Virus genome (UHGV): UHGV-2123520 | Source: a virus | Strand: one strand, 5' to 3' | Length of the DNA stretch: 20,525 nucleotides | Part shown: positions 1 through 20,525 of the stretch, one piece after another | Position numbering within the stretch: position 1 is the stretch's first letter | How the letters are laid out: each line of letters opens with the position of its first letter | The notes under the pieces: generated by a model | What the model was told of the DNA's origin: nothing | The model's input: the letters and a program-made list of their open reading frames with translations, nothing else | The model's database searches: none | Made by a program: the position numbers and the translations under genes

Positions 1-273
1 TTAGTTATTTCTTTGCCTATTTGTTCTTACTTTCTCCCATTCAATTCTGCCTTCTTCTCGCCGTTGGTCTATATACTCAGCAAGATCCTGAATGTTGATA
101 CAGCGCTTCGCTTTCTGTGATGTTCCTACACGGTAAGTCGGGATCGGCAACTGACAGGCATTTGCTTTCGCTTCTGCTGTGTTAGGGCTCATACCGAAAT
201 ACTTTTGGCATACCGCTGACAGCTCGATGTTAGGCGTGTTGAACTCAGCCATAAGTAAAAACAAAGTATTCAT
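1..273 (-). CDS. Excisionase-like small DNA-binding protein (Xis/PrtN-like)
   Basis: 90-aa ORF whose stop codon is at positions 1-3; it is the last gene of the leftward operon, where xis sits in lambdoid phages; sequence resembles small PrtN/Xis-type proteins as recalled, not verified by search. Confidence 0.45.
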   Translation of the reverse strand: MNTLFLLMAEFNTPNIELSAVCQKYFGMSPNTAEAKANACQLPIPTYRVGTSQKAKRCINIQDLAEYIDQRREEGRIEWEKVRTNRQRNN

Positions 274-344
274 AGACGTTCTCCATACAACCTGGCTGCA
301 CCCAGGGGAAATTACAGGTCTCTGCTGGTGGCCGGAATCAACTT

Positions 345-893
345 CTACCAGATCGCGGACACGTATTTTGCTTGATGTCGCGCATCGGCCAGTGCGTTAT
401 GTGCAACCCCATCGAATGGCATATCTCGCTTTGGATCGAAACCCACAACTCTGCCTAATGTGACGATGGTTCTGACGTCGTGATCGTTCCAAAATTGCCA
501 CGGGCAAACCTGGCCGGCGCGCTCATATGCGCCGCGCAATATAACGTTGTCGAAAGTAGCTCCATTGCCCCAAACTTTTAAATATTTTGGGTTATCAGAA
601 TGCCGATTAATGAAATGGCTCAGTTCAGATAGGGCAGACGATATCGGCATCGCATCATCAACACAGATTGCTGATCGCGCTTCTGAGCTTTGTCTTAACC
701 ACCACAGAATAGTGTCACCATCCGGCACCGCTCCCTGCTCCATAGCGCTTTCAAGGTTAACGGCGGTGTAAAACTCCTGACCCAGTTCACCGCTTTGCGG
801 ATCGAAGAACACGGCACCAATGGAGACGATAGGGGCATTCGGTCTTTTGCCCATGGACTCAAGGTCGATCATTAAATTGTTCACGTTATACAT
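345..893 (-). CDS. DnaQ-like 3'-5' exonuclease (DEDD family)
   Basis: N-terminal LMIDLESMG is an Exo-I D-x-E motif, with later H and D motifs. Start chosen at ATG 893-891, preceded by AGGAGA; this ATG overlaps the TAA of the upstream gene. The longest ORF extends to 950. Confidence 0.7.
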   Translation of the reverse strand: MYNVNNLMIDLESMGKRPNAPIVSIGAVFFDPQSGELGQEFYTAVNLESAMEQGAVPDGDTILWWLRQSSEARSAICVDDAMPISSALSELSHFINRHSDNPKYLKVWGNGATFDNVILRGAYERAGQVCPWQFWNDHDVRTIVTLGRVVGFDPKRDMPFDGVAHNALADARHQAKYVSAIW

Positions 894-1590
894 TCTCCTG
901 CTGCGGTGCTGCTGCGAGCATAGCTCTATACGTCGGGTTAATTGCATCATGTTCGTTCATTGCGTCCCAGCCAGCTTTATTCATCGCTGCTGTAGGTTCT
1001 TTCGGAACCAATTGCCAACCATCCGGAGTTACCGGAGAGTTGCCAGCCTGAAGCATGGCGGCGCGGCAGGCGTTAAATCCATAGATATACGCCCCCTCTT
1101 TCGTCAGTGCTTTGACGTACGCAGGTGCTTCTTTGCATTCCTCCGGCACCACCGGCGCTCTCGGTCTGCCCTGCCTATCTGACGGCGCTAACGGAGCGTT
1201 AGTCAGTGCAGAGGCCAGCATTTCAATATCCGGCTGGGCTGGCTTCGGCAACATCGCTTTAATTGCTTCGATACCTGCATCATGTTCGGCTCGCTGTTCC
1301 GGCGTCATGGCTTCCAGTTCAGCGTAATAGTCAGCACGGCGTCGCAATGCGTCCAGTACGCACTGAGTGCGCACACCTTTGCCGAATTTAAGACCCGTCT
1401 CAAGATGCACTGGACATGGTAGAGTCGACGGAATGGATAGCACCCCATCAATCACCTTCACAGCATCAGCAATTGCGTATCCGAGATTGCCGCCGTCGCT
1501 TTGTGCTGATGCTTTGCTGAGTATTTCGCGTATCTGGTGCAGGCGATCGAGTGATACAGGACCGTGCGCCGGGTGGTTGTTAGTTGTCAT
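886..1590 (-). CDS. Hypothetical prophage early protein
   Basis: 235-aa ORF in the coupled leftward operon; start at ATG 1590 forms an ATGA overlap with the stop of the upstream gene; no recognisable motif. Confidence 0.5.
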   Translation of the reverse strand: MTTNNHPAHGPVSLDRLHQIREILSKASAQSDGGNLGYAIADAVKVIDGVLSIPSTLPCPVHLETGLKFGKGVRTQCVLDALRRRADYYAELEAMTPEQRAEHDAGIEAIKAMLPKPAQPDIEMLASALTNAPLAPSDRQGRPRAPVVPEECKEAPAYVKALTKEGAYIYGFNACRAAMLQAGNSPVTPDGWQLVPKEPTAAMNKAGWDAMNEHDAINPTYRAMLAAAPQQENV

Positions 1591-1913
1591 GCTGCCCATC
1601 CTCTGCGTTGATGGCCCAGCGCGTAACGCGCTTCTATCGGGTCTTCTTCTTCGTATTCACAATTGACGCTTTTAACCATTGCCACACAGCACTCGTTGCA
1701 GCACCGATATGACATGAGTTCGCCGTCGAATTTCCACGTCGTACTACGATGGCTTTCACCCTTTAAAATTTCGCCAGCGCAAATGTGACATTTGTATTCA
1801 CCGCGAGAGGTAACAATTTTGTTCGATAGTTCGGTATCGCATGGCGTACCGAAATCACCTTCAAAAAGGTCAAAGTCCAGTGCGTCGTCTAAATCCTGTT
1901 TGTTAGTTGTCAT
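1587..1913 (-). CDS. Cys-rich hypothetical protein (possible zinc-binding)
   Basis: 108-aa ORF with clustered cysteines (CHIC, CCNECC); stop overlaps next gene start. Confidence 0.5.
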   Translation of the reverse strand: MTTNKQDLDDALDFDLFEGDFGTPCDTELSNKIVTSRGEYKCHICAGEILKGESHRSTTWKFDGELMSYRCCNECCVAMVKSVNCEYEEEDPIEARYALGHQRRGWAA

Positions 1914-2287
1914 GCCGTAGCCCCTTCTTGATACTGCTCAAACCAGAACACAACTGGCGCGTTAGTCTGTTTAACCAGGCCAAATGATTCCGCTGTGCGG
2001 TAACTTCTTGACGCACGGCGAGTTACATCAACCTGAGTGGCTATGCGGCTGCGAAAGTCTTCTACTGTGCTGCACATTTTGAACAAGTTACATGGAATGC
2101 ATGCTGGAACCATGTTGCTGACCGTGTCATTTTCTGGCCTGTCCATTGCGTAGCCGTTGCTGATATTTCTTCGTACCGCTTCTACATGGTCTGCATGCCA
2201 TTTTTCGCCAAGTTCGCAGCCACAATAAGCACAGCGACCACCGAATTTCATACGCAGCTCTGCGCGTTGTTTCTTCGTGAGTGCCAT
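1910..2287 (-). CDS. HNH endonuclease
   Basis: CAYCGC ... HADHVEAV ... ACIPCN: C-x2-C, H-x-D-H, C-x2-C spacing characteristic of the HNH (His-Me finger) nuclease fold. Confidence 0.7.
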   Translation of the reverse strand: MALTKKQRAELRMKFGGRCAYCGCELGEKWHADHVEAVRRNISNGYAMDRPENDTVSNMVPACIPCNLFKMCSTVEDFRSRIATQVDVTRRASRSYRTAESFGLVKQTNAPVVFWFEQYQEGATA

Positions 2288-2288
2288 G

Positions 2289-2600
2289 TCATTTCCCTTT
2301 CTCTTTCAGCAGTGACGCCCTAGTTTCTGGAGAGGGATGTCGGTAATTAAGCAACTCCTCTGGCATCTTCATCATTTTGCCTTCCCCGGTAAGGGCTTGA
2401 ACGCGGCAACCCTTCACCCCAAATGCTGACGTATTAATGGTTTCGTCGTATTGGTTTAGCAGTTCAGCCATCTTCTCTTGCCATTCCTTCGGCATTTGCA
2501 TCATTGCTACGCGAGGCATCACCAGAAACGCTGCATAGGAAAGGCCGAACCAAAGGTGCAAATCTTTACGGTCGTCATAGTCTTCGTGTTTCATACTCAC
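2289..2600 (-). CDS. Hypothetical prophage early protein
   Basis: 103-aa ORF; 1-nt gap to downstream gene and 4-nt overlap with upstream gene; no recognised motif. Confidence 0.5.
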   Translation of the reverse strand: MSMKHEDYDDRKDLHLWFGLSYAAFLVMPRVAMMQMPKEWQEKMAELLNQYDETINTSAFGVKGCRVQALTGEGKMMKMPEELLNYRHPSPETRASLLKEKGK

Positions 2601-3178
2601 TCCCCCTTCACGCCAATGCCAGCGTCTTCTATCGACTTAATTACCGCGCTACGATACGTTTCTTCACGAAATACAATACGATTATTAAAACTCAACCAGA
2701 ATTCATCGTTAGATATCCTTGGAACGCATACCTTTCGTGCTTCCAGTTCAACAATCCGCTGGCGTAATGCTGCTATTTCCATCTCGGCGGCGTCAGCGTA
2801 GTGAACGTTTTCATGTTCAAGTGGTGGTAAATCCGGCGCAGTGACGCCAAACAATTTCGCCAGCGCGCGATAATTAAGCTCGCCGTGATAGCGCCCTTTG
2901 CAGCGAACCAGTTTCTCAGCAGCAGTAACAATCGCGATTTGTTCTGCTATGCGCCTCTCTGCGGCTTCCAGCTCATCCAGCAGCGCCAGCACGGTGGCGG
3001 GGTTAGCGGCGGCGATGAATGCTGCATCGCGCGTTTCATTTTCACTGAATACCATGGCTATTTGCTCATTATTCACGCCATTAGTGGAGTAAACCTCATC
3101 GTCGAACTCAACGACCCACTGACCTTGAGTTGCCTTCTCCGCCGCTTCACGCAGCGCCTGTTTGTTGAGTGCTGTCAT
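2597..3178 (-). CDS. Ead/Ea22-like protein
   Basis: N-terminus MTALNKQALREAAEKATQG and ANPATVLALLDELEAAERR match the recalled signature of Ea22-like early proteins of lambdoid prophages; not verified by search. Confidence 0.55.
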   Translation of the reverse strand: MTALNKQALREAAEKATQGQWVVEFDDEVYSTNGVNNEQIAMVFSENETRDAAFIAAANPATVLALLDELEAAERRIAEQIAIVTAAEKLVRCKGRYHGELNYRALAKLFGVTAPDLPPLEHENVHYADAAEMEIAALRQRIVELEARKVCVPRISNDEFWLSFNNRIVFREETYRSAVIKSIEDAGIGVKGE

Positions 3179-3429
3179 TGGGCTGCTCCCTGTCTGGCGC
3201 TATTCAATAGCTGGTTAAACATCATGGTTAGGCTGTTACTGCACCCAAACGGCATATCGTTAACACGGTATGTTGGAATGCCCTTGCGAACACCAGACTT
3301 CACGATCCGGCCTGTGCCATAGAGTTGCGATAATGCTCCGGCGACCGCTGGCGTCGTTTTGTTCATGCCTTTGGCGATTTCACCGCTGGTGGTATTTGGA
3401 TGAGCCTGGAGATATTCAAATACGGTCAT
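3175..3429 (-). CDS. Small hypothetical protein (possible winged-helix)
   Basis: 84-aa ORF, ATGA overlap with upstream small ORF. Confidence 0.45.
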   Translation of the reverse strand: MTVFEYLQAHPNTTSGEIAKGMNKTTPAVAGALSQLYGTGRIVKSGVRKGIPTYRVNDMPFGCSNSLTMMFNQLLNSARQGAAQ

Positions 3430-3593
3430 GGCGTTTTACCTTTACGTTCCTGTTCCAGTTGCACCAGAGACTCTTTTAATGCTGCGAACGTAGCTTCCAG
3501 TCTGGTGGCGACTTCGCGCATAAGCGGTGCATGCTTTGGTGGCAATTCAGCAACGGAGGCAAAAGCCTCCGCTACGAGTTCTTTTACCTTCAT
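3426..3593 (-). CDS. Small hypothetical ORF (55 aa), below ORF-track threshold
   Basis: ATG 3593-3591 overlaps the TGA of the HD-domain gene (ATGA) and its own TGA overlaps the ATG at 3429; it fills an otherwise uncovered gap in a tightly coupled operon. Translation MKVKELVAEAFASVAELPPKHAPLMREVATRLEATFAALKESLVQLEQERKGKTP. Confidence 0.35.
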   Translation of the reverse strand: MKVKELVAEAFASVAELPPKHAPLMREVATRLEATFAALKESLVQLEQERKGKTP

Positions 3594-4129
3594 GCGGCGC
3601 ATTGGCGCTGCTCCATCAATTCGTTGAAGCGATTAATGAACATGCCATATGACTGGCCTGGACGAACTGGGTTGATGATGAATAGATCCGTTGGGACAAC
3701 TCCTTCGAGGCAAGGCCACACGGAACCTTCGTCAATCTCAAAATCGCGGCGTTCGCTGGCAAGCATCACCAGATCGGCATATTTCACGGTTGGGTGTTGC
3801 CCCATCGGTAGGCCAAATTTCTGGCGAATAGCTGCGTCTACACGAGCTTCGATCACCTGGTAATCAGGCAACAGGCGCTTAAGCGGTGAGGGGATGTCCT
3901 GTAGGTAGGCTTCGGCGGCATCATGAAGCAGGGCTTCTAATGCAAACTCCTGCGGAACGAGGTGGCTGGTTAAAACGCTATGTTGGCCGACGCTGTAAAA
4001 CTCAGGAAGATGCCCTGCAAAGCGGCAGATATGAGACAACGCGGTAGCGATATCTTCGATCACGATATCGTCCTGTTGGATATCGAGGTAATTAAAGTGT
4101 TTGCCGGATAATGTCTGAATGTAACTCAT
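3590..4129 (-). CDS. HD-domain phosphohydrolase (YfbR/YfdR-like 5'-deoxynucleotidase family)
   Basis: H...HD...D motif series (SVGQHSVL, LLHDAAEAYLQDIPSPLK) typical of YfbR-type HD nucleotidases. Start placed at ATG 4129 (MSYIQTL); the ORF-track start at 4156 is a GTG. Confidence 0.6.
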   Translation of the reverse strand: MSYIQTLSGKHFNYLDIQQDDIVIEDIATALSHICRFAGHLPEFYSVGQHSVLTSHLVPQEFALEALLHDAAEAYLQDIPSPLKRLLPDYQVIEARVDAAIRQKFGLPMGQHPTVKYADLVMLASERRDFEIDEGSVWPCLEGVVPTDLFIINPVRPGQSYGMFINRFNELMEQRQCAA

Positions 4130-4236
4130 GGTTTTCTCAATATTGGCGCGCTGCACCGCGCCATTAAATTAATGAATTGCTGAATTTAGCGTGCAGCAAC
4201 CCAACCCATGCTTATAGGGTAATTGTTGCCTGGTGT

Positions 4237-5154
4237 TTATCGCTTGGCTTCGCCGCCGAGAGAGGTCGTTAATCCGTTAATGAGAGAGATAAGCTCGCCG
4301 GTCATTAGAACAAAGTCAGCGTCGAACCGCTGAGCCGCATCCTCACGGTCGATATCGTCGTTTTGTTCAGTAATCTCATTAGAGAACTTAAGGCGTTTGA
4401 TGCTGCCGTCATCGCAAAGAACGAACTGAATGCGCTGTTGCCAGTCGATAGACAGCTTTGTAACTACTTTGCCAGCTTCCAGATGCACATGAATTTCGTC
4501 ACTGACCAGAGTCTGTTTTTTAAAGCGTCCAATACCGCCATCTTCAAGAATAGCTTTCAGCTCGGCTTCATCACCCAGGCCAAAGCCAGCAGGCGCACTA
4601 CCGGAACGAACCCATTCGGTCATAGTTAGTTCGATCGGCGTTTCCATAGTCAGCGGTACCACCGGGAGAGAACCGAGAGTTTTACGAAGCAGGGCCAGTG
4701 AGTCTTCGGCACGTTTAGCGCTGGCTGCATCAACCATGATCAGACCGTCGGTGACGTTGATCCACAAACTAACAGTCGAGTTTTTGGAGAACGCCCGAGG
4801 AAGCAGGGAGTGCAACACTTCATCACGCAGCGAATCTTTCTCAGTTTTTTTGAGGCGACGCCCCTGATCGGATTCCAGACGCGACACACGCTTGCGCAGT
4901 TCTTCAGCAATGACAGGAGATGGCAGTATTTTTTCTTCCCGGCGAATAACCAACAACACTTGATTATTGACAGTGTGATGCAAGCGATCTGACAGCTGAC
5001 CAAGTGGTGATACCCAACCGGTTTTTGCCATATCCTGGCTACCGCATGGAGTGAAGCGAAATAGTTCAAGCTGCTGTTCCAGCTCTTCCTGGTTGATGGT
5101 GAAATCGCGACTAAGGCGATACACCAACATATTTTTGAAAAACGGATTGTTCAT
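4237..5154 (-). CDS. rdgC: Recombination-associated protein RdgC homologue
   Basis: Full-length colinear similarity to E. coli RdgC as recalled ([69 protein letters not shown]); GAGGAA RBS 6 nt upstream. Confidence 0.8.
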
Positions 5155-5827
5155 TCTCGGTTCCTCAACGCCTCTGCACCGGCGCTAAAAAGTTAGTTTC
5201 TCCATACACAACAGAGAAGGGCACCTGCATTGGTCGGCGGCTTGCAGAGACCGCTTTCTTTTTGCCCGGGTGGATTGGGTTATGAGCCCGTCGCCCGGTG
5301 ATGCCCTTTTCTGTTGCGTAAAAAGGGCGGTACCGAGGTAGAACATTATCTTCGGCCCCCTTGCATAAGGTTGAAGACCCTGGTACCGCCAAGACTACAC
5401 ACAGCAATACTGGAACTACGGTTATCACGGTCCTAAGCGTGATTTGGTTGTGGTGGCCGGTGCTGCGATATTCCGGCATGGGTTGATTACCAGTGACGCA
5501 CCCTTTCGGGACACTCCCTCACGGTTTAGCGCATCAGCCTGCGCATTCACCACAACGAAGAGAGCACTGCCGGTGTCCGAATTGAACGGACCTTTTCGTT
5601 GCCCATCACCGCCATCTGTATAGCGGTGGCAGGGATTGAACCTGCCGTTATGCCTTGCTCGTCAATGCTCTCGTCGTTGCGCCCTGAAAAAGGCTGGCGG
5701 TTACCGGACAAGTGGGAAAACACCGGGCCGCCAGAACAGGGAGTTACTTGTTATTGCTTTGGCCTGCTTTTAACCACATCAGGCGCGGTGGTATCTTGGT
5801 GTTCTCACACAACCAAGAGGGATGTTT

Positions 5828-6025
5828 ATGGGCGCTTTTGATAACCAGGAAATTACGTTACCCGCATGCCCTAAGTGCGGCGCTAAGACGAAGAAGAAAA
5901 TCGCTTGGCTCAAGTCGAACAAAAGTTTCACTTGTCGATGTGGAGCCACTATCAATGTCAACAGCAGCCAGCTTACTTCCGAAATCAGGAAGGTTGAGGA
6001 CAAGCTGAAGAAGCTCTTTAAATAG
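5828..6025 (+). CDS. Small zinc-ribbon protein (65 aa), function unknown
   Basis: CPKCG...x18...CRCG motif and a lysine-rich C-terminus; AAGAGGG RBS 6-7 nt before ATG 5828 (the ORF-track ATG at 5822 abuts the RBS); followed by a plus-strand hairpin plus T-run at 6053-6085. Overlaps an antiparallel ORF, so only one may be real. Confidence 0.45.
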   Translation: MGAFDNQEITLPACPKCGAKTKKKIAWLKSNKSFTCRCGATINVNSSQLTSEIRKVEDKLKKLFK

Positions 6026-6223
6026 TTTTTTATCGACTGATATTATTTCGTTATCAGGGGTTGGTTTTTCAGCCTCTGATTTTTTAGTCAGGATCATTTT
6101 TTCTACACATGTGACTACGCATTCCGAACAGATAGCAGGTTCGTCCTTACCACCTTTTGCGACGATCTTCATCGCTACCAGTTCGGTTGCTCCACAAAAT
6201 GAGCATGTGAATAAATGATTCAT
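5858..6223 (-). CDS. ORF with N-terminal ClpX-type C4 zinc finger (121 aa), function unknown
   Basis: CSFCG-x21-CSECVVTC resembles the ClpX N-terminal zinc-binding domain; GAGGT RBS 4 nt before ATG 6223; it is the first ORF downstream of the OL/pL-like region. The C-terminal half is antisense to the 5828-6025 ORF and contains the plus-strand terminator hairpin, so its true extent is uncertain. Confidence 0.35.
   Translation of the reverse strand: MNHLFTCSFCGATELVAMKIVAKGGKDEPAICSECVVTCVEKMILTKKSEAEKPTPDNEIISVDKKLFKELLQLVLNLPDFGSKLAAVDIDSGSTSTSETFVRLEPSDFLLRLSAALRACG
6053..6085 (+). terminator. Putative rho-independent terminator after the small zinc-ribbon ORF
   Basis: atcagggg (6053-6060) pairs with cctctgat (6073-6080) with one G-U pair, 12-nt loop, followed by ttttt (6081-6085). 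Confidence 0.4.
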
Positions 6224-6347
6224 GTAAACCTCTGCCCCTAACCTTAGTTTTCTGTCAGCGAATCATCCGGTCATTCATACGCCACCGGCGGCTACTTCGT
6301 GGGCGTCCTGCCTGTTCGCTGTTGATGTGAATAACGATAAATCTAAA

Positions 6348-6387
6348 TTGCGTATTGCGCAAGTAATAAATTGCGTAAAATGCAATT
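6348..6387. promoter_or_regulatory. OL-like operator cluster and probable leftward early promoter
   Basis: ttgcgtattgcgcaa (6348-6362) and the dyad aattgc-N7-gcaatt (6369-6387) share the TTGCG...CGCAA motif seen at OR; the region lies just downstream of the cI terminator, as OL/pL does in lambda. Confidence 0.5.
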
Positions 6388-6396
6388 GTCATGGCG

Positions 6397-6420
6397 AAAA
6401 AAAACCGCCTGACTGGCGGT
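6397..6420 (-). terminator. Rho-independent terminator downstream of the repressor gene
   Basis: On the minus strand: stem accgcc / ggcggt with a 5-nt loop followed by eight T; 20 nt beyond the cI stop at 6440. Confidence 0.6.
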
Positions 6421-6439
6421 TTCTGAAAGGATATATAGA

Positions 6440-7132
6440 CTAGGCGTGGCGTTTAAATGACTGAGATTGGCTTATCATTACTTTCCCGTAGACATAAAAA
6501 CGATGCTCATTCGATTTATCGACAGACCACTCTCGATATTTTGGGTTATCTGATATTACTAGCAATTGGTCTGGTATCATCTGCAAACGCTTAACATATA
6601 TTTTGTCATCAAAACCAAATACATATATACCATCGCCGTCGAATTCATGTATTGAAATATCAACGAAAATCAGGTCGCCAGGCTCAATAGTCTCTGCCAT
6701 GCTATCGCCACGAACGTTGATTACCTTCACTTGCTCAGCTGCCCGACCACCGAACATGGATAAAGCACGCTCGTTGTTGTATTCGATGGATCTGATGACA
6801 TCTATAACGTCGCTACCTTGAATAAAGCCTCCGCCAGCGCTAGCGCTAACATCAAGAATTTCCACTCTAAACACCGAGTCATCTCCAATATGTGGGGCTG
6901 TTACACTGTTTTTATATACAGTAGTTGCATTTCCACTAGGAGTAAATAGCTCAGCGACACTAACGCCTAAAGCTTCAGCATATTTACTAAGTGATTGTTC
7001 AGTAAATGACTTCTGCTTGCCGGTTTCAAGGCGAGAGATATTTGCGCCGTCGACACCGACAGCCTCTGCAAGATCAGCGATTTTCAGGCCCTTCGCAGTG
7101 CGAAGTTCTCTTATGCGGTTTCCAATATTCAT
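6440..7132 (-). CDS. CI-like phage repressor (XRE HTH plus S24 LexA-type peptidase domain)
   Basis: N-terminal HTH (IRELRTAKGLKIADLAEAVGVDGANISRLETGK), C-terminal RGDSM serine motif and downstream KR typical of autocleaving S24 repressors. Start placed at ATG 7132 (MNIGNRIRELR); the ORF track extends to 7195 through implausible N-terminal sequence. Confidence 0.8.
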   Translation of the reverse strand: MNIGNRIRELRTAKGLKIADLAEAVGVDGANISRLETGKQKSFTEQSLSKYAEALGVSVAELFTPSGNATTVYKNSVTAPHIGDDSVFRVEILDVSASAGGGFIQGSDVIDVIRSIEYNNERALSMFGGRAAEQVKVINVRGDSMAETIEPGDLIFVDISIHEFDGDGIYVFGFDDKIYVKRLQMIPDQLLVISDNPKYREWSVDKSNEHRFYVYGKVMISQSQSFKRHA

Positions 7133-7152
7133 GCGCCTATTACATGTTGTTT

Positions 7153-7216
7153 TTGCGTGATGTGCAAAGCAACTTGCGCAAGTCGTATGTTCCAATTAAT
7201 ATGCGTATTACGCAAT
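7153..7216. promoter_or_regulatory. OR-like operator cluster with divergent promoters between cI and cro
   Basis: Three dyads in the 97-bp intergenic region: ttgcgtgatgtgcaa (7153-7167), perfect 12-bp palindrome acttgcgcaagt (7172-7183), and tgcgta-t-tacgca within 7201-7216. Confidence 0.55.
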
Positions 7217-7229
7217 TAAAGGAGGGTAT

Positions 7230-7475
7230 ATGCAATCACCGTTACGAATCTTGCGTAAATCGCAAGGTATGACTCTTTCATATGTCGCAAAAGGTGTCGA
7301 TATCGACCCGGGAAATCTAAGTCGGATAGAGCGAGGACAGCAAATTGCTTCCCTGGATATAGCTGAGCGACTAGTCAGCTTCTTTTCAGGAAAAATCAAT
7401 GAGCTAGAAATTCTTTACCCGCATCGATATTCGAACTGTACAGGTGCGAATACAGATACAAAACCACAGAACTAA
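7230..7475 (+). CDS. Cro-like XRE-family HTH regulator
   Basis: 81-aa ORF divergent from cI; HTH LSYVAKGVDIDPGNLSRIERGQ; AGGAGGG RBS 3 nt upstream of ATG. Confidence 0.7.
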   Translation: MQSPLRILRKSQGMTLSYVAKGVDIDPGNLSRIERGQQIASLDIAERLVSFFSGKINELEILYPHRYSNCTGANTDTKPQN

Positions 7476-7485
7476 GGAGTAAGCC

Positions 7486-8037
7486 GTGGGTAACGAACCT
7501 ATTTGGAAAGTCGAACGTCAGCCTTCCTGGCTGGTGGTAGCGATTAAAAAGACGATTACCGACCTGCCTGGAGGCTATGCCGAGGCGGCGGAATGGTTGG
7601 GGGTAACAGAGAATGCGCTGTTTAACCGCCTTCGTGTGGATGGGGATCAGATCTTCCCTATGGGGTGGGCGATGGTGCTACAGAAAGCTGCTGGTGTTAG
7701 CTACATAGCTGATGCGTTTTCTCGTCAAACCGATAACGGGATCCATATCCCGGGCGCGGCACCAGAAACAGAGAACGAAGAGATTGGTTTAAAGCTGGCT
7801 GAGCTGGTGGGCAGGCTTGGTGACCTGGTTAACGCATATCGTCGATACATCGATGATGGTGTGGTTGATAAAGGGGAGTGGGACAGTCTGAACGAAATCG
7901 CCTACCAGTTCCGGGTAACGCTTATGACGTTTCTGAACCTGATTTCACGAGTCTATTGCCTTCCAGAAAAGAGTGACGCCCGCGAGTGTGCAGCTCCGGG
8001 CGCCTTGGCGAACAACTCTTCGAGTATGGAGAAATAA
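7486..8037 (+). CDS. Early regulator of unknown function with HTH-like segment
   Basis: 183-aa ORF; GTG start with TAAGGAGT RBS 5 nt upstream; AAEWLGVTENALFNRLR resembles an HTH; occupies the cII position but is longer than CII. Confidence 0.45.
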   Translation: MGNEPIWKVERQPSWLVVAIKKTITDLPGGYAEAAEWLGVTENALFNRLRVDGDQIFPMGWAMVLQKAAGVSYIADAFSRQTDNGIHIPGAAPETENEEIGLKLAELVGRLGDLVNAYRRYIDDGVVDKGEWDSLNEIAYQFRVTLMTFLNLISRVYCLPEKSDARECAAPGALANNSSSMEK

Positions 8038-8209
8038 TCCGCATGAGCAATTTAATCGTAAATCCTCACTTACCGCAACTACGAATGATCCCGGTGCCGG
8101 GTCTTCCGCTGTTTCGGTATGAATGCAAAGTATCAAATCGCTGGGTGTCATGTAACCACAGCCAGGCTGCCGTAATTGTGGGGGTCTACTATCGGAGGGC
8201 AAAACGCCT

Positions 8210-8389
8210 GTGCGCGAACTTAACCGAAGGTTCAAAGATCACCGCGGAGTGCCAGTCCGTGTTATCCGCTGGGAGCCAGAAACGCAGCGCGTTATCTACC
8301 TGCGAGATGGCTATCCACACGAATGCTTCAGCCCACTTGAGCATTTCAGACAAAAGTTCAGGGAGATAACGGACGATCATGAGCACTAA
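8210..8389 (+). CDS. Possible small ORF (59 aa) overlapping start of replication gene
   Basis: GTG 8210 preceded by GGAGGG 10 nt upstream; protein-like translation ending ...RWEPETQRVIYLRDGYPHECFSPLEHFRQKFREITDDHEH; stop overlaps the O-like ATG by 11 nt. Below ORF-track threshold. Confidence 0.25.
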   Translation: MRELNRRFKDHRGVPVRVIRWEPETQRVIYLRDGYPHECFSPLEHFRQKFREITDDHEH

Positions 8390-9260
8390 ATTAACCGGCT
8401 ACGTATGGGATGGTTGCGCATCGTCGGGCATGAAGTTGTCCAGTGTTGCGATCATGGCTCGTCTTGCTGACTTCAGCAGCGATGAAGGTGTGTGCTGGCC
8501 GTCAATTGAAACTATCGCTCGCCAGCTTGGCGCAGGGCCGAGCACTATCAGAACGGCAATCGCAAAGCTTGAAAAAGATGGCTGGCTCACGCGCACACAG
8601 CGCCGTAATGGTAACCGTAATGCTTCGAACGTGTACCGCCTGAATGTGGCGAAACTTCAGGCTGCCGCATTTTCTCAACTGTCAGATTCTGACACATCAA
8701 AATCTGACGCATCAAAATCTGACGCATCAAAATTTGACGCCTCAAAAACTGACCCGTCGAAATCCGTCAAAAACGGCGGTTTTGACCCGTCAGAATCTGG
8801 CGGGGATCCGTCAGTAAAATCAAAACAAGATCCACAAGTAACTTCAAAACCCTCTTGTCCGGTTGCGGCGCAACCAGACCCTGAGGTTGTGATTACTGAT
8901 CAGGCCAGACAGGTTTTGTCTTACCTGAACCAGACTACTGGCTCACGCTACCAGGTGTGCAGCACGTCGCTGGAGAATATTCGCGCCCGTCTTCGGGAAC
9001 AATTCACGGTTGATGACCTGTGCCTGGTAGTGGATTACAAAAATGCCGATTGGCGTGATAGCGAGCAGGCGCAATACCTCCGCCCGGCAACTCTGTTCAT
9101 TCCAAAAAACTTCCCTGGTTACCTGCAAAGCGCGACCAAATGGTCCAGTGCTGGCCGGCCTGAACGCGTTAACGGCAAATGGGAGACTAACTCAGCCAGC
9201 CGCGCAAACTTCCAGAGTGTTGATTACTCACTGCCAGAAAATTCGGGGTTCCGTTCATGA
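8379..9260 (+). CDS. Replication initiation protein (lambda O-like: N-terminal HTH, low-complexity linker, conserved C-terminal domain)
   Basis: N-terminal winged-HTH-like segment (SIETIARQLGAGPSTIRTAIAKLEKDGWL), S/D/K-rich linker encoded by the iteron repeats, conserved C-terminal phage domain (YLRPATLF); sits at the O position after cro. Confidence 0.6.
   Translation: MSTKLTGYVWDGCASSGMKLSSVAIMARLADFSSDEGVCWPSIETIARQLGAGPSTIRTAIAKLEKDGWLTRTQRRNGNRNASNVYRLNVAKLQAAAFSQLSDSDTSKSDASKSDASKFDASKTDPSKSVKNGGFDPSESGGDPSVKSKQDPQVTSKPSCPVAAQPDPEVVITDQARQVLSYLNQTTGSRYQVCSTSLENIRARLREQFTVDDLCLVVDYKNADWRDSEQAQYLRPATLFIPKNFPGYLQSATKWSSAGRPERVNGKWETNSASRANFQSVDYSLPENSGFRS
8688..8795. repeat. Iteron-like direct repeats (candidate replication origin) inside the O-like gene
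   Basis: Five tandem 15-bp units, tctgacacatcaaaa / tctgacgcatcaaaa (twice) / tttgacgcctcaaaa / actgacccgtcgaaa, at 8688-8762, followed by degenerate copies to about 8795. Confidence 0.6.
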
Positions 9261-10135
9261 TGACCAATAAATATTGCCAGGCGCTGGCGGCACTGCGTAG
9301 CAAACCAGCCCATGAATTGAAAGAAGTTGGCGATCAGTGGCGGACACCGGATCTGCTTTTTTGGGGGATCAACGCGCTATTTGGTCCATTAGTTCTGGAT
9401 TTGTTTGCTGACGACGACAACGCGAAATTCCCGGCATGGTACACCGCCGAAGATAACGCGCTGACGCAGGACTGGTCTGAACGTCTGGCTGAACTGGGTG
9501 GCGCTGGCTATGGCAACCCACCGTATAGCCGTTCGCAGTACCACGAGAAGCAGGTGATCACCGGCATGACCCACATCATGGATCACACAATGGAGATGCG
9601 TGAAAAGGGTGGGCGTTACGTGTTCCTCATTAAAGCGGCGACAAGTGAAACATGGTGGCCGGAAGACGCCGATCACATCATGTTTATTCGCGGTCGTATT
9701 GGCTTCGATCTGCCTGTGTGGTTTGTACCTGCTGACGAAAAACAGAAGCCCACCAGTGCGTTTTTTGCCGGTGCCATAGCTGTATTCGATAAGTCGTGGC
9801 GTGGTGAGCGGTTCAGCTATATCAACCGCACAGAACTGGAGGCAAAAGGTCGGGCATTTATGGCGCTGGCTCAATTCGCTGTTGGCAAAGAGCCGACAAT
9901 TGCAATGCGGGCAACCCAGGAGCCAGTCATACCATCGGAAACTGAGTCACGTATCTGGCCTCTCGAGGTTGGTCTGGTGTTTAACCAGGTGGAAGGCGTT
10001 GACGTATTGAGTGAGGCTCAGCAGAACAAGCTGAAAGCCAACATCAGTCAACTCTGGCTGGAACGAACGGCCACCAGCGAAATCATTACTGCAGCTTCTG
10101 AACTTGTTCGCAATATGCGGGGAGAGGCCGCGTGA
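9257..10135 (+). CDS. Phage Dam-family DNA N6-adenine methyltransferase with C-terminal extension
   Basis: DQWRTPDLLF near N-terminus and GNPPYS catalytic motif typical of the phage Dam family; ATGA overlap with the O-like stop. Confidence 0.7.
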   Translation: MMTNKYCQALAALRSKPAHELKEVGDQWRTPDLLFWGINALFGPLVLDLFADDDNAKFPAWYTAEDNALTQDWSERLAELGGAGYGNPPYSRSQYHEKQVITGMTHIMDHTMEMREKGGRYVFLIKAATSETWWPEDADHIMFIRGRIGFDLPVWFVPADEKQKPTSAFFAGAIAVFDKSWRGERFSYINRTELEAKGRAFMALAQFAVGKEPTIAMRATQEPVIPSETESRIWPLEVGLVFNQVEGVDVLSEAQQNKLKANISQLWLERTATSEIITAASELVRNMRGEAA

Positions 10136-10530
10136 AACTGGTCCTGCCTTTTCCTCCGAGCGTAAACGCTTACTGGCGCGCCCCTAACAAAGGGCCGCTG
10201 GCCGGTCGTCACCTCATTAGCGCTAATGGTCGTAAATACCAGAGCGCTGCCTGCGTGGCGATCATTGAGCAATTACGACGTCTCCCGAAGCCATCGACTG
10301 AACTGGCAGCGGTAGAAATCACTCTGTACCCGCCGGATGCGCGCCGCCGGGATATCGATAATTACAACAAAGCCCTGTTTGACGCGCTGACGCATGCGGG
10401 TGTCTGGGAAGACGACAGCCAGATTAAGCGCATGCTGGTGGAATGGGGGCCAATAGTACCGAAGGGAAAAGTTGAGATAACCATAACGGCATATAAAAAA
10501 GAGGTGGTTATATGTCCAGCTGTGGGTTGA
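10132..10530 (+). CDS. rusA: Holliday junction resolvase RusA
   Basis: LPFPPSVNAYWR, RRRDIDNYNKALFDALTHAGVWEDDSQ match the RusA signature including catalytic acidic residues; GTG start overlaps upstream stop. Confidence 0.8.
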   Translation: MKLVLPFPPSVNAYWRAPNKGPLAGRHLISANGRKYQSAACVAIIEQLRRLPKPSTELAAVEITLYPPDARRRDIDNYNKALFDALTHAGVWEDDSQIKRMLVEWGPIVPKGKVEITITAYKKEVVICPAVG

Positions 10531-10616
10531 ATATTGGTCGATATGGCAGTAATGTCGGAAAGTGCAAGCGAAACGGGCGTGCAGGCCCTTCGCAACAATC
10601 AGAGTATGGAGATAAT

Positions 10617-11504
10617 ATGAGCAATCATCATGTTATGGGCACTGCTACGCCCAAAAATAGCACTTCATCAGTAATTTCCGTTAATCACTCATCGGTGCCG
10701 GTGATCACTTATCGCAATCAACGCGTAGTGACTACGGAATCTTTAGCAAGCGGCTACGGTACAACAGCGCAAAACATCACGAATAACTTTAACCGCAATA
10801 AAATGCGTTTTGTTGAGGGTAAGCATTACTTTCGAATTGAGGGTGATGAAGTCGAAAATTTGCGCAACTCTTTCAGCAGTGTGCAAATATCATCAAAGGC
10901 TCGCAGCCTTTATCTCTGGACTGAGCGCGGCGCCTCCCGCCACGCAAAAATGCTTGAAACCGAATTAGCCTGGGACTTCTTTGAACAGCTTGAAGATCAT
11001 TACTTCAATCTTCGTGAGGTCCACGGTGTCATGCTGCCGAATATGTCTGATCCAATAACCCTGGCGCGTGCGTGGGCGGATGCCATGGAGGCAAAGCAGC
11101 AAGCTGAGGCGCTTACCCACCAGCAAGCCGAATATATCGAGCATCTCGAGAGCCTCTTCACTGATGGGCTTTCCCCAGTACAGTTCTGTAAACGTCTGAA
11201 TGGCGTTAATACCTCAAAAATTAGCGCCTGGCTTGTTTCGATGAACTGGTTATATGACGACAATCCGGAAGGACGCAGCGCACAATGGCGTGTCCGGTCA
11301 TACGCGCGTGATAAATACCTCACTGAGAAAAGCAGCAAAGTCTCTCCAAATTCAGCAGTCAGCTTTACCACCTATCAGCCGGTTCTGCTTCGGGAAGGGG
11401 CCACCTGGATCTACAAAAACTATCTGAAAGGGAAGCTTCCGATGAAGGTGACCTGGAACGGGAGTTTCACCCACGATAAAGAACTGGCTGGTGGCGGCAA
11501 TTGA
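10617..11504 (+). CDS. Putative antirepressor (ORF6N-like N-terminal domain plus KilA-C/ANT-like C-terminal domain)
   Basis: ITYRNQRVVTTESLASGYGTTAQNITNNFNRNKMRFVEGKHYFRIEGDEVENLR resembles ORF6N-type DNA-binding domains. Start placed at ATG 10617 (GGAGA RBS); the ORF-track start at 10512 gives an implausible N-terminus overlapping rusA. Confidence 0.55.
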   Translation: MSNHHVMGTATPKNSTSSVISVNHSSVPVITYRNQRVVTTESLASGYGTTAQNITNNFNRNKMRFVEGKHYFRIEGDEVENLRNSFSSVQISSKARSLYLWTERGASRHAKMLETELAWDFFEQLEDHYFNLREVHGVMLPNMSDPITLARAWADAMEAKQQAEALTHQQAEYIEHLESLFTDGLSPVQFCKRLNGVNTSKISAWLVSMNWLYDDNPEGRSAQWRVRSYARDKYLTEKSSKVSPNSAVSFTTYQPVLLREGATWIYKNYLKGKLPMKVTWNGSFTHDKELAGGGN

Positions 11505-12496
11505 GGGCATTACTCACACCTGAAATAGCCTCCCGTATGGGGATTGTGTTGTTTCGTCCCGGAGCGGAACTGATGCATCTCTTCATGCGCGGTCGCGTTC
11601 TGCTCGAGCCTGAACCAGAAGAAATGGCGTCATTCAGTACCGGGGCTGTTCCCACCGCCATTCAGCCGCTGGCGGAGGATCCGGTAATGCGGCAGGTCTT
11701 CGGGAATGAACGGGTTATACAGCGTGCCGGTGGGCTTTCTTCCCTTGAGCAGTGGCTGAGTTCACGGTTTGAATGCCAGTGGCCCCATTCATCGTGGCAC
11801 GACAAGAACTTCACAATTATGAGGCACGAGCCAGGAAGCATTCGCCTGTGCTGGCATTGCGATCACATCCTGTCCGGGCAACATACCGAGCAGCTTGCAG
11901 ATATAGCGGCAGGAAACCTGGTATCCTGGATTCTGGAAGTCATTCGTCGCGATTCTGGTTTTCCCGAGTCGCATATCCTGACGTTACCGGAACTGTGCTG
12001 GTGGATGGTCAGGAACGACCTGGCTGATGTTATACCGGAAAGCGTCGCGCATAAGGGGTTACGGCTTCCGGATGAGAAGAGCAGCTCAGTCATGAGGGAA
12101 AGTGACATTGTGCCTTCCGCTTCAGCAGCCAGCCTCGTGCAGGAGAAGGCGAAAAAGATTCTCACGCTTTCTGTTGATCCGGAGTCGCCAGAGTCTTTCA
12201 TGCTCAGGCCAAAACGTCGCCGCTGGGTAAATGAGACGTACACCCGCTGGGTTAAAACACAACCCTGTGAGTGTTGCCGACGGCCAGCAGATGATCCGCA
12301 CCATATCGTAGGGCACGGTATGGGTGGTACAGCAACAAAAGCCCATGACCTATTCGTGATCCCTCTGTGCAGAGAGTGTCACGACGAGCTGCACGCCGAT
12401 GTACCGGCATTCGAGCAGAAGCATGGTACGCAGCTTGAGCTGCTACTGCGTTTTATGGATCGGGCGCTGGCGATCGGCGTAATTGCGACAGCTTAA
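11501..12496 (+). CDS. Prophage protein with C-terminal HNH-type nuclease motif (DUF968-like)
   Basis: C-terminus CECCRRPADDPHHIVGHGMGG ... CRECHDELH has HNH-like Cys/His spacing. Start uncertain: TTG 11501 overlaps the upstream stop; in-frame ATGs at 11537 and 11573. Confidence 0.5.
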   Translation: MRALLTPEIASRMGIVLFRPGAELMHLFMRGRVLLEPEPEEMASFSTGAVPTAIQPLAEDPVMRQVFGNERVIQRAGGLSSLEQWLSSRFECQWPHSSWHDKNFTIMRHEPGSIRLCWHCDHILSGQHTEQLADIAAGNLVSWILEVIRRDSGFPESHILTLPELCWWMVRNDLADVIPESVAHKGLRLPDEKSSSVMRESDIVPSASAASLVQEKAKKILTLSVDPESPESFMLRPKRRRWVNETYTRWVKTQPCECCRRPADDPHHIVGHGMGGTATKAHDLFVIPLCRECHDELHADVPAFEQKHGTQLELLLRFMDRALAIGVIATA

Positions 12497-13207
12497 GTGT
12501 ATGGAGCGCAAAGAAGCATGAATCAACAAGACCTGAATTTTGTAAGAATAGAATTGCGCCGCGCGCTACCTGACCTCTCCGGGGGAACAAAAGGGCAGCT
12601 TGAGGCTTTCAGTGAACACCCACCAGCAGACAAAAATGCCACCCCGCGCCGTGGAATTCATCTCGTCGAACTCGAAGGAGAGAAGGGGCCACGCTTTGTT
12701 AACTCGCTTTCCGCGCCACTGTATGTACTGGAAACACGCAGCCGCCGCAGGCCAATGCCGCCGATAAAAGATGCGGAATTTGAGTCCGCGCCGTGGCGTA
12801 GGGCAGTGTCCGCGCTTAGTGGATACCAGCAGGCCTGGTTGCGGTACTGCTACGGTTTTGACCTTAGCTATAAGCACCAGGTGATGATGTGTGAATACGT
12901 CTGGAAAACTTATCAGAAATGCCTGGGTGATAATTCCCTTCAGGATCGCGTAGTAAAGAAACTGATTGGCCTGGTATGGCTGGCAGGGCAGGAAATTGCC
13001 GCAACCAGAAATAATGAAACCTATAAAGACTATGCTGGTGCAGCGTTGGCCCGCATGGTTAGCGTTGACCGTTCGACATGGTTGCGTGTCTATTCAGGGC
13101 ACTGGGCTGGGTTAAAGACCGCTTTTACGCAGCTTGATGAATCTGCATTGGCCATGGCTCTGGAATACTATGAGGAAGAAGAAGCCCTCAAAGTGGCAGA
13201 AATGTGA
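12497..13207 (+). CDS. Putative late-gene antiterminator (Q-like) by position
   Basis: Last gene before a short intergenic region carrying a strong terminator and then the lysis genes, matching the lambda Q - pR' - tR' layout. No decisive motif recognised; start may be ATG 12518. Confidence 0.45.
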   Translation: MYGAQRSMNQQDLNFVRIELRRALPDLSGGTKGQLEAFSEHPPADKNATPRRGIHLVELEGEKGPRFVNSLSAPLYVLETRSRRRPMPPIKDAEFESAPWRRAVSALSGYQQAWLRYCYGFDLSYKHQVMMCEYVWKTYQKCLGDNSLQDRVVKKLIGLVWLAGQEIAATRNNETYKDYAGAALARMVSVDRSTWLRVYSGHWAGLKTAFTQLDESALAMALEYYEEEEALKVAEM

Positions 13208-13300
13208 AGTAAATTTCACTATCTCCTTCAAACACGCTTGCAAAATGCAACAAAATAAGCCATATTTAAAGCATATTTGATATGTTGCCAAAGTTTTATA

Positions 13301-13327
13301 AACCCGCCGATGAGCGGGTTTTTTTAT
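13301..13327 (+). terminator. tR'-like rho-independent terminator downstream of Q-like gene
   Basis: aacccgc cgatga gcgggtt followed by tttttat. Confidence 0.6.
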
Positions 13328-13447
13328 GGCAAATCAGCCATGCACGGCGCATAAAGGCGCTGGCGGTCGCAGAATGGAATTCTTCTCTTGCTGGTATCAC
13401 CAACCAGAGTTATCTGTATGTCACGCAACTAATTTTAGGTAAAAGAC

Positions 13448-13639
13448 ATGCTAAATCAGGAAGATATGACAGAAACGGCAAAGGCTGTTTTCAATGAATT
13501 AAGCGATAAACCAGCAACGGCTGGGGAGATTGCACAGAATACCCACCTCAGCCGCGAACGTTGCCAGCTCATACTTACGCAGCTGGTGATGGCGGGTTTA
13601 TCTGATTACCAGTTTGGATGTTATAAACGCCTCCAGTAA
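13448..13639 (+). CDS. Small winged-helix protein (PapI/FaeA-like by recalled similarity)
   Basis: 63-aa ORF; TAGEIAQNTHLSRERCQLILTQLVMAGL resembles the recognition helix region of PapI/FaeA-type regulators; first ORF after the tR'-like terminator. Confidence 0.35.
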   Translation: MLNQEDMTETAKAVFNELSDKPATAGEIAQNTHLSRERCQLILTQLVMAGLSDYQFGCYKRLQ

Positions 13640-13789
13640 TGGGGGCTTTCTGCTGTGGAAATGGGCGGCTGGTGGGTGTTAGCGCACCCGGCCAGCCATC
13701 AGCTCATGCTTTCAGGTCACAAGCTAACCAAGGCCCACTGCTTTAGCGCAAAAGCAACGTGAGCCTATCAGAGTTACGCTTACTGATCT

Positions 13790-14842
13790 ATGAAAAATAC
13801 TGTAAAAATAAACAGTGTTGAGTTAATCAACGCTGATAGCCTGCATTACGTCGCCACCCTCCCGGATAACTCTATTGATCTGATTGTTACGGATCCTCCG
13901 TACTTCAAAGTGAAGCCTAACGGCTGGGACAACCAATGGAAGGGGGACGAGGACTACTTACGCTGGCTTGATAGCTGCCTGGCTGAGTATGCTCGCGTAC
14001 TTAAACCTGCTGGCAGCATTTACCTGTTTTGCGGTCACCGACTGGCCTCAGACATAGAGATTATGATGCGTGCCCGGTTCAACGTTTTGAATCACATAAT
14101 TTGGGCAAAACCATCGGGCCGCTGGAATGGTTGTAACAAAGAAAGCCTGCGTGCGTACTTTCCATCTACGGAACGGATTTTGTTTGCTGAGCACTATCTT
14201 GGGCCGTACACAGGTAAAGAGGATGTTTACGAAAGGAAAAGCACAGAGCTAAAGCAGCACATTATGACGCCACTGATTGACTACTTCCGTAATGCCCGTG
14301 AATCGCTGGGTGTCAGCTCGAAAGAAATAGCTGAGGCAACCGGAAAGAAAAACATGGCGTCACACTGGTTTGGTGCAAGCCAATGGCAACTACCGAATGA
14401 AGTGGACTATCGAAAATTGCAGGAACTGTTCACGCGGATCGCCATCGATAAACATATTCAGCAAAAGCTTGAACATCCTCACCACCAGCTGGTGGCTACC
14501 TACCAGTCATTAAACCGCAAGTATTCAGAATTGCTGGAGGAATACAAAATCCTTCGGCGCTGCTTCTCTGTTTCCGCTCTTGTTCCGTATACCGACGTAT
14601 GGACGCATAAGCCTGTTCAGTTTTATCCAGGCAAACATCCATGTGAAAAACCCGCCGACATGCTGAAGCAGATCATTAGCGCCAGCAGCAGGCCGGGGGA
14701 TATCGTTGCCGATTTCTTTATGGGCTCTGGTTCAACTGTGAAAGCTGCAATAGAACTTGGCCGTCGGGCGATCGGAGTAGAACTGGAAGCTGACAGATTT
14801 ATTCAGACCACCGAAGAGGTGGAAAAACTGAGCAAAACATAA
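13790..14842 (+). CDS. DNA methyltransferase, beta-class N6-adenine/N4-cytosine (DPPY before FxGxG)
   Basis: IDLIVTDPPYF (motif IV) near N-terminus and DFFMGSGST (motif I) near C-terminus, the circularly permuted order of beta-class amino-MTases. Confidence 0.75.
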   Translation: MKNTVKINSVELINADSLHYVATLPDNSIDLIVTDPPYFKVKPNGWDNQWKGDEDYLRWLDSCLAEYARVLKPAGSIYLFCGHRLASDIEIMMRARFNVLNHIIWAKPSGRWNGCNKESLRAYFPSTERILFAEHYLGPYTGKEDVYERKSTELKQHIMTPLIDYFRNARESLGVSSKEIAEATGKKNMASHWFGASQWQLPNEVDYRKLQELFTRIAIDKHIQQKLEHPHHQLVATYQSLNRKYSELLEEYKILRRCFSVSALVPYTDVWTHKPVQFYPGKHPCEKPADMLKQIISASSRPGDIVADFFMGSGSTVKAAIELGRRAIGVELEADRFIQTTEEVEKLSKT

Positions 14843-14987
14843 CGATCATCACGCCCTGTGGATGTGGTGATTACCATTTTCAGGCACCGGGAATCATCCT
14901 TACTTTTATTTGAACAAAAGAGCCCGGTTGCCTGATTCCACATCCCCTCATTTCTGAGAGGAATCACAGCAATTAAGAGGGGGCTAA

Positions 14988-15374
14988 ATGTCCGATCCGA
15001 TTTCCGGTACTGGGCTGGCTGGTGGTGTCCTGACGGGGGCCAGCGTCTATGGATTTCTGTCCGGAACCGATTACGGTGTGGTGTTTGGCGCATTTGCCGG
15101 GGCTGTTTTTTACATTGCAACTGCAGCGGATCTAAGTGCAGCGCGCCGACTGGCATATTTTCTGGTGTCGTATATCGCGGGGATCCTTTGTTCCGGGCTG
15201 GTGGGTTCAAAGCTGGCTCAGGCTACCGGCTACAGTGATAAACCACTGGATGCCATTGGCGCCGTAATCGTTTCTGCTTTAGCCGTCAAAATCCTGACGT
15301 TCCTGAATAATCAGGATGTTGGCTCGCTGGTGGCGCTGATAACGCGCCGGGGAGGTTCAGGTGGTACAAAATGA
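14988..15374 (+). CDS. Putative holin
   Basis: 128-aa protein with several hydrophobic Gly/Ala-rich membrane-spanning segments and a charged C-terminus; AAGAGGGGG RBS; immediately upstream of endolysin. Confidence 0.55.
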   Translation: MSDPISGTGLAGGVLTGASVYGFLSGTDYGVVFGAFAGAVFYIATAADLSAARRLAYFLVSYIAGILCSGLVGSKLAQATGYSDKPLDAIGAVIVSALAVKILTFLNNQDVGSLVALITRRGGSGGTK

Positions 15375-15642
15375 CCCATCGGCAACTTTAAATGCATTGC
15401 TTTGCGCTGGGGTAGTGCTGACCTTGATGTTTTACCGTCGTGGTGATTCCCGACATCGACCGTGGATATCTCGCCTGGCGTGGCTGCTTACGGTCATCTA
15501 CAGCGCAGTTCCGCTGGCGTATCTGTGCGGTATATACCCGTACTCATCATGGGCCACTATCGGGGCCAACATTATCTTTCTGTCCGTGCTGGTCGCCGTC
15601 AGAGGCAACGTGGCACGTCTGGTAGATCATCTGAGGCAATAA
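15361..15642 (+). CDS. Holin/antiholin-like small membrane protein
   Basis: 93-aa ORF with two to three hydrophobic segments; GTG start overlapping upstream gene; its TAA overlaps the endolysin ATG (TAATG). Confidence 0.45.
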   Translation: MVQNDPSATLNALLCAGVVLTLMFYRRGDSRHRPWISRLAWLLTVIYSAVPLAYLCGIYPYSSWATIGANIIFLSVLVAVRGNVARLVDHLRQ

Positions 15643-16268
15643 TGAACCAATCACAATTTCAGCAGGCGGCTGGTATCAGCGCCGGGCTTTCTGCACGCTG
15701 GTTTCCGCACATTGATGCGGCAATGAAAGAATTCGGCATTACGACAAAACTCGATCAGGCCATGTTTATTGCGCAATGTGGGCACGAAAGCACTGGCTTT
15801 ACCCAACTGGTGGAAAGCTTCAACTATAGCATCGACGGATTAGCCTATTTTGTGAAAGTAAAGCGGCTTACTCCAGACCAGGCCAGTGCGCTGGGAAGAA
15901 AAAATTACGAAAAAGTTCTGCCACTCGAACGCCAGCGGGCGATTGCAAATCTGGTATACGGAGGCCGCTTTGGCAACAAGTCGGCTGGTGATGGGTGGAA
16001 ATACCGGGGGCGCGGAATTATAGGGATCACCTTCCTGGATAACTACCTGACCTGTGGTACGGCGTTAAAACTGGATTTAGTCAGCAACCCTGAACTGCTG
16101 GGAAAAGACATTAACGCTGCACGCAGCGCTGCCTGGTTCTATGTTTCAAACGGTTGTCTACGGTATCCGGGCGATTTGGAGCGTGTCACACAGATTATTA
16201 ACGGCGGGCAGAACGGCATTAAAGACCGCCGTGAACGTTACGCCAAAGCTAAAGCCGCACTGGTGTGA
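15642..16268 (+). CDS. Endolysin, glycoside hydrolase family 19 (chitinase-like lysozyme)
   Basis: AQCGHESTGF, YRGRGIIGITFLDNY and catalytic-region spacing characteristic of GH19. Start at ATG 15642 (MNQSQFQQAAG) with TGAGG RBS; the ORF-track start at 15462 is in the overlap with the upstream gene. Confidence 0.8.
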   Translation: MNQSQFQQAAGISAGLSARWFPHIDAAMKEFGITTKLDQAMFIAQCGHESTGFTQLVESFNYSIDGLAYFVKVKRLTPDQASALGRKNYEKVLPLERQRAIANLVYGGRFGNKSAGDGWKYRGRGIIGITFLDNYLTCGTALKLDLVSNPELLGKDINAARSAAWFYVSNGCLRYPGDLERVTQIINGGQNGIKDRRERYAKAKAALV

Positions 16269-16275
16269 GGTTACT

Positions 16276-16545
16276 ATGGGACTTGAAATGATTATCGGCC
16301 TGATTGTTGCTGCGCTGGCAGCAATTGCCGGTGCTTTTGGTCTGGGCAAATCACGTGGTGCCAGTATTGCTGAAACAAAAGCGGACCAGCAACGAACTGA
16401 AGAACGTGCAACTGCTACTGAAGCTGTTGCAGAACGCCGGGTAGAAACAACAAAAGGAGCCAGGGATGTACAACAGACTGTTAATCATCTTCCTGATGAC
16501 GATGTTGACCGTGAGTTGCGCGAAAAGTTTACCCGCAAAACCTGA
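16276..16545 (+). CDS. Rz-like inner-membrane spanin (i-spanin)
   Basis: N-terminal transmembrane segment MIIGLIVAALAAIAGAFGLG followed by a charged helical region; GAGG RBS; embedded overlapping lipoprotein ORF downstream. Confidence 0.55.
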   Translation: MGLEMIIGLIVAALAAIAGAFGLGKSRGASIAETKADQQRTEERATATEAVAERRVETTKGARDVQQTVNHLPDDDVDRELREKFTRKT

Positions 16546-16699
16546 AGTAACGGACACGGCCTGTGACTGGGTAAGCATAATCTACCTCACTGAGCACGAC
16601 ATTGAGGTTATGGACCGCCAGACTAAGAAAGATGTGTTGACTCATAACAGGTCCGTTCAGCGTAACTGTCCCAATAAAATCACCATGGCCTCGCAATAG
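16466..16699 (+). CDS. Rz1-like outer-membrane lipoprotein spanin (o-spanin), overlapping the i-spanin in another frame
   Basis: Signal peptide MYNRLLIIFLMTMLTVSC with lipobox-like TVSC; starts inside the Rz-like gene and extends past it. Confidence 0.5.
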   Translation: MYNRLLIIFLMTMLTVSCAKSLPAKPEVTDTACDWVSIIYLTEHDIEVMDRQTKKDVLTHNRSVQRNCPNKITMASQ

Positions 16700-16710
16700 C
16701 GGGGCTTTTT
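16688..16710 (+). terminator. Putative terminator after lysis cassette
   Basis: gcctcgc aata gcggggc (one G-U pair) followed by ttttt. Confidence 0.4.
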
Positions 16711-16823
16711 AATGCGCATCGCACGCGCACATCAAAGAAAGTCTTTCAGTTGTGAGCCTGGGCAAACCGTTAACTTTCGGCGGCTTTGCCGTGCGACAGG
16801 CTCACGTCTAAAAGGGTATAGCT

Positions 16824-16997
16824 ATGCAATTCGGCAAAAAATCAAAGTCAGGATTGAGGATGTTTATTCGTAATGACGGGATGATCATCAGCGATAAAAA
16901 GGGACGAACGCGCATTGTTATCGGTGTGCTCGGTGATGATAAACATGTCTTACGCACTGGTCGTCCTTCTACCTTCAAACAGTTAGGCCGCGCTTAA
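16824..16997 (+). CDS. Small basic hypothetical ORF (57 aa), below ORF-track threshold
   Basis: ATG 16824 with AAGGG 8 nt upstream; translation MQFGKKSKSGLRMFIRNDGMIISDKKGRTRIVIGVLGDDKHVLRTGRPSTFKQLGRA; ends 14 nt before the next gene. Confidence 0.3.
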   Translation: MQFGKKSKSGLRMFIRNDGMIISDKKGRTRIVIGVLGDDKHVLRTGRPSTFKQLGRA

Positions 16998-17011
16998 AAA
17001 AGGATCGAATA

Positions 17012-17626
17012 ATGGCTGAGAAAATTATTACGCTATCTGGCGCTGCTACTGACGTGCTGTATGCGCTCTTTTTCCGTGGCGCGTTGCTGTCAGGTGACCT
17101 GCCGTCTAAATCTGGTGCCGCTGAATTACGCGAGCTGGGTTTTGCTGAAACCAGACATACAGCAACTGAATACCAGAAAGAAAATCACTTTACCTTTCTG
17201 ACATCAGAAGGGCAGAAATTTGCCGTTGAACACCTGGTCAATTCCTTCGAACTTATTCGCAATGGAGTGTCATTCATCAAGGACGCCGCTATCGCAAATG
17301 GTGCTATCCACGCAGCGGCAATCGATACACCTCAGCCGGTGACCAATATCTACAACATCAGCTTTGGTGTTCGCAGTGATGAACCGGTGCAGAACAAGGT
17401 AACCACCAGCGCCGACAAATTTGAAGTTAATTCTGGTGTCGATACCAATCTCGAAGCGTTAATCGAAAATGTGCTGAAAAACGCTGCTGAATGTGCGGCG
17501 CTGGATGTCGCAAAGCAAGTGGCAGCAGACAAGAAAGCGATGGATGAACTGGCTTCCTATGTCCGCACGGCCATCATGATGGAATGTTTCCCCGGTGGTG
17601 TTATCTGGCAGCAGTGCCGTCGATAG
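17012..17626 (+). CDS. Hypothetical protein in moron position between lysis genes and cos
   Basis: 204-aa ORF with AAGGA RBS; no motif I can assign. Confidence 0.5.
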   Translation: MAEKIITLSGAATDVLYALFFRGALLSGDLPSKSGAAELRELGFAETRHTATEYQKENHFTFLTSEGQKFAVEHLVNSFELIRNGVSFIKDAAIANGAIHAAAIDTPQPVTNIYNISFGVRSDEPVQNKVTTSADKFEVNSGVDTNLEALIENVLKNAAECAALDVAKQVAADKKAMDELASYVRTAIMMECFPGGVIWQQCRR

Positions 17627-17680
17627 TGTGCAATTGATAATTATTATCAAAAGGTACTCCCGGAGGGGGACCCTGCCACG

Positions 17681-17692
17681 GGGCGGCGCGCT
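17681..17692. other. cosN-like cohesive-end site
   Basis: cacg GGGCGGCGCGCT cgcgg matches the lambda cos junction tacg GGGCGGCGACCT cgcgg at 10 of 12 cohesive-end positions and in both flanks; lies about 105 bp upstream of the small terminase gene. Confidence 0.5.
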
Positions 17693-17797
17693 CGCGGAAA
17701 ACGGCTAGTTTTTCAGATCTAAGGTCATCATCATCATTTGCGCAGGTTATTGATCTCATTGGAGGCGATTTCGTGCAGATGTCGAATCGTTTAAAAA

Positions 17798-18298
17798 GTG
17801 TTCACCATCATGGACCAGGAAATTGCCACTTTAAAACTGAATATCAACCAGTTGGCGGGGATCACTGGCGTACACCGTCAGACGGTCGCCGCCAGGCTGA
17901 AAAATATTGAACCGGCACCAGGTAGCAACAGCAAATTAAAGCTTTACCTGATCACCGACATTCTGACCGAACTGATGATCCCCACTGTGTCAGCCAATAT
18001 CGATGACATGCTGCCATCGGACAGGCTTTCCCACTGGAAAGCGGAGAATGAGCGACTCAAGTTTGAGCAGGATACGGGGCAGCTCATTCCCGCTGATGAA
18101 GTGGCGCGCGAATTCTCATTGATGGCGAAAGCCGTCGTCATGGTACTTGAAACCCTCCCTGATGTACTTGAGCGTGACTGTGCATTAACGCCTGTTGCGG
18201 TTTCTCGCGTGCAGAGCGTTATTGATGACCTGCGCGATCAGATGGCGGAGAGGGTGCAGGACGCTGAAGCAGAGGAGGAAGAGCCAGAGGAGGACTGA
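17798..18298 (+). CDS. Terminase small subunit (Nu1-like)
   Basis: N-terminal HTH LNINQLAGITGVHRQTVAARLKN parallels lambda Nu1 KKQLADIFGASIRTIQNW; acidic C-terminus; stop overlaps large-subunit start. Start uncertain (GTG 17798 or ATG 17810, neither with a clear RBS). Confidence 0.65.
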   Translation: MFTIMDQEIATLKLNINQLAGITGVHRQTVAARLKNIEPAPGSNSKLKLYLITDILTELMIPTVSANIDDMLPSDRLSHWKAENERLKFEQDTGQLIPADEVAREFSLMAKAVVMVLETLPDVLERDCALTPVAVSRVQSVIDDLRDQMAERVQDAEAEEEEPEED

Positions 18299-20400
18299 TG
18301 GCAAAGCGGGCATCAGCCAGAGGCATCCGCCGCGATGTTTCCGGTATCTTACGTGCCCCGCGTCGAATGCAGGTGGCCGATGCGGTCAGTACTTATATGC
18401 GCGTGCCGATGGGGGCGGGTAACTCCGTTCCATGGGATCCGGATCTGGCACCTTACGTGATTGAACCGATGAACTGCCTGGCATCGCGTGAATATGACGC
18501 GGTAGTGTTTGTTGGTCCGGCGCGAACGGGTAAAACCATTGGTCTGATTGATGGCTGGATTGTTTACAACGTTGTCTGTGATCCGGCTGATATGCTCCTG
18601 ATTCAGATGACTGAGGAAAAGGCGCGCGAGCACTCCAAAAAGCGTCTTGATCGTACATTCCGTTGCAGCCCTGAAGTGAAATCCCGACTGAGCCCGCGGC
18701 GTAATGATAACAACGTATATGACCGCACGTTTCGCGCCGGGAACTACCTGAAAATCGGCTGGCCATCGGTCAATATCATGTCCTCATCGGACTATAAATG
18801 CGTGGCACTGACCGACTATGACCGTTTCCCGGAAGACATTGACGGGGAAGGTGACGCCTTTTCACTGGCATCAAAGCGAACAACAACGTTCATGTCGTCA
18901 GGTATGACACTGGTTGAGAGTTCGCCGGGCCGCGACATACGTGACACAAAATGGCGCCGTAGCTCACCGCATGAAGCACCTCCTTCAACGGGGATTCTGG
19001 CGCTGTACAACCGTGGTGATCGCCGTCGCCTTTACTGGCCGTGCCCACATTGCGGTGAATATTTCCAGCCTGAAATGGACAATATGACAGGTTACCGCGA
19101 TATCGCGGACCCTGTTCAGGCCAGCGAGAAAGCCTGTCTTCAATGCCCTGCCTGTAAAGAGCACATCACTGCGGATATGAAGCGTTCGCTCAATATGAAA
19201 GGGAAGTGGCTGCGGGATGGGCAAACCATCGACAACGATGGTGTTATCACTGGGGAAGGGCGACGCTCGCGCATTGCCTCCTTCTGGATGGAAGGCCCTG
19301 CCGCCGCGTACCAGACCTGGGCGCAGCTCATCTATAAATTTCTTACCGCTGAGCAGGACTATCAGGCCACTGGCAGCGAGGAGGCACTGAAGACGGTAAT
19401 CAACACCGACTTTGGGCGTCCGTATCTTCCTCGCTCCAGCATGGAACAGCGCAAAAGTGAACTGCTTGAGCAGCGTGCGGAGGTTGTACCAAAGCGCTCT
19501 GTTCCGGACGGGGTTTGTTTCCTTATGGCGACCGTCGATGTTCAGGCGGGGCGCAACCGGCGTTTTGTTGTTCAGGTTACTGGCTACGGCAGCATGGGAG
19601 AGCGCTGGCTGGTGGACCGCTACAATATCAGGCAGTCGATGCGCTATGACGCCAATGGCGAGAGCCAGCAGATTGACCCGGCAAGCTATCCGGAAGACTG
19701 GGATTTATTGCTGACCGATGTGTTTAACAAAGCCTGGCCAATGGCATCGGATCCGACTAGGTGTATGCGGCTGATGGCGATGGCCGTTGACTCCGGCGGT
19801 GAGGATGGTGTGACCGACAACGCTTATAAATTCTGGCGTAAGTGCCGTCGGGAGGGACTAGGAAAACAGGTTTATCTGTTCAAAGGCGACAGTGTCCGCC
19901 GATCAAAACTCATCTCCAGAACCTTTCCTGATAATACCGGACGCTCAAGTCGACGAGCACAGGCTTCTGGTGATGTCCCGCTTTACCTGCTCCAGACCGA
20001 TGCTCTGAAAGACAGGGTGAACAACGCTTTGTGGCGTGATTCACCTGGCCCTGGCTATGTGCATTTCCCAGACTGGCTCGGCAGCTGGTTTTACGATGAA
20101 CTGACCTATGAGGAGCGTTCGACCGATGGTAAATGGAGTAAGCCGGGACGTGGTGCAAATGAAGCATTTGACCTGCTGGTCTACGCTGATGCGCTCGCCA
20201 TCCTCCACGGCTACGAGAAAATTAAATGGCCCGCTGCTCCTGAGTGGGCGAGGCGGGAAACCTGGCTGGAGAACGCGCCGCCGGAAGCTGGCGAAGCGTC
20301 ATCCCAAGCACCAGAACCAGTACCCGCCAAAAAACGGAAGCGGAGAAAGCCCGTAACCGATGATGCTAACCCTTGGAGTACTTCAGGAGGATGGTTGTGA
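18298..20400 (+). CDS. Terminase large subunit (lambda GpA-like)
   Basis: 700 aa; Walker A GPARTGKT; WPCPHCGEYFQPE parallels lambda gpA ACPHCGEEQYLKF; ATG overlaps upstream stop (TGATG). Confidence 0.85.
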   Translation: MAKRASARGIRRDVSGILRAPRRMQVADAVSTYMRVPMGAGNSVPWDPDLAPYVIEPMNCLASREYDAVVFVGPARTGKTIGLIDGWIVYNVVCDPADMLLIQMTEEKAREHSKKRLDRTFRCSPEVKSRLSPRRNDNNVYDRTFRAGNYLKIGWPSVNIMSSSDYKCVALTDYDRFPEDIDGEGDAFSLASKRTTTFMSSGMTLVESSPGRDIRDTKWRRSSPHEAPPSTGILALYNRGDRRRLYWPCPHCGEYFQPEMDNMTGYRDIADPVQASEKACLQCPACKEHITADMKRSLNMKGKWLRDGQTIDNDGVITGEGRRSRIASFWMEGPAAAYQTWAQLIYKFLTAEQDYQATGSEEALKTVINTDFGRPYLPRSSMEQRKSELLEQRAEVVPKRSVPDGVCFLMATVDVQAGRNRRFVVQVTGYGSMGERWLVDRYNIRQSMRYDANGESQQIDPASYPEDWDLLLTDVFNKAWPMASDPTRCMRLMAMAVDSGGEDGVTDNAYKFWRKCRREGLGKQVYLFKGDSVRRSKLISRTFPDNTGRSSRRAQASGDVPLYLLQTDALKDRVNNALWRDSPGPGYVHFPDWLGSWFYDELTYEERSTDGKWSKPGRGANEAFDLLVYADALAILHGYEKIKWPAAPEWARRETWLENAPPEAGEASSQAPEPVPAKKRKRRKPVTDDANPWSTSGGWL

Positions 20401-20525
20401 ACCGTGTTGATATTGAAGCCATGATCCAGCGTTATACCGAAGCCGAAATGGCGGTGCTGGATGGCAAAACTATCCGTTTCAATGGGCAGGAAATGACGAT
20501 GGAGAATCTGTCGGAAATCCGTAAA
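20397..20525 (+). CDS. Head-tail joining protein (lambda W-like), 5' partial at window end
   Basis: GTG 20397 with AGGAGG 7 nt upstream, overlapping the terminase TGA; translation VNRVDIEAMIQRYTEAEMAVLDGKTIRFNGQEMTMENLSEIRK resembles gpW in length class and position. Confidence 0.45.
   Translation, partial: MNRVDIEAMIQRYTEAEMAVLDGKTIRFNGQEMTMENLSEIRK

Follow-up and report, generated by a model that had tools for sequence, protein, structure and literature searches.

What does a 0.7 kb stretch of a phage operon do if no credible gene lies in it? In the UHGV virus genome UHGV-2123520, of which a stretch of 20,525 nt was analysed (the window), the interval 5155-5857 is flanked by rdgC on one side and by an ORF for a ClpX-type zinc finger on the other, and a preliminary description had taken it for hairpin-dense non-coding sequence. 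We find that it belongs to the early-left operon of a lambda-like prophage and is made up of a series of non-coding RNA modules, each folded and conserved. Its elements and neighbours are listed below in the direction of minus-strand transcription.

6363-6392, minus: putative PL promoter, read by eye (ATGACA, 17-18 nt spacer, TTATTA/TATTAC)
5858-6223, minus: ClpX-type zinc-finger ORF (Pfam zf-C4_ClpX, 28.6 bits)
5733-5857, minus: 3' untranslated tail that follows the zinc-finger ORF and contains small hairpins at 5797-5823 and 5772-5793
5686-5732, minus: T1, terminator-like hairpin (CUGGCGG..CCGG / CCGG..CCGCCAG at 5696-5732), followed by CCUUUUUC (about 5685-5692)
5548-5680, minus: module C, a 133-nt four-helix RNA supported by covariation and fold
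5660-5680 with 5552-5572, minus: P1, closing stem of module C, about 20 bp
5628-5646, minus: P2, T-arm mimic of module C (GGCAGG UUCAAUC CCUGCC)
5608-5627, minus: P3, variable hairpin of module C, at the acceptor-stem position after the first T-arm
5575-5591, minus: P4, second T-arm mimic of module C (GUCCG UUCAAUU CGGAC)
5529-5544, minus: small hairpin (GCGCA GGCUGA UGCGC) directly 3' of module C, kept in several homologues
5320-5445, minus: module B, in which a terminator hairpin resembling DicF comes after a first hairpin
5424-5443, minus: hairpin of module B (AUCACG CUUAGGAC CGUGAU), also present in Salmonella phage SPC32H just after tRNA-Arg
5320-5404, minus: 3' part of module B, a DicF-like sRNA candidate and terminator (T2), with a sub-threshold match to Rfam DicF
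5209-5316, minus: module A, a three-way junction
5300-5316 with 5209-5225, minus: P1', closing stem of module A, 17 bp
5294-5298 (CCGGG) with 5266-5270 (CCCGG), minus: P2' outer stem of module A
5277-5289, minus: P2' inner stem and loop of module A (GGG CUCAUAA CCC), matching the initiator-tRNA anticodon stem-loop
5237-5254, minus: P3', variable hairpin of module A
5195-5208, minus: conserved box GGAGAAACUAAC after module A, with the look of a ribosome-binding site
4237-5154, minus: rdgC (Pfam RdgC, 387 bits)

Coding content and strand of the interval

ORFs of 80-104 aa can be drawn across the interval, and homologous stretches are labelled 'hypothetical protein' in some GenBank records, but that a gene for a protein lies hidden or decayed here is hardly credible. 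The ORFs concerned (5165-5479 minus, 5599-5841 plus and 5712-6008 plus) have no Pfam match. In 126 related loci, the ORFs over this stretch share neither frame nor strand, or else they extend the true next gene upstream by read-through. Homologous copies are separated by indels of 1, 3, 4 and 23-27 nt, with those of 1, 4 and 23-27 nt falling inside conserved blocks, and substitutions are paired across helices. The preliminary description had read the coding content correctly; the intact conserved ORF that it named as the sign of a decayed gene is not what the 126 loci show.

The minus strand of the interval (706 nt) folds with a z-score of -6.55, and the four hairpins that had been picked out by eye are all real, corresponding to P2 (5628-5646), P3 (5607-5628), P4 (5575-5591) and T1 (5696-5732). 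That these should be read on the minus strand is borne out by module C, whose covariance model scores 175.7 bits on that strand and 18.7 bits on the other, and whose fold has a z-score of -4.74 on the minus strand as against -2.6 on the plus strand. The adjoining recombination gene rdgC, together with a module A that folds equally well on either strand, could suggest an element acting as DNA, either as single-stranded hairpins in replication, recombination or packaging or as protein-binding repeats; but the many G.U pairs of the RNA would be A.C mismatches on the opposite strand, the covariance model separates the strands by 176 to 19 bits, and the element without exception points the same way as the early-left transcript and adjoining tRNAs, which makes a DNA-level role very improbable. 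An integron attC site was rejected because the CAAC/GUUG ends fit RYYYAAC/GTTRRRY only partly and the G.U evidence favours RNA.

The strand also bears on the comparison with lambda nut sites. The boxB-like sequence (5681-5694) lies on the non-transcribed plus strand, its minus-strand equivalent being the U-tract after T1; the boxA likeness is likewise a plus-strand feature. A scan of 20 ORFs gave no N-like Pfam match, and none of them was recognised as an N gene. The nut reading is not supported.

Architecture and conservation of the modules

Module C was aligned over 72 distinct phage copies. P1 is 98.8% paired with seven doubly changed pairs, and further doubly changed pairs occur in P2 (four), P3 (four) and P4 (one), G.U pairs being frequent; the covariation score is 0.247, as opposed to 0.113 for shuffled alignments (none of 500 shuffles as high) and 0.06-0.08 when the pairing is slid. 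The unpaired runs ACGAGCAAGGCAUAA and UGGGCA..GAAAAG are invariant. Both P2 and P4 have the 5-bp stem, 7-nt UUCRANY loop and G53-C61-type closing pair of a tRNA T-arm, and in their loops only the R and Y positions vary across the 72 copies, while the stems covary. The whole 20.5 kb window has just two occurrences of GTTCRATYC, and these lie on the minus strand within module C. The likeness to T-arms noticed at the outset is genuine and applies to two near-invariant loops within one RNA.

The accompanying remark that acceptor and anticodon partners are lacking was right in that there is no cloverleaf, but a variable hairpin occupies the acceptor place and an initiator anticodon-type stem-loop is found in module A, its CUCAUAA loop (5280-5286) having gone unmentioned. 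Searched at E up to 10, the stretch 5000-6300, module C included, had no match to the Rfam tRNA model (RF00005), while as a positive control it scored tRNA-like genes of two related loci, L045 and L015, at 45.9 and 39.9 bits, respectively; ARAGORN reported neither a tRNA nor a tmRNA in the window. The covariance model finds module C once in the window, and a scan for cassettes returned modules C and A only. A hammerhead ribozyme was considered on account of UGACGAG and GAAA core-like elements and rejected upon inspection of the alignment, in which the flanking pairs needed for stems II and III vary.

In module A, one hairpin presents a CAU loop on three G-C pairs, as the anticodon arm of initiator tRNA does, with a 14-nt identity, CGGGCUCAUAACCC, to the anticodon stem-loop of E. 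coli metY. Over 42 distinct copies, P1' is 94% paired with four doubly changed pairs, and the covariation score is 0.127 compared with 0.069 after shuffling (0 of 500 shuffles as high). The compensatory changes in the stems of both modules, above the level of shuffled alignments, bear out the earlier proposal of a conserved structured RNA. Position 37 of the 'anticodon' loop is A or U, unlike in real tRNAs. The box GGAGAAACUAAC that follows precedes the ATG of the first gene in L045; in the window, no start codon lies at the right spacing.

The hairpin T1 (fold -18.5 kcal/mol, z = -3.35) closely follows the zinc-finger ORF and abuts module C on its 5' side, and this 5' flank is kept within the window's sub-family of module C copies; the motif CCUGAUGUGGUUAAAAGCAGGC of the untranslated tail is seen again at other loci, where it flanks cassettes on their 5' side. 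T2 consists of a conserved single strand, UGCUGUGUGUAGUCUU, a stem formed by GGCGGUACC (5382-5390) and GGUACCGCC (5326-5334) that encloses a 47-nt insert, and CUUUUU (5320-5325). A DicF-like hairpin of this kind, with a covarying stem and a conserved 5' single strand, is found in 75 of the 126 loci. Its scores with the Rfam DicF model (RF00039), namely 16.6 bits in the window, 33 in L015 and 17 in L045, are all below the gathering score of 48. The Rfam scan proposed in the preliminary description thus yielded no gathering-level match in the whole window, and only the weak DicF match when 5000-6300 was searched at E up to 10. Since modules C and A lie directly downstream of terminator-like hairpins, their expression requires read-through.

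Phages of Enterobacterales conserve module C, module A and the DicF-like hairpin independently of one another, with compensatory changes and G.U pairs keeping the helices of all three. The cassettes have closing stems with common CAAC.../...GUUG ends. The 5' half of module A is present in 2,521 of 5,426 complete E. coli genomes (46%), and module C in at least 120 viral contigs and eight further Enterobacterales species. Prophage ST64B has module A and T2 and lacks module C (a Salmonella prophage transcriptome paper holds no information on that spot), and a prophage of E. coli Nissle 1917 lacks the equivalent of 5317-5675, so that the tail of T1 is joined straight to the CAAC stem base of module A. 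Modules were absent from the region upstream of yfdP in K-12 CPS-53 and from the phi80 stretch retrieved (early-left and immunity region). Neither module A nor module C is included in Rfam 15 or annotated as an RNA gene in the records examined, where homologous stretches are blank or carry a 'hypothetical protein', and no description of the modules was found in literature on tRNA-like prophage RNAs, anticodon-nuclease decoys or the invariant string.

In related phages, the same modules directly follow the putative PL in arrays that reach about 1 kb, interleaved with tRNA-Arg(UCU) and anticodon-less tRNA-like genes; in L045 and L015, such tRNA-like genes adjoin module C. In Salmonella phage SPC32H, module C and tRNA-Arg form a block of their own on the minus strand, with the terminase gene on one side and the portal gene on the other, both on the opposite strand, and outside any immunity region. 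There, tRNA-Arg begins at the base after P1 of module C, the place taken in the window by the 5529-5544 hairpin. Many phages that have the modules are without the zinc-finger genes (for example Stx2a_1447, phiNP and SPC32H), which leaves the suggestion that the RNA is a partner of the adjacent zinc-finger proteins unsupported. Clustering of neighbouring genes in search of a protein partner returned only CI-like, CII-like, DUF2303, RdgC and YfdP-like genes, which are expected from the genome position and none of which is specific to the RNA.

Proposed transcription and processing of the array

The interval's transcript likely originates at the putative PL, which lies just after the cI terminator (6395-6422) and overlaps operator-like repeats (TTGCGCAA/TTACGCAA) found also between cI and cro. 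Consensus promoter scans flagged neither this promoter nor that of the SPC32H unit, and both are putative. The window's prophage has a Q gene. Both P1 (about 20 bp) and P1' (17 bp) offer the roughly two helical turns and closing element of an RNase III-type duplex.

A precedent comes from the ydfC-dicF spacer of the E. coli K-12 Qin prophage, in which a related long-stem cassette (locus L138, 2676-2757) lies upstream of dicF. The 190-nt DicF species of Qin is RNase III-dependent, and the cleavage affects the stability of the upstream mRNA (PMC10448788). This species starts at about position 2746 of L138, within the 3' strand of the closing stem. The Qin cassette is of a different type from modules C and A, both of which are absent from Qin, and BLAST found no significant similarity between Qin and the window.

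To our preferred reading we give nearly an even chance: the interval would encode an array of small RNAs processed by RNase III and RNase P, comprising tRNA mimics and one sRNA, that act in trans. It draws on the conserved structure and its strand, the separable conservation of the modules, their links to tRNA, the common closing stems and the likeness to DicF; against it stand the lack of a cloverleaf, the variable position 37, the need for read-through, the sub-threshold DicF scores, the negative promoter scans and the different type of the Qin cassette. PL would transcribe the array upon induction or infection; RNase III would cut the closing stems of 17-22 bp, as extrapolated from the different cassette type of Qin, and RNase P and RNase E would trim the ends where tRNAs or A/U-rich sites adjoin. 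Three products are predicted: a tRNA mimic of about 95-135 nt with two T-arms, an sRNA that would base-pair in the manner of DicF, and a mimic of the CAU anticodon arm. In trans, the mimics may engage tRNA-recognising host factors, either by decoying nucleases that cleave tRNA or by serving as ligands of tRNA-binding enzymes, and the DicF-like sRNA may target host mRNAs, while T1, T2 and the cleavages would meter how much of the transcript extends into rdgC and further genes. The SPC32H unit, encoded on the strand opposite to its flanking genes and outside any immunity region, makes action in trans plausible. The earlier ideas of a processing RNA and of a phage-encoded small RNA are both compatible with the evidence.

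Somewhat unlikely, on balance, is a purely cis role, whereby RNase III cuts the long stems and transcription is attenuated at T1 and T2, which together set the stability and dosage of early-left mRNA, and the ornate tops of the cassettes merely tune cleavage or folding and do nothing in trans. RNase III sites of this kind are known from the lambda N leader, sib, T7 early RNA and the Qin dicBF transcript. The location of the cassettes in the PL leader and between genes, their closing stems of 17-22 bp, the terminator-like hairpin that precedes every one of them, and the Qin precedent of a cut in such a stem that influences upstream mRNA all fit such a role. However, both T-loops and the unpaired nucleotides are invariant or nearly so in 72 copies while the stems drift, which is more constraint than a cleavage site requires; the matches to T-arms and to the initiator anticodon arm are left unexplained; and the SPC32H unit, fused to a tRNA on the minus strand, is not part of any early operon. 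The cassettes might instead be remains of a phage tRNA cluster or small mobile hairpins recombining at their CAAC/GUUG ends, decaying or selfish and without present function. We hold this quite improbable: compensatory substitutions keep the helices, and the loops are invariant, in phages of several Enterobacterales families, and module A is kept in 46% of complete E. coli genomes. In its favour are the interleaving of the cassettes with real and degenerate tRNAs, their common boundary sequences, one deletion running exactly from boundary to boundary, and their patchy presence among phages.

The modules could also be processive antiterminators in cis that, like HK022 put (which works through the zinc-binding domain of RNA polymerase beta-prime) or Bacillus EAR, bind RNA polymerase and carry it through T1, T2 and later terminators without N. 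This would suit a phage that has Q but no recognised N gene in the ORFs scanned, a structured PL leader with embedded terminator-like hairpins, and the ORF that lies in SPC32H downstream of two terminators of the module C/tRNA-Arg unit. It is nevertheless improbable. The put RNA is about 70 nt long, has two stems, starts at the start of the PL transcript and has a putR twin (PMC9378689), whereas module C is a single copy of 133 nt built of four helices, which comes after T1 and is separated by more than 600 nt from the putative PL; the Nissle 1917 prophage keeps T1 and a module A devoid of T2 in the absence of module C, and tRNA mimicry is given no role. The put-like element envisaged in the preliminary description is not supported, put and module C differing in size, helix number, place and copy number.

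Within the reading of a trans-acting array, a narrower proposal is that the tRNA mimics are decoys or inhibitors of tRNA-recognising factors of host or prophage, in an RNA-based form of counter-defence or host takeover. Drawn from resemblance and from the known existence of defences that target tRNA, this idea is speculative and, as it stands, unlikely; candidate targets would be tRNA-cleaving defence nucleases or toxins and the machineries of tRNA modification or translation initiation. Phages are so far known to counter tRNA-cleaving defences by encoding replacement tRNAs, and functional mimicry would add a layer of RNA decoys to this conflict. If the proposal is true, E. coli prophages very commonly carry a counter-defence or takeover system that has so far been unannotated. 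Defining the modules would correct early-left annotation in thousands of prophages, including Stx-converting phages and a prophage of Nissle 1917, and offers a testable handle on how the early-left transcript is organised and processed in lambda-like phages without a recognisable N gene.

Comparison with known systems

Among known RNAs, the bacterial Y RNA YrlA, a permuted tRNA mimic, partly resembles module C in its order of a long 5'/3' stem, a T stem-loop, a sequence-variable stem-loop at the acceptor place and a second conserved stem-loop before the return to the stem, and YrlA-like RNAs occur in phages too (PMC4201824). The two differ in that the place of the YrlA D-arm is occupied in module C by the second T-arm-like hairpin, and that the GNCGAAN0-1G motif is absent, the nearest sequence being GACGAGC. 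No Y RNA-type family was matched in Rfam at E up to 10, and no Ro60/TROVE gene was found among the neighbours scanned (YfbR-like, RdgC, zf-C4_ClpX and CI-like repressor, all outside 1587-3178). E. coli is not known to have Rsr.

HK022, a lambda-like phage without N protein, likewise has structured RNA, put, in its early leaders; put differs from module C in size and architecture, in its position at the transcript start and in being paired as putL and putR, no putR-like second copy being found in the window. Two other phage RNAs were set aside: the Pas sRNAs (bioRxiv 2026.05.13.724894) belong to the late Q-lysis region and are unrelated, and the M3 RNA of phi80, an RNase P substrate, is described as hairpin-like and without a T loop, the phi80 stretch itself having no modules.

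Small stable RNAs inside a phage tRNA cluster are known from T4 (species 1 and 2, or RNA C and D), and ROOL and GOLLD are large tRNA-associated phage RNAs. All of these are, like the window's modules, structured RNAs co-located and probably co-processed with phage tRNA genes. The modules share no sequence or covariance-model similarity with them, Rfam giving no match, and are smaller and separable; in most phages they reside in the PL leader, as opposed to a tRNA island. An anticodon arm is also mimicked by the thrS operator, an element of mRNA. Like this operator, module A copies the anticodon stem-loop of a specific tRNA, in its case the initiator; it differs in having no link to a cognate synthetase gene and in its phage-leader location, and is a candidate mimic known from sequence.

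A close parallel in layout is offered by the dicBF operon of Qin (ydfC-dicF-dicB), which likewise is expressed early, belongs to a lambda-like prophage, is controlled by a CI-like repressor and has several hundred nt of non-coding RNA between genes. There, a long-stem cassette with a CAAC.../...GUUGUGG base is cut by RNase III in the stem and followed by an sRNA hairpin of the type GGCGGUA...CCGCCC-UUUUU. The window's hairpin matches DicF in its early-operon position and in its GGCGG...CCGCC hairpin and U-run, with a score (16.6 bits) below the threshold of 48, and differs from it in the 5' single strand, which in the window is UGCUGUGUGUAGUCUU. This link to an operon of K-12 provides a ready experimental model.

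Coding status and setting of the interval 5155-5857

Because of its gene set, namely a CI-like repressor, cro, a CII-like gene and, rightward, replication genes, Dam, RusA, Q, lysis genes (holin, endolysin) and terminase, the window is assigned to a lambda-like prophage; scanning 20 of its ORFs revealed no recognisable N gene.

Genes around the interval
4237-5154, minus strand: rdgC (Pfam RdgC, 387 bits), one border of the interval
5858-6223, minus strand: ClpX-type zinc-finger ORF, 121 aa (zf-C4_ClpX, 28.6 bits), the other border
6440-7195, minus strand: CI-like LexA-family repressor, beyond the zinc-finger ORF
7230-7475, plus strand: cro, beyond the repressor, where the CII-like gene also lies

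As the preliminary description held, there is no believable coding sequence between these borders: the ORFs it distrusted have no Pfam match, ORFs over this stretch in 126 related loci lie in differing frames, on both strands or as read-through extensions upstream of the true next gene (encoding a 123-aa YfdP/Sb37-like protein), and indels of 1, 3, 4 and 23-27 nt distinguish homologous copies within conserved blocks. Its four hairpins all lie at the coordinates it gave, and the minus strand (706 nt) folds with z = -6.55 against shuffled sequence, confirming the observation of a hairpin-rich non-coding interval.

Within 6340-6425, a strong cI terminator (6395-6422) is followed by operator-like repeats TTGCGCAA/TTACGCAA, which recur between cI and cro (within 7196-7260); the early-left promoter PL is probably located at the former set, just past the terminator, and a consensus promoter scan flagged neither site. 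The start of the corresponding leader (6262-6335, minus strand) contains CAACAGCGAACAGG...UUCGCUGACAG, able to pair as a stem, is conserved in the related locus L043 and shares its first bases with the leader of another, L045; it may be a further structured element of the leader, ahead of the zinc-finger ORF. Antisense to the latter over 168 nt runs a plus-strand zinc-ribbon ORF (5822-6025, 67 aa, CPKCG...CRCG) with a sub-threshold Lar restriction-alleviation match (E = 0.002) and its own plus-strand terminator (6053-6080); both antisense zinc-ribbon ORFs are annotated in Edwardsiella phage EPP-1. Elsewhere in the window, about 580 nt between the Q antiterminator and DNA methylase genes (13208-13789) hold no ORF of at least 90 aa and nothing at Rfam gathering score; this is the likely site of the late promoter and terminator, a region that encodes small RNAs in other phages.

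Conserved modules of the minus strand

Downstream of the inferred PL, the early-left leader contains at least three modules that, judged from alignment and covariation, are conserved structured minus-strand RNAs.

Elements of the modules (all minus strand)
5548-5680: module C, with unpaired invariant runs ACGAGCAAGGCAUAA and UGGGCA..GAAAAG
P1 of module C: closing stem, about 20 bp
P2 of module C: GGCAGG UUCAAUC CCUGCC
P3 of module C: variable hairpin abutting P2
P4 of module C: GUCCG UUCAAUU CGGAC
5696-5732 plus CCUUUUUC: T1, terminator-like, directly 5' of module C (fold z = -3.35)
5320-5404: T2, the terminator-like hairpin of module B, GGCGGUACC...GGUACCGCC then CUUUUU, directly 5' of module A
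5209-5316: module A, with closing stem P1'

A pattern scan of viral contigs found module C at no fewer than 120 loci, from which 72 distinct 164-nt versions were aligned. By pair counting, P1 is 98.8% paired with 7 doubly changed pairs, and P2, P3 and P4 have 4, 4 and 1, respectively; the covariation score of 0.247, reached in 0/500 shuffles, compares with 0.113 for shuffled data and 0.06-0.08 for slid pairings. Alternation of A-U with G-U, or of U-G with C-G, at many positions makes module C consistent only with an RNA read from the minus strand; its covariance model gives 175.7 bits there and 18.7 bits for the plus strand. Both loops read G-UUCRAUY-C, the signature of a tRNA T-arm, found nowhere else in the 20.5 kb window. 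Neither ARAGORN nor the Rfam tRNA model detected module C, and a tRNA identity was rejected. In GTDB, sampled at one genome per species, it occurs in 8 further species, all Enterobacterales.

Module A, aligned from 42 distinct copies, is a three-way junction consisting of P1' (17 bp, 94% paired, 4 doubly changed pairs), an extended hairpin (CCGGG...CCCGG, with GGG-CUCAUAA-CCC at its tip) and a variable hairpin, with a covariation score of 0.127 against 0.069 shuffled (0/500) and 0.02-0.05 slid. Its CGGGCUCAUAACCC exactly matches the anticodon stem-loop of E. coli initiator tRNA metY; by estimate, both strands of 673 nt should yield about 3e-4 chance 14-mer matches to one given 77-nt tRNA. Almost all variants keep the CAU triplet and three G-C pairs, with loop position 37 being either A or U. 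Together, modules C and A show mimicry of the T-arm and of the initiator anticodon arm, and they share the base of the closing stem (CAAC.../...GUUGUG). Of 5426 complete E. coli genomes, 2521 carry the 5' half of module A, which, among the records listed, is unannotated, labelled 'hypothetical protein' or, in one case, rdgC. A conserved box, GGAGAAACUAAC (5195-5208, minus strand), lies 3' of module A in nearly all copies; the first gene of L045 has this box as its apparent ribosome-binding site (7243-7262), and in the window it precedes only a possible 6-codon mini-ORF (AUG GAG AAA CUA ACU UUU UAG).

T2 is the sole site with any Rfam match in a permissive scan of 5000-6300 (DicF, 16.6 bits); its homologues in the related loci L015 and L045 score 33 bits (E = 0.0014) and 17 bits, all three being below the DicF gathering score of 48. 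Found in 75/126 loci and almost always followed by 'AC' and a module-A-type stem, T2 has a covarying stem (GGCGGUACCAG, GGCGGUUAUCCA, GGCGGUGAUCGG, each with a matching partner) and a conserved single strand, UGCUGUGUGUAGUCUU, on its 5' side, a pattern that would be expected of a base-pairing sRNA.

Cassette arrays in other phages and the dicBF leader

BLAST against phage and E. coli collections found no full-length homologue of the interval, which resolves into two conserved blocks, about 5192-5334 (module A and the end of T2) and about 5525-5686 (module C), flanking a variable one (about 5335-5524). A prophage of E. coli Nissle 1917 lacks 5317-5675; in an alignment with the window, its T1 tail is joined directly to the module A stem base. 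A stretch of 0.8-1.1 kb is left unannotated in the same place, between repressor and first early-left gene, in Citrobacter phage phiNP, Stx2a-converting phages, EPP-1 and others. In Stx2a_1447, operator-like repeats after the cI terminator and a probable PL precede about 600 non-coding nt comprising a 5' domain, module C, a variable part, T2 and module A, then the first ORF; its isrK (67 bits) and C4 antisense RNA (83.6 bits) at L005 5636-5837 adjoin an antirepressor gene in the right operon and have no counterpart in the window.

The modules are physically interleaved with tRNA genes. Leaders of about 1 kb in L045 and L015 contain, in order, module C, a tRNA-like gene, a long-stem cassette, a genuine tRNA-Arg(UCU), T2 and a module-A-type cassette. 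Their tRNA-like genes (L045 6637-6760, Rfam tRNA 45.9 bits; L015 1116-1241, 39.9 bits), missed by ARAGORN, have normal acceptor, D and T arms, a tetraloop or 6-nt loop instead of the anticodon loop, and a variable-region insertion of about 56 nt with CAU-type loops. In the epsilon15-like Salmonella phage SPC32H, the 5' domain of Stx2a_1447 and module C occupy a minus-strand block between plus-strand terminase and portal genes, where tRNA-Arg begins at the base right after P1 and a T2-like terminator closes the unit; a promoter for this block, where a scan found none, is inferred from the strand arrangement only. Further cassette types in other loci likewise have CAAC...GUUG closing stems.

One type, with a stem containing GAAAGCGCA...UGCGCUUCC, has a member in the ydfC-dicF spacer of the E. 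coli K-12 Qin prophage (locus L138, 2676-2757). Earlier work, confirmed by Ragunathan et al. (PMC10448788), established that DicF derives by cleavage from the dicBF operon transcript: a 190-nt species is made by RNase III, and the 53-nt sRNA by RNase E. If the 190 nt are measured from the 3' end of DicF, the RNase III cut falls at about L138 2746, in the 3' strand of the cassette closing stem. This lends real, if indirect, support to the view that RNase III acts at P1 and P1', and marks the dicBF leader as the nearest relative of the interval among studied loci. BLAST found no extended similarity between Qin and the window. After dicF (L138 2940-2985), GUGGUGAAUGCGGCUGAGCGCA resembles GUGGUGAAUGCGCAGGCUGAUGCGC 3' of the window module C; the dicBF leader may be a rearranged relative of the cassette arrays.

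Possible functions and relation to known RNAs

The modules are very probably functional structured RNAs; their excision by RNase III and tRNA-processing enzymes is somewhat favoured, and action of their tops in trans as tRNA mimics is a tentative proposal. Upon induction, transcription would start from PL, RNase III would cleave the closing stems, RNase P or RNase E would trim where tRNAs adjoin, and the small RNAs released would act in trans; how much of rdgC and the genes beyond is expressed would be metered by T1, T2 and the cleavages. A decoy or ligand role would be plausible, as both mimicked arms are recognised by host factors and tRNA is a target of VapC and P2 Old. T-arms are recognised by TruB, TrmA, RNase P and EF-Tu, and three G-C pairs with a CAU anticodon by the ribosomal P site and MetRS; the initiator anticodon loop is cleaved by VapC-type toxins. 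In addition, prophage nucleases such as P2 Old cut tRNAs, disabling lambda-like phages, which phage-encoded tRNAs rescue (PMC12445682).

Purely cis-acting processing and attenuation elements are a possible alternative, at about one chance in four by our judgement. The put-like antiterminator raised in the preliminary description is unlikely, since the element differs from put in size, architecture, position and copy number. The boxB-like site of that description is the complement of the T1 U-tract. Decaying or selfish tRNA-derived cassettes are slightly less likely still. A role at the DNA level, against which G.U pairs and strand asymmetry argue, is very improbable, and a hidden gene scarcely credible.

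Put or nut identity was rejected for the window element, which stays below the DicF family threshold and has no Rfam match at gathering level, ROOL and GOLLD included. No prior description was found in Rfam 15 or the searched literature, which covers subscription journals little, so that earlier accounts are possible. We group the modules with the small RNAs and tRNA mimics that phages encode within operons and that are released by processing; notable are how widespread the modules are and how specific the mimicry is. Although a second T-arm-like hairpin takes the place of the D-arm, the Ro-binding motif is lacking and no Ro60 gene was found among the neighbouring ORFs scanned, the element partly resembles the YrlA Y RNAs in its overall order of stem, T arm, variable acceptor-like hairpin, conserved hairpin and stem.

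Follow-up and report, generated by a model that had tools for sequence, protein, structure and literature searches.

The window analyzed here is the whole 20,525-nucleotide stretch of viral DNA (UHGV virus genome UHGV-2123520), given as one strand from 5' to 3'. At one locus it carries two open reading frames (ORFs) on opposite strands of the same DNA, both of which had been described in an earlier note made from the sequence and were confirmed there. The features of the locus are listed below.

5794..6257, both strands: whole cassette, an indel relative to Escherichia phages Flotzy and Eeyore, with both flanks in common
5770..5821, plus strand: conserved element upstream of the plus ORF, conserved at the nucleotide level wherever the enterobacterial module occurs, late-region copies included
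5770-5775, plus strand: -35-like TTAACC in the upstream element
5774-5791, plus strand: small hairpin CCAC..GTGG in the upstream element
5789-5797, plus strand: extended -10-like TGGTATCTT in the upstream element
5795-5817, plus strand: hairpin CTTGGT..ACCAAG in the upstream element
5816-5821, plus strand: Shine-Dalgarno AGAGGG of the plus ORF, in the upstream element
5828..6025, plus strand: plus gene, a 65-aa zinc ribbon (CPKCG...CRCG) with a Lys-rich core and a C-terminal helix
5858..6025, both strands: dual-coding stretch, 168 nt in exact antisense codon register
6053..6085, plus strand: intrinsic-terminator-like hairpin and T-run, within the linker of the minus ORF (aa 47-57)
5858..6223, minus strand: minus gene, 121 aa and stop, a full-length match to phrog_20296
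5861..6055, minus strand: conserved C-terminal domain of the minus protein, aa 57-121 (DNEIISVDKKLFKELLQLVLNLPDFGSKLAAVDIDS...FVRLEPSDFLLRLSAALRACG)
6101..6208, minus strand: ClpX-type C4 zinc-binding domain, aa 6-41, a match to Pfam PF06689 (zf-C4_ClpX)
6229..6233, minus strand: Shine-Dalgarno AGAGG of the minus gene, read from the sequence, 5 nt from the ATG

The minus gene is the first ORF of an early-left (pL-like) operon and comes first after the OL/pL-like region and a cI-like repressor, which bears out the position given for it in the earlier note. In Escherichia coli Nissle 1917, PGAP labels it a “ClpX C4-type zinc finger protein” (WP_016240143.1), with no label for the plus ORF. An N-type antiterminator of lambda bears, close to its N terminus, an arginine-rich RNA-binding motif and works at nut sites (boxA/boxB). 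The minus protein starts MNHLFTCSFCG...CSECVVTC and has no Arg within the first 100 residues, no arginine-rich N-like motif, and no N-family match in Pfam or PHROG; for this protein, the earlier note was borne out on the lack of N-like character.

The ClpX zinc-binding domain binds zinc, dimerises, and binds adaptors or substrates (SspB, lambda O, and MuA). The C4 finger of the minus protein (Cys pairs C7/C10 and C32/C35, fitting CxxC-x(18-22)-CxxC) was confirmed by profile search at 28.6 bits against the Pfam gathering score of 27, and all seven PDB sequence matches of the protein were ClpX N-domains (E about 0.1); judged by these scores, the resemblance is significant but modest. The NCBIfam ClpX equivalogs matched at the N terminus only (20.9 and 14.6 bits against cut-offs of 359 and 371). 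With the ClpX N-domain (PF06689; PDB 1OVX and 2DS5) the minus finger has in common the CxxC-x21-CxxC treble-clef-like motif, but the AAA+ ATPase module of an unfoldase is absent from the 121-aa protein, in which the finger is joined to an unrelated domain. Finger-only relatives (61 to 82 aa) were found in other prophages. Read-through of a short finger gene was considered as an artefact and rejected, since the extra residues form a conserved domain whose codons change in the manner of coding DNA.

This C-terminal domain is homologous to stand-alone proteins of about 90 to 105 aa in other phages, which bear the motifs L.I..D ... GE..V.L.PSD.L.RL. The stand-alone protein is the usual form of the minus partner; in this phage and its relatives, the domain is joined to at least seven different N termini (ClpX finger, AlpA-HTH, coiled-coil, PF27050, and others). 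The earlier note had read the finger as a sign of adaptor or unfoldase-targeting activity; as one of at least seven swappable N termini, however, it leaves such a role unable to account for the module. The AF2 model of the minus protein (pLDDT 55; 57 to 66 over the ClpX-type region and <50 across aa 84 to 104) was too poor as a fold-search query, and the C-terminal domain may be partly disordered.

For the plus gene, an alternative in-frame ATG at 5822 would give 67 aa; the start at 5828 was preferred on the basis of homologues and Shine-Dalgarno spacing. Its zinc-ribbon relatives form an unnamed family of 326 clusters (E≤1e-3), with stand-alone homologues of 62 to 76 aa called as genes elsewhere. 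Fold searches (PDB and BFVD) with the AF2 model (pLDDT 75) returned generic zinc ribbons only, e.g., archaeal ribosomal proteins, the best viral fold match being an uncharacterised protein (E 9e-4). Lar (PF14354; 18.7 against a curated cut-off of 28.6, E 0.002), YnfU (NF038384; 17.7 against 36, E 0.002), and Mu Com (PF10122; 13.2 against 22.9, E 0.06) resemble the plus protein in size, four-Cys ribbon, and prophage origin, and all scored well below their cut-offs; at this level of likeness, functional inference from them is not justified. Neither partner could be assigned to a named family by scans of Pfam, NCBIfam, PHROGs, and PADLOC, and literature searches gave nothing specific on a ClpX-finger phage protein or on this overlapping pair.

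Ahead of the plus ORF lies a conserved promoter-like arrangement (TTAACC-16-TATCTT with an upstream TG), which a consensus promoter scan does not call, so that its promoter function is putative. At the other end, a terminator scan placed a 12-pair hairpin at 6053-6080, the strongest of seven sites (1.6 expected in shuffles), in agreement with the earlier report of a plus-strand terminator inside the minus ORF; hairpins occur at the equivalent place in several related modules. Between these signals, plus codons 12 to 66 face minus codons 121 to 67, the last 55 codons of the minus C-terminal domain, with plus codon positions 1, 2, and 3 opposite minus positions 3, 2, and 1 and with the minus stop opposite plus Leu11 (TTA). 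What the plus ORF overlaps in the minus ORF is not the zinc finger but another domain, conserved in its own right.

About 45 distinct related modules, drawn from GC-poor and GC-rich prophages and viral contigs, have both frames intact at protein identities down to about 31%; the exceptions are two lineages that lost the plus ORF only and a few frameshifted copies. Among loci found via the plus protein, 30 of 31 have an open minus frame joined to a start codon (one is frameshifted), and all seven loci found via minus proteins retain the plus ORF with its four Cys, as does L127. At 33 more divergent loci (identity down to 31%), the exact antisense frame is open over 89 to 292 codons. Within the isolated-phage collection, the module was found in the unannotated fragment KM389288 only, and the extra copies from a metagenome scan were all near-identical.

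These loci decide against our initial model, under which the 121-aa minus gene alone was real and the plus frame was a shadow ORF, the antisense of a Leu/Ser-rich gene rarely having stops. The model had several points in its favor: shadow ORFs classically lie in this exact antisense register, the PGAP annotation covers the minus gene only, and a first protein search with the plus ORF gave a single near-identical cluster. In addition, the plus ORF is disrupted by a premature stop in L057 and a frameshift in L058-L061 and carries a C36Y change in L034, with the minus ORF intact throughout, and it is dispensable in some lineages. The model was abandoned because the plus ORF, its Cys residues, and its start codon are preserved at homologous loci. 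Analytic probabilities of frame survival, given as rough products because the lineages are not fully independent, were about 3e-10 for an open plus frame given the minus protein (7 deep lineages) and about 1e-20 for retention of the four Cys, which all deep lineages keep through minus codons of the NCA type only. The converse probability, of an open minus frame given the plus protein, was 0.002 to 0.5 per lineage, or about 7e-7 as a rough product over 7 deep lineages. These figures exclude chance as the cause of the open frames. The plus start codon and an SD-like motif are preserved in 21 of 24 lineages, and the N-terminal 10 plus codons, which lie beyond the minus ORF, evolve as coding sequence with all four Ser wobble variants (N/S rates of 0.28/0.73 over codons 2 to 10, outside the overlap). 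With the called homologues, the AF2 confidence of the plus model, and the plus-frame identity reported next, a shadow plus ORF is very improbable. Of the two options left by the earlier note, an antisense artefact or a convergent gene pair, the convergent pair is supported and the artefact is not, homologues having preserved both frames and not that of one strand.

A comparison of selection on each strand across homologous modules, as the earlier note had suggested, found purifying selection on each frame. Conditional conservation was scored against a recoding null in 25 deep lineages: minus identity was 0.325 versus 0.235 expected (z 19) and plus identity 0.405 versus 0.186 expected (z 59), and 0 internal stops were observed where 29 and 52 were expected. 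A within-gene synonymous-codon shuffle gave z values of 35 (plus) and 11 (minus). Across the compared modules, these nulls show each frame to be conserved beyond what the protein of the other frame explains (z 11 to 19 for minus, z 35 to 59 for plus). At the column level, the plus frame holds Cys, Trp, and Lys and the minus frame holds Ser, Asp, Val, Gly, and Leu. Plus Cys is fixed as TGC/TGT where minus alternates Ala/Thr; conversely, minus Ser is retained via AGC and TCC where plus alternates Ala (GCT)/Gly (GGA), and plus Ile/Val is restricted to ATC/GTC, so that minus Asp is kept.

Substitution rates on an enterobacterial tree (22 sequences) fell in the order SS (2.0), SN (0.64), NS (0.29), and NN (0.18). 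The non-overlapping flanks show an ordinary coding pattern in each frame, including the eight minus codons directly upstream of the overlap (N/S rates of 0.47/1.43). These data bear on a further reading, in which neither peptide matters and the stretch is conserved in its nucleotides for what it does as RNA or DNA (e.g., as a regulatory antisense RNA or a site of recombination), with the ORFs as by-products. Codons invariant at three positions in the enterobacterial set (e.g., AAG ACG AAG AAG AAA) and the conserved noncoding element with hairpins that flanks the module would fit it; against it, doubly synonymous sites are the fastest, and deep lineages with G+C contents of 0.39 to 0.65 vary in nucleotides yet keep amino acids in both frames, as with Ser kept by AGC/TCC and Leu by CTT/CTC/CTG/TTG. 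Rfam gave no match in the window at gathering thresholds, and we regard this reading as the least credible of those considered, with hardly any weight.

A harder case is that the plus protein alone is functional and the minus frame is translated only so that ribosomes on the lytic mRNA shield it, across an insert in antisense orientation, from Rho-dependent polarity, whatever the amino acids encoded. At every locus examined, the minus-type ORF runs in the same direction as its neighbors in the lytic operon, often with 4-nt start/stop overlaps; its translation is coupled to theirs, or else it forms a fusion with the gene upstream. The minus domain is modelled by AF2 with low confidence, and the plus frame is the more conserved. 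In the close enterobacterial set, the within-position test of NS versus NN (plus position 1 transversions, 0.205 versus 0.35) found no significant minus selection. Set against this are the minus identity above the level imposed by the plus protein, the columns (Ser in two codon families, Asp, Val, Gly, and Leu) conserved better in minus than in plus, and the coding pattern of the eight minus codons outside the overlap. In the enterobacterial set, the amino acid changes of the “other” frame were more conservative than expected (P=0.008 for SN and P=0.0002), and the minus ORF stays intact in lineages without the plus ORF. Protection from polarity as the sole role of the minus frame is therefore unlikely. 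By these comparative measures, purifying selection is shown to act on both proteins, neither ORF is an artefact, and the locus is a well-supported candidate for rare antiparallel dual coding.

Phage Flotzy is without the cassette at 5794-6257, and its flanks are 85 to 96% identical to those here. In other phages the module sits after cro, in lysis cassettes, before HNH/terminase genes, or among head-tail genes, and the slot of lambdoid N, in which the earlier note had placed the pair, is not a defining feature. Judged from this distribution, the pair is one that moves as a unit through many phages. Prophage morons are promoter-ORF-terminator cassettes, such as lambda bor/lom, rexAB, and P22 sieB. 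The present module is moron-like in being an indel cassette between conserved lambdoid flanks and in having a terminator of its own and, upstream, a conserved element, and it occupies classic moron sites beside the repressor and beside lysis genes. A classic moron, however, lies between operon genes, whereas this insert is antisense inside a conserved operon gene and has coding sequence on both strands.

The reading that we favor, and consider probable, is that 5794-6257 is a mobile two-gene cassette with its genes on opposite strands of the same DNA and with state-dependent expression. The plus strand holds a self-contained small gene, composed of the conserved upstream element with its extended -10-like motif, the Shine-Dalgarno, the zinc-ribbon ORF, and the terminator. 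The minus strand holds a gene of the lytic operon of the phage, here the first after pL; the codons for its C-terminal domain are those of the zinc ribbon read as their reverse complement, in exact register. This domain occurs here as a ClpX-finger fusion and in relatives as other fusions or as a stand-alone protein translationally coupled to its neighbors. The opposite-strand geometry points to one gene being expressed in the lysogenic state and the other in the lytic state, each to the exclusion of the other. The minus gene would be driven by the repressor-controlled lytic promoter, and with convergent overlapping genes the zinc-ribbon protein is then expected in the lysogen. Upon induction, expression would switch to the minus protein, and the zinc-ribbon gene would be silenced as lytic transcription crosses the cassette, through transcriptional interference or the formation of duplex RNA. 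The most likely role is that of a moron-type prophage accessory that, for example, excludes superinfecting phages or modulates the host, and the minus protein would take part in lytic growth or permit it.

We infer exclusion and the state switch from the geometry and from one nonhomologous precedent. In the Pseudomonas phage Fc02 (beetrevirus), olg1 and gene 10 overlap antiparallel in the lysis-lysogeny region; olg1 is a small lysogen-transcribed ORF (7.9 kDa) opposite a gene of the early lytic operon beside the repressor, and the two are expressed in opposite states, with both products made and both giving superinfection exclusion (Ramirez-Sanchez et al. 2023, PMC9936078). Fc02 thus offers a precedent for the geometry of the present pair, which is itself known from sequence comparison, and for the state-dependent expression proposed for it. 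The two systems differ in several respects: Olg1 was reported as DEDDh exonuclease-like and the present plus protein is a zinc ribbon, which argues against homology; Fc02 is a transposable Mu-like phage; its forward ORFs share the repressor transcript, whereas the present plus gene is oriented toward cI, with a terminator to itself; and the present pair, unlike olg1/gene 10, belongs to a widespread mobile family.

The same precedent, together with strict co-inheritance as a mobile prophage cassette and opposite predicted expression states, could point to a strict toxin-antitoxin or self-immunity pair, in which one protein is toxic or growth blocking and the protein of the complementary strand neutralises it, possibly by binding. 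Neither partner matched a toxin-antitoxin, PADLOC, or Pfam family (the best PADLOC hit, PDC-S64, was not significant, with E 0.008 on one distant homologue), and the minus partner persists alone in two lineages; we consider such a pair doubtful. About equally tentative is an extension of the two-gene cassette in which the zinc ribbon is a lysogen-state effector (of exclusion, host modulation, or toxicity) and the minus protein its lytic-state antagonist or replacement, which may bind it directly. If so, dual coding would guarantee co-inheritance and mutually exclusive expression, and the module would be an ancient, mobile, and widespread phage switch of “one locus, two states, two proteins.”

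Claims of long antiparallel gene overlaps are disputed for bacteria and phages alike. For the majority of long ORFs antisense to a gene, no purifying selection is seen, e.g., the dnaK antisense “GDH” family (bioRxiv 10.1101/724807). Antisense overlapping genes of E. coli O157:H7 (asa, nog1, laoB, pop, and others) are experimentally supported (PMC6294744, PMC9927249) and are likewise coding ORFs antisense in annotated genes, missed by gene callers because one frame per locus is annotated. Accepted antiparallel cases are young and narrowly distributed, and those of O157:H7 are mostly young and taxonomically restricted, with weak or no purifying selection; the present partners, in contrast, are conserved across deep divergence (to about 31 to 35% identity, in hosts with G+C contents of 0.39 to 0.65) and move together. 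Each frame is open to knock-out by changes silent in the other. Given this deep conservation, the frame-specific knock-outs, and a carrier in E. coli Nissle 1917, the function of an antisense protein and the reason for its overlap would be directly testable. As callers annotate a single strand at such loci, databases systematically lack half of a zinc-ribbon family of at least 326 clusters and its partner, and the apparent “C-terminal domain” common to otherwise unrelated regulators (AlpA-HTH, ClpX finger, and PF27050) is explained by fusion to this module.

The earlier note had placed two antiparallel zinc-finger ORFs, with a plus-strand terminator inside the minus-strand ORF, just downstream of an OL/pL-like region, and had asked whether one ORF was an antisense artefact or the two formed a convergent gene pair. 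Sequence reading and the ORF listing confirmed both ORFs and the terminator at those places. The features were as follows.

5774-5821: highly conserved noncoding element CCACNTCAGGCGNNGTGGTATCTTGGNNTTCTCACACAACCAAGARGG, about 50 nt long, upstream of the plus ATG
5828-6025, plus strand: plus ORF, 65 aa (67 aa if the ATG at 5822 is used), CPKCG...CRCG
7 nt before the ATG at 5828, plus strand: Shine-Dalgarno AGAGGG
6053-6085, plus strand: strong terminator-like hairpin with T-run, within the minus ORF
6223 down to 5858, minus strand: minus ORF, 121 aa, CSFCG-x21-CSEC at the N terminus
5 nt upstream of the minus ORF, minus strand: Shine-Dalgarno AGAGG
6440-7195, minus strand: cI-like HTH/S24 repressor, upstream of the minus ORF, then a terminator and operator-like palindromes

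The ORFs overlap by 168 nt (5858-6025), with codons in exact antisense register. Because the repressor, terminator, and operator-like palindromes lie upstream, the minus ORF is the first early-left operon gene, which bears out its proposed position; rdgC lies further downstream.

A prophage carried by Escherichia coli Nissle 1917 and by some 40 further E. coli genomes was 97 to 98% identical to the locus; PGAP annotated only the minus ORF at the Nissle 1917 locus, as "ClpX C4-type zinc finger protein." The ClpX-type finger held up as significant in profile search (Pfam zf-C4_ClpX, aa 6 to 41, 28.6, just above the gathering score of 27), and PDB sequence matches were ClpX N-domains only. Proteins consisting of the finger alone (61 to 82 aa) occupy the same slot in other prophages, their homology to the minus protein ending at about residue 41. 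When the 121-aa ORF was used as a protein query, the matches shared only its C-terminal ∼65 aa (58 to 78% identity), preceded by an AlpA-type HTH, a coiled coil, PF27050, or hardly any sequence; most were encoded at the same position, adjoining a cI-like repressor. Since it is shared behind differing N termini, the C-terminal half of the minus ORF is a real, separately conserved domain. In its basic form (∼90 to 105 aa; M..L.I..D....L..L...[FL]P[ED][FL]....L.....GE..V.L.PSD.L.RL..A...), the minus partner holds the entire zinc-ribbon ORF on its opposite strand. Family scans matched no family to this partner; its structure model was poor, and part of the domain may be disordered. At least seven alternative N-terminal fusions to this domain exist, the ClpX finger among them; the finger therefore does not define the module, although it could modulate the minus protein or target it.

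Once this domain had been recognized, the plus ORF was provisionally viewed as a shadow ORF; that view was rejected, as the ORF is preserved in homologous loci. Antisense translation of the minus-domain homologues recovered it in every one, with its ATG, four Cys codons, stop, and ∼10 N-terminal codons outside the minus ORF. The plus protein belongs to a family of 326 representative clusters (E ≤ 1e-3, library of 1.84 billion proteins), mostly stand-alone proteins of 62 to 76 aa with the consensus ..FD.Q.I.IPCP.CG.KT.K.I.W[IL]K.N..F.C.CG..I..D. No family of Pfam, NCBIfam, or PADLOC covered it, and matches to Lar, YnfU, and Com fell far under cutoffs. An AF2 model (pLDDT 75) gave a four-strand zinc ribbon with a C-terminal helix, for which fold searches returned generic ribbons only.

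Homologous loci (L numbers) were sampled from both sides. Those sampled via the plus protein, which are unbiased for the minus frame, extended down to 31% plus-protein identity and from 0.39 to 0.65 in G+C content; the minus frame was open in all but one of 31, the exception being L039, where a frameshift disrupts both frames. It was open in 33/33 further divergent loci (89 to 292 codons), where the remaining two antisense registers were for the most part far shorter. In every locus sampled via a minus protein, the plus ORF was retained. Preservation of both frames supports a convergent pair, not an artefact, and exceptions are few: frameshifts break both frames in L039 and L052 (a type that also includes L096) and in L102; L057 has a premature plus stop with the minus frame intact; in four independent contigs (L058 to L061), the plus ORF carries a frameshift and lacks the second Cys pair, while the minus frame is open with an in-frame 24-nt duplication; and L034 carries C36Y in the plus protein. 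Among the loci examined, with DNA covered for ∼45 of several hundred family clusters, none combined a broken minus frame with an intact plus ORF.

A distant zinc-ribbon homologue (P0018) was seen on metagenome contig L101 (4001-4210) in a nonphage, IS-associated context, beside an IS1595 transposase and a GapR gene. Its antisense frame is open for 89 codons and retains the ..VKPSDGLLMLSAALRAG.. motif, with TTG or GTG starts only and no ATG; only the plus gene may be in use there.

Using lineage codon usage in 7 deep lineages (not fully independent), the probability of an open minus frame given the plus protein was ∼7e-7, that of an open plus frame given the minus protein was ∼3e-10, and that of four retained Cys residues given the minus protein was ∼1e-20. 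Conditional conservation was then measured over 54 gap-free codon columns in 25 deep lineages (again not fully independent).

Plus protein fixed, minus measured: identity expected 0.235 ± 0.005, observed 0.325, z 19; internal minus stops expected 29, seen 0
Minus protein fixed, plus measured: identity expected 0.186 ± 0.004, observed 0.405, z 59; internal plus stops expected 52, seen 0

A stricter within-gene shuffle of synonymous codons gave z 11 (minus) and z 35 (plus). Individual columns carried the same signature: minus Ser is kept via AGC and TCC while plus switches Ala(GCT)/Gly(GGA); minus Leu is kept via CTT/CTC/CTG/TTG against K/E/Q variation in plus; plus Cys stays TGC/TGT opposite a minus residue that varies between Ala and Thr; and plus Ile/Val uses ATC/GTC only, whereby minus Asp is kept. 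On a tree of 22 enterobacterial sequences, substitution rates ranked SS 2.0 > SN 0.64 > NS 0.29 > NN 0.18, and replacements in the nonsynonymous frame were more conservative than expected (P = 0.008 and 0.0002). Outside the overlap, plus codons 2 to 10 (N/S rates, 0.28/0.73) and the 8 minus codons before it (0.47/1.43) behaved as ordinary coding sequence. Transversions at plus position 1 (NS 0.205 versus NN 0.35; small sample) did not favor minus selection. By this comparative evidence, each strand encodes a conserved protein of its own.

The element at 5774-5821 comprises an extended −10-like TGGTATCTT, a hairpin, a CA-rich leader, and the Shine-Dalgarno sequence; across 55 fetched loci, it accompanied the enterobacterial module, late-region copies included. 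It may be the promoter and leader of the plus ORF; on the minus strand, it may instead form an RNA element of two hairpins immediately downstream of the minus stop. It had no Rfam match, and covariation was looked for in its stems and not seen.

In 10 divergent loci, the window, and the homologous loci examined, the minus-type ORF was co-directional with flanking genes, often overlapping neighboring starts or stops by 4 nt. It is the first gene after pL in the window; elsewhere it lies after cro, before HNH and terminase genes, among head-tail genes, or between endolysin or lipoprotein genes and TM/spanin-like genes. In several viral contigs of alphaproteobacterial type (L110, 2070-3357; L119, 2103-4002; L097, 2124-4229), it sits inside an apparent lysis cassette (endolysin-like gene, minus-type ORF, TM/spanin-like gene; neighbors identified by eye) with 4-nt start/stop overlaps on both sides; in L097, a lipoprotein gene follows the endolysin-like gene. 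An enterobacterial subfamily with a short N-terminal extension (∼90 aa total; L046, 583-861, plus L069, L075, L076, L085, L090, L091, and L095) retains the upstream element, and in L046 the module is a late-region one, flanked by a PF28015 LysA-like gene and HNH/terminase genes. Window 5794-6257 is a clean indel relative to phages Flotzy (L002, PP925827, 2566-2575) and Eeyore, containing the plus-gene leader, zinc-ribbon ORF, terminator, finger part of the minus gene, and minus Shine-Dalgarno. Its flanks are 96% (5744-5793) and 85% (6258-6420) identical, and the left junction directly follows a small hairpin, CCACATCAGGCGCGGTGG. By genome comparison, the cassette is mobile and its minus gene is a lytic-operon member.

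The OL/pL-like region (6340-6424) contains operator-like palindromes TTGCGTATTGCGCAA (6348-6362) and ATTGCGTAAAATGCAAT (∼6372-6388) and a strong hairpin (6396-6424) at which the cI transcript would terminate. Identity to ST64B, SfV, SfII, SfIV, YeP1-3, phiNP, and others was 81 to 98% and limited to this segment, which is an immunity-region mosaic boundary. The repressor ORF as called mechanically has a TTG start and 251 aa; its true start is probably internal, because the PGAP homologue in Nissle 1917 has 239 aa. The ∼700 nt from the start of rdgC to the stop of the minus ORF (5155-5857) held no convincing gene and had no annotation in Nissle 1917; a 104-aa minus-strand ORF (5165-5479) had no family match. 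With plus-strand terminator-like hairpins at 5424-5443 and 5575-5591, this is untranslated sequence that pL transcription toward rdgC would cross without an N-like antiterminator.

With pL presumably under repressor control and the genes converging, the zinc-ribbon protein should be the product made in a lysogen; on induction, the minus protein should replace it and the plus gene should fall silent. The sole close precedent found for the antiparallel overlap, apparently not homologous, is olg1 and gene 10 of Pseudomonas phage Fc02, which overlap beside the repressor, are expressed in the lysogen (olg1) and early in the lytic cycle (gene 10), and both confer superinfection exclusion (PMC9936078). 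No description of the present pair was found in the literature searched. The module most likely has a moron-type accessory function. As read from sequence, the pair is real: two conserved genes that move together and share antiparallel dual-coding DNA, of considerably greater interest than an annotation curiosity.

Follow-up and report, generated by a model that had tools for sequence, protein, structure and literature searches.

A structured leader RNA and a standalone winged-helix gene precede M.EcoGII-family DNA methyltransferase genes in the late operons of lambdoid prophages

M.EcoGII serves as a standard reagent in chromatin footprinting, MadID and RNA m6A tools. The literature on its native gene goes no further than saying that the gene is 'not expressed' in lysogens and that constitutive expression is toxic. 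According to Murray et al. 2018 (PMC5778455), the enzyme, from a prophage of E. coli O104:H4, is an experimentally non-specific adenine methyltransferase that is fully active and non-specific by itself, both in vivo and in vitro; the same paper and a review (PMC12707154) describe M.EcoGII as silent in lysogens and deleterious under constitutive expression. Anc291 and SUPREM are likewise experimentally non-specific (PMC11551740), and in that study the tested enzymes reach deeper nodes of the M.EcoGII clade and are non-specific throughout. Small regulators are encoded together with toxic DNA modification enzymes of broad specificity in Mu com-mom, com-hin1523 and comHia-hia5, and Hia5 and Hin1523 are non-specific adenine methyltransferases (Drozdz et al. 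2012, PMC3299994). A third point of comparison is provided by restriction-modification systems regulated by C proteins, in which the gene of a small HTH protein lies just upstream of a timing-sensitive modification gene. These C proteins have an HTH of the Xre type and bind to DNA C-boxes at a promoter.

The window analysed here, the whole stretch of 20,525 nt of the virus genome UHGV-2123520, derives from a lambdoid prophage, probably of Citrobacter, and contains an M.EcoGII-family gene in the following setting.

9257..10135, + strand: Dam-type N6-adenine methyltransferase, the phage's other methyltransferase (Pfam PF05869 Dam, 5.3e-43; PADLOC MTase_II, 2.7e-164)
12497..13207, + strand: Q antiterminator gene (Pfam PF06323 Phage_antiter_Q, 3.1e-36)
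13300..13328, + strand: intrinsic terminator resembling tR', AAACCCGCCGATGAGCGGGTTT with a T-run (terminator scan, 8-bp stem; sequence reading, with hairpin and T-run at 13300-13321)
13448..13639, + strand: ORF of a 63-aa standalone winged-helix protein (ORF call; phrog_331)
13629..13656, + strand: P0 hairpin with U-rich tail (terminator scan match at 13629-13646)
13657..13789, + strand: structured leader RNA core (RNAalifold consensus, pair counts, CM)
13790..14842, + strand: orphan M.EcoGII-family beta-class N6-adenine DNA methyltransferase, predicted to be non-specific (PF01555, 4.7e-44)
14988..15374 and 15361..15642, + strand: two holin genes (Phage_holin_8, 9.7e-34; Phage_holin_3_7, 1.1e-19)

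Q antiterminators render downstream late transcription terminator-resistant. The order Q, tR', cassette, holins is given by Pfam matches and the terminator scan, and an identical order is found in SfV, phiNP, phiP27, 1720a-02 and in Hafnia, Providencia and Morganella phages. An earlier, sequence-only reading of this DNA had placed both ORFs, of 63 and 350 aa, between a tR'-like terminator and the holins, had seen no restriction endonuclease gene beside the methyltransferase gene and had counted the latter as the phage's second methyltransferase; the Q, terminator, holin and Dam matches agree with this description, and no endonuclease gene adjoins the methyltransferase gene. The same reading had called the location an stx-equivalent slot. 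The term does not strictly apply: phiP27 and Stx2c phages carry the same cassette between Q and the tRNA-stx genes, and the cassette thus co-occurs with stx and does not substitute for it. In those Shiga-toxin phages in which it precedes stx, it therefore belongs to the late transcript from which the toxin is also made. The promoter scan of 12900-15050 returned no sigma70-like promoter against 2.9 expected, which led us to reject an own promoter for either the small ORF or the methyltransferase gene; pR' also had no match in the consensus promoter scan. The two holin genes form the beginning of the lysis cassette. The earlier reading had missed that the two genes form a conserved cassette of wide occurrence and that their spacer is itself a conserved structured RNA.

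The locus shares the logic of Mu com-mom: a small, putatively regulatory gene lies directly upstream of, and co-transcribed with, a late anti-restriction modification gene, with a structured leader between the two, and the toxicity and relaxed specificity of the enzyme in the window are presumed from M.EcoGII. The components are unrelated, however. Com is a zinc-finger protein (the ComHia homolog has 39 residues; PMC3299994), whereas the small protein of the window is a 63-aa winged helix, and in Pfam scans the small ORF matches wHTH families alone, with the Com family absent. The Mu leader is a single translation-inhibiting stem, that of the window a multi-helix junction of ~130 nt, and com-mom transcription is gated by C, OxyR and Dam, whereas that of the cassette would be gated by Q antitermination. 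Compared with C protein-regulated systems, the window lacks an endonuclease gene next to the modification gene and a predicted promoter, and its conserved intergenic element is an RNA structure.

The 350-aa methyltransferase matches Pfam N6_N4_Mtase (PF01555, 4.7e-44) over residues 29-336, with a central insertion of ~100 aa, and the PADLOC MTase_II model (4.6e-142). DPPY at residues 35-38 is followed by FFMGSGST near residue 310, the beta-class motif order with a central TRD, in keeping with the earlier description of an orphan DPPY...FxGxG beta-class amino-methyltransferase. Family, DPPY...TRD...FxGxG layout and length (350 versus 349 aa) are as in M.EcoGII/M.EcoGI (PMC5778455); the window enzyme is prophage-borne like M.EcoGII but is a different allele, probably from a Citrobacter prophage, and its activity is predicted. 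Over the full length (~348 aa), it is 75% identical to M.EcoGII, 83% to Anc291 and 70% to SUPREM, percentages that are approximate because the reference sequences, M.EcoGII included, were machine-read from the PDF supplement of the SUPREM study. The alignments contain 2-4 gapped positions apiece, all of them outside the TRD and in part explained by OCR errors, and every catalytic motif is preserved. Homology to three tested enzymes thus predicts non-specific N6-adenine methylation. It is quite improbable that the enzyme is instead sequence-specific or an inert remnant, and the cassette motif-specific anti-restriction cargo or a decaying gene. While sequence cannot reveal specificity and 25% of the residues differ from M.EcoGII, in the TRD as elsewhere, the alignments are full-length with few gaps and intact catalytic motifs, the tested enzymes of the clade are all non-specific, and hundreds of loci keep the gene intact. 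The best reading is a late, Q-dependent hypermethylation that would serve broad anti-restriction, and of the two options that had been offered for the locus, anti-restriction cargo is the better one. The expectation is hypermethylated virion DNA, rather than a methylation motif or a Pap-like switch.

The other option was an epigenetic module in which a PapI/FaeA-like protein would act together with the orphan methyltransferase, after the fashion of Dam-dependent switches. The likeness of the small protein to the PapI/FaeA family consists of a small standalone wHTH of similar length (both ~60-77 aa) and general H1-H2-H3-wing topology, aligned in register over H1-H3. However, PF04703 (FaeA) matches none of 32 small-ORF family members even at E<=10, whereas true PapI, AfaF and FaeA-family proteins match it at ~1e-31 to 1e-33, the positive controls PapI and a FaeA-family protein with 108-114 bits. 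Comparison of the small ORF with the PapI/FaeA family by hhalign yields a probability of 15% at 23% identity. Eight annotated PapI-family members share the invariants YQARxYL in helix 3 and RxPxRxGxxTxW in the wing, in place of which the small ORF has RERCQLIL and SDYQFGCYKRLQ, and PapI is absent from the top 50 PDB structural neighbours of the small protein. Membership is therefore rejected on the strength of the fold search and of Pfam, profile-profile and motif tests that included positive controls; the profile search, which the sequence-only reading had itself proposed as the check that could refute the kinship, came out against it.

Genomic context tells the same story. The PapI/FaeA family is at home in the regulatory regions of fimbrial operons, with their Lrp/GATC switch sites, where it takes part in Dam/Lrp-dependent phase variation; in the window and all relatives examined, the small ORF lies in a phage late operon, between Q/tR' and the methyltransferase and holin genes of a lambdoid prophage, and not in a fimbrial operon. 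Since the tested M.EcoGII-clade members methylate adenine in any context, there would be no motif to place in promoters, and a Dam-style, motif-based epigenetic switch run by the methyltransferase and the small ORF appears unlikely. In its full form, with the small ORF as a PapI/FaeA-type co-regulator beside a sequence-specific orphan methyltransferase in a Dam/Lrp-style phase-variation switch, this proposal is largely refuted by the profile tests and has become extremely improbable, even though a GATC is found 5 nt upstream of the methyltransferase ATG, conserved in the main leader group, and the phage also encodes a Dam-type methyltransferase.

The small ORF is nonetheless a real gene, with a match to phrog_331 (1.8e-32), 303 homologs and a pN/pS against relatives of 0.05-0.26, which indicates purifying selection. 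The AF2 model (pLDDT 90.7) has an H-H-H-beta-beta topology and, together with matches to wHTH profiles, upholds the earlier assignment to the winged helix-turn-helix proteins. DprA_WH (PF17782) matches 32 of 32 family members with a best value of 3.4e-8, the window protein itself scoring 21.3 bits, under the Pfam gathering threshold of 22.9; RefSeq uses the names 'DprA-like winged helix domain-containing protein' and 'TrmB family transcriptional regulator'. The protein is a generic minimal winged helix, DprA_WH/TrmB-like and not PapI/FaeA. The C-terminal winged helix of DprA and TrmB-type wHTH domains provide its best sequence-profile similarity, but the winged helix of DprA is one domain of that protein whereas here it stands alone, and no function is transferable. 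The family is narrow and made up of standalone proteins only; a search of 1.84 billion representatives revealed no domain fusions among 86 family representatives.

The 150-nt spacer between the small ORF and the methyltransferase gene is a structured RNA leader with helices P0-P4. P0 (GCCUCC-AGUAAU-GGGGGC) is terminator-like, holds the UAA stop codon of the small ORF within its loop and has compensatory changes at five of five pairs. Its U-tracts are stronger in relatives than in the window, a comparison based on the terminator scan and sequence reading, the automated count being unreliable as the MFE adds outer pairs. Further downstream, the RNAalifold consensus contains P1 (13662-66/13733-37), P2 (13667-78/13685-97) and P3 (13701-08/13718-25), followed by P4 (13739-44/13751-56) with a GCGC loop and by a conserved 3' tail (13757-13789) that terminates at the AUG without a canonical Shine-Dalgarno sequence. 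Positions predicted to pair are paired in 91.1% of cases in the MAFFT alignment and 95.0% in the CM alignment, compared with 31-47% in slid controls, and compensatory changes are found at 21-22 of the 33 leader pairs, a number reached by none of 500 shuffles. G-U pairs in the leader fit the sense strand only. The leader CM has a single match on the window (193 bits).

A number of additional elements have been considered. A 33-codon ORF at the leader AUGGGC of the window is rejected as coding, because most relatives have an early TAG. A start-proximal hairpin P5 (GAGCCU/..GCUU) is a plausible candidate, more distinct in leaders of the M.EcoGII type and in divergent ones, but shows no covariation. 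Two pseudoknots, one between the P3-loop GGUCA and the UGAUC beside the AUG and the other between GGUCAC and GUGAGCC, lack compensatory changes and owe their compatibility of 90-94% solely to conservation on both sides; a long-range UUCUG/CAGAG helix, judged by eye, was dropped because changes on its 5' side are uncompensated.

No known RNA family accounts for the spacer: cmscan of 13100-15050 against Rfam 15 at E<=1 gave nothing on 13630-13795. RefSeq has no RNA annotation over the leader in E. coli Nissle, literature searches for the leader sequence or for late or antitermination control of M.EcoGII found nothing relevant, and a keyword search of the M.EcoGII papers returned no description of the leader RNA or the small ORF. 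The leader is a conserved folded RNA, apparently undescribed, and a well-supported candidate motif outside Rfam in very well-studied genomes. As to its function, the leader probably controls production of the methyltransferase. One way in which it could do so is as a metabolite riboswitch, with SAM or SAH as natural ligands, that would tie translation of a SAM-consuming enzyme to cofactor supply, the small ORF being unrelated cargo. The idea fits a multi-helix junction whose unpaired nucleotides are highly conserved and which lies immediately ahead of a start codon lacking a canonical Shine-Dalgarno sequence. We regard it as distinctly unlikely, though, as no Rfam riboswitch matches at E<=1, covariation supports no alternative, mutually exclusive helix, and the linkage to the small ORF is too tight, and its spacing too fixed, for unrelated cargo. 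Counting against a gating of translation by the leader more generally, the AUG of the window leader is unpaired rather than sequestered in the MFE fold, and neither P5 nor the two pseudoknots show covariation. Sub-threshold Rfam leader and sRNA matches in the scanned region reflect only the tR' hairpin.

The leader lies directly upstream of nearly every M.EcoGII-family gene, whether the small ORF is present or missing. For each of 64 family loci, the CM has a single match, directly upstream of the methyltransferase gene, and no match lies beside distant beta-class methyltransferases; in IMG/VR, 114 of 121 matches to the leader pattern are followed by the methyltransferase gene, the others being contig ends or truncated remnants. 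Two family loci (L023 and L043) have the methyltransferase gene without the leader. Leader sequences are 85-95% identical where the third codon positions of the methyltransferase genes are 44-58% identical, and their conservation exceeds that of the flanking coding DNA. In 101 of 134 loci, the small ORF lies 147-160 nt upstream of the methyltransferase gene, and it is kept beside divergent enzymes (62-73% identity). About 25-30% of methyltransferase loci have the leader and an intact methyltransferase gene but no winged-helix gene; the protein is therefore no obligatory activator in cis.

Viewed from the small ORF, the association is tighter still, with leader and methyltransferase gene following in 75 of 78 evaluable loci, the latter at 147-154 nt. 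This greater dependence of the small ORF on the methyltransferase than vice versa would suit a protein that acts on the enzyme itself, as a subunit, chaperone or antitoxin-like inhibitor that alters activity or specificity, independently of the leader. The best structural neighbours of the small protein point the same way, as they are dimerisation domains of the wHTH type, from the N-termini of SAM-dependent O-methyltransferases, as do the reported action of beta-class methyltransferases as dimers (PMC7544214) and a net charge of about -2 (manual residue count), which is atypical of nucleic-acid binders. Such a role is nevertheless unlikely, considering that M.EcoGII needs no partner for full, non-specific activity in vivo or in vitro and that no fusion of the domain to any methyltransferase occurs among the 1.84 billion representatives.

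On balance, we favour a three-part late-operon cassette of Enterobacterales lambdoid prophages, composed of the winged-helix protein, the ~165-nt leader and a non-specific methyltransferase, that would work as follows. In the lysogen, the cassette lies behind tR' and P0 with no predicted promoter and would be silent, as has been reported for M.EcoGII. Upon induction, Q-modified RNA polymerase would pass both hairpins, as lambdoid biology suggests, and the enzyme, judging by its 70-83% identity to tested relatives, would methylate adenines of the replicating phage DNA in nearly any context. The hypermethylated progeny would then be broadly protected from the restriction systems of the next host. 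The folded leader, by its structure and linkage, is a candidate for gating methyltransferase synthesis in cis; this additional gate is proposed because the enzyme, by extension from M.EcoGII, is likely to be toxic. Finally, and this is the weakest step, the winged-helix protein may be a dedicated accessory, most likely a regulator of the leader or the methyltransferase, with a Com-like logic.

A more specific version of the favoured cassette model holds that the leader represents a new class of cis-regulatory RNA switch that gates a toxic non-specific methyltransferase, with the winged-helix protein as its RNA-binding effector or, alternatively, with the leader sensing a small molecule or the methyltransferase itself; we put this forward tentatively, as a minority possibility. 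The small protein could instead be a C-protein-like, DNA-binding transcriptional controller that times or restricts transcription of the methyltransferase gene, in which case the spacer would in part be a DNA operator, for example the near-palindrome GCTTTAGCGC(A/T)AAAGC at P4. Its wHTH fold, with weak TrmB, MarR, IclR and ArsR similarity in profiles and structure, and a helix 3 that is nearly invariant among divergent homologs are what such a protein would have, and P4 is at the DNA level a 16-bp perfect or near-perfect palindrome. P1-P3, however, are long-range or non-palindromic and show compensatory changes, and the G-U pairs suit only a sense-strand RNA. P4 keeps its pairing but changes its sequence among lineages in which helix 3 stays the same, loci without the protein conserve the leader just as well, no promoter is predicted nearby, and the protein is acidic by manual count. 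A DNA-binding controller thus seems doubtful, and the cassette with an RNA leader remains our preferred reading.

The native M.EcoGII family comes with a structured leader and a dedicated winged-helix partner behind two terminators, and the safe-keeping and switching-on of the enzyme thereby become testable. Should the tentative RNA-switch version be true, it would constitute an unrecognised post-transcriptional safety lock that guards the native gene of an enzyme in wide biotechnological use, in about one-fifth of complete E. coli genomes: the cassette is present in ~1,100 of 5,426. M.EcoGII-type loci themselves (L166 and L032, 93-95% identical to M.EcoGII) have the same small ORF and leader.

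The window is a lambdoid prophage in which the antiterminator gene Q is followed by a cassette of three parts: a 63-aa winged-helix gene (the small ORF), a structured leader RNA and a 350-aa methyltransferase (MTase) gene of the M.EcoGII family. The genes that frame it are as follows.

6440-7195, minus strand: CI-like repressor; a CII-like protein and replication genes come next in the gene order
9257-10135, plus strand: Dam-type N6-adenine MTase (PF05869, 5e-43), early/replication region; RusA, an ORF6N/ANT antirepressor and a DUF968 protein lie between it and Q
12497-13207: Q, with the cassette next
13300-13321: tR', a terminator-like hairpin with a T-run
13448-13639, plus strand: small ORF
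13790-14842, plus strand: M.EcoGII-family MTase
14988-15374 and 15361-15642, plus strand: two holin genes that overlap, the first of the Phage_holin_8 family and the second of Phage_holin_3_7
about 15642-16268: GH19-type endolysin, 3' of the holins; terminase lies further on

The sequence-only reading had located both ORFs and the preceding tR'-like terminator correctly, and its description of the MTase as an orphan, and as the second of this phage, stands: no endonuclease adjoins the gene in the window, and PADLOC gives generic MTase models only. A 71-aa ORF (13282-13497, plus strand) shares sequence with tR' and with the 5' end of the small ORF; Pfam, PHROGs and NCBIfam give no match for it, and it is probably no gene. 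The closest relative of the MTase gene lies in a Citrobacter murliniae chromosome (99% identity) and the top match among complete E. coli genomes is Nissle 1917 (95.9%), which points to Citrobacter or a close relative as the probable host.

The MTase is a beta-class N6_N4 enzyme (PF01555, 4.7e-44). DPPY occupies residues 35-38, ~100 aa are inserted centrally, and FxGxG lies toward the C-terminus; the nearest solved structures are distant beta-class enzymes only. Over its full length it is 75% identical to M.EcoGII (reference sequence machine-read from the PDF supplement of the SUPREM paper, small errors being possible), 83% to the resurrected ancestor Anc291 and 70% to SUPREM/Anc284. M.EcoGII (PMC5778455), Anc291 and SUPREM (PMC11551740) methylate adenine without sequence specificity; the window enzyme is thus a new member of a known family. 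The comparison of specificities that the sequence-only reading had suggested thus yields a predicted non-specific enzyme. M.EcoGII is silent in its lysogen, and clones expressing it constitutively grow slowly and are unstable (PMC5778455). The phage hence carries two unrelated adenine MTases, one Dam-type, probably GATC-type and early, the other late and predicted to be non-specific.

The arrangement of Q, small ORF, a gap of about 150 nt, MTase and lysis genes recurs in SfV (orf47/orf48), Citrobacter phiNP, mEp460, cdtI and Klebsiella phages, so the pair is no accident of the window phage. It is kept in Hafnia, Providencia and Morganella phages though their MTases are only 62-74% identical, and a match is present in about 1,127 of 5,426 complete E. 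coli genomes. Counted from the MTase, the small ORF lies directly upstream at 147-160 nt in 101 of 134 loci; counted from the small ORF, the MTase follows at 147-154 nt in 75 of 80 loci, the others being contig ends (2) or replacement cargo (3). Loci without the small ORF hold an SDH-type protease, a SocA/Panacea-domain protein, a Cys-rich 79-aa ORF or unknowns; one of them, L049, carries a probable remote small-ORF homolog. The Stx phages phiP27, Stx2c and 1720a-02 have the cassette with tRNAs and stx 3' of the MTase.

The leader is conserved also where the small ORF is missing, and is 85-95% identical in pairs whose MTase genes share 66-81% overall and 44-58% at third codon positions. It was considered as coding DNA and rejected, most relatives having an early stop. 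The RNAalifold consensus is a junction of helices:

P0: 13630-34 with 13641-45
P1: 13662-66 with 13733-37
P2: 13667-78 with 13685-97
P3: 13701-08 with 13718-25
P4: 13739-44 with 13751-56, GCGC loop

In a MAFFT alignment, fitted to no structure, 91.1% of pair positions are paired and 21 of the 33 pairs show compensatory change (0/500 shuffles; slid controls 31-47%). A covariance-model alignment of 65 sequences, which is fitted to the structure and so biased toward it, gives 95.0% and 22/33 (0/500 shuffles; slid controls 32-46%). Compensation is seen in P1 (GGGC/GCCC to GAGC/GCUC and GGGG/CCCC), in P2 (GGGUG/CACCC to ACAUG/CAUGU) and at the first pair of P3 (C-G in 29, A-U in 19, U-A in 9), and the G-U pairs are consistent with the sense strand only. 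The covariance model has a single match in the window (193 bits). Each of 64 family loci likewise has one match, immediately 5' of the MTase, and there is none beside distant beta-class MTases; the leader is missing from two family loci (L023, L043). In IMG/VR, a DNA pattern for the leader's 5' part occurs 121 times, with the MTase next in 114, the remainder being contig ends (3) and truncated remnants joined to other cargo (4). The leader folds and belongs to the MTase gene. Rfam 15 holds no match at E<=1, RefSeq has no annotation there, and neither sequence nor description was found in the literature searched; this conserved leader, with the tightly linked three-part architecture, is the unexpected part of the locus. 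In the window and a few relatives, the P2 loop reads GUUAGCGCACCC where others have GUUGUAGCACCC; a stop is lost with this change, and the leader then contains a 33-codon ORF (13662-13763, plus strand) that is not conserved elsewhere.

The small ORF ends within P0, its UAA stop lying in the loop of this hairpin, and a U-rich stretch comes next. A terminator scan calls P0 terminator-like, with a long U-tract in E. coli-type relatives; together with tR', it puts two terminator-like hairpins ahead of the MTase gene. Across 12900-15050 there is no predicted sigma70-like promoter, and both features are consistent with expression solely by Q-modified polymerase. The MTase AUG, unpaired in the minimum-free-energy fold of the window leader, lacks a canonical Shine-Dalgarno sequence; in M.EcoGII-type and divergent leaders the sole AGG belongs to the 3' arm of a candidate hairpin, P5 (GCCU/AGGC), for which covariation support is absent. 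The conserved P3-loop motif G(G/A)UCAC (GGUCAC at 13715-13720) matches the 16S rRNA 3' end, GAUCAC, and its candidate pairing with UGAUC beside the AUG is 94% compatible, with no covariation; the loop may be an anti-Shine-Dalgarno mimic paired with a weak Shine-Dalgarno sequence. The main leader group also conserves a GATC (13783-13786) that precedes the MTase ATG by 5 nt.

The small ORF is a genuine gene, with 303 close homologs across Enterobacterales and pN/pS of 0.05-0.26. Its AF2 model (pLDDT 90.7) has three helices, with a beta-hairpin forming the wing; even among homologs at about 35-55% identity there is little change in helix 3 (RCQLILTQLVMAGL) or in the N-terminal MLxQxDMT, both near-invariant. 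The protein falls in phrog_331, which has no annotated function. DprA_WH matches 32/32 non-redundant family members (best 3.4e-8) and TrmB weakly, similarities that RefSeq names follow. The PapI/FaeA resemblance proposed from sequence does not hold. A PapI sequence matched an annotated papI at 98.7%. Eight plasmid-borne annotated PapI, AfaF and FaeA-family genes match PF04703 at 1e-31 to 1e-33, and the small-ORF family has no match even at E<=10; hhalign probability is 15%, the family-invariant YQARxYL and RxPxRxGxxTxW are missing, and PapI is outside the top 50 Foldseek PDB neighbours. As written, the finding of the sequence-only reading comes down to a phage MTase of an ordinary kind known before and a mis-assigned small protein. 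The Foldseek neighbours are generic winged helices (best E 1.2e-3): O-methyltransferase N-terminal dimerisation domains, the SelB mRNA-binding winged helix, IclR/MarR regulators and Z-alpha. Among 1.84 billion representatives, searched exhaustively by HMM, the family makes up only 86 clusters, all standalone and of 45-115 aa, with no informative fusion.

The cassette is best read as a late, Q-dependent hypermethylation module giving broad anti-restriction, in which the leader would act as a post-transcriptional safety device on the MTase and the winged-helix protein as a dedicated accessory. In function, Mu com-mom comes nearest as a precedent, with com-hin1523 and comHia-hia5; in these operons the gene for a small translational activator lies just before that of a toxic DNA modifier of relaxed specificity (PMC3299994). 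No part of the cassette is related to Com or to the hairpin that Com targets. Against a strictly Com-like model, the small ORF is absent from about a quarter of loci that keep both leader and MTase, and the small protein is acidic, its nearest structural neighbours being protein-dimerisation winged-helix domains. Action through protein-protein contact, or at a DNA operator, are live rivals for the small protein, as is a metabolite riboswitch for the leader.

In relatives, the stretch from tR' to the leader is a cargo hot spot (L007:1883-2782, L167:1594-2463, L163:1236-2266, L014/L018:2558-2797, L017:2140-2835). Its genes encode an SDH/ClpP-like serine protease and a SocA/Panacea antitoxin-domain protein; the Cys-rich 79-aa ORF, which has four CxxC-like pairs, is also there, as are several ORFs without a Pfam match (160-230 aa). 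Elsewhere the small ORF is kept and the MTase swapped for AT-rich cargo (L185, L226, L252, L272, L311, L324, L374); the first four retain a leader remnant, and some of these loci keep the leader's first ~45 nt (P1 5' strand and P2). These loci are recombination scars marking the module boundaries. L054:2841-3270 (Enterobacter sp. Bisph1) is a decaying copy, with an intact leader (150 bits), the ATG changed to TTTAAG and MTase residues 2-91 only. In phiP27 (L001:5993-7572) and Stx2c/Stx2a phages the cassette lies upstream of the ileZ/argO tRNAs and stx, so the late transcript that encodes toxin also includes the leader and the MTase.

Follow-up and report, generated by a model that had tools for sequence, protein, structure and literature searches.

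Accessory genes of lambdoid phages are commonly described under the moron concept (Hendrix/Juhala), in which an added gene, such as lambda bor or HK97 gene 15, comes with a promoter and a terminator of its own and is expressed by the prophage. Long hairpins in phage transcripts are known from a different setting, namely the lambda N leader, which RNase III processes, and the RNase III sites between genes of T7. We analysed the interval between the lysis genes and cos in a 20,525-nt stretch of viral DNA (hereafter the window), and compared its leader, its two genes and its cos-proximal sequences with those of related phages and prophages.

The interval reads, from 5' to 3', terminator, structured leader of ~120 nt, gene for a 57-aa protein, gene for a 204-aa protein, cos-proximal palindrome and cos. 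Its 5' neighbours are a holin, a GH19 endolysin and Rz/Rz1, and its 3' neighbours are a DUF1441 small terminase and then a GpA-type large terminase. An intrinsic terminator (16687..16710, + strand) with an 8-bp GC-rich stem, a 4-nt loop and a T run stands directly 3' of the Rz1 stop codon, its stem occupying 16687-16706 and being followed by TTTTTAAT; the preliminary description had placed it within a few bases, at 16688-16710. A comparable hairpin and T run adjoins the leader in 73 of 129 unique copies outside the window. At the other end, the cosN cohesive end GGGCGGCGCGCT (17681-17692, + strand) lies 54 nt past the stop codon of the 204-aa gene, where 55 nt had been reported, and its 12 nt match exactly the cohesive end in the annotation of phage LLS. 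The nested inverted repeat (16752-16760 with 16797-16805), the lysine/arginine-rich 57-aa ORF (16824-16997) and the 204-aa ORF (17012-17626) of that description were all found at their reported positions. These features go beyond chance, as the repeat is maintained and covaries in more than 100 independent copies and both ORFs are conserved in other genomes. The right end of lambda carries no DNA homologue of the leader, the 57-aa gene or the 204-aa gene, and the palindrome alone is common to both. A survey of the Rz-to-cos slot in related phages shows different cargo in the same slot, and the window has extra genes between conserved neighbours that are polymorphic among relatives. The interval is thus, as had been suggested, a moron slot in the sense of variable accessory cargo between lysis genes and cos, but the promoter and terminator of its own that a moron would have did not appear.

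The complete leader element, running from the T run of the terminator through the first cargo codons, was delimited with a covariance model at 16708..16829 on the + strand. In the window this model (R1) recognises a single copy, which scores 137.9 bits in + orientation whereas the - strand reaches 24 bits, and the + strand RNA folds with an MFE of -40.9 kcal/mol (z = -2.4). Helix P1 (UGCGC-N7-GCGCA, 16713..16729, + strand) has 93.7% of cells paired and two pairs changed on both sides. Helix P2 (16751..16806, + strand), which corresponds to the nested inverted repeat, is a long irregular hairpin of 10 + 6 + 5 bp, in which GTGAGCCTG (16752-16760) and CAGGCTCAC (16797-16805) are base-paired around GGCAAA/TTTGCC. 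In the MFE structure, an anti-Shine-Dalgarno strand UCUUUCAG (16742..16749, + strand) pairs with CUAAAAGG at 16808-16815. The Shine-Dalgarno sequence AAAGG of the first cargo gene (16811..16815, + strand) is situated 8 nt 5' of the ATG, a position that is the same in all copies, and its bases in the window have a predicted pairing probability of 0.8-0.97. Of 67 leader variants, 96% have a predicted Shine-Dalgarno pairing probability above 0.7, nearly all of it with the anti-Shine-Dalgarno strand, whose invariant UCUUU/CCUUU is the predicted partner; CUUUCAG is invariant in 67/67 sequences. A leader peptide starting from an ATG at 16712 was rejected because this ATG is not conserved among the leader copies. 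No Rfam 15 family was found at gathering thresholds in the whole window and none over the leader core at E <= 10; the RNA family of the leader is absent from this RNA-family library. Literature on N15 gp59, the phi80 Fur-regulated ORFs and rha/IHF yielded no description of the leader or of the proteins.

At least 145 copies of the leader (145-148 collected) are present in lambdoid phages and prophages of about a dozen Enterobacterales genera. Pattern matches outside the Enterobacterales (Actinomyces, Nocardia and others) were judged to be chance because the covariance model did not confirm them. The cargo behind the leader comprises 125 proteins in 19 clusters, that is, at least 19 unrelated families, including Rha, KilA-N-like proteins and glycosyltransferases, and in every copy the leader stands ~10 nt ahead of the cargo start codon. 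Leaders with 73-98% identity precede different genes, namely phi80 gp66 and phi80 rha (the two phi80 copies), the tail-region gene HK639_13, the gene for an AsXd-1 protein of 297 aa, genes for Rha proteins, a small ORF accompanied by an HNH gene, and an operon with a GT2 glycosyltransferase. Wherever the leader and its cargo were located, they belong to a late operon and follow either the lysis genes or the major tail gene.

The 204-aa protein (17012..17626, + strand) had been described as having no recognisable domain, a statement that no longer holds. It is a deletion variant of the phi80 gp66 / N15 gp59 family (phrog_17079, E = 2.1e-124), an uncharacterised family that carries the NCBI name "Fur-regulated protein". 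Its homologues form 684 clusters in a large protein database and usually have 242 aa, and it shares 77% identity with phi80 gp66 over the full length apart from one gap. DNA alignment to phi80 and the family alignment place the in-frame 114-nt (38-codon) deletion junction at 17242..17243 (+ strand). Complete members show the order winged helix, TRFG...DELD...IR segment, J-like segment and C-terminal helix; the second, 38-aa module (TRFGKQQYC...DQRIRDTV) is gone from the window copy and kept in the other 28 aligned family members. The form that lacks it is rare, being seen in 4 contigs only, and loss of this nearly invariant module suggests that the window copy may be impaired.

Structure prediction was informative for one part of this protein. 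The full-length AlphaFold2 model (pLDDT 42.8) was unusable for a fold search, its sole confident part being the long C-terminal helix (aa 145-192; 17444..17587, + strand), whereas the N-terminal domain (aa 1-80; 17012..17251, + strand) was modelled with a pLDDT of 86.4 and a pTM of 0.72. The top Foldseek matches of this domain in the PDB are all MarR/PadR winged helices, with query TM-scores up to 0.75, and the best match in a PDB profile search is MarR TM0710, a marginal similarity in sequence (E = 0.034). The confident model thus identifies the N-terminal 80 residues as a predicted MarR-like winged helix. The domain shares the helix-helix-helix-beta-hairpin-helix arrangement of MarR/PadR domains, with TM-scores of 0.6-0.75 to MarR, ZitR, MexR and BpsR; unlike the MarR family, it has no dimerisation helices, comprises only ~80 residues and runs into unrelated modules. 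There is no Pfam HTH or MarR match to the 204-aa protein, and the nearest true homologues of the N-domain are uncharacterised phage proteins of 75-106 aa, e.g. those of PhiPA3 (gp276), RisingSun and Noxifer. A winged helix of this kind may also mediate protein contacts instead of nucleic-acid binding. The C-terminal helix is followed by a conserved tail, ...PGGVIW..., of a PGGxIW type that is common to otherwise different cargo proteins.

Between these parts, the 204-aa protein matches the motif NG.xFIKDAxIxxGAI and neighbouring residues of the C-terminal region of J-type central tail fibres. Unlike in those fibres, only a fragment of ~30-60 residues is shared and the gene lies outside the tail module. 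As modelled and aligned, the protein joins a winged-helix domain to the remnant of a J-tail-fibre-like segment and to a long helix. This composition raises the alternative that survives best, namely a virion-associated or receptor-related accessory protein that forms a trimeric fibre with the N-domain as its anchor. Such a protein would account for the late-operon position and the mosaicism; the family is extremely modular, and a poor monomer model is what would be expected of an obligate oligomer. The profile has a weak match (E = 0.13) at the C-terminal end of the F2-pyocin tail fibre, HK639_13 and one Citrobacter koseri copy are located among tail genes, and relatives pass the 22-bit gathering threshold of the tail tip fibre domain Phage_Tail_Tip (PF09327; phi80 gp66, 23.4 bits; HK639_13, 37.7 bits; AsXd-1, 29.5 bits). 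The window copy, however, stays below this threshold at 18.1 bits, its N-domain has a DNA-binding-type fold, and the same leader precedes clearly non-structural cargo; no virion proteomics was found. We therefore regard a fibre-like protein as unlikely.

A second alternative concerns the leader itself, which could be a DNA recombination joint or a protein-binding DNA site kept for cargo exchange and not a functional RNA. Identity of 95-98% over ~110 nt between unrelated flanks is what recent recombination would give, and both P1 and GAAAGTCTTTC are DNA palindromes; RNA and DNA roles could coexist. Nevertheless, in the copies that are 73-80% identical the helices survive, by way of compensatory and G.U changes that only the + strand can accommodate. 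Across 67 leader sequences, paired cells make up 94.9%, compared with 33-49% when the partners are slid, and seven pairs show changes on both sides in 50 cells; one alignment (A8) in this analysis had been fitted to the model. The covariation score of these sequences is 0.118 versus 0.074 in shuffles, and 0/500 shuffles reach 0.118, a control that overstates the significance because the leader copies are related and have spread by recombination. A separate set from species-representative genomes gives 92.1% paired cells and 10 pairs with changes on both sides. The inner stem of P2, GGCAAA/UUUGCC in the window, is replaced by AGAAA/UUUCU, AGGAAC/GUUCCU, GGGAA/UUCCC or GGUGAU/AUUGCC in other copies, and the last of these keeps G.U pairs, which are valid only in the + strand RNA. 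The covariance model scores 114 bits higher on that strand, the spacing to the Shine-Dalgarno sequence and the ATG is fixed, and the predicted Shine-Dalgarno pairing is conserved. A role as DNA only is accordingly improbable. By its conserved structure, compensatory changes and strand specificity, the leader can be classed on comparative grounds as a cis-regulatory structured RNA, and the structured leader proposed in the preliminary description is genuine.

The first cargo gene starts with the ATG at 16824 and extends to 16997 on the + strand, within a ~187-nt insertion relative to phi80. Its 57-aa product is strongly basic because it has 14 K+R against 4 D. Relatives with 77-96% identity form 24 protein clusters from Citrobacter and Salmonella. 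The ORF has a dN/dS of 0.2-0.54, an in-frame 3-nt indel and 11/6/18 variable sites at the three codon positions, the third being the most variable, and on this substitution pattern we take it to be a real gene under purifying selection. In the Citrobacter and Salmonella prophages, whose genomic contexts came from exact-protein look-ups, a gp66-family gene always follows after 12-14 nt (14 nt in the window), and the pair stays adjacent on several phage backbones, in keeping with the close pair of small and large ORFs first noted. None of 5426 E. coli genomes has a DNA match to the 57-aa ORF, which is also missing from phi80; in phi80 and E. coli prophages the large gene stands without it. Scanning the 57-aa alignment against genome contigs gave 135 pattern matches, none of which was confirmed. 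A PDB sequence match of the 57-aa protein to 18 residues of a DAHP-synthase regulatory domain was judged to be chance. Comparison by hhalign with phi80 gp64 or the N-termini of HK639_13 and AsXd-1 gives probabilities of 2-20%, and we keep homology to these proteins as a lead.

The pair had been proposed to be a toxin-antitoxin, abortive-infection or anti-defence system, that is, an obligate two-component module behind a regulatory leader. The genes are close and travel together on different backbones, purifying selection acts on the small basic protein, and the location is a classic accessory slot. The large gene, however, has no small partner in phi80, Nissle 1917 and about 200 E. coli genomes, which argues against an obligate two-component system; the reverse dependence holds, the 57-aa gene always having the large gene next to it. 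Neither window protein nor their relatives have a toxin, antitoxin or defence match in Pfam, NCBIfam or PADLOC, and of the PADLOC-DB 2.0 families none reaches E <= 1 with either window protein or with any of three relatives. Moreover, the leader is common to at least 19 families of unrelated cargo, and a type II system would not typically have sizes of 57 + 242 aa or carry a winged helix in its larger protein. A toxin-antitoxin or defence label is tempting but unsupported, and we have removed it; we consider this reading very unlikely.

A perfect 7-1-7 Fur-box-like palindrome, TGATAATtATTATCA, is located at 17635..17649 and starts 8 nt downstream of the 204-aa gene. It matches the 7-1-7 Fur-box core TGATAATnATTATCA perfectly, where 0.04 such matches are expected per window, and it overlaps a promoter-like site directed away from the 204-aa gene. 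Lambda, phi80 and mEp043 carry the palindrome at the same place, lambda without the gene. It co-occurs with lambda-type cos in 10/10 cases and is found in 0/7 where other genes follow the gene; the palindrome belongs to the cos-proximal region and not to the gene cassette. Together with the database name, the palindrome might suggest a Fur-regulated lysogenic-conversion gene that is expressed by the prophage under iron limitation. The palindrome, however, is downstream and not upstream of the gene, tracks cos and persists in lambda, where the gene is missing; the promoter-like site that it overlaps faces the wrong way, and there is no Fur-like site in the leader. A 2026 study found phi80 production to be independent of iron availability (PMC13449921), a result about induction and not about this gene. 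We consider Fur regulation of this kind highly improbable, and the name "Fur-regulated protein" is probably a by-product of the cos-linked palindrome.

Least probable of all is a cos-proximal packaging accessory, a winged-helix protein that binds near cos and assists terminase: the gene adjoins cos in phi80, N15-type phages, Nissle and the window, and small terminase subunits likewise use winged helices, but the gene is also found away from cos (before HNH/Terminase_4 modules or GT operons, or in the tail region), lambda packages without it, and relatives that have no winged helix occupy the same slots.

The reading that we prefer, and to which we give an even chance, is that a Citrobacter-type lambdoid phage carries in this interval, within its late operon, a translation-gated cargo cassette that is portable by recombination and encodes accessory proteins. 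The cassette would have no promoter of its own and would be transcribed late in infection, as Q-modified RNA polymerase reads through the Rz1 terminator. A sigma-70-like site was found neither in the window nor in either phi80 copy between the terminator and the ATG, in a consensus scan for sigma-70 alone that leaves room for weak, factor-dependent or other promoters in the leader. The folded leader would block translation of the first cargo gene for as long as the long hairpin is neither opened nor cut. By analogy, cleavage by RNase III of the ~28-bp irregular helix would be the likeliest trigger, and the geometry of the leader is compatible with an RNase III substrate. Both proteins would be accessory and not essential. 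The larger one would most likely be an oligomeric regulator that binds nucleic acids, comparable to the Rha and KilA-N cargo of the same leader, and the small basic protein its lineage-specific partner. Some cargo, such as the GT2 genes of O-antigen type, is of a kind usually expressed in lysogens, an observation that runs against this reading.

A broader joint reading, which we advance tentatively and hold to be somewhat short of an even chance, treats the leader as an undescribed portable riboregulator, or "cargo socket", that also serves as a homology patch for swaps, and the protein pair as a split fusion that acts in one complex. Any gene recombined behind the leader would stay silent until a late cue, for which RNase III and some phage or host factor are candidates, and the near-invariant leader sequence would double as the patch for cargo exchange. 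The 57-aa and winged-helix proteins would represent a split form of the fused "module X + winged helix" proteins seen elsewhere, and would therefore act as one complex.

If the leader works as proposed, it would provide a simple rule for plugging in and controlling accessory genes of lambdoid phages, and the controlled genes would include potentially harmful Rha and KilA-N-like proteins, glycosyltransferases and HNH nucleases. One RNA module would then control translation tightly and also offer a handle for recombination. It would also add an unannotated RNA family that is present in many clinical Enterobacterales prophages, and would make the timing of cargo expression (late-lytic versus lysogenic) testable in phi80, which has two leader copies.

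Among described loci, phi80 gp66, also designated ORF x171.28, resembles the window copy in that it adjoins cos and has the same leader 5' of it, and the window copy differs in lacking 38 conserved residues and in having the extra 57-aa gene in front. As with lambdoid morons, the unit is highly mobile presence/absence cargo among conserved late genes, in the Rz-to-cos and post-tail-tube slots. In contrast to a classical moron, the window unit opens with a terminator and a Shine-Dalgarno-sequestering leader; no promoter-like site was found in it, and no terminator-like site between 17626 and cos. Like the lambda N leader and the T7 sites, the leader places a long irregular hairpin directly 5' of a ribosome-binding site in a polycistronic phage transcript, where opening or cleavage of the hairpin would free the Shine-Dalgarno sequence. 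Unlike them, and with no sequence relationship to either, it is portable and serves at least 19 cargo families.

The window represents late-region DNA from a lambdoid phage or prophage. Its genes run from a DNA methylase gene (13790-14842) through two holin-family genes and a GH19 endolysin gene to overlapping Rz/Rz1 spanin genes that end at 16699, and beyond the interval studied here lie cosN (GGGCGGCGCGCT, 17681-17692), a DUF1441-type small terminase gene (17798-18298) and a GpA-type large terminase gene. Three metagenome contigs are 100% identical to the window, and its nearest relatives are Citrobacter prophages. The spanin genes (16276-16699) are of the overlapped, not the embedded, type: the Rz-like ORF stops at 16545, and the Rz1-like ORF (16466-16699), which encodes a lipoprotein with the lipobox LTVSC, begins inside it and runs 154 nt past it. 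The landmarks named in the preliminary description are all present. The terminator placed at 16688-16710 is found at 16687-16706 plus a T run, the nested inverted repeat lies at 16752-16805, the small basic ORF spans 16824-16997 (57 aa, 14 K/R versus 4 D), and the 204-aa ORF (17012-17626) stops 54 nt, not 55 nt, before cosN. The terminator stem starts 5' of the Rz1-like stop codon.

We found that the segment 16700-16822 shows 92-98% identity to unannotated intergenic DNA of many lambdoid phages with unrelated flanks, and E. coli prophages carry diverged copies (73-90% identity). This leader (16708-16829, + strand) ends about 10 nt before a start codon in each case, while the genes differ. In phi80, one copy precedes gp66 and another precedes rha; elsewhere the gene is HK639_13, flanked by tail genes, encodes a Rha-family regulator, is a small ORF accompanied by an HNH nuclease gene, or belongs to a GT2 glycosyltransferase operon, among others. 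A pattern scan of viral contigs returned at least 120 stretches, and the scan and other loci together gave at least 145-148 instances, of which 96 are unique, with at least 125 cargo proteins in at least 19 clusters. A covariance model confirmed 35 copies in species-representative genomes, from genera including Citrobacter, Enterobacter, Kluyvera, Buttiauxella, Atlantibacter, Pantoea, Erwinia, Serratia, Kosakonia, and Symbiopectobacterium. An intrinsic terminator directly adjoins the leader in 73 of 129 unique copies.

Some phages carry two leader copies before two different cargo genes. The phi80 pair (L001 1392-1540 and 2995-3116, before rha and gp66) keeps the same helices despite only ~69% mutual identity, and double leaders also occur in Pantoea (L148 3513-3650 and 4840-4976) and Buttiauxella (L155). 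Copies in a Collinsella MAG (L173) and a Cellvibrionaceae MAG (L153) score 100.2 and 100.6 bits versus 100.6 bits for an E. coli copy, and they most likely represent enterobacterial phage contigs mis-binned into non-enterobacterial MAGs. Otherwise differing cargo proteins share the tail ...PGG(V/I/L/T)(I/L)W..., once DGGLWKY (for example, loci L006 2627-3307, L008 2614-3507, L007 2638-3105, and L015 2125-2460), and are built from shuffled modules, among which are a "DDG" beta module, the J-like and helical DELD segments, and a winged helix. Their similar C-terminal ends suggest that they interact with the same partner.

The leader is predicted to form two hairpins, the short P1 and the long, irregular P2, and the nested repeat noticed earlier is the conserved P2. 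In the basal helix, an invariant UCUUU/CCUUU 5' of P2 is predicted to pair with the AAAGG Shine-Dalgarno sequence 3' of P2. In 67 sequences, 94.9% of the cells are paired, compared to 33-49% with slid partners, and both sides change in seven pairs (50 cells); no shuffle reached the observed covariation, the copies being related. An independent genome set is 92.1% paired with ten pairs changed on both sides, in an alignment fitted to the model and among related copies. Variant inner stems contain G.U pairs that are valid on the + strand only, and the covariance model scores the window at 137.9 bits on the + strand versus 24 on the - strand. The Shine-Dalgarno bases are predicted to be paired (P > 0.7) in 96% of the leader variants. 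The leader matches no Rfam family, and no sigma-70-like promoter was detected inside it in the window or in phi80.

The preliminary description recognized no domain in the 204-aa protein, which in fact belongs to a family already known by sequence, though uncharacterized, and has a recognizable N-domain. It matches phrog_17079 (E = 2e-124) and can be aligned from end to end with phi80 gp66 (ORF x171.28, "similar to N15 gp59"), a 242-aa protein whose gene lies directly 5' of cos. The gp66 family comprises 684 clusters in a large protein database, mostly of 242 aa but in some cases of 224 or 238 aa, and its members bear the NCBI name "Fur-regulated protein". Compared to all these relatives, the window copy lacks 38 residues (TRFGKQQYC...DQRIRDTV) owing to an in-frame 114-nt deletion after codon 77; this exact variant is recorded from four contigs only, and the deletion may impair the protein. 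Only 130 clusters emerged when 1.84 billion representatives were searched exhaustively with a profile, and in these clusters three or four modules are freely shuffled: a domain of ~80 residues at the N terminus, a helical segment ("VEIDTSxAQKxIDELD"), a J-like segment with kinship to the end of J-type tail fibres, and a C-terminal module formed by a long helix with a PGGxIW end. The J-like segment of relatives exceeds the Pfam PF09327 threshold, whereas that of the window copy falls below it (18.1 bits). AlphaFold2 gave a poor model of the full-length protein (pLDDT 42.8) and, from a diverse alignment, a confident model of the N-domain (pLDDT 86.4, pTM 0.72), in which the N-domain is a winged helix. 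The top PDB matches of this model are all MarR/PadR-type DNA-binding domains (query TM-score at most 0.75), and the N-domain sequence profile ranks a MarR protein first, weakly (E = 0.034). True homologues of the N-domain are small uncharacterized proteins in many phages, including jumbo phages. A literature search found no member of the gp66 family with a tested function. Judged from sequence, the 204-aa protein is probably an accessory, oligomeric, nucleic-acid-binding protein with a lineage-specific small basic partner; a fibre-like virion accessory or a packaging role is possible, each with low probability.

The name "Fur-regulated" would reflect Fur control of the gp66-family gene, but it probably misleads. 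The 20.5-kb window has a single Fur-like site (expected, 0.04), a perfect 7-1-7 Fur-box-like palindrome (TGATAATnATTATCA, 17635-17649) that lies downstream of the gene, just left of cosQ/cosN. The same palindrome occurs in the lambda-type cos regions of lambda (L010 3053-3067), phi80 (L001 3849-3863), and mEp043 (L009 3145-3159), and lambda, where the gp66-family gene is absent, has it in the same place beside cosQ. The palindrome goes with cos (10/10), not with the gene (0/7 where something other than cos follows the gene). This palindrome is probably the origin of the database name, and it may belong to cos or be a true Fur site. A sigma-70-like site (TCGATA-16-TATTAT, 17620-17647; phi80 L001 3834-3861) has its -10 element within the palindrome and reads rightward through cos to the terminase genes; it is kept in phi80, with a comparable arrangement in lambda. 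If real, it would be an iron-repressible promoter into the packaging genes. The segment from the palindrome to cosN (17650-17680, AAAGGTACTCCCGGAGGGGGACCCTGCCACG) shows 82% identity to phage mEp043 and is unlike the lambda/phi80 cosQ region (GGGTCCTTTCCGG...). Because it differs from lambda and phi80 although the 7-bp cosQ is described as invariant among lambda-like phages (PMC4669245), the cos type of the window may have a variant cosQ.

In the window, an insertion of ~187 nt (16823-17009) relative to phi80 and E. coli prophages separates the leader from the beginning of the gp66-like gene. The 57-aa ORF is located within this insertion, whose DNA matched nothing among 5426 complete E. coli genomes or in the phage collection. 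Homologues of the 57-aa protein form 24 clusters (77-96% identity) from Citrobacter and Salmonella, and one of these clusters is present on 274 contigs. In all contexts read, a gp66-family gene, usually of 229-242 aa, lies 12-14 nt 3' of the small ORF, amid varied holin/endolysin sets and either Nu1/GpA or HNH/Terminase_4 packaging modules. One copy, in a prophage of Citrobacter koseri, follows the major tail gene, and there the gp66-family gene is disrupted. In this prophage (L027 2692-3375), the small ORF is intact and the larger gene is split into 173-aa and 51-aa ORFs in different frames; the larger partner is probably a pseudogene here, whereas the small gene has been kept. Across four lineages, the small ORF has a dN/dS of 0.2-0.54, an in-frame indel, and variable sites distributed 11/6/18 by codon position. 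The conserved coupling, dN/dS, and codon-position pattern indicate, at the sequence level, that the 57-aa ORF is a genuine gene, restricted in lineage and coupled to its larger neighbour. Its first twelve codons show synonymous changes and V, A, or S often replaces Met13, so the start is the ATG at 16824; the 45-aa form sometimes picked by gene callers is ruled out by the same two features. The sole hint of relatives is a weak likeness (hhalign probability 20%, P = 0.001) to a module at the N terminus of other cargo proteins, and it serves as a lead; in one of these proteins, the module precedes the same winged helix in a fusion. The toxin-antitoxin, abortive-infection, or anti-defence pair proposed from the layout of the two genes is disfavoured because the larger gene often stands without the small one, no toxin, antitoxin, or defence model of Pfam, NCBIfam, or PADLOC was matched, and the leader is generic rather than pair-specific.

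The interval fits a portable late-operon cargo cassette. Since the terminator comes first, no promoter was detected, and every leader site found lies within a late transcription unit, Q-modified, terminator-resistant polymerase would be the simplest source of its mRNA. The leader would block translation of the first cargo gene until the ~28-bp helix opens, for which RNase III cleavage would be the most economical trigger, with the lambda N leader and T7 processing sites as analogues. The near-invariant leader sequence may also serve as a recombination patch that moves cargo. The Rz-to-cos slot, and cargo in such a slot, are textbook features. As far as these libraries show (subscription literature not covered), the new elements would be the conserved leader with predicted Shine-Dalgarno sequestration before many cargo families, the split small-plus-large gene arrangement, and the apparent cos linkage of the Fur-like palindrome.
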